Positions 1 to 50,593 of a stretch of 50,593 nt of DNA are shown here, piece by piece. Numbering within the stretch: position 1 is the first letter of the stretch; the number at the start of each line of letters is the position of its first letter. The stretch is from Microcoleaceae cyanobacterium. Its GTDB lineage: Bacteria; Cyanobacteriota; Cyanobacteriia; Cyanobacteriales; Microcoleaceae. The translations under genes were made by a program, and so were the position numbers. The notes below the pieces were generated by a model that was not told where the DNA came from, did not search any database, and saw only the letters and a program-made list of their open reading frames with translations. Where the stretch lies: contig JBOFUV010000050.1 in the NCBI GenBank assembly GCA_051652765.1, positions 1 to 50,593 of the forward strand, read 5' to 3'.

Positions 1-601
1 GTAAAATATGCACCCAAATTAATCGTCGAGGTCTCGCTCCAATTGCTCGCGCTGCGGTGACAAAATCCATTTCTCGGGTTGTCAAAAAACTCGCCCGAAC
101 GAGCCGAGCAACGGACATCCAGGTCAAGCCGCCAACGACCAGAACAATGAGCATGAAAATTCCCAGTTCTGGCCCCGCGATCGCCTTCATCGGTTCTCGA
201 AACAAATAGATGATCAACAGCAATAAAGGTAACTGAGGCAGAGAAATAAACAGATCGGTGACTCGCATGAGGACATTGTCCAGAATGCCCCCGTAGAATC
301 CTGCGATCGCCCCAATCAAGGTTCCTAAAGAAATTGCAACGATCATTGCCGTGACTCCAACCGTCAGGGAAATTCTGCCCCCAGCCAGGATTCGTGCCAG
401 TTGATCTTGGCCTAAATCATTGGTACCAAACGGATGTTCCCAACTTGGTGGCGCTGCCGATTGTCCAAAGTCAATTTGATCAATCGCAGTTGGATAAATG
501 AACGGCCCAACTAACACTGCCAGGAGGATTGACAGCAACACGATTGTTCCTAAAACAGCCATCTTATCTCGACGAAATCTACGCCATGGGTCTCCGTCCA
601 A
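1..601 (-). CDS. Oligopeptide/dipeptide ABC transporter permease (OppC/DppC family), runs off the left edge
   Basis: Hand translation of the minus strand from TTG at 601: LDGDPWRRFRRDKMAVLGTI...HPFGTNDLGQD...WMSVARLVRASFLTTREMDFVTAARAIGARPRRLIWVHIL (EAA-type loop). Not in the ORF track because it is truncated. Confidence 0.9.
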   Translation of the reverse strand, partial: MDGDPWRRFRRDKMAVLGTIVLLSILLAVLVGPFIYPTAIDQIDFGQSAAPPSWEHPFGTNDLGQDQLARILAGGRISLTVGVTAMIVAISLGTLIGAIAGFYGGILDNVLMRVTDLFISLPQLPLLLLIIYLFREPMKAIAGPELGIFMLIVLVVGGLTWMSVARLVRASFLTTREMDFVTAARAIGARPRRLIWVHIL

Positions 602-646
602 TTTTTTACCGATCCTCTAGAATTACTAAAGCAGAGATTAACCTTA

Positions 647-712
647 TCATTTCTGACGGTTGGGTTTACAGATGAAACAGTGATTGATGGAGTTGGAGAT
701 GACATCTTTATT
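647..712 (+). pseudogene. Possible orphan fragment of a secreted/surface-protein domain
   Basis: Reads SFLTVGFTDETVIDGVGDDIFI within an open frame that ends at TAA 790, with no ATG start seen upstream. Protein-like and reminiscent of cyanobacterial surface/RTX-associated domains, from recall only. Confidence 0.3.
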
Positions 713-774
713 AATCTGGGTTCCTTAGCTCAGGAGCAGTACTATCGGCCTGATTTTTTAGCCAGCGCGCCTAG

Positions 775-782
775 GCGATCGC
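775..782. repeat. HIP1 octamer GCGATCGC (representative copy; many copies across the window)
   Basis: Copies at 177, 303, 775, 7710 and many later positions. None seen between 783 and 7709. Confidence 0.9.
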
Positions 783-846
783 TGAATTAAACCCTGGAAA
801 AGTAGCCGTTCAAGGTTGAGCGAAATGCGGATGCAGGTACGGAGTG

Positions 847-1177
847 AGATCAAGGCGGGTTTGGTAAAAGATCAACGCGGGTTTGGTATTAAGATCAAGG
901 CGGGTTTGGTGTGAGATCAACGCGGGTTTAGAGAAAGATCAACGCGGGTTTGGTGTGAGATCAATGCGGGTTTGGTATGAGATCAACGCGGGTTTAGAGA
1001 AAGATCAAGGCGGGTTTGGTATGAGATCAACGCGGGTTTAGTGTGAGATCAACGCGGGTGCGAAGCATGATCAACTTAATCTTAGTGTGAGATCAACGGG
1101 CAAGCACTCTGTGATCAAGTTGATCTGAGTGTGAGATCACTGCGGGTTCGATGAACGATCAATCTGAACTTAAGCGT
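847..1177 (+). repeat. 22-bp tandem repeat array, 15 units, consensus AGATCAACGCGGGTTTGGTRTG
   Basis: Units start at 847, 869, 892, 914, 936, 958, 980, 1002, 1024, 1046, 1068, 1090, 1112, 1134 and 1156 (one 23-bp step, the rest 22). Units 1-9 are well conserved; units 10-15 are degenerate but keep GATCA in phase. Confidence 0.95.
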
Positions 1178-1240
1178 AACCCACCACGGATTTATTCAAT
1201 CATCAAGCTAGAAATAATCTCTTCTATTATTCTTCAGAAG

Positions 1241-1387
1241 ATATCTTGAAACTTTCAGGATAATCCTCGAATTAGGTTGTATATCCAGAAAGTTGCAGTA
1301 TAATCGCACTATCAGGGTAGATTATATGGAAAGTTTCAGGGTAATCATCCCAAATTCGATGGTTATGTGGAGAGTTTCTACATAATA
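1241..1387 (+). repeat. Four ~25-bp imperfectly palindromic boxes at 40-41-bp spacing, candidate integrase/regulator binding sites
   Basis: ATATCTTGAAACTTTCAGGATAATC (1241), ATATCCAGAAAGTTGCAGTATAATC (1281), TTATATGGAAAGTTTCAGGGTAATC (1322), TTATGTGGAGAGTTTCTACATAATA (1363). Confidence 0.7.
1277..1304 (+). promoter_or_regulatory. Candidate sigma70 promoter (Pc-like) reading into the cassette array
   Basis: TTGTAT (1277-1282), 16-nt spacer, perfect TATAAT (1299-1304), about 90 bp upstream of the putative attI crossover. Confidence 0.4.
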
Positions 1388-1398
1388 ACTAGTTACAT
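1380..1398 (+). other. Putative attI-like recombination simple site
   Basis: ACATAAT-AACTA-GTTACAT has the L/5-bp spacer/R(GTT) geometry of attI. The sequence starting at this GTT is homologous to the sequence following the attC R' GTT at 50324 (minus strand), which marks it as a cassette junction. Confidence 0.6.
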
Positions 1399-1605
1399 TG
1401 CCAGCGCACCACAGTTTCCCTGTGAAGTTGAACCGAAGGGCGACTGACTATGTTGAGAGAGGGTTTGCATCATCTGCGCTGGTCGTTCTGCTGAGTTAAG
1501 AGACGGTCAGCTCGCCCAAGCCAAGCTAACAAATCACTGCACCCGACCTGCAATAGTATTATTGGATTAATTTCAAAGGTTATCTGCGGCAGGTGAGTTC
1601 AACCA
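1393..1605 (+). mobile_element. ORF-less (empty) gene cassette 1
   Basis: Lies between the GTT at 1392 and attC1. Ends ...CAAGCTAAC, roughly complementary to its start GTTACATTG. Only a 14-codon ATG ORF (1450-1494) was noticed. Confidence 0.6.
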
Positions 1606-1611
1606 TTGGGC
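1524..1611 (+). other. attC site 1 (88 bp)
   Basis: R'' AGCTAAC; L'' ACT-G-CACCCG pairs with L' CAGGTG-AGT with an extrahelical G; R' ATTGGGC (GTT changed to ATT). Central TCAAAGGTTATCTGC motif shared with the other attC sites. Confidence 0.75.
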
Positions 1612-4600
1612 TGCTAAGCGTACACCTCGGTCAACTTGAGTTTGGTTATTTGCTGACAGAGATAAGCAGTAAATTTTAAGGGAATTCGGTAGCGTATAGA
1701 TACAAGCAAAATTTCATGGCGGCGTTTTAATAAACTTGTCACCTCTGTTTAAAGAAAAATTTGCTGCTTTGCTAGATGCCGGAATACAGTAGATCTAGAA
1801 ACGCCAATTAAATAGCCCTTAGCCTATGTCTAAAGCTGAACTTATTGGAAAATCGCACAATGCCCATTTAGGTTGGTTGTTGAATACCTGGATGAGTAGA
1901 AGCAGTTCTCCCGTTTGTTTTCTAGAGGGTTTTCCTGGAACAGGCAAAACTACTATTGCTAGAGAGATGCTCACGCGAATGCACGCTTCAAAGGGAACTG
2001 CCATTATGATTACTGCACCGGAAACGGAGGCAGATCCTACCGATAATCTATTACTCGACTTGGCAATGGAATTAAATAGTGCAGGACGAGATGAACTCGC
2101 AAAAGCGATAGAGAACAATCGCCCATTGTTAGATGTCCTAAGTACTATAGTTAATGACCCTATTCTCATCATTATTGACGAATTTCAGCGTTCGATGCAA
2201 GGTACAAGAGCAATCACTTTGGGTGGCTTTGCCAAGGTGTTAAGTACTCTAGCAAATCGAAAATGGCTGAAAGGACGTATTCTGCTGCTTACCAATCGTC
2301 TTGTAGAACGAGCTAGGTGGTCTGAAGCATATGCCATACGAACATTAAACGGAATGTCTCCGGATGATGGTGTGGAATTACTAGAGCATCTTGCACAAGA
2401 GGATCAGCGATTAGATGAAATTGCTCCAGAACGTCGTCATGATGTCGTTAAATGGCTAGGTGGAAATCCCAGGGCAATCAAATTGCTTGTAAGAAGTTTA
2501 GCTTATGACTCTCTTGATGATTTGATCGGCATACAACCTGAGTTATGGGAGATGAATGATCAAGAGGTTTCTGCTGATCTGGTTGAGGATTTAGAACGAC
2601 AAATACTTGAGAAAACGCTAAATCAGCTTTCTGATTTAACTCTTCTTTGCTTGTATAGTCTTGCAGTACATCGTAAACCCTTTAAGCGACAAGCAATAGA
2701 GTACTTATTTAGTGACAAAGCAGAATACGCTCAATTTAAACGAGATTGCATAGACCGTTTTTTGATGGAACAACACAATAGTTGGTTTACCCTACATCCA
2801 ATTGCCCGTGAGATTGGCTTACAGAAACTAGGGCAATTGCCTAATGGTCTTCAGCAAGCTCATAATGCTGCATCACGGTATTACACACGACACTTTGAAG
2901 CACAGCAGATTGTTGGCTGGGGAGCTTTAGGAGGTTACTTTGTTGAATCGCGCTACCATTTGGTCAAAGCAGGACGACCAGATGATCTCAAGAATATTGC
3001 TCCTCGTTTTCAAAGCCATGTTTTTTCTACGCTTAGTGGGTCTTCTCCTATACCTCATGATCGTGAAGAACGAGATGAGCGCATCGCAGTACTTTCAGCT
3101 TTATTAGAAACACCTGGTCCTAAAAGCTTAGAGTACCATCTTGCTCGTTTATTTCAAGCACGAAACCAACGTAATGACCTTGGGCGTGCCCTGCACCACG
3201 CTCATCGAGCAAAATCTGAAAAAAGTAGTGTTGCTTGGCTGTTATGCAGTGAATTATTGATTCAAATGGAACGGTATGAAGAAAGCATTAATATACTAAA
3301 ACAAGGTATTGATCGAGTTTCTCCCGAAAGTAATCTTGCAGACTTATTCACCAGATGTAGTAAGCTGCTAGCTCAAAATAAAAGGTACGATGAAGCAATT
3401 AGTTTACTTTTGACAGGCATTGATCGCATTCCTCCTGATAAGAGTCTTGCCTCTTTATACATCACTTGTGGTGGTTTGCTGTCCGAAATGAAACGACACA
3501 GCGAAGCAATTACTCTATTACAGCAAGGGATAGATCAGATACCCATAGATAAAAGTCTTGCTGATTTATTTAACAGATGTAGTGGATTGCTAGTTGAGAT
3601 GGAACAATATGACAAAGCAATTGCTGTACTGAAACGTGGAATCAAGCAAATTCCTACTGACAAAAGTCTCGTTATTTTGTATCATAGCTATGGCGAACTT
3701 TTAGCCAAACTGGGAAAATACGATGAAGCAATTAAAGTACTAGAACAGGGTATTAAGCGTATCCCAGTTGATAAAAGTCTTACTACTTTATATTACAGTT
3801 GTGGAAACTTACTAGCACAGACAGGAAAAACAACTAAAGCAATCGTTGTGCTGAAGCAAGGTATTAATCATATTCATATTGACAAGTGTTTATTTCCTCT
3901 ATACTCCCGTTGCGGAGAGTTGATGTTTCAGGTTGGTCATCGGGATGATGCAATCTCCTTGCTTAGAGAGGGAATTGATCGTATCCCACCGGAGCAAGGT
4001 GCTTCAATAATTTATCATACCTGTGCGAAACTGCTGATTCTTTCAAACAAAGCAATTGAAGCTATTGAGATCTTGTCAAAAGGTATTACTGAAATACCTG
4101 TGCAGTATAACCCATATTCATTAGTCGAGTTTATTCTTCTACTTTATGCAGCACTCCGTGATGAACATGAGTTAAATCGCTTTCTTCAAACAATTAAAGG
4201 AATACAGCCACAACACGCTGCTCTTGCAAAAACTCTTTTACAGCAATTGCAAAGCCGATACGAAAGTGCAGCAGAATACGCGAAGAACCTGCGTAAAAGT
4301 GGTACGCGATATCCTTTGCTATCTACCATTGAAGCCTTTTCATGGTTGTGCTGCGGTCAGCCAGAGCGGGCATTAGATGCTATTTTTGTGAATTTAAAAG
4401 AAGGGAAGTATTTTGATCAATGGTTACATGCTTTCATTCAGCTACGGCTAGGCAATTTTGATGAAGCAAAGCAGGCACTTACAACCTATGAAGCTCCAAT
4501 AAGTCTACTGCAAGATGAGGTTGACGAAACAACTTTACTGAGTTTGTGGGATCAACCCTCAGAGAATTTGGAAAACTATGATCTTGCTTACTATTTTCCA

Positions 4601-5911
4601 ACTTTGCCAACTGCACTTACAGGCTTACCGTATCCTGTAACAAGGATTGTTTACCATTCTTCAGTACTGCCTGCCCACATCAAATCAAAAAGTTCTGCTT
4701 TGAGTCGTCCAACTCAAAAGCATGAAAGTAAAACAAGAAATATTAAAGTAGAGGCAATAGATATGCAAGAGAATTACGTTGATTTTGACCTGCACATTGC
4801 AGCCGACGGTCATGCTACTGCTAAGTCTCCAGAAGGAGAGGCTACTGCTGATATTTCGACTCAACAACCTAGTAGCATTCGATTATCTTTGGAACTAATT
4901 GAACGGCGAAAGACAGATGCTGATTTACTGAAGGAGGTGGGGCGATCTCTGTATGACTGGCTTTTCCCAAATTCCATTCATACCCATCTTCAACAGACTG
5001 AAGCTGTGGCTAGACAGAATAAAGCGAAGTTACGCTTACGGTTGAGAGTTGAATCTCCAACAATTGCTAGTTTACCTCTAGAATTTATCTATCGTGCTAT
5101 GGGTGGCTACTTTTTGGCTGCCAATCCTGATACGGTTTTTTCCCGCTATCTGAATTTACCTCTTCCGCAAGAGCGTGTACGTCGTCGTGATACTCCTTTG
5201 CATGTGCTAGCAATTGTGGCTGATCCAACCGACCAAGTACGTCTCGATCCAGACGAGTGGGAAACAATTCTAAAAGAGGCTTTGGATGCACAGTTAACCG
5301 ATGGCAATATGACATTACAGATAGTCAAGAGGGCTACCTACCAAGAAATTCGCAACGCTCTATTGGCGCAAAAGCCTGACGTTATTCAGTTTGTTGGACA
5401 CGGCATCTATAAAGATGGTAAGGGTCATTTAGCACTGGTGGATGAGGATACCAATCAAACTTGGTCAGTAGATGGCGAGCGGTTTGCAAACATTTTTATG
5501 GGCTACAACGACCATCTAGGTCTGATCAGCATGGCAACTTGTGAGAGTGCCCAAAGCGATAACCCACAGGGTTTTTTAGGTATCGCACCACAATTGGTTC
5601 AGCGGGGAACACCCGCTGTGGTGGCAATGCAGTACAGTGTATACATTAAAACAGCTAAAGTTTTTCTAGAGGATTTCTATACTTGTGTAGCATCCCACAA
5701 ACCTATAGATTGGGCTGTGCAATCAGCAAGGAACGCCATATCGTTAAAATTTGGACTTGGTGATCGTGAGTTTGCAACACCTGTTCTTTACATGCGCGCA
5801 AAAGATGGCAACATATTCTGATAACCCGCAGCCCAACAACCCGGTTGGAGCGGACTGGCAAGGCTGGTCGGTTGTGTCTCAAAGGTTGTCGGCAGCCGCT
5901 CAACCGGAACG
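1606..5911 (+). mobile_element. Large integron-type gene cassette 2 (~4.3 kb) carrying the STAND-TPR-CHAT gene
   Basis: Cassette start TTGGGCTGC (1606-1614) is the exact reverse complement of GCAGCCCAA (5828-5836) at attC2 R''. The single gene stops 10 bp before R''. Confidence 0.8.
1826..5821 (+). CDS. STAND (NB-ARC-like) NTPase + 37-aa TPR-like repeats + C-terminal CHAT caspase-like protease
   Basis: Walker A GFPGTGKT (aa 35-42), Walker B LIIIDE, sensor ILLLTNR, GGNPRAI (GxP), LHP (MHD-like); repeats such as YDEAISLLLTGIDRIPPDKSLASLY at a 111-nt period; CHAT dyad FVGHG (H1192) and ATCES (C1239), plus VVAMQ and ATPVLY. Confidence 0.88.
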   Translation: MSKAELIGKSHNAHLGWLLNTWMSRSSSPVCFLEGFPGTGKTTIAREMLTRMHASKGTAIMITAPETEADPTDNLLLDLAMELNSAGRDELAKAIENNRPLLDVLSTIVNDPILIIIDEFQRSMQGTRAITLGGFAKVLSTLANRKWLKGRILLLTNRLVERARWSEAYAIRTLNGMSPDDGVELLEHLAQEDQRLDEIAPERRHDVVKWLGGNPRAIKLLVRSLAYDSLDDLIGIQPELWEMNDQEVSADLVEDLERQILEKTLNQLSDLTLLCLYSLAVHRKPFKRQAIEYLFSDKAEYAQFKRDCIDRFLMEQHNSWFTLHPIAREIGLQKLGQLPNGLQQAHNAASRYYTRHFEAQQIVGWGALGGYFVESRYHLVKAGRPDDLKNIAPRFQSHVFSTLSGSSPIPHDREERDERIAVLSALLETPGPKSLEYHLARLFQARNQRNDLGRALHHAHRAKSEKSSVAWLLCSELLIQMERYEESINILKQGIDRVSPESNLADLFTRCSKLLAQNKRYDEAISLLLTGIDRIPPDKSLASLYITCGGLLSEMKRHSEAITLLQQGIDQIPIDKSLADLFNRCSGLLVEMEQYDKAIAVLKRGIKQIPTDKSLVILYHSYGELLAKLGKYDEAIKVLEQGIKRIPVDKSLTTLYYSCGNLLAQTGKTTKAIVVLKQGINHIHIDKCLFPLYSRCGELMFQVGHRDDAISLLREGIDRIPPEQGASIIYHTCAKLLILSNKAIEAIEILSKGITEIPVQYNPYSLVEFILLLYAALRDEHELNRFLQTIKGIQPQHAALAKTLLQQLQSRYESAAEYAKNLRKSGTRYPLLSTIEAFSWLCCGQPERALDAIFVNLKEGKYFDQWLHAFIQLRLGNFDEAKQALTTYEAPISLLQDEVDETTLLSLWDQPSENLENYDLAYYFPTLPTALTGLPYPVTRIVYHSSVLPAHIKSKSSALSRPTQKHESKTRNIKVEAIDMQENYVDFDLHIAADGHATAKSPEGEATADISTQQPSSIRLSLELIERRKTDADLLKEVGRSLYDWLFPNSIHTHLQQTEAVARQNKAKLRLRLRVESPTIASLPLEFIYRAMGGYFLAANPDTVFSRYLNLPLPQERVRRRDTPLHVLAIVADPTDQVRLDPDEWETILKEALDAQLTDGNMTLQIVKRATYQEIRNALLAQKPDVIQFVGHGIYKDGKGHLALVDEDTNQTWSVDGERFANIFMGYNDHLGLISMATCESAQSDNPQGFLGIAPQLVQRGTPAVVAMQYSVYIKTAKVFLEDFYTCVASHKPIDWAVQSARNAISLKFGLGDREFATPVLYMRAKDGNIF

Positions 5912-5917
5912 TTGTCT
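5831..5917 (+). other. attC site 2 (87 bp)
   Basis: R'' GCCCAAC; L'' CCGGTTG-G-AGCGG pairs perfectly with L' CCGCTCAACCGG apart from the extrahelical G; R' GTTGTCT; central TCAAAGGTTGTCGGC. Confidence 0.88.
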
Positions 5918-5965
5918 GTTAAGCTACTTGTGTACTTCATTTTTTCAGTCTTGCTTCTCTCTCTA

Positions 5966-5987
5966 AGATACCAAATGGGTTCTATAG
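5966..5987 (+). mobile_element. Isolated IS5-family right end
   Basis: AGATACCAAATGGGTTCTATAG matches 21/22 the sequence right after the IS5 transposase stop (50247-50268). Confidence 0.7.
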
Positions 5988-6243
5988 AAGCTTAGACCAC
6001 AAACCATACAAAAATTGCTCACCTGCTAGGAAGTCAATTGACAGAAAATTGACCAGAATTTGTATCCTAGAAATCGAGATTGCAAATGCGAGAAACAACG
6101 CGGGAAACAAAGATAGTTTCTCAACGGACATCTCCTTTGAAAGATCTGCTGCAAATGGCAGGAATTGACCCACAGCGAGTAAGTTAGAGAGTTGTCCTGA
6201 ACAAAATTGTGGCAGACTACTAGAATTACTCCTTAAATGAACA

Positions 6244-7314
6244 ATGCTAAATTCCCTGGATGTTAATGCTGTTTTAGAGGTGCTTCAACCCGTTCAAGAT
6301 CCAGAACTCAACAAAAGTCTGGTGGAGTTGAACATGATTCGGAATGTCAAGATTGCGAATGGAGACGTGAGCTTTACCCTGGTTCTGACAACCCCTGCCT
6401 GCCCACTCAGGGAGTTTATTGTTGAGGATTGCCAAAGGGCGGTGAAACAACTTCCTGGCGTAACCAATGTGATTGTAGACGTGACTGCCGAAACTCCCCA
6501 GCAAAAGGCTCTCCCCGATCGACAAGGCATTGAGGGAGTGAAAAACATCCTAGCAATTTCTAGCGGCAAGGGCGGTGTCGGCAAAAGTACTGTTGCGGTG
6601 AATGTAGCCGTTGCCCTCGCTCAGGCCGGTGCAAAAGTTGGGCTGATTGATGCGGATATCTATGGCCCCAATGACCCCACGATGTTAGGACTATCCGACG
6701 CTCAAATTATGGTGCGTCAAGGCCCTCAGGGAGAGGTGCTAGAACCTGCCTTTAATCATGGCGTAAAGCTGGTTTCCATGGCATTTTTAATTGACAAGGA
6801 TCAACCTGTCATCTGGCGCGGCCCGATGTTGAATGGGATTATTCGCCAATTTCTTTACCAAGTGATGTGGGGAGAATTAGATTATTTGATTGTCGATATG
6901 CCCCCTGGAACAGGGGATGCTCAGTTAACGCTGGCTCAAGCTGTTCCTCTGGCAGGGGTTGTGATTGTCACCACACCGCAAACGGTTTCTCTGCTGGATG
7001 CTCGCAAGGGACTTCGCATGTTCCAACAGTTAGGAGTTTCGATTTTGGGCATTGTGGAAAATATGAGTTATTTCATCCCGCCGGACATGCCCGATAAAAA
7101 GTACGACATCTTTGGGTCAGGTGGGGGCGAGGCCACTGCAAAGGAATTAGGAGTGCCGTTGTTGGGAGGAATTCCCCTGGAAATGCCTGTGCGTCAGGGA
7201 GGTGACATCGGAGTTCCCATTGTGGTGTCTCAGCCTGAATCCGCATCCGCACAAGCCCTGAAATCGATTGCCCAACAGATTGCAGCAAAGGTTTCGATTG
7301 CCGCGCTGACCTGA
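6244..7314 (+). CDS. mrp: Mrp/ApbC/NBP35 iron-sulfur cluster carrier ATPase
   Basis: N-terminal FeS-assembly domain (TTPACPLR), SGKGGVGKST, DADIYGP, WRGPM, DMPPGTGD. Confidence 0.95.
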   Translation: MLNSLDVNAVLEVLQPVQDPELNKSLVELNMIRNVKIANGDVSFTLVLTTPACPLREFIVEDCQRAVKQLPGVTNVIVDVTAETPQQKALPDRQGIEGVKNILAISSGKGGVGKSTVAVNVAVALAQAGAKVGLIDADIYGPNDPTMLGLSDAQIMVRQGPQGEVLEPAFNHGVKLVSMAFLIDKDQPVIWRGPMLNGIIRQFLYQVMWGELDYLIVDMPPGTGDAQLTLAQAVPLAGVVIVTTPQTVSLLDARKGLRMFQQLGVSILGIVENMSYFIPPDMPDKKYDIFGSGGGEATAKELGVPLLGGIPLEMPVRQGGDIGVPIVVSQPESASAQALKSIAQQIAAKVSIAALT

Positions 7315-7376
7315 TCCTTAACCCGATCTTGAATTCAACCCAACTCTTTTAACCTCACCTTTTAAGGGAGTGATCC

Positions 7377-8156
7377 TCAAGAGAGTGATCCTAAAGCTGT
7401 TGCAACTCGCTGCAATACATTTAAGGCTTTCCAAGATCCTTGGATTAATTGAGCTGCTGCAAGGGGCTGCTGGATCAAAGTTGCCAACAATGGCAAAGGT
7501 TGAAGGGTGCCATTGCGACTGATAGCAGCATTTAAATCCGGTAAATTCTGATCCCACTCATCACTCACCACCCGCAGAATTGTGCCAGCAACTCCCCATG
7601 AATTGAGGATGTCTAGAACCGTAAAGCCCTCCATATCGACCACATCAACTTTGTGAATCGGCAGGTAAGTCTCGTAAAGTTGCCGCTTTTCCAGGGCTGA
7701 ACAAATGACGCGATCGCTCGTAAAACCATTAACGAGATGAGAACTGTATGTTTGAGCAGAAGTTGTTCTGAGTGGTTCATGAATTGCTGCATGAATTGCC
7801 TGGGTTAAGGTCTGATCACACGTTCTCATTTGCGAGGAAGAGGGACAGGTTCCAGTGATACAACTCTGATAAACCCCAACCTCTCCAAGATGAAGGTCAG
7901 GAGAGAGACTCCCACACACTCCCATTAACAGAACGTTCGAGGGCAAAGTTTCACTCCGACAAGATTTGAGCCATGTTGTCAAAAATTGAGGGAGTGCCTC
8001 AGATCCAATTGGAATAGGAACAAGGTTCCATTCAGATGAACGGGCTAACGAACGGACTGAATAAAAGCCTCGAACAACAGCTTTATACTCAGCCCCTTGA
8101 GGAACCAGAATCGTATTGATTGGATGATCCTCAAGGAACCGATTCACGGGATTCAC
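7377..8156 (-). CDS. Nucleoside phosphorylase/MTA-nucleosidase-like protein
   Basis: VPQGAEYKAV start, MGVCGSL, VVDMEG and LRVVSD motifs of the PNP_UDP superfamily. Confidence 0.7.
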   Translation of the reverse strand: MNPVNRFLEDHPINTILVPQGAEYKAVVRGFYSVRSLARSSEWNLVPIPIGSEALPQFLTTWLKSCRSETLPSNVLLMGVCGSLSPDLHLGEVGVYQSCITGTCPSSSQMRTCDQTLTQAIHAAIHEPLRTTSAQTYSSHLVNGFTSDRVICSALEKRQLYETYLPIHKVDVVDMEGFTVLDILNSWGVAGTILRVVSDEWDQNLPDLNAAISRNGTLQPLPLLATLIQQPLAAAQLIQGSWKALNVLQRVATALGSLS

Positions 8157-8169
8157 TGTGCTTCTGACC

Positions 8170-9663
8170 TTACACTTCAGCCGGATGTTCTAGCATCAGC
8201 TTAGAACGCTTCACCTGTTCAGGCACATCAATCGGGTAGTTCCCCGTAAAACAGGCAGAACAGAAGTGATTCGGGTCATCTTGCGTAGCCGCTAACATTC
8301 CCTCCCAACTCAGGTAGGCGAGGGAGTCAACTCCCAGATGTTCGGCAATCTCCCCCACAGACTTGCGCGCGGCAATCAATTGATCTTGAGTATCCGTGTC
8401 AATCCCATAGAAACAGGGGTGAGTCACCGGAGGAGAGGAAATTCGCATGTGTATCTCTGCCGCTCCAGAATCCTGCAAGGCTTGCACAATCTTTTTGCTG
8501 GTTGTACCCCGAACGATGGAGTCATCCACCATGATCACTCGTTTGCCTTCCAAAACATCTTTGAGCGGATTTAACTTCATGCGGATGCCTGCTTCCCGCA
8601 TTCCCTGGGTGGGTTGAATAAACGTGCGGCCCACATAGCGATTTTTAATTAAACCTTCAGCGTAGGGAATTCCTGAGCCTTGAGAGTAACCAATGGCGGC
8701 TGGAATCCCAGAATCAGGAACGCCGATCACCATATCTGCTTCAACCGGAGATTCTTGAGCCAAGACCTTGCCAATTCGCAAGCGATAACTGTAGAGGGTT
8801 TCCCCCTGAAAAATGCTATCCGGGCGAGCAAAGTAAATCATCTCAAAGATACAGAGCTTGCGTGCAGGTTTCTGACTCCAATGGAAAGAGGCTAACCCTG
8901 CTTCCGTGATCCAAACCAACTCTCCTGGTTCCACATCCCGCAGATAGTCAGCCCCAATAATATCTAACCCACAGGTTTCAGAGGCCAGAACGTACCGCGT
9001 TTTATTAGTTTCATGATTGTCCAATGTGCCAATCACCAGCGGTCGAACCCCATGCAGATCCCGCGCCCCAATCATGCCAACGGAGGTACCAATCACCAGA
9101 CTAAAGGCCCCATCACACAGGTTGAATGCACTCACACAAGCCGCCAGCCAATCCTTTCCCCGTTCAACTTCCGAGGCGATCGCCAAAGCAATCAGTTCTG
9201 TATCGGTGGTGGTCACAAAACTACAGTGACGGCGGGTCAACTCTTCTCGCAGACTCACCACATTAACCAAGTTACCATTGTGGGCAACGGCAACAGACCC
9301 CAATCGGCTTTGGGCGATCGCGGGTTGAGCATTGGCGACTCGACTTGATCCAGTGGTGGAATAGCGAGTATGACCGACCGCTAGATCCCCCGGAAGTTGG
9401 CTCAAGACAGCCTCATTAAAAACCTGAGACACCAAACCCATGCCCTTGTGCAGATGTAGGATCTCTCCCGCAAACGTAGCAATTCCTGCAGATTCTTGGC
9501 CTCGGTGTTGTAGCGCGTAGAGACCAAAGTAAGCCAACTTAGCAACATCTTCCCCAGGAGCATAGACTCCAAAAACACCACAAGCCTCTTCAGGCTTATC
9601 AGGGCGGACTGTAGAAGTAGATGCAATCTCTGGTTCAAGGGGGAAGGAATCATTTGGCATCAT
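8170..9663 (-). CDS. purF: Amidophosphoribosyltransferase
   Basis: EACGVFG (catalytic Cys), QHRGQES, GHTRYST, VDDSIVRGTT, CSACFTG. Confidence 0.98.
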   Translation of the reverse strand: MMPNDSFPLEPEIASTSTVRPDKPEEACGVFGVYAPGEDVAKLAYFGLYALQHRGQESAGIATFAGEILHLHKGMGLVSQVFNEAVLSQLPGDLAVGHTRYSTTGSSRVANAQPAIAQSRLGSVAVAHNGNLVNVVSLREELTRRHCSFVTTTDTELIALAIASEVERGKDWLAACVSAFNLCDGAFSLVIGTSVGMIGARDLHGVRPLVIGTLDNHETNKTRYVLASETCGLDIIGADYLRDVEPGELVWITEAGLASFHWSQKPARKLCIFEMIYFARPDSIFQGETLYSYRLRIGKVLAQESPVEADMVIGVPDSGIPAAIGYSQGSGIPYAEGLIKNRYVGRTFIQPTQGMREAGIRMKLNPLKDVLEGKRVIMVDDSIVRGTTSKKIVQALQDSGAAEIHMRISSPPVTHPCFYGIDTDTQDQLIAARKSVGEIAEHLGVDSLAYLSWEGMLAATQDDPNHFCSACFTGNYPIDVPEQVKRSKLMLEHPAEV

Positions 9664-9870
9664 GGTATACCTGGGTTTCTCCTGTTGTAATCAGCGGGTA
9701 GTTAAGAGTCGGGAAGCGAGAATTTAACTAACAACGGGGTTGCGTTTTTGTGACGTTACTTAATATTCTAACAATTTCACTTCAGTCTCTCCCTTAACTG
9801 TAACCTGGATTACAATCATCCGGAGCCAATGCTTGCTCTGGTGCTTACACCGTCTTTCTGGATGTCAATT

Positions 9871-12285
9871 TCAAACGCCACTCATTCGCCGCTCAATGGC
9901 GTTAAGGTAACGGTCTTCTATTTCATCGAGAGAGGCTTCTATCAGAACTAGATCCGCTCCAGCCAGGATTTTCAAGGACGCTGTTGATGCTTCAACCTTG
10001 CCTACAGGATGCCAAACTTGATTCTGCTCGCCCAACTCTTGCTGTAAATACGCTTCCCAAAGTAGTTGATCCTCAGGAAGAACGGAGACCAAAATTCTTG
10101 CACCCCCTTCCCCAAACAAAATCCGATCCCAACGGCGTTGCACAAGGGACGTGATCCCAAAATTCACTGTTGCCCCCAGTTGACCACTGATGCACCCTTC
10201 AGATAGAGCGATCGCCAGTCCGCCTTCAGCACAGTCATGGGCAGACTTGATCCAACCCTGACGAATGCCTCCCCGACAAACCGCTTGAACCTTGCGTTCC
10301 AGATCGTAGTTAACCCGTGGGGGTTTTCCGGCAATCGTCTGATGAATCACTGCCAAATATTCCGAAGCATTTAGAGTGATTAACCCAGTTGCTTCCCCGT
10401 TCCCCAGGTTCCACTCCCCCACTCCCAACAGATAAATCAGATCCCCGGCAGTGCGCCAACCTTGACCACAGGTTTTGCTGATGTCTTCTACCAGGCCCAC
10501 CATGCCAACAACAGGAGTTGGGTAAATCGATTGAGGATTGCCTTCGGAGTCAAGGGTTTCATTGTAAAGAGAGACGTTACCCCCGGTAACGGGAGTGTTA
10601 AATTCCCGACAGGCATCGGCAATGCCCCGACAGGATTCTGCCAATTGCCAGTAACCTATCGGTTTCTCTGGACTGCCGAAGTTTAAGTTATCCGTCACCG
10701 CGATCGGCTCGGCCCCAACACAGCTTAGGTTCCGAGCCGCCTCTGCCACTACAGCCTTTGCCCCTTCAAAGGGATCGAGATAGACATAGCGAGAATTACA
10801 GTCCACTGTCGCTGCCACACCTCGTTCAAATGCCTTCCTTGGCAAGGGGGGTTGAGGGGGAATTTGAGGGTTTAAGCCAGGTTGGAATGACTCAACTGGT
10901 CGCAACCGCATTACCGCTGCATCTGCTCCTCCCGGAAGCATCACAGTATTGTTCTGAACTTGATGATCGTATTGGCGATAGACCCACCGCTTTGAGGCGA
11001 TCGTTGGCGTGTCTAACAGGGTCAGTAACACCTGATTCCAGGTCTGAAATTCTGTGCCCACAAACACGCCGGAAACCGTGCAGGGAGGTAGCAAGTCCTC
11101 TGTCCATTGCCAAGCCTGTTGAGCATATTCAGGGGGCTCTACCAATAGTTCCCGATGGTAAATTGGGGTGTTATCGGCCAAAGCTGTTGCTGGAATTTCC
11201 GCAGCAATTTCTCCCTGGAACCAAATCCGCACAATCGGTTCCTCAATCACCGTTCCAGCTACAACGGCTTGTAGCCCCCATTTGTAAAAAATATCAATTA
11301 ATTCCTGTTCCCGACCCTTTTGCCCAACAAATAACATTCGTTCCTGGGATTCTGAGAGTAAATATTCATAGGGAACCATCCCCGTTTCCCGCACCGGAAT
11401 CTTGTCTAAATCCAGGTCAATACCAACGCCACCTTTCGCTGCCATTTCCGAGGTAGAACAGGTAATCCCAGCCGCTCCCATATCTTGAGCCGCTACTACC
11501 GCGCCGGTTTTGAACGCTTCCAGACAGGCTTCTACCAGGGATTTTTCTAAAAAGGGATCACCGACTTGTACCGCAGGCCGATCGGCCATGGACTCGTCAC
11601 TCAGTTCTGCACTGGCGAAACTGGCTCCTCCCATGCCATCACGCCCCGTTGTCGAACCCACGTACAACACGGGGTTGCCAATACCTGATGCCCCAGATTT
11701 GACAATGTCTTCAGTCTCCATTAGGCCAATCGCCATGGCATTCACTAAGGGATTCCCGCTGTAGGCGGCATCAAAGTAAACCTCACCTCCCACAGTCGGA
11801 ACCCCGAAACAGTTGCCATAGTGAGAGATTCCCCCGACAACGCCTTGAAAGATTTGACGGGTGCGGGCATCGTCTAGGGAACCGAACCGCAACGAGTTCA
11901 ATACGGCAATGGGACGGGCTCCCATGGTAAAGATATCCCGCAGGATTCCTCCAACTCCTGTTGCCGCTCCCTGAAACGGCTCCACGGCAGAGGGATGATT
12001 GTGAGATTCAATCTTGAAGGCAAGTCGCAAGCCATCGCCAAAATCTACCACCCCGGCATTCTCTCCGGGACCCACCAGAACCCGTTCCCCCGTTGTTGGA
12101 AACTGTTTGAGCAAGGGTCGAGAGTTCTTGTAGCAGCAGTGTTCGCTCCACATCACCCCAAACATTCCCAGTTCGGCTTTGTTGGGATGGCGACCCAAAC
12201 GGTTAACAATTTCTATGTATTCATCGGGCTTCAAACCCTCATCGGCAATTTCTTCGGGGGAGAACGGACAGGGGGTGACAGACAT
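9871..12285 (-). CDS. purL: Phosphoribosylformylglycinamidine synthase subunit PurL
   Basis: [39 protein letters not shown]. Confidence 0.98.
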
Positions 12286-12998
12286 GGTTCGTTAACTTGT
12301 TCAGCAGCCCTATTTTATAGCAAGGGTTGCTGGTCTCTGCCGTTTGGGGGGTTGTGATTACGACTGGATTAAGACGGTTGGGCTTGGCGATCGCTGGCTT
12401 CACAAATCTTATTCCGTTCCTCGGCCCATTTTTGGGAGCGATTCCAGCTTGAATTATTACCTTAGCAAAAGGCGGGTTTTTAGTGGTTTGGGTGTTGTTG
12501 CTGTATGCCTTTGTCCAAAATGTAGAAGCCTACAGTCTCGATCCCTGATTGGTGGGAAGCTCCGTTGGGGTTCATCCTCTATTTCAGTTCCTCTCGGTTG
12601 TGGGAGGGGTTCAAGGTTTAGGTATTCTTGGCGCATTTGTTCCGCCGTGGTTTGCTGGAGCTGCCGCTCTCGTTGAAAATTTGTACTTGTAGCCTAAACT
12701 TCAAGAAGAGCAGAGACAGAAGGCAATTCTCAGCCAAGAGTTGGCAGTTCCTTGAGAATAACAGGCAAATTCCTAGAACCGAATTTCACCTGTGGCAAAA
12801 TAGGATACAGGAAAGTTTGATCTTGACCAGAATCGTTCTCCGACTGCTCAACTCTGATTTTTAGGGAAGGGCTATGATTGGGGATTCTAGTGATTTATCG
12901 GTTCGATTCGATTGCTTTACTTTGCCCATTACAGAATCAGATAATCCTGGTTATCTTAAAGGAACTAGAACTTCAGCCTCCTGTGGCTCTTTGAAATA

Positions 12999-15900
12999 AT
13001 GCATCCTTGGCTCCAACGTCAACTTGATCAGCTCAATCTCACTCAGCAGATGTTGCCATCTGACCCCTCGGCTTGGCAAGAATTTTTAGAACAAGTGAGT
13101 CGCAGTTACCGAGAGGCGGAGCAAGCTGCAGGTTTGATAGAGCAGGATGGAAGGGAGCAAGCATCAACAGCGCGATCGCCCGACCTAGAGGTTCAACAGT
13201 CGCTCTCATTATTACAGGCCACGTTCAACGCCACGGATGCTGGGATTTTGGCCCTAGATAAAGCAGGAGAGGTCTGCAATTTTAATCGGAAATTTGTTGA
13301 TCTCTGGCAGATTCCAGAGTCCATGTTAACTCACCCTCAAGGGCAGTCTGTCCTGGCATTTGTCCTGCGCCAACTGAGATATCCGCCTCAATTTCTCAAA
13401 ACGGTTATGCGCCTCTCGGCTGAGCCTCAGATCCCCACCTATGACATTGTGGAATTTAGAGATAGCCGCACCTTTGAGGTCTCCTCTCATCCCTCTAAAA
13501 TTGGCGAGAAGCTGGTTGGACGGGTTTGGAGTTTCCGAGATGTGACCGAACGTCGGCGGGTCGAACGGGCTTTACAACATCGCGTAGACTTTGAACAATT
13601 AATTACCAGTCTCTCAACTCACTTTATTAGCTTGAGTACTGACGGAATTGATCAAGGCATTCAAGAAGCTCTAGAAAAAATCAGCAAGTTCATTGGCGTG
13701 AGTCGAGGCTTTCTTTATCTATTTGCCGACTCTAGTGCATTGGACTCCATCGTCTCAACCAACATCTCAGCAAGAACCTGCTATGAGTGGCTAGCCCCAA
13801 TCAAAACATCTGACTTAAAACTGTCTGAGCCGACTTCGGAATTTTCAAGAAACTCTGCAACTCCTCAAGAGCGATTGATCCGAGTCATTGAAAACCGAAT
13901 TCAGATTATGTCCAACGTATTGATGCCCACGACGGTGCCTTGGATTATTCAGCAATTGGGTCAACTACAAAGCATTTGTCTGCCCAACAGTGATATTGCT
14001 GATGCTGCCCACCGCGACCTGTTGACCCTGAGTCAGTTTCATCCCTCTAATCACCAATCCGCTTATAGCCAAGCCCATTCTTCCCAAGACATCCGGTTCC
14101 TGATCCTCATTCCCTTAGTCTGTCGCCAATCTCTAGTCGGATTTCTGCGATTTGATGCGACCCACTCTAGCTATAGCTGGTCATCTGACAATATCAGTTT
14201 GCTCAAAATGGTTGCAGAAATGTTCTCAAACACCCTGGAGCGGCAGCGAACGGAGGAAGCCCTGCGACGAACCGAGGCTAAATACCGTAGTATTTTTGAA
14301 AACGCCGCAGAAGGGATTTGTCAAACTACCCCTCAAGGTCAATACTTAAGCGCAAACCCAGCTCTAGCGAGGATCTTGGGATATCAGTCTCCCGAGGACT
14401 TGATGCAAACCCTGTCTGACATTAGTCAGCAACTCTACGTTAAACCCAATCAACGGGCTGAATTCATTCAGAAAATTCAGGCTGAAGGCGCGGTATCTGG
14501 GTTTGAGTCCCAGGTCTATCGCAAGGATGGCAGCCTCATTTGGATCTCGGAGAACTCTCGGGCCGTTCATGATCGAACTGGACAAATTCTCTGCTACGAA
14601 GGCACGGTTGAAGATATTACCCAGAGTAAACAGGCCGCAGAAGCGTTAAAACAGGCGAAGGAATCTGCAATTGCTGCGAGCCGAGCCAAGAGTACCTTTT
14701 TAGCCAATATGAGCCATGAACTGCGAACCCCCTTGAATGCGATCATTGGTTATAGCGAAATCCTGGCCGAGGAAGTCGCCGACTTGGGATACACCGATCT
14801 GGTTCCTGATTTAGAACGCATCTGCTCCGCAGGACGGGATCTTCTCGCCTTAATCAACGATATTCTCGATATTTCCAAGATTGAAGCGGGCCGGATGGAC
14901 TTGTATCTAGAAACCTTCAGTATTCCCAGTCTGATTGAACTGGTCATATCAACGGCCCAACCCCTAGTGGATCGAAACGGGAATACCCTAACGGTGGAAT
15001 GGGACGACCAGGTGTCCACGATGCAGGCTGATATGACAAAGGTTCGGCAAATTTTGCTGAATCTGCTCAGTAACGCCGCAAAGTTTACCACAGCGGGCCA
15101 AATTCACTTAAAAGCTGAAGTTTGTCTACTGTCCCTCCCGCAGGTTGAGACTAGGGATGAGACTGTTGAAAGCATTCCCCAAGCCTGTATTCGCTTTCAG
15201 GTGAGTGACACCGGGATTGGCATGAGCCTAGACCAACAGGATCTATTGTTCCAGCCCTTTACCCAAGGCGATGCCTCTATGACTCGACGCTATGGAGGAA
15301 CGGGGTTAGGTCTGGCCATTAGTCAGCGATTTTGTCAAATGATGGGGGGATGTATTCTGGCGGAAAGTCAACTCGGTCAAGGGTCAACCTTTACCGTGAT
15401 TTTGCCCCAGACCGTTATCTCTAGAACTTCAGAAGAGGAGGCTTCTAGGATTTTGATCTCCTCTGAACACCTAGAAACTGATATCAGCCCAGACTTACCT
15501 GCATTCACAGACCTGCTTGAAGCAAACAACTCTCCATCCAAAACTGTTCTGGTGATTGATGATGATCCAGTGTCACGGGACTTGGTGGTGCGATCGCTGA
15601 GTCAAGTTGGATTGCAAGCCATCATCGCAACGACTGGAGAAGAAGGGCTGCACTACGCCCAGAAGTACAGTCCTGATGTGATCACCCTGGATATTATGAT
15701 GCCCAGCATGGATGGGTGGACTGTGCTTTCGGCCCTCAAAGCCAACCCCCAACTGGCTGAGATCCCGGTCATCGTACTGTCTTTTGTCGGGGATAGGGCC
15801 AGGGGATTTGCGCTTGGAGCCTCCGACTACTTGTCAAAACCAGTCGATAGGAAACGGTTGGCAACCCTGGTGAGCAGGCATCAACGCCTTAGAGACTACC

Positions 15901-16355
15901 CTCAGTCTGATGCTTCTCCAGGGGAGATTCTCATCGTTGAGGATCACAAGGACACTTCCCGCTTACTGCGGGGGATTCTAGAGCAGGATGGCTGGCAGGT
16001 TGTAGAGGCAGAGGACGGGCAAGTTGCCCTAAACTATTTAAAGCAGAAACAGTTAACCCAGACCCAACCGAGGTTGATTTTACTGGATTTAATCTTGCCT
16101 CAGATGAGTGGTTGTGAACTCATCGCTGAATTGCGGCAAGTTCCAGATTGGGCAAAAATTCCTGTCATTGTCACAACTGCCATGGATCTTACTGTTTCAG
16201 AACAGTCTCAGTTACGAGCATCGGTTGAGCAGGTTCTTCAAAAAGGCAGCTATAGCAGTAGCGAGCTGTTAGAGGAAGTTCATCAGTTGATTCGAGCGAC
16301 CTTAGAACCCCTGTCTTGGGTTGCTCCCCAGATCAACTCCGAATTTAAACCCTGA
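12999..16355 (+). CDS. Hybrid sensor histidine kinase (PAS-GAF-like-PAS-HisKA-HATPase-REC-REC)
   Basis: FLANMSHELRTPLN, NLLSNAAKF, DTGIG, GGTGLGL, and two receiver domains (VIDDD...LDIMMP; IVED...LDLILP). Confidence 0.93.
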   Translation: MHPWLQRQLDQLNLTQQMLPSDPSAWQEFLEQVSRSYREAEQAAGLIEQDGREQASTARSPDLEVQQSLSLLQATFNATDAGILALDKAGEVCNFNRKFVDLWQIPESMLTHPQGQSVLAFVLRQLRYPPQFLKTVMRLSAEPQIPTYDIVEFRDSRTFEVSSHPSKIGEKLVGRVWSFRDVTERRRVERALQHRVDFEQLITSLSTHFISLSTDGIDQGIQEALEKISKFIGVSRGFLYLFADSSALDSIVSTNISARTCYEWLAPIKTSDLKLSEPTSEFSRNSATPQERLIRVIENRIQIMSNVLMPTTVPWIIQQLGQLQSICLPNSDIADAAHRDLLTLSQFHPSNHQSAYSQAHSSQDIRFLILIPLVCRQSLVGFLRFDATHSSYSWSSDNISLLKMVAEMFSNTLERQRTEEALRRTEAKYRSIFENAAEGICQTTPQGQYLSANPALARILGYQSPEDLMQTLSDISQQLYVKPNQRAEFIQKIQAEGAVSGFESQVYRKDGSLIWISENSRAVHDRTGQILCYEGTVEDITQSKQAAEALKQAKESAIAASRAKSTFLANMSHELRTPLNAIIGYSEILAEEVADLGYTDLVPDLERICSAGRDLLALINDILDISKIEAGRMDLYLETFSIPSLIELVISTAQPLVDRNGNTLTVEWDDQVSTMQADMTKVRQILLNLLSNAAKFTTAGQIHLKAEVCLLSLPQVETRDETVESIPQACIRFQVSDTGIGMSLDQQDLLFQPFTQGDASMTRRYGGTGLGLAISQRFCQMMGGCILAESQLGQGSTFTVILPQTVISRTSEEEASRILISSEHLETDISPDLPAFTDLLEANNSPSKTVLVIDDDPVSRDLVVRSLSQVGLQAIIATTGEEGLHYAQKYSPDVITLDIMMPSMDGWTVLSALKANPQLAEIPVIVLSFVGDRARGFALGASDYLSKPVDRKRLATLVSRHQRLRDYPQSDASPGEILIVEDHKDTSRLLRGILEQDGWQVVEAEDGQVALNYLKQKQLTQTQPRLILLDLILPQMSGCELIAELRQVPDWAKIPVIVTTAMDLTVSEQSQLRASVEQVLQKGSYSSSELLEEVHQLIRATLEPLSWVAPQINSEFKP

Positions 16356-16404
16356 TCTAGACCCTAAATCTAACCTCTGAACCCTCTATTTAAAGCTGGA
16401 GATT

Positions 16405-16782
16405 ATGGCAAAGATTCTGCTAGTTGAAGATAATGAAATGAATCGAGATATGCTAAAGCGTCGCCTTGCTCGCAAGGGATACAACGTTTTGATTGCGGTA
16501 GATGGGGCTGAAGGGGTTGAACTGACTCAACTGGAGCGACCTGATCTGATCTTGATGGACATGAGTTTGCCGGTGAAGGATGGTTGGCAGGCAACACGGG
16601 AAGTTAAAGCCAATCCTCAAACCCAGCACATTCCAATTATTGCCCTCACGGCCCACGCAATGGCGGGCGATCGCGAAAAATGTTTAGCGGCAGGATGTGA
16701 TGATTATGATACGAAGCCAGTAGAATTTCCTCGCCTGCTTGAAAAGATTGAAACCCTGCTGCAACAGGCTACAACGTCCTGA
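16405..16782 (+). CDS. Single-domain response regulator (DivK-like)
   Basis: LLVEDN, LMDMSLP, ALTAHAM, TKP. Confidence 0.93.
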   Translation: MAKILLVEDNEMNRDMLKRRLARKGYNVLIAVDGAEGVELTQLERPDLILMDMSLPVKDGWQATREVKANPQTQHIPIIALTAHAMAGDREKCLAAGCDDYDTKPVEFPRLLEKIETLLQQATTS

Positions 16783-16824
16783 TCCAAGATATTCCATGAA
16801 GGCCCCTGTTAAAAAGTTGGTTAA

Positions 16825-17862
16825 ATGAACGCTGATCCGAGCTATGTGCTAATTGTTGACGACAATGAGGTAAATCGGGATCTCCTGTCTCGTCGGGTAA
16901 AGCGTGAAGGGTATCAAGTTAAAGTTGCGGTCAATGGCTTTGAGGCCCTCGAAATGATGCAGTCTCAGGAGCCTGATTTAGTTCTTCTGGATATTATGAT
17001 GCCTGGAATGAACGGGTATCAGGTGTTAGAAACCATGAAACAAGATGTCAAACTGCGCTATGTTCCCGTGGTCATGATCTCGGCTGTCACTGACATTGAG
17101 AGTGTGATTCGATGTATTGAACTCGGAGCAGAAGACTACTTGCCCAAGCCTTTTAATCCAGTGTTACTGCGGGCTAGAATCAATGCTTGTCTCGAAAAAA
17201 AGCGCTACTTAAAGCAGCTTGCTGCTGAACAAGAAAAATCAGAGCAATTACTCTTGAATATCTTGCCAAAAGCAATTGCTGAGCGCCTAAAACGTGGCGA
17301 AAGTACAATTGCTGATAGCTTTGAAGACGTTACAGTTCTGTTTGGAGATATTACTAATTTTACTGAACTTTCAGTTGATCTTTCCCCCACAAAACTCGTG
17401 AGTATTCTCAGTCAAATTTTCTCCAAATTTGATGAACTTGCCGATAAGTACAAGCTAGAGAAAATCAAAACTTTAGGTGATGCTTACATGGTGGTGGGTG
17501 GCCTACCAACCCCGTTTCCTGAACACGTAGAGGCGATCGCAAATATGGCCTTAGAGATGCAAGCCGCTATTGGCCAGTTCAGTTTGAAACCCGGAGAACC
17601 CCTTACCATGCGAATTGGGATCAGTACGGGCCCTGTTGAAGCGGGAGTCATTGGCACGAAAAAAATTGCTTATGATCTCTGGGGAGACACGGTCAATACA
17701 GCCAATCGCATGGAATCCCATGGTGTACCGGGCAAGATCCAGGTGACAGAAATAACCTACAAACGAATTAAAGAAAAGTATATCTTTGAGGAACGGGGAC
17801 TGATTCCGATTAAAGGCAAGGGGGAGATGGCGACCTATTTTCTGATTGGGCAGAAATTTTGA
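16825..17862 (+). CDS. Receiver domain + class III adenylate/guanylate cyclase
   Basis: REC (IVDDN, LDIMMP) followed by VLFGDITNFT, KIKTLGDAYM, YDLWGDTVNTANRMES; Lys/Asp specificity residues suggest an adenylate cyclase. Confidence 0.93.
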   Translation: MNADPSYVLIVDDNEVNRDLLSRRVKREGYQVKVAVNGFEALEMMQSQEPDLVLLDIMMPGMNGYQVLETMKQDVKLRYVPVVMISAVTDIESVIRCIELGAEDYLPKPFNPVLLRARINACLEKKRYLKQLAAEQEKSEQLLLNILPKAIAERLKRGESTIADSFEDVTVLFGDITNFTELSVDLSPTKLVSILSQIFSKFDELADKYKLEKIKTLGDAYMVVGGLPTPFPEHVEAIANMALEMQAAIGQFSLKPGEPLTMRIGISTGPVEAGVIGTKKIAYDLWGDTVNTANRMESHGVPGKIQVTEITYKRIKEKYIFEERGLIPIKGKGEMATYFLIGQKF

Positions 17863-17915
17863 TTAGGCAGAAAAAGGTTCAGATATTAAGAACTGCTGTA
17901 AATCTAATTCTGGAC

Positions 17916-17945
17916 TTGACAGAATAGCCACACCCAAATTAGGAT
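17916..17945 (+). promoter_or_regulatory. Probable promoter of tRNA-Asn
   Basis: TTGACA (17916), 18-nt spacer, TAGGAT (17940), 30 bp before the tRNA. Confidence 0.6.
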
Positions 17946-17975
17946 TAATAAATGTGACTAATTGAAAAGTTGCAA

Positions 17976-18047
<72 letters not shown>

Positions 18048-18065
18048 TTGACATGGAAAAGCAAA

Positions 18066-19292
18066 ATGATCGACACAGGTGTCAAGGCTAGGGATTTCGA
18101 TCTGACTGCTGCTGAACTTTCTCAATACTGGCTGCTGGATGCAGACACTACTTATCTCAATCATGGATCGTTTGGGGCCTGTCCCATTCCAGTGCTGAAC
18201 TATCAACAAGACTTGCGAACTCAACTGGAACGTAATCCGGTTCACTTTTTTGTGCGGGAGTTTGAGCCGTTATTGGATCAGGCCCGGAGCGCACTAGCTC
18301 AATTTGTCGGGGCAGAGCCTACAACGTTAGCCTTTGTCCCCAACGCCACCACAGGAGTCAACTGTGTTTTGCGATCGCTACCCTTTTCAGGCCGGGATGA
18401 GTTGCTCACCACAAATCATGAGTATAATGCCTGTCGCAATGCTTTAGATTTCGTCGCTCAGAGCAGTGGGGCCAAGGTTACGGTTGCTGAAATTCCCTTT
18501 CCTTTGACCTCTGACAATCAAGGAGTTGAAACGATTTTAAACCGGTTGACCCCTCAAACTCGGCTCGTGCTGCTTGACCATGTGACCAGTCAAACGGGTT
18601 TGATTTTACCGATTCAATCCCTGGTTCACGAATTGGCCCAACGAGGAGTCGATACCTTAGTGGATGGGGCTCACGCTCCTGGGATGTTGCCCTTGAACTT
18701 GACTGATCTTGGGGCGGCTTACTACACAGGCAACTGTCACAAATGGCTCTGTGCGCCAAAAGGGGCGGCATTTTTGTATGTGCGACCGGACAAACAAGCC
18801 CAGATTCGTCCCCTGACCATCAGTCATGGGGCCAATTCGCTCCGGAGCGATCGCCCTCGCTTTTTGTTGGAGTTTGATTGGATGGGCACAGATGACCCCA
18901 CGGCAGTCTTGTCAGTGGCTGCAGCGATTCAGTTCATGGGTTCAGTCTTGCCTGGAGGTTGGCCAAGTCTGATGGCCCAGAATCATCAGCTTGCTGTAGC
19001 CGCTCGTCGCCTCCTCTGTGATCGGCTCGACATTCCTCAGCCTTGTCCCGATGACTGGATGGGCGCAATGGCTTCAATTCCACTCACCGCAAAGTGGCGA
19101 TTCGTGCCTGACTTACAAGAGCAACTTTGGCAAAGGTTTCGGATTGAAGTCCCGATCATTCCTTGGGGAAGCTCTAGCCAACAGAACACCAGTCAACAAT
19201 GGCTGCGAATTTCGGCCCAAATTTACAACACCTTGTCGCAGTACGAACAGTTGGCAGCAGCACTGTTGACCATCTACCAGGGCCAATCCTAA
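18066..19292 (+). CDS. PLP-dependent aminotransferase class V (isopenicillin N epimerase/Egt2-like lyase family)
   Basis: YLNHGSFGA, VDGAHAPG, GNCHKWLCAPKG (PLP Lys). ATG at 18066 chosen as start. Confidence 0.85.
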   Translation: MIDTGVKARDFDLTAAELSQYWLLDADTTYLNHGSFGACPIPVLNYQQDLRTQLERNPVHFFVREFEPLLDQARSALAQFVGAEPTTLAFVPNATTGVNCVLRSLPFSGRDELLTTNHEYNACRNALDFVAQSSGAKVTVAEIPFPLTSDNQGVETILNRLTPQTRLVLLDHVTSQTGLILPIQSLVHELAQRGVDTLVDGAHAPGMLPLNLTDLGAAYYTGNCHKWLCAPKGAAFLYVRPDKQAQIRPLTISHGANSLRSDRPRFLLEFDWMGTDDPTAVLSVAAAIQFMGSVLPGGWPSLMAQNHQLAVAARRLLCDRLDIPQPCPDDWMGAMASIPLTAKWRFVPDLQEQLWQRFRIEVPIIPWGSSSQQNTSQQWLRISAQIYNTLSQYEQLAAALLTIYQGQS

Positions 19293-19377
19293 AGTAGATC
19301 CAATCCAAAAAACTGTAGCCAATCTCGCTGAAGTGTACCCAGAGAGTTGCTAAGTTACGTTACACTAAAAAGAATTT

Positions 19378-19453
19378 TTTGGCTGTAGCCAAATCAATAA
19401 CCTTTGGCTGCAGCCGAATGAACCAACCTTTGGCTGGAGCCAAATCAATCAAC
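19378..19453. repeat. Three tandem ~25-bp units each containing the palindrome TTTGGCT-NN-AGCCAAA
   Basis: TTTGGCTGTAGCCAAA (19378), TTTGGCTGCAGCCGAA (19403), TTTGGCTGGAGCCAAA (19429); a partial copy at ~19311. Confidence 0.8.
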
Positions 19454-20245
19454 ATGAATCAAGCGAAGTTCGGTGAAAGTCAGGAGCAGGGTTGCTGGGG
19501 CAAAGTTTATTTGGTTGGAGCAGGGCCGGGAGATCCTGGACTCATGACCCTGAAAGGCAAAGGACTACTGCAATGTGCTGATGTGGTTGTCTATGATGCT
19601 TTGGTCAGTTTGCCCATTTTGGCGATGATCAATCCCCAGGCTGAACAGATTCATGCGGGAAAACGTCGAGGTCGTCACTCCCTGTTGCAAACTGAAACGA
19701 CTCAACTTTTAATCGAGAAAGCTAAGCATCATGCCATTGTCGTGCGGCTCAAAGGAGGTGATCCCTTTATCTTTGGGCGTGGTGGAGAAGAAATGGAAGA
19801 TCTGGTTGCAGCGGGGATTGCTGTTGAGATAGTTCCGGGAATCACCTCTGGAATTGCCGCGCCAGCTTATTTAGGAATTCCCTTAACCCATCGCCGTTAT
19901 AGTTCCTCAGTCACGTTTGTCACGGGTCATGAGGCGACGGGGAAATATCGACCTCAAGTTAACTGGCAGGCGATCGCCCACGGCTCAGAGACCATTGTGG
20001 TCTATATGGGCCTTCATAATTTAGCTCACATTACGACAGAACTATTGACCGCAGGGCTAACCCCAAGTACTCCCATTGCCCTAGTGCGGTGGGGAACGCG
20101 CCCAGAACAGGAGGCTCTGAAGGGAGAGTTGGGAACGATTGTCCAACAGGTTGAACAAGTAGGGTTTGAGGCTCCTGCGATCGCGATCATTGGTTCAGTC
20201 GTGGGTCTTCATGAGATTCTGCCAACCCTTCACTCTACGCTTTAA
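19454..20245 (+). CDS. cobA: Uroporphyrinogen-III C-methyltransferase
   Basis: VYLVGAGPGDPGL, RLKGGDPFIFGRGGEE, VPGITSG. ATG at 19454 chosen as start. Confidence 0.95.
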   Translation: MNQAKFGESQEQGCWGKVYLVGAGPGDPGLMTLKGKGLLQCADVVVYDALVSLPILAMINPQAEQIHAGKRRGRHSLLQTETTQLLIEKAKHHAIVVRLKGGDPFIFGRGGEEMEDLVAAGIAVEIVPGITSGIAAPAYLGIPLTHRRYSSSVTFVTGHEATGKYRPQVNWQAIAHGSETIVVYMGLHNLAHITTELLTAGLTPSTPIALVRWGTRPEQEALKGELGTIVQQVEQVGFEAPAIAIIGSVVGLHEILPTLHSTL

Positions 20246-20374
20246 GTCAATTTAAAAGCCCTAGTGAGAATCCGTCTAGTAGAATTTGTACCAGTATAAA
20301 TACTCTCTGGTATTAGCATTACTAACCATGACACAATTCTTGAGTAATCCAACCCGATAAACGAAGGATTGAGC

Positions 20375-21505
20375 ATGACAACAACCAATACACAGCCTCA
20401 AGCCAGATCATTAACTCATCTGTTAAGCTCCTTCCAGCTTGGCAACTTAACCCTCAAAAACCGAGTCGTACTGGCTCCGATGACCCGTTCTCGTGCCGGA
20501 GTAGAACGAACCCCCAATAGCCTGATGGCTGAGTATTATGCCCAACGGTCATCGGCAGGATTGATCATTACAGAGGCCACAGTCATTTCAGCCCAAGCAA
20601 ACGGTTGGGAACAGACCCCCGGAATCTACTCCGATGAACATACAGAAGCTTGGAAACCTGTGGTTGAGGCAGTTCATGCCAAAGGAACTCCGATTTTTAT
20701 GCAGCTTTGGCATTGTGGACGGGCCTCCCACAGTAGTTTTCAACTTAATGGACAACTGCCCGTGGCCCCCTCTGCCCTTAAGTTGAACGGGGACTACATT
20801 CATACCCCCAAGGGCAAGGAAGCCTACGAAACCCCGAGGGCGTTGGCAACAGAAGAGGTCGCCAGCATTGTGGAGGATTATCGCCAAGCCGCCGAACGAG
20901 CCAAGGTCGCCGGATTTGACGGGATAGAAATTCATGGGGCAAACGGTTACTTAATTGATGAATTTCTTCAGTCCAAAACTAATCACCGCCCGGATCAATA
21001 TGGCGGCAGTGTGGAGAATCGCTATCGGTTTCTGAAAGAAATTACAGAAGCAATTCTCACTGTTTTTCCAGCCAATCAAGTTGCAGTCCGACTCTCTCCC
21101 AATGGTGTATTCAATGACATGGGTTCCCCAGACTATCGAGAAGCTTTTCTCTATATTGCTGAACAGTTGAATCTCTATGGACTGGCCTATTTACATTTAG
21201 TGGATGGTCTCGCCTTTGGATTTCATGAATTAGGAGAACCAATGACCTTAGCAGAATTTCGTAACGTATTCTCCGGGCCGCTGATGGGGAACTGTGGCTA
21301 CACCGAAGACACTGCAGAAGCTGCGATTCAGGCCGGAGATGCAGACTTAATTGCCTTCGGACGGCCCTATATCAGCAATCCTGATTTAGTCGAACGGTTT
21401 ACGAATCATTGGCCATTAAATCCTCCAGCAGAGATGAAAGATTGGTATTCCTTTAGTCCAACAGGATATATTGATTTTCCATCTTATTCAGAATTAGAAC
21501 GCTAA
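20375..21505 (+). CDS. nemA: Old Yellow Enzyme alkene reductase (NemA-like)
   Basis: LAPMTRSRA, QLWHCGR, EIHGANGYL, FGRPYISNPDL. Confidence 0.92.
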   Translation: MTTTNTQPQARSLTHLLSSFQLGNLTLKNRVVLAPMTRSRAGVERTPNSLMAEYYAQRSSAGLIITEATVISAQANGWEQTPGIYSDEHTEAWKPVVEAVHAKGTPIFMQLWHCGRASHSSFQLNGQLPVAPSALKLNGDYIHTPKGKEAYETPRALATEEVASIVEDYRQAAERAKVAGFDGIEIHGANGYLIDEFLQSKTNHRPDQYGGSVENRYRFLKEITEAILTVFPANQVAVRLSPNGVFNDMGSPDYREAFLYIAEQLNLYGLAYLHLVDGLAFGFHELGEPMTLAEFRNVFSGPLMGNCGYTEDTAEAAIQAGDADLIAFGRPYISNPDLVERFTNHWPLNPPAEMKDWYSFSPTGYIDFPSYSELER

Positions 21506-21643
21506 CCTTTAGAGGGTCGTTGTAGTCAGTGAGGCGGAAAGCCTAATTGAGTGCCGAAAAAACATCGCGATCGCAGATAGAAATTTAGATTGTACTTCAA
21601 CTGGATTGCAGCGATCCTCAACTTTAGATCCTCAACTTCAAGC

Positions 21644-21809
21644 GGGTCACACCCCCATAAACCGTTGAGGCTTTCCGAAACCCAAGCAGGTGAAACTGTT
21701 CCGAGTCACGGTCATCTACTGGGTCAAACAAGTTGGACGGTTGCTACCCGATGCCTATGCTCCTGAGATCCAACCTCAGGTCGATGCGGATGCCCCAGTG
21801 GAGTTGCTT
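21644..21809 (-). ncRNA. ssaA: 6S RNA (cyanobacterial SsaA type)
   Basis: Minus strand reads AAGCAACTCCACTGGGGCATCCGCA...ACTCGGAACAGTTTCACCTGCTTGGGTTTCGGAAAGCCTCAACGGTTTATGGGGGTG, the cyanobacterial 6S pattern with complementary ends. Exact ends are approximate. Confidence 0.85.
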
Positions 21810-21846
21810 TAATTCTCTTTAGAAAATTCGCTGAATTGATGAACAG

Positions 21847-22845
21847 TCATCTTCGTTGTGAAGTGCTGATAAAGTCTTCTGATGTAATCTGATCAGGGGT
21901 TAAAACTGGAGTTATTCCATCCCCACCCACCGCACTAGAAATCACAGCCAGGATTTGACTTGTTAAAGCAATGCTAATTATGATGTCGTCGGGATTAAGA
22001 CCTGTAGGGTTAACCGTGACCATTTCTCCGTTGCTCAAACTGAAGTCAAAATTAAATGTGTTTCCATATCGACTAATCAGCAGTTCATCTGGGCTGAGTC
22101 CGGAATCTAATCCTAACGCTTCAACAGCGGGATCAAACTGCAATCCAAGCTTGTCAATGCCGTCCTCAAAATCGACGATTCGATCAAGCCCAAAGTTCAC
22201 ACTGATAACAAAGACATCGGGTTCACCATCTCCAGTAAATAGGGTTCCAGAGCTTCTATCAACCTCCGGTGGTTCGCCCACAATACCTCCAATTAGTACG
22301 TCATAACCATTTCCCCCACTGAGAAAATCTGACCCTTTACCTCCAAGTAAATTGTCATTTCCACTATCTCCAAACATAAATTCGTTACTGAGGCCACCGA
22401 AAAATACATCGTTACCGTCGCCTCCATAGGAGTAATCAATATCTCCAACCCCTTCCGAACCTTCAAAAGTATCATTTCCATCACCCCCTATTGCTGTATC
22501 ATCACCTAATCCGCCTATTAATAGGTCATTACCTAAGCCCCCTTGACCAATATCTTTTCCTAAGCCACCCAGGAAGGTATCATCTCCAATACTGCCTGTG
22601 AAAGTATCATCTCCCTGGTTGCCGTTAAAATTGACTGATCCTAAACCATAGTTAGTTACCGAATCATTGCCCCCTTTCCCATAAATAAGCTTGAATAGTC
22701 CATCGTCAGTCACATAGTCCAATGAATCATCATCACCGACAAATTCGCCTTCCCCTACCAAAATCAGATCTGCTCTTGGGTCAATTTGGACAGTCCCAGG
22801 AATAACATAGCCCCCAGGCGAAACAGGTAACGCAATAACAGTCAT
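21847..22845 (-). CDS. RTX/hemolysin-type calcium-binding secreted protein
   Basis: Many GGxGxD nonapeptides (GGLGKD, GGLGND, GGDGND, GGKGSD) and DRIVDFEDGIDKLGL. Confidence 0.88.
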   Translation of the reverse strand: MTVIALPVSPGGYVIPGTVQIDPRADLILVGEGEFVGDDDSLDYVTDDGLFKLIYGKGGNDSVTNYGLGSVNFNGNQGDDTFTGSIGDDTFLGGLGKDIGQGGLGNDLLIGGLGDDTAIGGDGNDTFEGSEGVGDIDYSYGGDGNDVFFGGLSNEFMFGDSGNDNLLGGKGSDFLSGGNGYDVLIGGIVGEPPEVDRSSGTLFTGDGEPDVFVISVNFGLDRIVDFEDGIDKLGLQFDPAVEALGLDSGLSPDELLISRYGNTFNFDFSLSNGEMVTVNPTGLNPDDIIISIALTSQILAVISSAVGGDGITPVLTPDQITSEDFISTSQRR

Positions 22846-22940
22846 ATATCGAGAAAGCCAAAGTTCTTTTTAGTTCTAGCGCACTTTCAAAAACCCCAAA
22901 TAATCTAAGATTTCTTTAGATTATCTGGCTTGGGTTTGAT

Positions 22941-23453
22941 CTAAAGTTGTTCGAGTGAGAGTAATCTTGAACTGAAGCTTTCAAGTACAGCGTTTAATCC
23001 CACTTCAGTTTCCATCCTGTAATTCTCCGTTGCTATGATTGTCTGAAATTCTTTAGGTATTGGGATCTCAATGTTAAAGGTGGCATCAGGTAGAAATACA
23101 GTATTTTCTAGAGTAAATCCACCATTGACTAACAGAATATCTTTGGCACTTTCAGTTGTTACAAAAATTCGCTTATCAAAGTTGTTCAAATCATCAATTT
23201 GCGTCACTCCGTCAATAACTTCACGGGGAGTAATACTGTCAGTCAGTAGCTCATCTTGAACAATTTTAACTTTAATACCTAAATATGCATCACCCAGGCT
23301 GGCTTCAATGAAATCAACATCGATTCCTGAGAACATCTGGTTAAGTAGATCTGAATTATCAATAGCGTTACCCCAGCCCTCTAGTATGAAACCCGCTTCT
23401 GTTTCAGGATTGGAAATAAACAGAGCATTTCCAAACTGACGTAGCTCAACTTG
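22941..23453 (-). pseudogene. Probable 5'-truncated gene remnant (hypothetical protein)
   Basis: The 131-aa ORF frame stays open and protein-like for 39 codons upstream of its ATG (QVELRQFGNALFISNPETEAGFILEGWG...) up to an in-frame TAG, with no start codon. Confidence 0.4.
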
Positions 23454-23742
23454 CTACAAACCAGTGAGTCAAATCAAGATTTCTTGGATAGAAGTTTGAA
23501 AAAAGCAATGAATCATGAGTTTTTAACTCTTCAAAAATCAAGATGAAGAACTAGGTGTTCCCTTCTACGAATCGGTGAACCAGTTGTTAGATGACCAATT
23601 TTATGACACTTTGTCCGGTCAGCAAGCTTACAAGTGCTTCGCCTGCCGGATCAAAAAAGCTTAAGTAGAATGAAACGATTTTTTAGCGCTTGCCTTGGTT
23701 TAACTCTCTATGACACACTATGGGAGTTGAGGTTCAGGATGG

Positions 23743-24639
23743 ATGACTCCTTACCAACAGGCTCAATTTTTTTCCCAACTTGCAACTTTGCTTGATTCTG
23801 GCTTGACCGTGCCAAGAAGTCTAGAGAAAGTAATGCAGGGATGTTCGCCGCAGTTAGAACGTCAGCTCAACCGAGTGGCCGTTTCAATGTCCCTGGGAGA
23901 TAGCTTTTCGACTTCCCTAGCCCAAGTTCCCAGAATGTTGGATCAATGGACGATTGGCTTGATTCAGGTGGCAGAGTCAAAGGGAGCCCTGGCAGAGATG
24001 TGTGATTCTATTGCAGAAGTTGCCCAACAACAACACCGAAGGCATCAGCTTTATCGGTCTGTACAACTTGCAGGGCTAACGACTTTATTCTGTGTTCTCG
24101 TGCTCTTGGCCGCCCTAGTACTAATGTCCCGTTTTTCTCAAAAGGGACTCTTATCCCTCGGGATTCTAATTGTGCTGGTGAGTTTGGTTTCCCCAGAACT
24201 CGTTCCTCGACTTCCTGTGGTGAATAGAATTTTGACGGCCCGTTCTATGCTGAAACTGGCAGATTTGGAGTTGCCATTAAACTGGGGAGTTCCTCTCCTG
24301 CAAGCACTGGAGTTGATGCGCGATCGCCTGCCCCGTTCAGATTTGTCTCTCTCATTGTCTGTCGCCCTGGGTCAAATTCCCGCAGGTCAAACCTTAAGCC
24401 AGAGTCTAGAGGGTCGATTGCCCCCAATTGCCCTGCAAATGATTCGGACGGGGGAGGAAACAGGAAATTTGAGCATGGCACTACACAAACTGAGAGAGTA
24501 CTATGATCGAGAACTGGAACGTACCCTCCGACTCCTCCAAGGGATTTTGATTCCAGTGAGTCTCCTCGCCGCAGGCAGTGTGGTGGTCTTCCTACTGGTT
24601 CAAGCGTTGACTTCCTTGTTGATTTTGCTTCCAGATTAG
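23743..24639 (+). CDS. Type II secretion system F / PilC-like membrane protein
   Basis: FFSQLATLLDSGL, QMIRTGEETGNL, three TM segments. Confidence 0.85.
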   Translation: MTPYQQAQFFSQLATLLDSGLTVPRSLEKVMQGCSPQLERQLNRVAVSMSLGDSFSTSLAQVPRMLDQWTIGLIQVAESKGALAEMCDSIAEVAQQQHRRHQLYRSVQLAGLTTLFCVLVLLAALVLMSRFSQKGLLSLGILIVLVSLVSPELVPRLPVVNRILTARSMLKLADLELPLNWGVPLLQALELMRDRLPRSDLSLSLSVALGQIPAGQTLSQSLEGRLPPIALQMIRTGEETGNLSMALHKLREYYDRELERTLRLLQGILIPVSLLAAGSVVVFLLVQALTSLLILLPD

Positions 24640-24881
24640 CGCGAGTTAGAGGGACAGATTTCTATAAGAGCGATCCTAAATCAATTCTGAGAAAACCAGA
24701 GAGGGGTTTAGGGACTGTGTCTCTAAGGAGGGGAACGCCCGCCATCCCTGTCTTACAAATCATTTAACACTGCTATAGATTCCAAAGATTCAAAAAAATT
24801 ATCTTTGTGATCTTGTGCAACGCAGCGACTCCATTTAAGCTGTATGCAGCACTAAAGTGTTTCATTTCACTAAATTTAAAG

Positions 24882-25580
24882 ATGAAATTGCAAGTATTTA
24901 AACGGTTTCGTCCTGGGTTGATGCTCAGCGCAATTGCTGGAGTACTATTTACTGGTGCTAGCGCAGTTGCTGCAGATCGCGTAGTTCTGACCTACGGCCC
25001 ATTCCAGGCTCCTATCAATGTCAGTGACCTAAAAGAATTTGCGGAGACCGGAGAGAAGACCAAGACAATTAGTCAAATTGTCGGATTCTCTGGGGTTGAG
25101 GAAGACACTCTGCGGGGACTGATGACTTTGGAAATCGGCTTTGATCTTGTGCCTTTTTCCTGTCTGATCTGTAGCCCTACTGGTGTTGAACTGATTAAGG
25201 AGATGGCCCTAACAGTTCGTACCCATCGTCGTGTTGAAAATATGGCCGCAATCCACGCTGCCATGATTAACGCGGTTAGTGATGATGGCAAGATTTCCTT
25301 CATCGATTTTCTGGAAAAATATCCTGTTCCAGGATTGTATGTAGATGTTGGCAACATTCCTGAAACCGTTGATCGGCTGCAAAGCTTGGCTGGAGACGTG
25401 GACAAGTTTCTGAAAGATGCAACCAAGTACGGCAAGGGAGGCTGTACCGTCCAAGAGGTGGATTTTCCAGATCCTGCTCCCGCTCCTGTTAGACCTACGC
25501 CTCCGCCCCCTCAGCCCCGGCCCCCAGTAGTTCCACCACCTGCTCCTGCTCCTATACCTCCGGTTAGAGGTCTGTGGTAA
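24882..25580 (+). CDS. Exported DUF1400-type protein with Pro-rich tail ending PPVRGLW
   Basis: Signal peptide (...ASAVAADRVVLTYGP), DLKEFAETG, DGKISFIDFLEKYP. ATG at 24882 chosen as start. Confidence 0.75.
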   Translation: MKLQVFKRFRPGLMLSAIAGVLFTGASAVAADRVVLTYGPFQAPINVSDLKEFAETGEKTKTISQIVGFSGVEEDTLRGLMTLEIGFDLVPFSCLICSPTGVELIKEMALTVRTHRRVENMAAIHAAMINAVSDDGKISFIDFLEKYPVPGLYVDVGNIPETVDRLQSLAGDVDKFLKDATKYGKGGCTVQEVDFPDPAPAPVRPTPPPPQPRPPVVPPPAPAPIPPVRGLW

Positions 25581-25603
25581 GTTTGGTGCTTGGAAATTGA
25601 TTG

Positions 25604-25642
25604 AAAAAGGGATTGAGATATTAGTTTCTCAATTCCTTTTTT
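25604..25642 (+). terminator. Rho-independent terminator
   Basis: AAAAAGGGATTGAGA-tattagtt-TCTCAATTCCTTTTTT, 23 bp after the stop. Confidence 0.75.
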
Positions 25643-25668
25643 ATCGCCAACTTTAAGTTGATTATCTT

Positions 25669-26130
25669 GTGAATCTTTTCACTGGGCTGGCTTTATTGCT
25701 ACTTACTCTGACCTACTTTGTGGTTGGCTGTGACCTATTGAAGCTTCAATTTGAACCCCACGTTTGGGGCGTGATTGCTTTAACAATTGTCTTGCTAGCT
25801 GTTCTGGTGACGACTCCAACGACCGTTCTCAAAAGACCCATTTTTAAATGGTTTCAGTCTGATATCGGCACATTTATTTCGGTGCTTGGCGGATCTGTAA
25901 CAATCGTGATTATGTTTACGCTTCTGCAACTCTTTGTAACATTTTTGCTGGTTATGTCTGCCACGCTGCTGGCTCGTATGGAACTGCAAAATGCTAAACA
26001 CAGTAGTTGTCTGGCATTTGTCCTCTTAACGCTATTACCCTTTGCAGGCTTGGGACTGAGTTGGCAGCTCAGTCGCTGGATACAGCTTCAGTCTCTACAT
26101 TCCCAATTAACTGAAAGGCTATTTTTCTAG
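25669..26130 (+). CDS. Hypothetical multi-pass membrane protein
   Basis: 153-aa ORF that is mostly hydrophobic helices. Confidence 0.6.
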   Translation: MNLFTGLALLLLTLTYFVVGCDLLKLQFEPHVWGVIALTIVLLAVLVTTPTTVLKRPIFKWFQSDIGTFISVLGGSVTIVIMFTLLQLFVTFLLVMSATLLARMELQNAKHSSCLAFVLLTLLPFAGLGLSWQLSRWIQLQSLHSQLTERLFF

Positions 26131-26739
26131 GAGTTGCGTCGGCCCCAAGTACTTTGCGAGATAAGGAGAAAAGACTTCATAAATCAAGGTTAGAGGCTTG
26201 CCATGATGCCAAAATAAATAATGCCGTCCCCAAAAAGGCCCAGTTTCCCCAAAAGATGCCTCCAAGGCTCTAGAACTTCCATAGTAAATCCCTTGAACAT
26301 CACGATAGAGTTCGGTTCGCAAGCGAGCTAAACTTGCCCAGATCGGCAGAGCCCGGTTCTGTAGATATTCATCCACATGACTTGCCTCCCACCAGGAAGT
26401 CGCATAAGCCAACCGCTGACCTGATGAGGTTCGCAGCCAAACCTGGCGACGCAATCTCGGCCCCGGAACAGCTTGAATTAGGTCGGGGGCTCCATCCGTG
26501 TCCATGTCGATGGCAGACATATCAATTACATCAACTTCTGTGGATTCTCCAGTCAACAGTTGCAAATGGCGAGTGGGAGAGCCGTCCCCTAGCAGCAAGA
26601 TCTGCCAAGCTGGCGCCAGTTGACCATGAGGCAACCCTCTGCGAACAATAGATTCATCCCCGTGCCAGTGAGAATTGAGACGGTGCCAAGGGGCTGGCTG
26701 TTTTAAGGGTTCAGATACTTTCTCTAAACTAGCAGTCAA
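26119..26739 (-). CDS. Chorismate pyruvate-lyase (UbiC-like, DUF98/Ycf21)
   Basis: LLGDGSPTRHL, RLRRQVWL, YATSWW, LIYEVFSP. Confidence 0.88.
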   Translation of the reverse strand: MTASLEKVSEPLKQPAPWHRLNSHWHGDESIVRRGLPHGQLAPAWQILLLGDGSPTRHLQLLTGESTEVDVIDMSAIDMDTDGAPDLIQAVPGPRLRRQVWLRTSSGQRLAYATSWWEASHVDEYLQNRALPIWASLARLRTELYRDVQGIYYGSSRALEASFGETGPFWGRHYLFWHHGKPLTLIYEVFSPYLAKYLGPTQLLEK

Positions 26740-26823
26740 TGGCTTTTACAAAACTTAACCTCATCAATACTGTAATGTTTTTCTGTAGATTTGAGCAAGG
26801 TCATTTGTGAACCGGGCAATTAC

Positions 26824-27726
26824 ATGAAGATCGGAATAGTTGGTTTGGGCTTGATTGGGGGTTCGATTGGCTTGGAATTGTCAACCGTGCGGAATAGTCC
26901 CACCCATTTTTCCCATCGGTTTCAGGCGATCGCGCCTTCAGAACCCTGGCTCAACACCCAGATTCTTGGGGTCAGCCGTCGCCAACAGACCTGTGAACGA
27001 GCGGTGGCCCTTGGGGCCGTTGATACAGCCAGTGAGAATCTAGCGTCCTTGGCTGAAGCAGACATCGTGTTAATCTGTACTCCTATTGGGCTGATTCAAC
27101 CGACTATTGAACAGTTAGTTCCCATCCTCCAACCGAATGCGATTATCACTGACGTGGGCTCTGTTAAACAGCCTATTGTTGAGTCCATTGACCAACTTTG
27201 GCCCAATTTTGTCGGGGGACATCCGATGGCTGGAACTGCCGAACAGGGCATTGACGCGGCACTGCTGAATTTATTTGTGAACAGGCCCTATGTGATCACG
27301 CCCAGTGAAAGTACCCCCACGGCTGCAACTCAAGCTGTTACCCATTTAGCCCAGGTCTTGGGAGCCAATGTCATTCAGTGTTCGGCGGCTGACCATGATC
27401 AAGCAGTTGCTTGGATTTCCCACCTGCCTGTGATGGTCAGTGCCAGTCTGATCGCGGCAACTCAGACCGAACAACAGCCCTCGGTTATGCAGCTTGCCTG
27501 TCAACTGGCAAGTTCAGGATTTCGAGATACGAGTCGGGTGGGCGGGGGCAATCCTGAATTGGGGATGATGATGGCTCAATACAATCGGCAGGCTGTGTTG
27601 CGATCGCTCTCGGCCTATCGTCAAGCGTTGGATCAAATCACTGAGCAGATTGAACAGGAAAACTGGCCCGCGTTGGCGGAAAAACTGACTCAAACTCAGA
27701 GCGATCGCGGGAAATTCAATCTTTAA
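26824..27726 (+). CDS. tyrA: Prephenate/arogenate dehydrogenase
   Basis: IVGLGLIGGS, TDVGSVK, GGHPMAG, HDQAVAWISHLP, GFRDTSR. Confidence 0.93.
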   Translation: MKIGIVGLGLIGGSIGLELSTVRNSPTHFSHRFQAIAPSEPWLNTQILGVSRRQQTCERAVALGAVDTASENLASLAEADIVLICTPIGLIQPTIEQLVPILQPNAIITDVGSVKQPIVESIDQLWPNFVGGHPMAGTAEQGIDAALLNLFVNRPYVITPSESTPTAATQAVTHLAQVLGANVIQCSAADHDQAVAWISHLPVMVSASLIAATQTEQQPSVMQLACQLASSGFRDTSRVGGGNPELGMMMAQYNRQAVLRSLSAYRQALDQITEQIEQENWPALAEKLTQTQSDRGKFNL

Positions 27727-27837
27727 TTCAATCCTGAAATTCAATCTTTAAAGTCTGGCTCTATTGACATCCAATCTCCCTTGAATCAACTTGGTAGATG
27801 TTGCCGACTTAGTTCACGGTCTTCTATTCTTCAAATC

Positions 27838-28734
27838 ATGCCTGAATCCTCAGTCTCGTCAACCTTTCATATTCCAGTCCTGAGTCAAGAATTGATTGCA
27901 GGGCTAGAGATTCAACCTGGAGGGCATTATCTAGATGCAACAGTTGGGGGCGGAGGCCATAGTTTGTTAATGCTTCAGGCTGCACCGGGGGTTCAAGTCA
28001 TGGCTCTTGACCAAGATGAACAAGCGATCGCGGCGACTCGTCAACGGCTTGAAACCGTTGATCCCAAGTTATTAGAACGCATTCAGTTCTGGCAGGGGAA
28101 TTTTGCCAGTTACCAGCCGGGGGCCGTCCGGTTTAGTGGAATTATTGCGGACTTGGGAGTGAACTCAAATCAGTTGAACACACCGGAGCGGGGGTTTAGT
28201 TTCCGGCATACTGCTCCCTTGGATATGCGGATGAACCAACAGCAAGCATTGACCGCAGCGGAAATTGTGAATACCTGGGACGAGGTGAAATTAGCGAATT
28301 TATTCTACACCTACGGCGAGGAACGATTATCGCGACGGATTGCGCGACAAGTGCTAGCCCAGCGCCCATTTCAAACCACCACGGAGCTGGCAGAGGCCAT
28401 TTCTCGCTGTGTTCCCCCGAAGTATCGCTACGGTCGCATTCATCCGGCAACCCGTGTGTTTCAATCCCTAAGAATTGCAGTGAATCAGGAGTTGAAAGCT
28501 TTAGAAACGTTCTTGCAAACGGCCCCCCAGTGGTTAAGACCGGGCGGGAAAATTGGCATCATTAGCTTTCATAGTCTAGAAGATCGACTGGTGAAGCAGG
28601 CATTTAAAAACTCTGAAGGGTTGAAGATTCTGACGAAGAAACCGATTCAACCCACCAATGATGAAATTGTCCAAAATCCTCGGGCTCGTTCTGCTAAACT
28701 CAGGCTAGCTGAGCATCTAACCTTAAGCGGATAG
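27838..28734 (+). CDS. rsmH: 16S rRNA m4C1402 methyltransferase
   Basis: [43 protein letters not shown]. Confidence 0.96.
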
Positions 28735-28735
28735 T

Positions 28736-30424
28736 ATGAATCCGGACAATAACTCCAAGCTGAAGTTAATGATTGTCGATGACGAACCTGATAATCTTGA
28801 TTTACTATTCCGCACTTTTCGTCGAGACTTTCAGGTTTACTCCGCTGAGAGCGCGATCGCTGCCCTCAAAGTTCTAGATGAGTCTGGTGAGATGGCGGTG
28901 ATCATCTCGGATCAACGAATGCCTGAGATGTATGGCACAGAGTTTCTGAGTCAGATCGTGGATCGGTTTCCGGATACCATTCGGATTTTGCTGACTGGAT
29001 ATACGGACGTTGAAGATCTAGTGGATGCGATCAATGCAGGTCAGGTGTTTAAGTATATTACTAAGCCTTGGAGTCCAGAAGCGCTCAAAAATATTGTGCA
29101 ACAAGCGTCTGAAACCTATCAATTCTCCAAACAGCGGACTTATTCCCTGCGACGGGCATTGCGACGGGAATCCCTCTATAACGAGGTCGTTAGGGCATTG
29201 CGAGAGTCTCTTGACTATTCGAGTATGTTGCAGACCACGGCTCAAACCTTGGGAGACATCTTTGAAGCGACCGGGTGCTGTATTTGTGGGGTTGAGGGAG
29301 AGAGGCGATCGTCAGAAGTTTTCACCTATTCAACTGTGAAAACCGATCGAAACACTTGGCTGTCCCACTTTCATACATCAATGGACTCTGTATTGTGCTG
29401 TCAGGAGACTCAAATTATTCAAGGCTCGGAAGCACGGTTCTCTTCCCAGATCATTGTGCCTCTTACCTATCAAAATCAACTGTTGGCTGTTTTAGCGCTC
29501 TATCGAGCCGAAGATGCTGACCCTTGGACGCAAGAAGATATTCAACTGCTTCAAACTATTTCTGAGCAAGTTGCCCTAGCGTTATCCCAAGCCAAACTCT
29601 ACAAACGCACGGTTGAACTGGCAGAACAGATGCAGAGCGAACTTGAGGTTGCTCGCCAGATTCAAACAAACTTGTTGCGTCAGAGCTGGCCGGAGTTTGA
29701 TACTGTAAAAATTCAAGCCTACTGTCATCCGGCCATGGCCGTTGGGGGTGATTTTTTTGAAGTTTACATTCATCCTCAGGGCGACATCTGGTTAGCACTC
29801 GGGGATGTATCGGGGAAAGGGGTTCCTGCTGCCCTGTTCATGGCGAGTACGATCTCTGTGATTCGGCGAGAACTGTCTCAGGAGGTTTCCCCTGAGCCAG
29901 AACAGGTGATGCACAATCTCAACCGCCTGTTGTCCGATGACCTGATCAGTAATAATCGGTTTATTACAATGGTCTTGGCTCGTTACACGCCGTCAACGGG
30001 CGAGCTTGCCTATACCAATGCTGGACATATCTACCCAATGGTTTGGTCTCAAACCCTTTTAAAGACAAAGCTTCGTTCCTCTAAAAATCTGGACTTAGAG
30101 CCGAGCTACTTGAAAACGCGGGGAATTCCCCTGGGGATTTTACCGATTTGGCGGGGTCTGGGAGGCAGCCTGAACCTCCTACCGGGGGATGTGTTTCTCT
30201 TAACCAGTGATGGGATTACAGAGTCCGTCATCCAACAAGACAGTTCCGCTCCTAAAGGTGCGCCCAAACTGCTGCATCAGCAAGGATTATGGCAGCTTCT
30301 TTGTCAACAACCAGATTCCCTCGATTTAGACCAACTGTTGTCTGCGATCCGTGCCCATAACCCGGTTCAAGAGGATGATCAAACTATTCTTTCATTGGAG
30401 GTTTTACTAACCGATGAAAACTGA
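28736..30424 (+). CDS. REC-GAF-SpoIIE (PP2C) serine phosphatase
   Basis: IVDDE...SDQRMP receiver, GAF, VGGDFF, GDVSGKG, NAGH, TSDG, EDDQT. Confidence 0.92.
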   Translation: MNPDNNSKLKLMIVDDEPDNLDLLFRTFRRDFQVYSAESAIAALKVLDESGEMAVIISDQRMPEMYGTEFLSQIVDRFPDTIRILLTGYTDVEDLVDAINAGQVFKYITKPWSPEALKNIVQQASETYQFSKQRTYSLRRALRRESLYNEVVRALRESLDYSSMLQTTAQTLGDIFEATGCCICGVEGERRSSEVFTYSTVKTDRNTWLSHFHTSMDSVLCCQETQIIQGSEARFSSQIIVPLTYQNQLLAVLALYRAEDADPWTQEDIQLLQTISEQVALALSQAKLYKRTVELAEQMQSELEVARQIQTNLLRQSWPEFDTVKIQAYCHPAMAVGGDFFEVYIHPQGDIWLALGDVSGKGVPAALFMASTISVIRRELSQEVSPEPEQVMHNLNRLLSDDLISNNRFITMVLARYTPSTGELAYTNAGHIYPMVWSQTLLKTKLRSSKNLDLEPSYLKTRGIPLGILPIWRGLGGSLNLLPGDVFLLTSDGITESVIQQDSSAPKGAPKLLHQQGLWQLLCQQPDSLDLDQLLSAIRAHNPVQEDDQTILSLEVLLTDEN

Positions 30425-30848
30425 GCTTCACATTCCCAGTGATATTCGATTTTTACCTGTCGTTGAGAATTGGCTTCTGAGTAGTTTAGAGGTTGAACTC
30501 GGCGAACATATTGACTGGCCCCGACAGTCCAATCGATTTCGTTTAGTTTTGGCGGAAGCCTACTCCAACGTGATCCGCCACGCCCACAAAGATCAGCCCC
30601 AGTTACCCATTGTGATCCGCTTAGAACTCCAAGAGCAAGATGTCTCCCTGGAAGTTTGGGACTATGGACAAGGCTATGCCTTGGAGGGGTACAGTCCTCC
30701 CAATCCAGAGGATAAGCAAGAAAATGGCTATGGCTGGCTGATTATGAATCGTTTGATGGATCGAGTCAACTACTGTCTTCAGATTGATGGCCGCAACTGT
30801 TTACGACTAGAGGCTACTCTCAAGCAAGGCTATCCCAGTACTTCTTAG
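30414..30848 (+). CDS. RsbW-like anti-sigma factor Ser/Thr kinase
   Basis: EAYSNVIRHA, WDYGQG, GYGWLIM; overlaps the phosphatase stop. Confidence 0.88.
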   Translation: MKTELHIPSDIRFLPVVENWLLSSLEVELGEHIDWPRQSNRFRLVLAEAYSNVIRHAHKDQPQLPIVIRLELQEQDVSLEVWDYGQGYALEGYSPPNPEDKQENGYGWLIMNRLMDRVNYCLQIDGRNCLRLEATLKQGYPSTS

Positions 30849-30879
30849 ACCAGTACTTCTTAGACCACGACTTCTTACA
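30835..30879 (+). repeat. 15-bp tandem triplication over the rsbW-like stop
   Basis: CCAGTACTTCTTAGA x2 then CCACGACTTCTTACA. Confidence 0.8.
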
Positions 30880-30890
30880 CAAGATGCCCG

Positions 30891-31865
30891 ATGTCAGTTT
30901 CAGCAGATCAGGTTAAGCAGCAGGCTCAAGCACTGGGATTTCACAAAGTTGGGATTGCCAGGGTTGATGGTTGGGAGCAGGATTCCCAAAACAATCTACA
31001 AACTTGGCTCGATCAAGGGTATCAGGCCGAGATGGCATGGATGGAACATCCCAAGCGCCAGGAGATCCGTCAAGTGATGCCTGAAGTTCAGTCTGTGATT
31101 TGTGTGGCCCTCAATTACTACACTCCCCATCAACCCCCACAAGAGCCTGAATCCGCCAAAATTTCTCGCTACAGTTGGGGACGGGATTATCACCGGGTCA
31201 TGCATCAGAAGTTGAAGGCTTTGGCAATCTGGTTACAAGCTCAAGGAGAAGAGGTTCAAGCCCGATACTATGCGGATACAGGGCCAATTCAGGACAAGGT
31301 CTGGGCCCAGCGGGCCGGAATTGGTTGGATCGCTAAAAATAGTAATGTAATTAGCCGTGAATATGGTTCCTGGATATTTTTGGGAGAAGTCTTAACCAAC
31401 CTTTGCCTCACCCCAGATTCGCCCCATACTCAACACTGCGGCACCTGCACCCGCTGTTTAGAGGCTTGTCCAACCCAGGCAATTGTCCAACCCTTTGTTG
31501 TCGATGCCAATCGCTGTATTGCCTATCACACCATTGAGAACCGAGCCGAGGAATTGCCCAAAGATTTAGACCTAAGCGGTTGGGTTGCGGGGTGCGATAT
31601 TTGCCAGGAGGTCTGTCCCTGGAACCAACGCTTTGCTCAAGAAACTGATGTTGAAGCCTTTCAACCCTATCCTTGGAACTTAACCTCAACCTTAACAGAA
31701 CTCGCCGAACTTTCTGAAGCAGACTGGAATCAACGGTTTCCGGCCTCTGCCCTACGACGGATCAAGCCAGAAATGTGGCGGCGCAATGCCCGTGCTAATC
31801 TTCATCTCAGTCAAGAGTCATGCCTCGATTCAGATCAAAATCTCCCGACCTCCGGCATCCCCTGA
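30891..31865 (+). CDS. queG: tRNA epoxyqueuosine reductase
   Basis: [40 protein letters not shown]. Confidence 0.96.
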
Positions 31866-31966
31866 TTTAAAACAGCAATGTGCCAGCGCGGGTTAAAGCC
31901 CACACCACAAGCGTTTTTGACAAGGGAAAATATGAAGGTGAGACATTTAGCATTAGGCAAACAATA

Positions 31967-33343
31967 ATGCACAACATTCTAAGCAGGCAATGGCTGAAAT
32001 CCTTCATGCGGAATCGATTGCAGCCGTTACTGCAAACTCCGGATAGTCGCGGCGTTGCTGATTACGATCTGTGGCAACATCAATTTATGTATCAACGGCT
32101 GAAATTGGGATTGTGGCTGGCGATCGCCTCTTATCTGACCTTTACCCTCAACCAATTATTCAATGGGTTATTCTATCCAGAAGACTTTCGATCAGGCTGG
32201 TTAATAACCCAAGTTTCAGTGGAGTGTTTGTTGCTCATTACCCAAGGATTGTTGCATAGTTCCTGGGGTCGAAAGCATCCGGGTGTCATTTTTCTATTGT
32301 TTTCCTGGATTGTCACCCTCAGTTCCCAAGTTCGGGCAACATTTGATGGTGTTGCCCGACCTTCAATTATTGAATGGCCCTTAATGTTTTTCGCCCAAGC
32401 CACCTTGGTTCCGATTCATTGGCAATTACATTTGATCTCACAACTCGGTGTTTTCGTCTACTATCTCAGCACTCAAATCATTCTGAATTTACCTCTAGAA
32501 CTCCCGACTCCGTGGATGACTCCTGGTTTTTTAAAATTGTATTTTTTCTGGATTTGTTCCATTAGTAATTTATCAGTTTACCTCTATGACCGATTAGCTC
32601 GAGTTCAATTCAACTCGAACCATGCTTTAGAAACTGCTTATGAACAATTAGAAACAGCCTATGATCAAGTCAAGATCGAACAAGAACGATCCGAGTCTTT
32701 ATTGCTGAATATTCTGCCTCATTCTATTGCCCAACGCTTAAAACAACAACCGACTACTATTGCCGACAGTTTTACCCATGCCGCCGTTTTATTTGGAGAT
32801 ATTGTTGGCTTTACCGAACTCTCTGGAAAGATGGCACCCGATCAATTAGTGCATTTGCTCAACCAAATTTTTTCCCGCTTCGATCACCTCGCTGACCAAC
32901 ATAAACTCGAGAAAATAAAAACCATTGGTGATGCCTATATGGTAGTAGCTGGATTGCCAATTCCCCGGATAGATTATGCTGAGTCGATCGCTGATATGGC
33001 CTTAGATATGAAACAAACATTAACTCAGTTTAATGCTGAAACCGGGCAGAATTTTCAGATGCGAATTGGGATTGCAATTGGGCCTGTGATTGCAGGAGTA
33101 ATTGGGATTAAAAAGTTTATTTATGATCTCTGGGGCGATACTGTTAATATTGCCAGCCGCATGGAATCCCATGGAATTGCCAATGAAATTCAAGTCACTG
33201 AGACCACCTATAAACATTTAACGCAAAACTATCAATTTGAATGTAGAGGAATGATTTACATAAAAGGCAAGGGAAACATGATTACATACTTTTTGAAAGA
33301 GAAAAGAGTAACCCATAAAACTTTATATAGCCATCAAGAATAA
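31967..33343 (+). CDS. Membrane-bound class III adenylate/guanylate cyclase
   Basis: About six TM helices, then LFGDIVGFT, KIKTIGDAYM, YDLWGDTVNIASRMES. Start uncertain. Confidence 0.9.
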   Translation: MHNILSRQWLKSFMRNRLQPLLQTPDSRGVADYDLWQHQFMYQRLKLGLWLAIASYLTFTLNQLFNGLFYPEDFRSGWLITQVSVECLLLITQGLLHSSWGRKHPGVIFLLFSWIVTLSSQVRATFDGVARPSIIEWPLMFFAQATLVPIHWQLHLISQLGVFVYYLSTQIILNLPLELPTPWMTPGFLKLYFFWICSISNLSVYLYDRLARVQFNSNHALETAYEQLETAYDQVKIEQERSESLLLNILPHSIAQRLKQQPTTIADSFTHAAVLFGDIVGFTELSGKMAPDQLVHLLNQIFSRFDHLADQHKLEKIKTIGDAYMVVAGLPIPRIDYAESIADMALDMKQTLTQFNAETGQNFQMRIGIAIGPVIAGVIGIKKFIYDLWGDTVNIASRMESHGIANEIQVTETTYKHLTQNYQFECRGMIYIKGKGNMITYFLKEKRVTHKTLYSHQE

Positions 33344-33462
33344 CTGATGGAATGTCTGTAATTCAGGCTGCTAACTTGCGCGGACAAGATTCCTACTTCA
33401 AAGTTTACACCTTAAAGTTCAGATCTCAAAGTTCAGCCTTAAATCAGATTTCTACAGCTTCT

Positions 33463-34281
33463 TTAAAGATTGCGTTGAGTCAATAGAGCTGCTGCCAGAA
33501 AACTAATTAATTGAACTAAAACAATACTTGGCCCCGATGGCAAATCCCAAATGCCAGAGACAATCATTCCGACAACTCCACTGAATGCTCCTAGACTCGC
33601 TGAAAGGATTAAAAAAGGGACAAATTGATGACAGACTAAACGAGCAGTTGCAGCCGGAAGTACTAGAAATGAATTACCTAGTAAAACCCCTACTGATCGG
33701 ATGGTTAAAGCCACAGTTAGAGATAATAAAATGATGAAAATATAGCGATGTCTCTGAACTAAAATCCCTTGAACCTTTGCGAGATCTGGATTAAATGTCA
33801 GTAAAATTTGTTCTGGAAGCGTCCAGAGTAAACCGAAAACAACTAGACTCAATAATACACCTAATAAAGCCAGATCCAAGTTGCTAATTGCTAAAATATC
33901 TCCAAACAAAATAGATAAAAGATTGCCTCGATACCCTTGAATTAAAGTAAATCCAATCGTTCCAATTGCCACTGATCCAGCAACAATCACGCCCAAAACC
34001 GTATCACTACCCAGGTCAGTATTATCGATCAGATATAAAACAACGACTCCAGTGAAAACCAAAAAGACAATCAAGGAAATAGTCATTGGAATCTGAAATA
34101 ACACACTCAGAATGACTGCAATCAAGGCCGTATGACCCAGACAGTTTCCAAACATTGAAAACTGCCGCAAAACCACAAAAGCACCCAGTAATCCCCCCAG
34201 CGCACCTAAGAGAATCCCCCCAGCGATCGCCCGCTGCATAAAGGGAAAACTAAAGAGTTCTAACCACTCTAAATGAATCAT
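33463..34281 (-). CDS. znuB: Zn/Mn ABC transporter permease
   Basis: FMQRA, LFGDILAI, LPSGPSIV; hydrophobic throughout. Confidence 0.88.
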   Translation of the reverse strand: MIHLEWLELFSFPFMQRAIAGGILLGALGGLLGAFVVLRQFSMFGNCLGHTALIAVILSVLFQIPMTISLIVFLVFTGVVVLYLIDNTDLGSDTVLGVIVAGSVAIGTIGFTLIQGYRGNLLSILFGDILAISNLDLALLGVLLSLVVFGLLWTLPEQILLTFNPDLAKVQGILVQRHRYIFIILLSLTVALTIRSVGVLLGNSFLVLPAATARLVCHQFVPFLILSASLGAFSGVVGMIVSGIWDLPSGPSIVLVQLISFLAAALLTQRNL

Positions 34282-35045
34282 AATTCCAGGTAGTTATTCA
34301 TCCCAAGATGATGATGAAAATATCGAGTCGATGTAGCACCATAAACTCGACTCAAGTTTTGATCTGACAAAATCGTACCCGGTTCTCCTTGACAGATAAT
34401 TCGACGATTCAAACATAAGACATGATCACAATAGCGACTCACCATATCTAAATCATGGGAAATTTGTAGAATCGCAAATCTTTGTTCTTTCTGTAGTTGA
34501 ATCAATAGCTTTGAAAATTCTGCTTCTCCAGCTATATCAACTTCAGACATTGCTTCATCAAGAATCAATAATTGACGGGGAATAACCAAACAATACGCCA
34601 GCAAAACTCGCTTTAATTCTCCACCACTTAAAGTACCAATCGGTTGCTTAGCTTGATGCTCTAAATTTGCATTCACTAAGGCCGTTTGAACAGCAATTTG
34701 TCGCTGTCTACCTTGAAAAAAGAGCTGTCTAGGAAGGGCCAAACTCACAAGTTCTGCAACAGTTAAGGGAAAGCTCCGTTCAAAGGTAAATCTCTGGGGG
34801 AGATAGCCAATACTTTGCTGATACTTTCCCAATTGGTTAATCCTTCTTCCCAGAATTTCAACCTCGCCAGATTGATAGGGAATTAATCCTAAGATTGCTT
34901 GAATTAATGTACTTTTTCCGGCTCCATTTGGCCCGACAATTGCTACATTTGCACCTGAAAAAAGTTGAAAACAAACATCTTCAACTGCAGTGTACGTTCC
35001 TCGAACAACGGTTAAATGGCTAACACTAAGAATAGGTTGAGCCAT
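34278..35045 (-). CDS. znuC: Zn/Mn ABC transporter ATPase
   Basis: GPNGAGKST, YLPQ, LSGGE, ILDE, SHD, C-terminal His run. Confidence 0.9.
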   Translation of the reverse strand: MAQPILSVSHLTVVRGTYTAVEDVCFQLFSGANVAIVGPNGAGKSTLIQAILGLIPYQSGEVEILGRRINQLGKYQQSIGYLPQRFTFERSFPLTVAELVSLALPRQLFFQGRQRQIAVQTALVNANLEHQAKQPIGTLSGGELKRVLLAYCLVIPRQLLILDEAMSEVDIAGEAEFSKLLIQLQKEQRFAILQISHDLDMVSRYCDHVLCLNRRIICQGEPGTILSDQNLSRVYGATSTRYFHHHLGMNNYLEL

Positions 35046-35053
35046 AAAATGCT

Positions 35054-36103
35054 CTAACTCCCTGACTTGCATACATCCTCTAAATTTTGCAGATTGCTTT
35101 GCATCGCAGTGAAATAATATTGTGGATCTAGAGGGCCTGTTTCAAGCGGATCTAGGGTTTTGATCGGGAGTCCAACATCATTGGAAATTTGATTTAATCG
35201 GCTATCATCTACGCCAATTTCTGACACCAACGCCTTGACTTGATATTCGTTAACCGCATTGACCACCCGCTGGAGATCTTGTGGAGTAAAGCTGTCTTCT
35301 GGTAGCTCAACAACCGCCATCTGTTGCAAGTCATACCGTTTGGCCAGGTAGGGATAGGCATCATGGAGCGCAATAAACCGACAGCCTGGATTTGAGGCCA
35401 AGCGAGTTTTAAAGTCTTGGTCGAGTTGTTGCAGTTTTTGGAGATAGTCCTCGGCATTTTTTCGATAGCGTTCGGCGTTGGCCGGATCTGCCGCAATTAA
35501 ACCCTCACGAATGTTAATCACTTGTTGTTGAGCCAGGACGGGATCAAGCCAAATATGAGGGTTGCCTGCTTCATGGGAATGGCCCTCACCTGCACTGTGT
35601 TCGCCCTCAGTCTGTTCGCCTTCGGTGGGTTCGTCTTCGGTGTGCCCATGATCATGATCTCCCTGGAGAGGTGCAATTCCTTTGCTGGCATCAATCTGTT
35701 GCAGTTGAGGGTTTCCGGCATTGGCAATCAGTTGATCCAAAAATTCTTCTGCGCCCAAACCATTTTTGATCAGAACCTGAGCTTGAGCCAGGGCAGCAGT
35801 GCTATTGGGGGAAGCTTGATAATCATGGAAGCTAATGCTAGGAGGCACCAACAACTCAATCTGAGCCTCGGTTCCGGCAACGCCTCTGGTAAAAAAATAC
35901 ATCGGCAGGATCGTGACAACAATTTTGGGATCGGAGGTTGCCGGGGTAGTTTGAGTCGATTCTGGTTCGGGGGCAGCAGTCTGAATGCGTTCTGGCACTA
36001 ATTCTGACGCTGACTCGGGCGCTTTTGTACAACTTCCAGCGGATACAGCAACGACGACACTGAGAGTCCAGAAGAGAGCACGATAAGTTCGGTTAGGAGT
36101 CAT
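35054..36103 (-). CDS. znuA: Zn ABC transporter substrate-binding lipoprotein
   Basis: Lipobox-like AGSC, HDY, His/acid-rich loop, NPHIWLDP, HDAYPY. Confidence 0.9.
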   Translation of the reverse strand: MTPNRTYRALFWTLSVVVAVSAGSCTKAPESASELVPERIQTAAPEPESTQTTPATSDPKIVVTILPMYFFTRGVAGTEAQIELLVPPSISFHDYQASPNSTAALAQAQVLIKNGLGAEEFLDQLIANAGNPQLQQIDASKGIAPLQGDHDHGHTEDEPTEGEQTEGEHSAGEGHSHEAGNPHIWLDPVLAQQQVINIREGLIAADPANAERYRKNAEDYLQKLQQLDQDFKTRLASNPGCRFIALHDAYPYLAKRYDLQQMAVVELPEDSFTPQDLQRVVNAVNEYQVKALVSEIGVDDSRLNQISNDVGLPIKTLDPLETGPLDPQYYFTAMQSNLQNLEDVCKSGS

Positions 36104-36181
36104 GGGTTCTGGTAATATCCTGCGGGGAGGAATATCAAATCTGCACTCTCGTCAATGACTGGGGAGTGCTGAATGTAATAT

Positions 36182-36196
36182 TGGTAATGATTATCA
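36182..36196. promoter_or_regulatory. Zur box upstream of znuA
   Basis: TGGTAATGATTATCA, one mismatch from the 7-1-7 palindrome TGATAAT-N-ATTATCA, 79 bp upstream of znuA. Confidence 0.8.
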
Positions 36197-36209
36197 TTCT
36201 AACAAATCT

Positions 36210-36791
36210 ATGGTGATTTCTGGCACTGATTCCGACACCGAGCATCTCTTCTATATTGCTCTCCTCCCACCTCAGGGGATTCAAGGGCAAGCGATCCAAA
36301 TCCAACAGGAGTTTGTTCAGCACTATCAAAGTCGGGGTGCTCTCAAGTCGCCGCCCCATGTGACGCTATATCCGCCATTCAAGTGGTTGCAGAAGGATTG
36401 GCAACGTTTGGCAGACTGTTTGCAGAAATTTGTTCAAACTCGAGAAGCAATTTCTATAGCGCTGTCTGGGTTTGGAGCCTTTCCTCCTCGGGTAATTTAT
36501 CTCAATGTTGTGAAAACACCGGAGTTACTCCAGCTTCAACAAGATCTGATGGAATGCCTGGAAACAGAGTTGAGTCTTGTCGATGAACCCGCTCAGAAAC
36601 GGCCTTTTTCTCCTCACATGACAGTTGCCTATCGGGATTTAACTCAAGATAATTTCAAGATTGCTTGGCCAAAGTTCAAGCAGCAAGAATTTCAGGCTGA
36701 GTTCATTGTTTCTGAACTAACACTGCTGATTTTATCGGGACAGATCTGGCAGATCCAATCTGAGTTTATGTTCAAACTTGACCCCAAGTGA
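36210..36791 (+). CDS. 2H phosphoesterase (2'-5' RNA ligase family)
   Basis: Two HxT motifs: PHVTL and PHMTV. Confidence 0.88.
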   Translation: MVISGTDSDTEHLFYIALLPPQGIQGQAIQIQQEFVQHYQSRGALKSPPHVTLYPPFKWLQKDWQRLADCLQKFVQTREAISIALSGFGAFPPRVIYLNVVKTPELLQLQQDLMECLETELSLVDEPAQKRPFSPHMTVAYRDLTQDNFKIAWPKFKQQEFQAEFIVSELTLLILSGQIWQIQSEFMFKLDPK

Positions 36792-36903
36792 TGAGTTTGA
36801 TAGGGAGACATGGTTTCTGACACACTAAAGGGGTGGAACTTCGTCCCCAAGGAGGAGCATTGCCCGTTTGCCCCCTTCTTACCAATCATTAGAACTGCTA
36901 CAT

Positions 36904-36945
36904 TAAATTGAAACTGATAAATTGAAACTGATAAATTGGAACTGA
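36904..36945 (+). repeat. 14-bp tandem triplication
   Basis: TAAATTGAAACTGA x2 then TAAATTGGAACTGA. Confidence 0.8.
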
Positions 36946-36972
36946 TCAACTAGAGCTGTTGAAGTTGGAATT

Positions 36973-37908
36973 ATGGGATCTATTTCAGTCATTGTGCCGA
37001 TTTACAACGGTGAGGATGACTTGCCTGAATTGATCAGTTGCCTGCGATCGCAAACCTGTCCTAGCAATCAGGTTGAGTATTTATTAGTGGACAACAACAG
37101 TCAAGATCGAACCGCTAAAATCCTCCAGGAAATTGCTGAAACAGAGTCTCAGATTCAATTGACTCCTCTGGTCGAAAATCAGATCCAAAGCTCCTACGCC
37201 GCTCGCAATACTGGAATTCGCGCTGCCCAAGGGGAATTTTTGGCCTTCACAGATGCCGACTGTCGTCCAGAACCCCAGTGGCTAGCTGAACTGATCAAAC
37301 CTTTTGCAATTGACCCGAATTTAGGGATTGTTGTCGGAGAAATAGTTGCCCTACCTGGTTCGACTCTCTTGGAGCAACACGCCGATCGTCAAGATACCCT
37401 GTCTCAAAAACACACCTTGGCTCATTCGTTCTATCCCTACGGACAAACCGCAAACTTAGCCATTCGGCGGTCAATCTTAGAACAGGTGGGATTATTCAGA
37501 CCCTATCTGACGACTGGAGGAGATGCAGACTTGTGTTGGCGGATTCAACGCCAAACAACTTGTAAACTCCACTTTGCAGAACAGGCGATCGTCAAGCATC
37601 ACCATCGCACAACCCTCAAAGCGCTTCGCAGTCAGTGGCGACGGTATGGAGAATCCAATCGCTATCTCCACGAACTTCACAGCGTTGCCCTCATGCCAGA
37701 ACTGGAGGTCAAGGAGTATCTTTATCGCCTAGGACGTTGGTTACTCAAAGAGGTACCAACCACAGGTGTGAAGATGATTTCAGGCCAAGCCGATTGGGTG
37801 GACTTGCTGAGTACCCCGATTGGATTGTTAAATGTTCAGGCTCGTGCCCAAGGACAACGACAGGCGCAGTTGCCCGCTCAAGCTCTCGAAATTGCCCAGT
37901 TTGATTGA
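36973..37908 (+). CDS. Glycosyltransferase family 2
   Basis: SVIVPIYN, VDNNSQD, AARNTG, FTDADC, GGDADL. Confidence 0.92.
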   Translation: MGSISVIVPIYNGEDDLPELISCLRSQTCPSNQVEYLLVDNNSQDRTAKILQEIAETESQIQLTPLVENQIQSSYAARNTGIRAAQGEFLAFTDADCRPEPQWLAELIKPFAIDPNLGIVVGEIVALPGSTLLEQHADRQDTLSQKHTLAHSFYPYGQTANLAIRRSILEQVGLFRPYLTTGGDADLCWRIQRQTTCKLHFAEQAIVKHHHRTTLKALRSQWRRYGESNRYLHELHSVALMPELEVKEYLYRLGRWLLKEVPTTGVKMISGQADWVDLLSTPIGLLNVQARAQGQRQAQLPAQALEIAQFD

Positions 37909-38241
37909 AGGCGATTCCCCCTCCAACTGAAGGAAGTGAAGCGAAGATCTTTCAGGGGGCGTAGGTTCAGCATCCAGTCCGTCACTTCTGCTGATTCAGG
38001 GTGGCTACACCAACCCATTAAATCCTCGGCAAACCTCCGCTTAAGTCAGAATCCTAAGCTATAGTTGATCTGAGCTTTAGTTGATTGAGGGCTATGGTCA
38101 CAGGGCTAGCTTTGTCAAAATCAAGACATGTAGGTTGATTGCAAAACATTGAGAAAGTCCGTCTCCTTATCCCCAGATTCTTTATAATTCAACTATTTCG
38201 TTGTAGTCTGTTCTGTTTTAGCAGCCAGGAGAACTCAACCG

Positions 38242-39465
38242 ATGACAAACCCTGTTTTATCCCATTCGACTGACCACCCAGTCCCTCAAATGCCTCCTCC
38301 GCCCAGTAAGGTACAGGAATTGCCTCAAGGTCAGGCAATGCCAACGATTAAGCAAATGGTCAAAGATGCCTTCAGCATGAAAGCATCAGATATCCATATT
38401 CGGGTTGGACAGCCGACTCGTTTTCGGATTCAGGGGGAAATGGTACGACTCAAGGATCAAGTCAAGATTACCCCTGAAATCTTCGATCAGTTTTTGGCTG
38501 AAATGCTGAATCCCCATCAGCGTAAGCAGTTTACCGAAACCAAGGAACTCGACACCGCAATTTTTTACCCTGGGTTTATCCGCTGCCGGGTTAACTGCTT
38601 TGAAAGCTTAAGTGGAGGGGCGATTGTTCTACGACTCATCAGCCTGAAGATCCCGACGATTGATGAGCTGAGTTTACCTCAGGTGCTCAAGCGAATTATC
38701 AGCCAGCCTCAGGGATTGATTTTGATCACGGGGCCAACAGGATCAGGGAAGTCAACGACCCTGGCCGCAATGATTAACTACCTGAATGAAACCGCTAAAC
38801 GCCACGTTGTGACGATTGAAGACCCGATTGAATTTGTTCACCCTTCCAAAAAGTGCTTAGTCAGTCAACGGGAGGTGGGGATTCATACTTTAGAGTTTCA
38901 CAGTGCCTTGCGGGCTGTTTTACGGGAAGATCCTGATGTCATTCTGATTGGGGAAATGCGCGATCGCGTTACGGTCAATACAGCTCTTCAGGCTGCTCAA
39001 ACCGGTCACTTAGTTTTGGGAACCTTGCACACCCGCAACGCGATTAACTCCGTTAATCGTCTCCTCAACTTATTTGATGTAGACGAACAAGTTGCCATGC
39101 GGATTCAAATTTGTGACTCTTTAGTTGCGGTGATTGCTCAGTTATTGGTGCCAACGGTTGACGATACCCGAACTGCGGTTCATGATATTCTCGTCAATAC
39201 TCCTGCAATGAGCGACTTCCTGCTTAGAGGTGAGGATGATGGTGCCCGTCATCTGATGGAATCTGACACCTACGAGGGAATGCAACTGATTAACCAGGCC
39301 ATCTTTGAACAAGTCGTGGCAGGCCGGATCACAATGGAAGAAGCAGAGGCGGCCTCTCCTGAACCCTCTGATTTGGATCGGCGCTTCCGTATGGCTGGGA
39401 TCGAATCAGATGGTTCGGTACGGCAATATAAGGCGGGCAAGTCACCGTTTAGTACAGAAAACTAG
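38242..39465 (+). CDS. pilT: Type IV pilus retraction ATPase PilT/PilU family
   Basis: ASDIHI, GPTGSGKSTT, TIEDPIE, LREDPDVILIGEMRD, TGHLVLGTLH. Confidence 0.92.
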   Translation: MTNPVLSHSTDHPVPQMPPPPSKVQELPQGQAMPTIKQMVKDAFSMKASDIHIRVGQPTRFRIQGEMVRLKDQVKITPEIFDQFLAEMLNPHQRKQFTETKELDTAIFYPGFIRCRVNCFESLSGGAIVLRLISLKIPTIDELSLPQVLKRIISQPQGLILITGPTGSGKSTTLAAMINYLNETAKRHVVTIEDPIEFVHPSKKCLVSQREVGIHTLEFHSALRAVLREDPDVILIGEMRDRVTVNTALQAAQTGHLVLGTLHTRNAINSVNRLLNLFDVDEQVAMRIQICDSLVAVIAQLLVPTVDDTRTAVHDILVNTPAMSDFLLRGEDDGARHLMESDTYEGMQLINQAIFEQVVAGRITMEEAEAASPEPSDLDRRFRMAGIESDGSVRQYKAGKSPFSTEN

Positions 39466-39489
39466 CCATTTGGCTGCCCGAACCTAAGG

Positions 39490-39705
39490 TTAACCTTTTA
39501 GGAATTGCCCTCGCTTCAAAACTGCTTCACCATAGTCGGGAACCCATGCAACCCAACGGTCATTGCTGGTTTCACAAAGAAGCAGGGCTTGATCGGCGCT
39601 GTAATCGGAGAGAGAATCGCGCAATTGTACCCAGTCATTGGCCCGGGGAATAAATGTATCGACTGGAGCAATTGTATTCTGAGCGGTTGGGAGATTTGGT
39701 TTCAT
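39490..39705 (-). CDS. Small hypothetical protein
   Basis: 71-aa ORF filling the intergenic gap; ALLLCE...WVAWVPDYGE looks like a conserved cyanobacterial small protein (recall only). Confidence 0.6.
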   Translation of the reverse strand: MKPNLPTAQNTIAPVDTFIPRANDWVQLRDSLSDYSADQALLLCETSNDRWVAWVPDYGEAVLKRGQFLKG

Positions 39706-39879
39706 AAAACCCTCATTCTGTATTTCTCAATACAGAAATTTTAAATCTTTTCTTCTGTGGAATTGACTATTGTTGTGCAATTTAATATATTGCTGGGGGA
39801 TGGGCGATCGCTGATAGAGCGGGTAGGCAAGACTTGCCCTATGCCATTCGAGAAAAACCAACGGCTCAGGTTCAAGCTG

Positions 39880-40632
39880 TCATTCTAAATCTCGAAAATT
39901 ACAAGACACGAGTCTGTAAATCAATACTGCTAACTGAGAACCAACAATGGGTGCGATCCAATACACCCAATGATGTTGCCAGACTCCGGCAACTAAAGCT
40001 GGGCCAAGTGATCGCGCTGGATTCATGCTAGCTCCAGTAATTGGCCCTAGAAACGCAGCTTCCAACCCAACCGTTAAACCAATGGCCAATCCCGCAAAAC
40101 CAGAAGGTGCTCGGCGATCCAGTCCTGAACCCAAGATAATGAACATGAGAATAAACGTCAGAACTATTTCCAAAACCAACGCCTGTGACCAATTTCCGTT
40201 TAACGGCAAAGTTGCTCCCAAGTTCCCAACTGATCCCAGCGTTAGAACCAGTAAACTGGAAGCCATCACTGCCCCAACACACTGAGCCAGAATGTAAGGC
40301 AATACTTTTTGTTTTGGAAAGAAGCCGCTGACCCAGAATGCCAAAGTCACGGCAGGATTAATATGAGCTTGGCTAATATGTCCAGTCGCATAGATCAAGG
40401 CTGCAACCACCGCCCCAAAGACGAAACTAACTCCCAAATGGGTCAGGCTGCCGCCCGTAAGTTGGTCAACCATGACTGCCCCTGTCCCTGCAAATACCAA
40501 AATAAATGTGCTAATTCCTTCAACCATCGCTTCTCGCCAACTTTGGGTGATAGATTTCCAGATCATTTTTCTCAGAGTTCTCCTGCTTGAGGTTGGAGAA
40601 ACATTTTGAGGCTCGTTGTTGAGATGCAGCAT
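39880..40632 (-). CDS. MIP channel, NIP/AqpS-like aquaporin
   Basis: Two NPA motifs (HINPAVT, SMNPARS) and six TM helices. Confidence 0.92.
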   Translation of the reverse strand: MLHLNNEPQNVSPTSSRRTLRKMIWKSITQSWREAMVEGISTFILVFAGTGAVMVDQLTGGSLTHLGVSFVFGAVVAALIYATGHISQAHINPAVTLAFWVSGFFPKQKVLPYILAQCVGAVMASSLLVLTLGSVGNLGATLPLNGNWSQALVLEIVLTFILMFIILGSGLDRRAPSGFAGLAIGLTVGLEAAFLGPITGASMNPARSLGPALVAGVWQHHWVYWIAPIVGSQLAVLIYRLVSCNFRDLE

Positions 40633-40667
40633 GGTTGATTTAATAGTATCTTCAGGTTACCAGGGTT

Positions 40668-41702
40668 CTAATATTCAGTCCGCCGAGTCAAAACTTCATC
40701 AATTGTCAGATTAAACTGAGGTTTACCCCCGAAAACAGTTCCCACTTTAGTACTGTGAAAGTTGCGATAAAGCTTGATATAGTCATCCTCTCCAAAGGGA
40801 ATGTAACCGACAGAACTCACGACTTCTTTGGCATTCCTCATGTAGAAATCCAAAAAGCTAACCATGAGTGGATTTTTTTGTGCCGCGATCGCATTTACGT
40901 AAATGAATAGAGGTCGCGCTAGGGGTTGATATTCTGCCTTTTCGACTGCAGATGCAGTAGGCGATACAGGGCCTCCACCACTATCTACTGCCAAAGCTTT
41001 TAATTTACCTTGATGTTCAATATAGTAAGCATAACCAAAGTAACCCAAAGCATTGGGATTGGCGCTTACACCCGCTGCTAAAATTTCATCATCTTCACTA
41101 GCTGTGTAGTCACTCCGACTAGCTCCCACCTCGCCAACAATTGCATCGGTGAAGTAGTCATAGGTTCCAGAGTTTGTACCAGGGCCAAACAGTACAAGGG
41201 GTTTATTGGGCCACGAGGATCGAATTTGATCCCACTGGGTAATTTTTAGCTGAGCTGTAGGTTCCCAGATTTTCTTCAGTTCTGCCGTGGTAATTTCAGA
41301 GGCCCAAGTATTTTGGGGATGAACCACTACTGTTAAAGCGTCGAAAGCGATAGGAAGCTCGATATAAGGGATCTTGTTTTGCTTGCATAGCTCCATTTCA
41401 CTTTTCAAAATGGGCCGAGAAGCATTGTTGATATCAGTCTCTCCAGTACAGAATTTTTTGAAACCGCCTCCTGTACCAGAAAAGCTAGACTCTAGTTCAA
41501 CGTTTGGCCCTTTTTCTTGATTGAACTTCTCCATCATTGCCTCAGTGATGGGATAAACCGTGCTAGAGCCGTCAATTTTAAGAAACTGTTCATCGGCTGA
41601 TGGAGTGGGACTCCCAACACAGGCAGCAAGTACAGCAGCTACTCCCAGAGTCAGAGTAGCTGTTTTCACATTTTTGAGCAGAGGCATTTTAACTTTTCTC
41701 AT
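40668..41702 (-). CDS. pstS: Phosphate ABC transporter substrate-binding lipoprotein (PstS/SphX family)
   Basis: LAAC lipobox, [40 protein letters not shown] before ATG 41702. Confidence 0.92.
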
Positions 41703-41916
41703 GACAATCACCTCGTAAATAAAAGGAAAAACAAACTTCATTTCAAGAAAAATTGATATATTAACCTCTAGTTTACATGCAACCCAATAAAAAAAGATGC
41801 TACCAATCAATAAATTTTGTTGCATTCAGGGATTGCAGATCGATATCTCAGCTCAAACTTGATTAGTCAGTTTAGATCCGAGAAAAACCCATGTTGGACA
41901 GTTAAGATTTGGATCG

Positions 41917-41943
41917 ATAGGGGCGAGGTCACTTCGCCCTTAC
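41917..41943 (-). repeat. GTAG-type REP-like palindrome, copy 1
   Basis: Minus strand GTAAGGGCGAAGTGACCTCGCCCCTAT, similar to the copy at 47439. Confidence 0.7.
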
Positions 41944-42270
41944 CCAGAGAGTTAAGGTCAAGTTCAAGGTGGAATATCAAGGGAATTCTAGAAATTTGCA
42001 GAGGGCTAGTACTTATCTTGAAAAACTGATGGGAATAATGAGTTTAGTGAGGACTGAGTCAGGAGATGGACTTAATAAAACTGGCACTAAATTGGAGAGG
42101 AAATACTCTTAACCCAGAATACTTCTACAGTTAGAATTGTGAATTTTGGAGCTGTCGGAAGTGTGAGGAGCAACAGGTTTTAATCAGCTTAGAACTCTAA
42201 CTGAATGGCACATTAACAGGTCAAAATCACCCGAGGTAATATTCTTAACGACACCCACTTTGGTCTGAGG

Positions 42271-42720
42271 TTAAAACTCACTGGCCGCTGGATCAATTGC
42301 CTCATGGGAAGAATTTTGCTGGTCAAAAGCCGTCCCATGACCACTTAGATCTCGAATCAGTTCAACTAATCCATTGGCAATTCTAACTGCAACAACGGTA
42401 CCATCAAATTCAAACTCAGAACTGCTTAACGCTTCAACCAACATTTGCTTACCAACCTCTGTCATCGAGATGACAGGAATCTGGTTTTCTTTTTCAATCC
42501 GAATTGCACCTGCAGTTTTGAGTTCGTCATAGAGGCCCTGATAGACACCCACCTTCTTGCCTTGGCGTTTCTGTTTAACTTTGCTGGTAAGTTCACTCTT
42601 TTTGACCTTGGTCACAATCCCTCCCAAGGCCCACAGTGTTAATAACAGACGGGCCTTGGCGTTGACATCTGCTTCACCCTTAATGGAATTGGGGGATTCG
42701 TCATATGCAACTGTTGACAT
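42271..42720 (-). CDS. Hypothetical basic protein, possibly winged-helix-like
   Basis: 149-aa ATG ORF; no diagnostic motif recognised. Confidence 0.55.
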   Translation of the reverse strand: MSTVAYDESPNSIKGEADVNAKARLLLTLWALGGIVTKVKKSELTSKVKQKRQGKKVGVYQGLYDELKTAGAIRIEKENQIPVISMTEVGKQMLVEALSSSEFEFDGTVVAVRIANGLVELIRDLSGHGTAFDQQNSSHEAIDPAASEF

Positions 42721-43029
42721 AGCAATCCTTTTGGGGTGTTAAAAATTACCCTCAGATTGTACAAACTCTCCGCAGAATTGTACATTCTGAATCAAAATCT
42801 AAAGGGACTTGATCTCGCTAAGGACTGAGTGAGTTTCAGGACAGGTTGACTTGCAAGTCCAGAACACAACCGTTTTTGACTGGTTTAGCTACTGATTGTT
42901 CTGCTCCTGACTTCCGACTCCCGATCTCGTTAGCGGTCTATCGATCTAAAAATTGTTCTAGAGTTGATTGATTCCTAAAGATCCGCTATGATGCAACAAA
43001 GTTAACACCAGCTCCCTGGATTGAGATCA

Positions 43030-43701
43030 GTGCAAGCCATAAATCTGCCAGAATCAAATCATCCCTTGGTCACGTCTCTCTCCCATCACAATGACCAAGA
43101 GCTACTCACACTGTTTCAAAATCACCTTGATCAGGGAAGGTATTTTGTCACAATTTTTTGTCGGTATGCGCTGATTGTTCATACTCTGATCAGCCACTCC
43201 GTGCGATCGCCTGTCCAAGCTGACTTTTTGTTTTCCCAGACTTGGCGGCATATCTTCTACGAGATGCGGGGGTTAAACCTGCGGAGTGATGATCTTCATC
43301 TTCAGGGCGGGGTGTTGACGCTGCAAAATTGGTTAATTAATGTTGCTGCAGCTTGTATCAATCGAGCTGAGTTACCCCAAGTCGAATCAATTCATTATTC
43401 TCTAGAGGCGGCTCCCCCACCCCTTTGGTGTTATGTGGGGCAAGTATTGGATCGAATGGACGGGCTAGAGCGGTTAGTCCTGTTGATGGCGCAGACGTTT
43501 CGTTGGAGTGAGACTCGGATTGCAGCTTACTTGCAAGCTGAGGGAGAATCCATTTCACCCAATGAAGTCAAGGCCCTTTTGAGTCAAGGCTACCAGCATT
43601 TGCATCACAGTTTGCCAGATGATATCCGGGCCATTTATCTTGGGGAGAGTCTGTCCCTGATCAAGCCTCAGGTTGAGACGGGGCAAGCCATCTACTCTTG
43701 A
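43030..43701 (+). CDS. Cyanobacterial sigma-70/ECF-like protein
   Basis: DQELL...FCRY...TWRHIF...WLIN region-2-like and WSETRIAAYL region-4-like segments. Confidence 0.7.
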   Translation: MQAINLPESNHPLVTSLSHHNDQELLTLFQNHLDQGRYFVTIFCRYALIVHTLISHSVRSPVQADFLFSQTWRHIFYEMRGLNLRSDDLHLQGGVLTLQNWLINVAAACINRAELPQVESIHYSLEAAPPPLWCYVGQVLDRMDGLERLVLLMAQTFRWSETRIAAYLQAEGESISPNEVKALLSQGYQHLHHSLPDDIRAIYLGESLSLIKPQVETGQAIYS

Positions 43702-43768
43702 GTCAGGTCGGTTATCGGGCAACAGTTGAGATAGCAAAGTTGATATCAAGCCTTGTTGCTGTTTCTAG

Positions 43769-44092
43769 TTATTTTGACCCCACCTGCTCACTGATCCAAT
43801 TGAGGTATGAGCTGCTTCCGGCGGCGATTGGCAAGGCAATTATTTCAGGAACTTCGTAGGAGTGAGTTGCTTGAATGTTTAGAATGATCTGATCGAGTAG
43901 GGCGAGGTCTGTCTTGATTACAAGCTGCCACTCCTGCTCTGAACAGATTTTGTCCTGCCAAGTATAGATCGAGTGAATTGGGGTCAGACTGACACAGGCT
44001 GCAAGTTTGGCCTCAACTAGATTCCTGGCAATGGTTTCAGCTTCAAGATGGGTTCCTGCTGTCACGAAAACAATTCCATATTGAGGAGTCAT
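43769..44092 (-). CDS. cutA: Divalent-cation tolerance protein CutA
   Basis: LAACV, SIYTWQ, IKT, HSYEVPEII, YLNW. Confidence 0.95.
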   Translation of the reverse strand: MTPQYGIVFVTAGTHLEAETIARNLVEAKLAACVSLTPIHSIYTWQDKICSEQEWQLVIKTDLALLDQIILNIQATHSYEVPEIIALPIAAGSSSYLNWISEQVGSK

Positions 44093-44291
44093 ACTTAAAT
44101 TATCTCACCCACTAATTTCCCTAGTAACTGACTTTATTCCTATCAAAGCACAAACCCTTCAGAACGTTTTGATAGTCTTGTATGGAAAACATGGAGAGGG
44201 GTAAGACCTAAGTTTGTCACACTCCGTAGTCTAGTTCATGCGATACACTATTAATACAAGTAATACAAGGCTAGACATTCAGACGTACCTA

Positions 44292-44645
44292 ATGGTTTTT
44301 AACTCTGACTTTCTTAAATCCAATGACACCGAGGCTTCAGAAAACCCTTTACTGAGCTACTTGCAGCATCAGCATCCCGACATTCTGGCACAGGTTGCTC
44401 AGTCTGCCAGTCCAGAAATCAAAGAAATTATCTCCAAGAATGTTCAAGGTTTAATTGGAGTGTTGCCCTCTGACGACTTTGATGTTCAGATTACAACGAA
44501 TCGAGAAAATCTTGCGGGCTTGTTGGCCTCAGCAATGATGACGGGGTATTTTCTGCGTCAGATGGAGCAACGGATGCACTTAGATTCCACCTTTACTCAA
44601 ATTACTTCAATCAGACCCTCTCCTAAACCTGATATGAAGGATTGA
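44292..44645 (+). CDS. DUF760 family protein
   Basis: NPLLSYLQ, LAGLLASAMMTGYFLRQMEQR. Confidence 0.88.
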   Translation: MVFNSDFLKSNDTEASENPLLSYLQHQHPDILAQVAQSASPEIKEIISKNVQGLIGVLPSDDFDVQITTNRENLAGLLASAMMTGYFLRQMEQRMHLDSTFTQITSIRPSPKPDMKD

Positions 44646-44960
44646 TTCAGTCCAGGTGCTGAGTTGAGTGAGTCTAGTCAGCTTGATGAACATTCTAAAC
44701 AGCTTAAACTGTTTAAAAACTATAGCCATCTTAAATCAAGCATGAGAGATCTTAGAGAGGGGTGGCACAAAGTCCCTGAGGAAGGTGTTTTGCCTCCTCC
44801 ACCCCCTACTCAAGTCCCTTTTTCTAGACGGGAAGCGGCTTCCCGTTAGAGTAACGGGATTTAAGAAATTGCTCTAGATTGCATCTGAGCAAAAACGGCT
44901 GTAGCATCTAGCTGTAGCTTCTAAATAAGATCTCTTTAAAATAAAAGAGTTTTCCTCTGA

Positions 44961-46178
44961 TTAGTTCTCCCCGGAGAGTGCCGATGCTGGGAACGATTCT
45001 GTTTTAACTTTGAGGCTTTGGATCACCCCCCCTCGATTCACGTCTATGGGGAGTTCTTTCCCAACCTCCCCCATTTCTACTTGCTCCTGAACCTGAGATG
45101 GGGTACTCACCGTAACTCCCCCAATTTTTTGTAGAATATCTCCTTTGAGTAAACCGCCCTTGGCTGCAGGAGAGTTTTCAACAACTCGGACAATTAGCAC
45201 TCCCCGATCCTGAGGCAGTTCTACTTCAAGCTGTTCTGCCATCTCTTGCTGAATTGTAGGATTCAGTTCAACCATTTGCACCCCGAGGAAGGGATGATCC
45301 ACTTTTCCCTTGGCAAACAGTTGGTCAGCAACTCGCAAGGCGGTCTCAATCGGAATAGCAAAGCCGAGTCCTTGAGCATTTGCGCGAATTGCTGTGTTAA
45401 TGCCAATGACTTTTCCTTGATCGTTCAATAGTGGCCCACCAGAATTCCCTGGATTAATAGCGGCATCGGTTTGAATAAAGCGGACTCGCTTGTCCGGAAT
45501 CCCAACCTGAGAGCTGGAACGGCCCGTAGCGCTAATAATGCCAACAGTAACGGTATTGTCTAATCCGAGCGGATTGCCGATGGCGATCGCCCACTGCCCT
45601 GCAACAATGTCATCTGAGCGACCGATGGGAGCCGTTGGGAAGGGATCTTTAGCCTCGATTTTGACCACCGCAATGTCTGTCAAGTCATCTACCCCTTTGA
45701 CCTTGCCCTCATAGGTACGACCGTCATTCAACGTCACCTGAACCGTATCTGCCCCATTGACAACATGGGCGTTTGTAATTAAGCGACCATCAGCACTCAA
45801 AATAAACCCAGATCCAGTCCCTTGACGAGTCCGTTCGTTGGGCTCAGGCAGGCGATCACCAAAAAAACGCTTGAGCAGAGGATTGTTAAAAGCGCCAGAC
45901 TCCTCACTAGCCACTTTTCGGGTGGCATCAATTCGCACCACTGATGCCCCAACTTGTTCAGCAGCTTCGGCAATAAAGTTGGGACTCCCTTGCTCAACAA
46001 CCCGATTCTCCGGAAACGATGGCAGAGAATTTGCAGGCAAAGGTCGAACCACTGGAATTGCTGGGGCGTTGTCTGCTTGCTCTTGAGCTTGCAAATAGCG
46101 ACTCCCTAGCCAACCTGTGCCGCCCCCAATGGAAAGGAGAGTCAGATAGATTGTAAATTGCTTAAACGATAATTCCAT
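44961..46178 (-). CDS. HtrA/Deg serine protease with PDZ domain (HhoA/HhoB type)
   Basis: GSGFI, TNAHV, DIAVVK, INPGNSGGPL, C-terminal PDZ. Confidence 0.95.
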   Translation of the reverse strand: MELSFKQFTIYLTLLSIGGGTGWLGSRYLQAQEQADNAPAIPVVRPLPANSLPSFPENRVVEQGSPNFIAEAAEQVGASVVRIDATRKVASEESGAFNNPLLKRFFGDRLPEPNERTRQGTGSGFILSADGRLITNAHVVNGADTVQVTLNDGRTYEGKVKGVDDLTDIAVVKIEAKDPFPTAPIGRSDDIVAGQWAIAIGNPLGLDNTVTVGIISATGRSSSQVGIPDKRVRFIQTDAAINPGNSGGPLLNDQGKVIGINTAIRANAQGLGFAIPIETALRVADQLFAKGKVDHPFLGVQMVELNPTIQQEMAEQLEVELPQDRGVLIVRVVENSPAAKGGLLKGDILQKIGGVTVSTPSQVQEQVEMGEVGKELPIDVNRGGVIQSLKVKTESFPASALSGEN

Positions 46179-46524
46179 CTGTTCTAACACTGAATTACAC
46201 TAACCCATCAATCAGGATTGAAAAACCGTTGCCGACTTGACAGCCTGGATGAAAAATGGGAAGCTCTATCGGCAAACAACCTGTTCTCAGTAGCCATGAA
46301 GCAGCCATGGCTTAGACTTCATGGCAAGCCCTATTCACTAAAACTAAACAGTCGATAAGGTTTGAATGCCTATTACTCAATTTAACTCATAACTTCGAAT
46401 CTGAGTTTGGGCTGTTATGATTTTGAGGTAATAGTAGATTAGCTGATTCTCAGCTTTCAAACCGATAGATTTTTAACAGTTTTCTTAAGAGTTTTCCTTG
46501 ACAATTCTTAATGTTTTCGATGCA

Positions 46525-47442
46525 ATGCAAACACAATGGATGAGTATAGCGCACGGAACCTTGCTGATCTTACTGGGAATGGGGTTAAGTTTAGGATTAC
46601 CGACCCTCGCCAATGAAGCTTTACTCAAAGACGCTCAGGACGTTTGCCCCCAGCCCGCCCTGAGCCGTTTGCAGCGTCATCGCGTTACCGAAGGAGAAAC
46701 TTTAGAGACGATTGCTCGCCAGTACAATCTGATCCCGGCCACCTTGCTGGGCATGAATTCCGATCTTCGCACCGGTCGGCTTTTGATTGGACAGGAACTT
46801 CTAATCCCCCCCTACAATGGCATTCAAGTTGAAGTTCCAGCCGGAAGCACCTGGCAAGAGATTGCCAAACGTTACAATGCCCAAGCAGATGTTTTATTTG
46901 AAGTGAATGGCTGTCAACTGCAACCCAGGATGGTGTTTATTCCTGGAGTGAATTGGACACCGGCAGAGCAGGTTACACCCGCTTTAACGGTTTTATCCGG
47001 CTACCCTTTGCCCAACTTAGCCTTAGTTCAATTGAGTTATGGTTGGCAACTCCATCCAGTGAAAAATGTGGTTGTATTTCATAGTGGGATAGACTTTGAT
47101 GCCACAGTAGGAACGTCCGTCCTGTCCGTAGGCGAAGGCGTTGTGGCGTTTGCTGGAGAGCGGCAAGAGTATGGGAATTTAGTCGTCGTCAACCATCCTG
47201 CGGGAAAACAGACTCGCTATGCTCACCTCAAGAACATGACGGTGAAAACAGGCCAAACCGTTCGGCCAGGGGAAACGATTGGCACTGTTGGGATAACGGG
47301 TCAACCGGACAGCAATCAACCCCATCTTCATTTTGAGATTCGCTACAACTCCGATTTTGGCTGGATTGCGGAAGATCCAAGTCCCTACTTTACCCAGTTC
47401 TCTCGCCCAACCCCGGTTCCTTCCAGTAGAGGCGTTCAGTAG
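46525..47442 (+). CDS. LysM-LysM-M23 metallopeptidase
   Basis: HRVTEGETLETIARQY LysM; HSGID, YAHL and HLHFE M23 motifs. Confidence 0.92.
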   Translation: MQTQWMSIAHGTLLILLGMGLSLGLPTLANEALLKDAQDVCPQPALSRLQRHRVTEGETLETIARQYNLIPATLLGMNSDLRTGRLLIGQELLIPPYNGIQVEVPAGSTWQEIAKRYNAQADVLFEVNGCQLQPRMVFIPGVNWTPAEQVTPALTVLSGYPLPNLALVQLSYGWQLHPVKNVVVFHSGIDFDATVGTSVLSVGEGVVAFAGERQEYGNLVVVNHPAGKQTRYAHLKNMTVKTGQTVRPGETIGTVGITGQPDSNQPHLHFEIRYNSDFGWIAEDPSPYFTQFSRPTPVPSSRGVQ

Positions 47443-47465
47443 GGGCGAGGTGACCTCGTCCCCAC
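47439..47465 (+). repeat. GTAG-type REP-like palindrome, copy 2
   Basis: GTAGGGGCGAGGTGACCTCGTCCCCAC; its TAG is the M23 gene stop; lies between convergent genes. Confidence 0.7.
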
Positions 47466-47498
47466 AAAGAAAGGCTTTAATAATCCGATCAGTCAACG

Positions 47499-49886
47499 TC
47501 AGGCATCGATCTCTTCCAAAACCACGATTGAAAAGGGATTGACATCATAGTGATTGACCATAGTGTCAGCCTGGTCTAGGGCCCAATAATTTAATTGCGA
47601 CTCTGCCCAAGCTGCTGTGTCAATCAAACGCACCCAACGATAGCGATCGTCTGGTGGAATCGAGAACCGTACCGTTTGGGAGTGCATATTGATCAACAAC
47701 AGGAAATCATGATCTCCAACTTCGCTGCCATCAATGCGAAGCCAAACACAACGGTCATTCCGATCCAACTGACGGTAGCCGTCCGTTTTCTTGAACAGGT
47801 AAGTAACATCATTGCCCGAGTCCATCTCAAAGTCCCCGTAGCTCCGTTGCTTCAACGCAGGATGCTGTCCTCGCAAATGAGCAACGTAGGTAACAAACGA
47901 AAACAGGGGATTACGGGCATCGGGATTGGTCGCAGTGCCAAAATTGTCGTGATAGCCCTCTGAATATCCTGTCGAAACCTTTGTCGGCGCATGAGTCGCG
48001 ATCATGTTGTAATTGTTCCAAGTCGCTACGCTATCAATGTTGTAGGGATTATTGTTGCCGTTTTGAGTGCGGCCCATTTCATCGCCCCAGACCGTCATTG
48101 GAACTCCTCGGGAGAAGAACTGAATCGTCCAGAAATTCCGGAGGCGTTGCCGACGGAGAGCTTGATTCCCGCTGGAATCCCAGGAATCATTGTTGCTGTT
48201 GCCCCCATCTGAAGGGCCAAAGGGCCAAGGCACATAGTTATTCTTGGTGTTGTAGCTCACCAAATCCATCAAGGTAAAGCCATCATGAGCGACCAGGAAA
48301 TTGACCGACCGCTGAGGGCCGCCTTGGTCATTAAAATTATGATAATCACCGTTCACCTGTTCGATGAAGCTGATGGTATTGCCGTCTCCCTTCAGAAAGC
48401 AACGCACTGCATCTCGGTAACGACCATTCCATTCGCTCCAACCTGCTGGAAAATTCCCAACTTCATAGCCCCAGATATCCCAGGCTTCAGCGATCATTTC
48501 AGCATCATATTGCTCTCCCAACTGTTGAATCTTGTCTAGCAAAGAATGCCGGGAGAAAAATTGCCGTTGTGCACCCCAGTTCTCGCGCTCAAATTTGTTT
48601 GGGGTTCTCCCCAATACCGGAGCCAAATCAAAGCGGAAACCATCTACCCCCATTTCTTCTAGCCAGTAAGTGAGGGAATCCAATACCAGGTTCCGGGTAA
48701 CGTCGTGGGAAAAATTCAATTGGTTGCCGCAACCCGTTGCTCCATCTACTAAATAGTGGCTGTCAGTCAATTGGTAATACTCCGGAGCATCAAACCCGCC
48801 GAAGGAAACAAAGTCCGTGATGTCGTTGTTGCCCCAGTTTCCGCCTTCTCCGGTATGATTGAAGACGACATCCAGGTAAACTTCCAGCCCTTCATCATGG
48901 AAGGCTTTAACCATCTGTTTGAATTCACGAGTAGGCCCACCGGGGGATTTATCGCAGGCATAGCGACGATCTGGAGCAAAATAGCCAAAGGTCATATAAC
49001 CCCAATAATTCCCACCGGGGCGATCGTCTGGATTGATATCGTTCCCACTCTCGTGCACAGGCAAGAACTCAATTGTTGTGAATCCCAGCGCTTTGATATA
49101 CTTCGCCATGTAGGCGGCTCCAGCATAAGTCCCCCGGCAGGCTTCAGGAACATTGGCAACTTGTTCAAAGCCTGGGAACCCCTGCAAAATTTGTTGTAAG
49201 TTCGATGACGAAGCATGTTGGGTCAATCCCCGCGCGTGGGCTTCGTAAATCATGGATGTTTCGGGAGGAATGTGGGGTCGAGTTCCTGTGGAGGTTTGGT
49301 CTTTGACAACCACAATCCCTTTAGGAACCCATCTTCCGGTATCGAACTCTCGACTGACTACACCCTGATAGTCCCCACCTCCTGTGGCATACATGCCCCC
49401 ATTTTCTCCGGCTTGAAACATGGCGGGGGTTTCTTTGTCGTGGGAGAGTTCTCTGGCATAGGGATCGAACAGAACCTTGTTCGGATTGAACCGATTGCCT
49501 TGATTGTCTACATCGGCCTTGAAACCGATCGCGCTATTGCCAAGCTGCCAACCGTCCTGATAGTCCCAATTCGGCCCCCAACACCGAAAACTATAGAAGG
49601 TTCCGGGTGGTATATTCCCAAGCTTGGCTCGCCAAATATTATCCTGTGGATTTTTTTGCAGCCAGTAATCATACTTGGCATCTGCCCCCATGGCGTGATC
49701 GTAAATTTCCAGCAGGATGCGAGTTGCATTTTTGGAATACACCGCAAAGGTAACGTTTTGCCCATCATAGTGTGCGCCGAGGGCATAAAGGGCGATGGGC
49801 CAACCAAACGGTTCGATGGGGGCATAAGCCCCGAACTTGGGATGATTCTGACCGATTGAGGAACGGGCTAAAGTCGGGCTACTCAT
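47499..49886 (-). CDS. glgX: GH13 isoamylase / glycogen debranching enzyme
   Basis: NYWGY, DVVFNH, GFRFD, AEAWD, AHDGFTL. ATG at 49886 chosen as start. Confidence 0.93.
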   Translation of the reverse strand: MSSPTLARSSIGQNHPKFGAYAPIEPFGWPIALYALGAHYDGQNVTFAVYSKNATRILLEIYDHAMGADAKYDYWLQKNPQDNIWRAKLGNIPPGTFYSFRCWGPNWDYQDGWQLGNSAIGFKADVDNQGNRFNPNKVLFDPYARELSHDKETPAMFQAGENGGMYATGGGDYQGVVSREFDTGRWVPKGIVVVKDQTSTGTRPHIPPETSMIYEAHARGLTQHASSSNLQQILQGFPGFEQVANVPEACRGTYAGAAYMAKYIKALGFTTIEFLPVHESGNDINPDDRPGGNYWGYMTFGYFAPDRRYACDKSPGGPTREFKQMVKAFHDEGLEVYLDVVFNHTGEGGNWGNNDITDFVSFGGFDAPEYYQLTDSHYLVDGATGCGNQLNFSHDVTRNLVLDSLTYWLEEMGVDGFRFDLAPVLGRTPNKFERENWGAQRQFFSRHSLLDKIQQLGEQYDAEMIAEAWDIWGYEVGNFPAGWSEWNGRYRDAVRCFLKGDGNTISFIEQVNGDYHNFNDQGGPQRSVNFLVAHDGFTLMDLVSYNTKNNYVPWPFGPSDGGNSNNDSWDSSGNQALRRQRLRNFWTIQFFSRGVPMTVWGDEMGRTQNGNNNPYNIDSVATWNNYNMIATHAPTKVSTGYSEGYHDNFGTATNPDARNPLFSFVTYVAHLRGQHPALKQRSYGDFEMDSGNDVTYLFKKTDGYRQLDRNDRCVWLRIDGSEVGDHDFLLLINMHSQTVRFSIPPDDRYRWVRLIDTAAWAESQLNYWALDQADTMVNHYDVNPFSIVVLEEIDA

Positions 49887-50025
49887 AAAAAATACTGAAT
49901 AATACTGGATAATACAGTTTGCAACCAAGCTTGAAGACAGCACCGAACAGGCCAGTTGGTGTCAGCAGGGAAGAGTTTTCTGTTAAAGAGTTTACCATTT
50001 TGCGCTTTCGCTGCTCTGCTGAGCT

Positions 50026-50264
50026 TTTGTACTCTCACCCAAGCCATCAAAAGCTCAAAAAGAGAAGCAGGGGAAACAGGGTTTTGTCCCGGTTCAAACC
50101 CGATGGGTTGTAGAGAGAACTAATGCTTGGATGGAAAGATGCAAAAGTCTAGTCAAGAACTTTGAGAGAACCCCCGACCATGCCACAGCCAAGGTTAATC
50201 TTTGCTTTGTCCAGTTGATGCTCAAAAGACTTGCTACGGCTTAAATAGATACTAAATGGGTTCT
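50026..50264 (+). mobile_element. IS5-family remnant: transposase C-terminal 72 codons plus right end
   Basis: Hand translation FVLSPKPSKAQKEKQGKQGFVPVQTRWVVERTNAWMERCKSLVKNFERT...LMLKRLATA* (stop 50244), with the IS5 RWxxER motif, then AGATACTAAATGGGTTCT. The 5' part is missing. Confidence 0.85.
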
Positions 50265-50324
50265 ATAGTCAGTAACTCTTCGGTTCAACTCAACAGGAAA
50301 ACTGTGGTGCGCTGGCAAGATAAC
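50264..50324 (-). mobile_element. 5' part of an ORF-less cassette homologous to cassette 1, cut by IS5
   Basis: 52/61 identical to 1392-1452 by hand alignment, starting at the attC3 R' GTT. Confidence 0.85.
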
Positions 50325-50403
50325 GGTGAAGTTGAGCCGCCGCAGACAAGCTTTGACTCCCACAGCTAACCTCTCGGCGGTCGGCTCCAACGATTGGTTC
50401 GAC
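50318..50403 (-). other. attC site 3 (86 bp)
   Basis: Minus strand: R'' GTCGAAC; L'' GTTG-G-AGCCG-A-CCGC pairs with L' GCGG-CGGCT-CAAC (extrahelical G and A); R' GTTATCT; central TCAAAGCTTGTCTGC. Confidence 0.85.
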
Positions 50404-50446
50404 CGTGCCAAACGCTTCCTCTACATTCAGAAACTTGCTCATTTGC

Positions 50447-50593
50447 CTAAAATTGACTGACTGGATCAGCATCAGTGGATAGTTTGGCAATAACTTGCTT
50501 CAAAGAAATATTTTTGCTGTGATCCAATGATTTTCTAGTTTCCTGCTTTGCTATTTGAGCATCAACCTCCTCAAGAGATAGCACGGGTAGGTC
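50447..50593 (-). CDS. 3' end of a cassette-borne gene of unknown function, runs off the right edge
   Basis: Open frame ...DLPVLSLEEVDAQIAKQETRKSLDHSKNISLKQVIAKLSTDADPVSQF*, stopping about 44 bp before attC3 R''. Confidence 0.55.
   Translation of the reverse strand, partial: DLPVLSLEEVDAQIAKQETRKSLDHSKNISLKQVIAKLSTDADPVSQF

Follow-up and report, generated by a model that had tools for sequence, protein, structure and literature searches.

The locus examined here raises the question of how an integron head devoid of an integrase gene came to carry two cassettes in a cyanobacterial chromosome, and whether it is the only one of its kind there. The usual picture of an integron is one of a single intI, a single attI and a single array of cassettes. 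The window, i.e., the whole stretch of 50,593 nucleotides that was analyzed, is contig C50 of a Microcoleaceae assembly (5.04 Mb in 158 contigs; 46% G+C; 0.64 HIP1 octamers per kb). Both the HIP1 octamers and a same-class genome whose repeat protein groups with Cyanobacteriota agree with a cyanobacterial host. A preliminary description had read positions 847-5987 as a single sedentary cassette platform whose integrase gene was lost or acts in trans. Our analysis establishes that this is a real integron head without an integrase, carrying two cassettes; however, it is one of 22 heads dispersed in the assembly rather than a lone sedentary platform.

Read from the left, the element begins at 628 and not, as earlier proposed, at 847. 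Only the inner 18 bp of an IS5-type end are retained there (628..645, minus strand), the outer ~60 bp including the terminal repeat having been lost in the window copy. A left extension follows (646..846, plus strand), which is common to five sister heads (BLAST matches: C101, C45, C97, C67, C22, C121 and C30); its opening portion derives from a secreted-protein gene of the host, decayed here but intact in the same-genus genome G002 (L054), and it contains a HIP1 site at 775. The block 628-846 in its entirety is common to C45, C67 and C101, and in part to C97 and C22. HIP1 is indeed absent from 847-5987, as had been remarked, which at the genome average is only mildly unusual (P ~0.04). The 22-bp tandem array proper (847..1161, plus strand) is longer than first described: TRF delineates 9.8 copies at 844-1059, and a GATCA core keeps the 22-bp register for 15 units through 848-1161, with the right end becoming palindromic. 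As candidate identities for this array, a coding sequence can be rejected as the frame is broken by 22/23-bp units, a CRISPR as spacers are absent, and plasmid iterons or a binding array found no support; Rfam gave five matches over 600-1900, all far under their gathering scores.

The array passes into a linker (1157..1230, plus strand), which 12 sister heads have fused to nucleotide 63 of intI; the window copy has kept the linker, with the intI stub and first box deleted. Next come the four palindromic boxes (1240..1386), at 1248, 1288, 1329 and 1370 with a spacing of 40-41 bp, much as anticipated. These are likely to be putative accessory integrase-binding sites, and a homologous box row lies between the intI start and attI in G002 (L017). 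The row ends in the attI simple site (1380..1398, plus strand), whose L-5 bp-R geometry we assume by analogy with attI1; its crossover, G1392/T1393, is defined by the point at which the similarity among heads ends, and this corroborates the attI-like site discerned from the letters alone. The candidate promoter proposed for this region is not borne out, with zero consensus sites against 1.9 in shuffles.

The two attC sites on the plus strand are likewise confirmed, at 88 bp (attC1, 1524..1611; E 2e-12) and 87 bp (attC2, 5831..5917; E 1e-13), by a profile built from pattern-picked attCs with the window contig held out. A third site anticipated near 50318 also matches (50319..50399, E 2e-11), but it forms part of a different locus, on the minus strand. 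Genome-wide, the profile recovers 93 matches at E up to 1, 86 of them below 0.01. We base the attC identity on this held-out profile together with an arm-pairing test. In that test, which used 44 parsable full-length sites uncorrected for kinship, six of the nine arm positions beat all 1000 shuffles and the other three are near-invariant. The arms pair at eight of the nine tested positions in attC1 and at all nine in attC2, in the expected setting of R''/L''/L'/R' boxes, paired arms and two extrahelical bases. Both sites had been described as hairpins: by minimum free energy the bottom strand of attC2 reaches -16.5 kcal/mol (z -1.56), and that of attC1 is a poor hairpin (-5.7 kcal/mol, z +0.56). 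The attC2 crossover is G5911/T5912. The complementarity claimed for the cassette ends holds only in part, at 7/9 positions in cassette 1 and 8/9 in cassette 2; at 1605, the crossover base of attC1 is A where the sister copies have G.

On the right, a second IS5-type end (5912..5987, minus strand), comprising a transposase start and a terminal repeat at 5971-5987, is joined exactly at the attC2 crossover. This joint could be a product of IntI or a deletion at a 4-base overlap. The terminal repeat upholds the IS5 scar reported at this end, but IS5 sequence is present on the left too, such that IS sequence bounds the head on both sides. The longest remnant of this IS, on C35, matches PF13340, from which we presume the IS5 label; no intact transposase of the element was found in the assembly. 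The sister copies on C45, C67 and C101 begin at the full IS terminal repeat and have three different outer flanks. In an IMU- or MITE-bounded unit, one would see outward terminal repeats on both sides plus a target duplication; here the right repeat is intact, the left one is lost and no duplication is demonstrable beyond TA.

The relatives of this head reveal its wider context. BLAST and motif matches identify 22 dispersed heads with the box row and attI, a count that leaves out two partial heads without attI (C61, C88). Their resemblance stops exactly at the G/TT of attI, 3' of which the first 300 bp differ among heads save for two pairs. Hence, the attI simple site and the cassette variation at G/TT of a complete integron are both in evidence, and it is the intact divergent intI that is missing from the window locus. 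Units of the 22-bp array lie no more than 1 kb upstream of 14 of the 22 heads (a chance of 0.002 per array). Twelve heads have the array, the linker and the initial 63 nt of intI joined at the identical base, these junctions being 81-95% identical over 135 bp with zero indels. These 12 copies, with the stub between the array and the boxes, vindicate the suggestion that the array sits where intI belongs. The stubs have stops in two of the 12 and have lost the ATG in one; they are 86-97% identical to the intI of G002 and, in frame, show a pN/pS of 0.38 over 21 variants, small counts that amount to a trace of coding constraint. Mosaicism is evident among the heads (of 406 site pairs, 214 are incompatible; near-site p 0.044), which fall into two types; both types have the same array-linker-stub junction, and both are present in G002. 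Their left ends are ragged, with a transposon-like end absent from most copies. The array itself is a dispersed repeat that also occurs without an integron: 16 of its 30 clusters are unlinked to a counted attI, some being single units and some lying at contig ends or partial heads. Its exact pattern had no match in the collection of genome contigs searched. In G002 about ten heads lack the array, and the one array is unlinked to an integron; thus, the array is not required for dispersal.

That the platform lacks intI was rightly surmised. Neither the window nor the assembly contains an intact copy: TIGR02249 has no match above cut-off, and the longest piece found by tblastn with the G002 IntI as query covers residues 1-117. 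Weak C-terminal matches at C148 and C94 coincide with other tyrosine recombinases. An intact intI collapsed in assembly is not suggested, as no contig end falls within intI coding sequence. Among relatives, TIGR02249 scores above cut-off in four of 41 genomes, and the IntI copy of G002 has a stop at codon 290. N-terminal matches to IntI occur in 171 of 301 genomes of the class, often several per genome; the window genome heads these counts with 17, followed by 13, 12, 9 and 9, a ranking biased by a query from its own genus. The genes flanking the locus, oppC and mrp, are not adjacent and have other neighbors in the same-genus genomes G001 and G002, and no empty site was found for the heads. 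With two attC sites and no intI nearby, the locus has the makeup of a CALIN, the attC spacing of 4306 bp being slightly above the 4-kb clustering distance of IntegronFinder.

To account for these observations, we consider it fairly probable that a dispersed repeat next to the heads carried them along as it multiplied, giving the 22 copies, and that these were then loaded by an integrase acting in trans. We favor this because 12 heads share one junction, 14 of the 22 have the array close by and the first cassettes differ except in two pairs; because three sister copies start at the IS terminal repeat with different flanks; and because an independent parallel, described below, involves a different dispersed repeat. 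Briefly, the following succession of events is envisaged. A founder head was cut at nucleotide 63 of intI and fused to the array-linker repeat, as the common junction shows. Copies may then have been pasted elsewhere via recombination anchored in the repeat, in a setting where cyanobacteria are polyploid and take up DNA. A sub-family including the window copy might have gained the IS5 end and then, probably on two or more occasions, moved as a unit ended by IS5. Each attI could have been filled independently by an IntI that was transient or is now lost or unassembled. The window copy subsequently lost its stub and left terminal repeat, and its attC1 has G changed to A at the crossover, which likely locks its cassette array. 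The ragged left ends, the want of an empty site, a target duplication and an intact transposase, the missing promoter, the lack of a system-level match in PADLOC and the fragmentation of the assembly into 158 contigs count against this explanation.

The parallel comes from G302, a single-contig genome of another family and one of five multi-copy genomes chosen for comparison of intI. Five of its six heads are scattered and carry the same internal intI deletion, with residues 1-41 joined to 242-321. These five and one near-full intI share a common, precise left end ~500 bp past intI, whereas their flanks are unrelated and their first cassettes different. The 530-bp repeat responsible for the shared segment has 11 near-full copies, six beside intI and five alone, and is unrelated to the 22-bp array. 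Its small ORF belongs to unnamed cyanobacterial clusters in the Atlas, with no Pfam or NCBIfam family and no clear homologue in the window genome; Rfam returned one chance match on the repeat. In G200, eight loci lack a common end; hence, the repeat-linked pattern is not universal. Three near-full intI genes lie at separate places in that genome.

Those separate G200 genes favor the main rival, namely that complete integrons came first, were loaded in cis and decayed in place, with gene conversion laying the array-linker-stub segment over the old intI remnants and leaving the number of heads unchanged. The presence of one junction in two head types that both occur in G002, the mosaicism of the heads, the trace of coding constraint in the stubs and their 86-97% identity to the G002 intI, as well as the several IntI N-terminal matches in many genomes of the class, all speak for such a history. 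Nevertheless, it requires that one-sided replacement took place 13-14 times, with a separate illegitimate joint on the left in every case, and both the identical deletions at five G302 loci and the three flanks of the IS-repeat copies are simpler to obtain by duplication. We hence deem conversion of pre-existing integrons unlikely.

A further alternative is that IntI itself moves the head, by recombining an attC with a secondary GWT site that lies upstream, within intI or within the array, to yield an attI-bearing circle that re-inserts elsewhere. In its favor, an attC on G002:C63 is fused at G/TT straight into intI, the crossover of attC2 in the window adjoins the IS end and GTT or GAT is found at some of the left joints; moreover, the available text of Loot et al. 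reports attG insertion at GWT sites and excision outside the insertion point (10.1101/2022.09.11.507474). Against this, the joint base of the IS is T and not G, the joint is explained just as well by four bases of overlap with common cassette starts, no array starts directly at an attC or attI crossover and the fused form was seen at only one of the inspected G002 left joints, which makes such mobilization rather improbable. Finally, composite transposition by IS5 as the main driver, in the manner of MITE-flanked class 1 integrons, would fit the IS ends on both sides of the window head, the left terminal repeats with distinct flanks on C45, C67 and C101 and the IS copies within gene-less cassettes at C68 and window position 50267, but is very improbable given that only four copies have an IS end, that contig ends truncate C45 and C67 on the right and that no intact transposase was found.

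As to what the window copy was loaded with, the reading of an empty cassette followed by a giant STAND-protease cassette has been sustained. Cassette 1 (1393..1605, plus strand) has 213 bp and no gene; it has 19 other BLAST matches in the genome, seven of them full length, and its body is no more structured than shuffles (z +0.42, -0.14). An 85% identical, full-length copy occupies attI position 1 in G071, from another family; among 200 other genomes two matched, one over 23 bp only. Cassette 2 (1606..5911, plus strand), with 4306 bp and a single gene, is the longest of 48 attC-to-attC intervals below 8 kb. Its gene is also found as a cassette with complementary ends in L082, a complete Almyronema integron, and in L083, where it lies at an attI with no IntI match upstream. 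Both cassettes are thus in circulation among other cyanobacteria, where they occupy attI or attC sites. The cyanobacterial attC profile scored attCs in two of 27 NLR/CHAT loci.

The gene of cassette 2 (1826..5821, plus strand) codes for a protein of 1331 residues, in which Pfam identifies STAND NTPase, TPR and CHAT protease regions. The Walker A and B motifs are intact, and the CHAT domain (PF12770, E 2e-24) has the His-Cys pair of a protease, with His1192 and Cys1239 conserved in every one of the 13 homologues aligned. When modeled, residues 1-525 (pLDDT 81) best match the STAND-TPR structure 6mfv and Apaf-1, and also MalT and plant NLRs; motifs and model together reveal a P-loop NTPase and, after it, helical, winged-helix and repeat domains, as in STAND proteins. 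A search of solved structures by sequence mostly gave TPR proteins. We found 149 homologues, and 70 of the 120 listed share the STAND core, whose partners by Pfam are CHAT, TIR, phosphoesterase, nucleosidase or glycosyltransferase domains. In 42 of these 70, including the window protein, nothing precedes the core, which begins at residue 1, and the other 28, all distant, have an N-terminal extension. The distribution is patchy, with no match for the window protein in 300 other genomes of the class. The protein is likely to be an anti-phage sensor-protease: it might sense a phage protein, oligomerize, activate its protease and stop infection, with the gene-less cassette perhaps helping the expression of the gene that follows. 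The Avs systems, to the extent covered in the available text of PMC13581612, are similar in combining a STAND NTPase with a TPR sensor and exchangeable effectors; in the window protein, however, the effector is C-terminal to the TPRs, the N-terminal effector is absent and PADLOC returns no system match.

The locus as a whole resembles several known arrangements without coinciding with any of them. Like a CALIN as described in the consulted part of PMC4889954, it contains two or more attC sites with no intI nearby, but it keeps attI and the box row, belongs to a set of 22 heads in one genome and has 12 sisters with a single intI break. The same portion of that study traces CALINs to loss of intI, to rearrangement or to use in trans, and reports that 95% of them have no intI pseudogene nearby. 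Defective class 1 integrons flanked by MITEs or IMUs, going by the accessible sections of PMC3575428, similarly lie between non-autonomous IS-like ends and are movable in trans; here, in contrast, the ends are two different ends of one IS, the left terminal repeat is lost and no duplication has been shown, the setting is chromosomal and an IS end is lacking from most of the sister heads. In attG insertion and SALINs, as presented in the available text of Loot et al. (10.1101/2022.09.11.507474), non-cassette DNA likewise adjoins an attC at the crossover, but that route spreads cassettes and not attI heads, and in the present target the G of GWT is missing. The promoter cassettes of the Vibrio superintegron, likened here by description and not by sequence from the accessible portion of 10.1101/2023.11.21.568050, are repeated, gene-less and placed with their attC upstream of a gene cassette, whereas cassette 1 has zero consensus promoter sites. 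In a search of largely open-access papers, we found no account of multiplied integrase-less attI heads in cyanobacteria.

Taken together, we tentatively propose, as a possibility rather than an expectation, a distributed cyanobacterial integron: non-autonomous attI pads that multiply on any dispersed repeat behind intI, be it the 22-bp array of the window genome or the unrelated small-ORF repeat of G302, stay active after intI breaks and receive, in trans, defense cassettes of very large size, including an NLR class with the effector behind the sensor. If true, heads would multiply alone and share an integrase in trans, so that a genome would offer many first, expressed positions rather than a single queue, and attC-based searches would misclassify many functional landing pads as 'CALINs'. 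Repeat-borne heads would also constitute a testable origin for CALINs, a question raised in the consulted part of PMC4889954. The STAND-TPR-CHAT family with its swapped C-terminal effectors would, for its part, be a candidate for phage assays. Cassette 2 is furthermore a natural 4.3-kb single-gene cassette, which runs contrary to the small-cassette trend reported in the available text of 10.1101/2024.07.02.601686.

Some minor observations concern the gene of this cassette in other material. An initial scan of metagenomes gave no match, no run shared half of the query words and no RNA run was listed among those carrying the sequence. Contigs of the sequencing runs X1 and X2 cover the NLR gene and not 501-1750. 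The X1 gene is 96% identical, with DNA unlike the window after 5826; thus, not every copy of the gene has attC2. By eye only, cassette-like ends can be made out in L084, L086 and L160-L162.

The gene-less cassette of the element (cassette 1, 213 bp, window 1393-1605) may descend from a gene-bearing one, since at C34 110406-110600 in genome G000 an ORF is preceded by a leader resembling the 5' part of this cassette. Elsewhere in the same genome, C136 1147-1370 holds the gene-less cassette and, after it, the beginning of a second copy. A separate locus at the far end of the window (50180-50405, minus strand) comprises an attC, then the first part of the gene-less cassette and then an IS end, whose insertion base is identical to that on contig C68.

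On the flanks of the element, the window's oppC seems, by sequence comparison, to be without its first residues relative to the oppC genes of the same-genus genomes G001 and G002. An exact 11-bp direct repeat, of which there are only seven copies genome-wide, adjoins the element's left boundary (617-627) and recurs shortly before mrp (6220-6230).

In G002, intI is directly fused to an attC at G|TT (contig C63; locus L074, about 1940-2017); this fusion is a clean secondary-site joint, by which an attI head comes to lie downstream of a cassette. A chromosomal stretch of about 50 kb (locus L019 and G016:C1 4450106-4498212) carries three near-full intI copies and several fragments. The single-contig genome G302, from another family, bears a dispersed 530-bp repeat (locus L210, 3930-4470) with hairpins and a 66-aa ORF belonging to no known family; the stop codon of this ORF forms the left end of the repeat. 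The repeat is present in 11 near-full copies and may itself be a small mobile element.

The STAND-TPR core of the cassette 2 protein recurs in homologues P0022-P0044, where it is partnered with TIR, phosphoesterase, nucleosidase, glycosyltransferase or EAD domains, the TIR occupying a C-terminal position in alignment A2.
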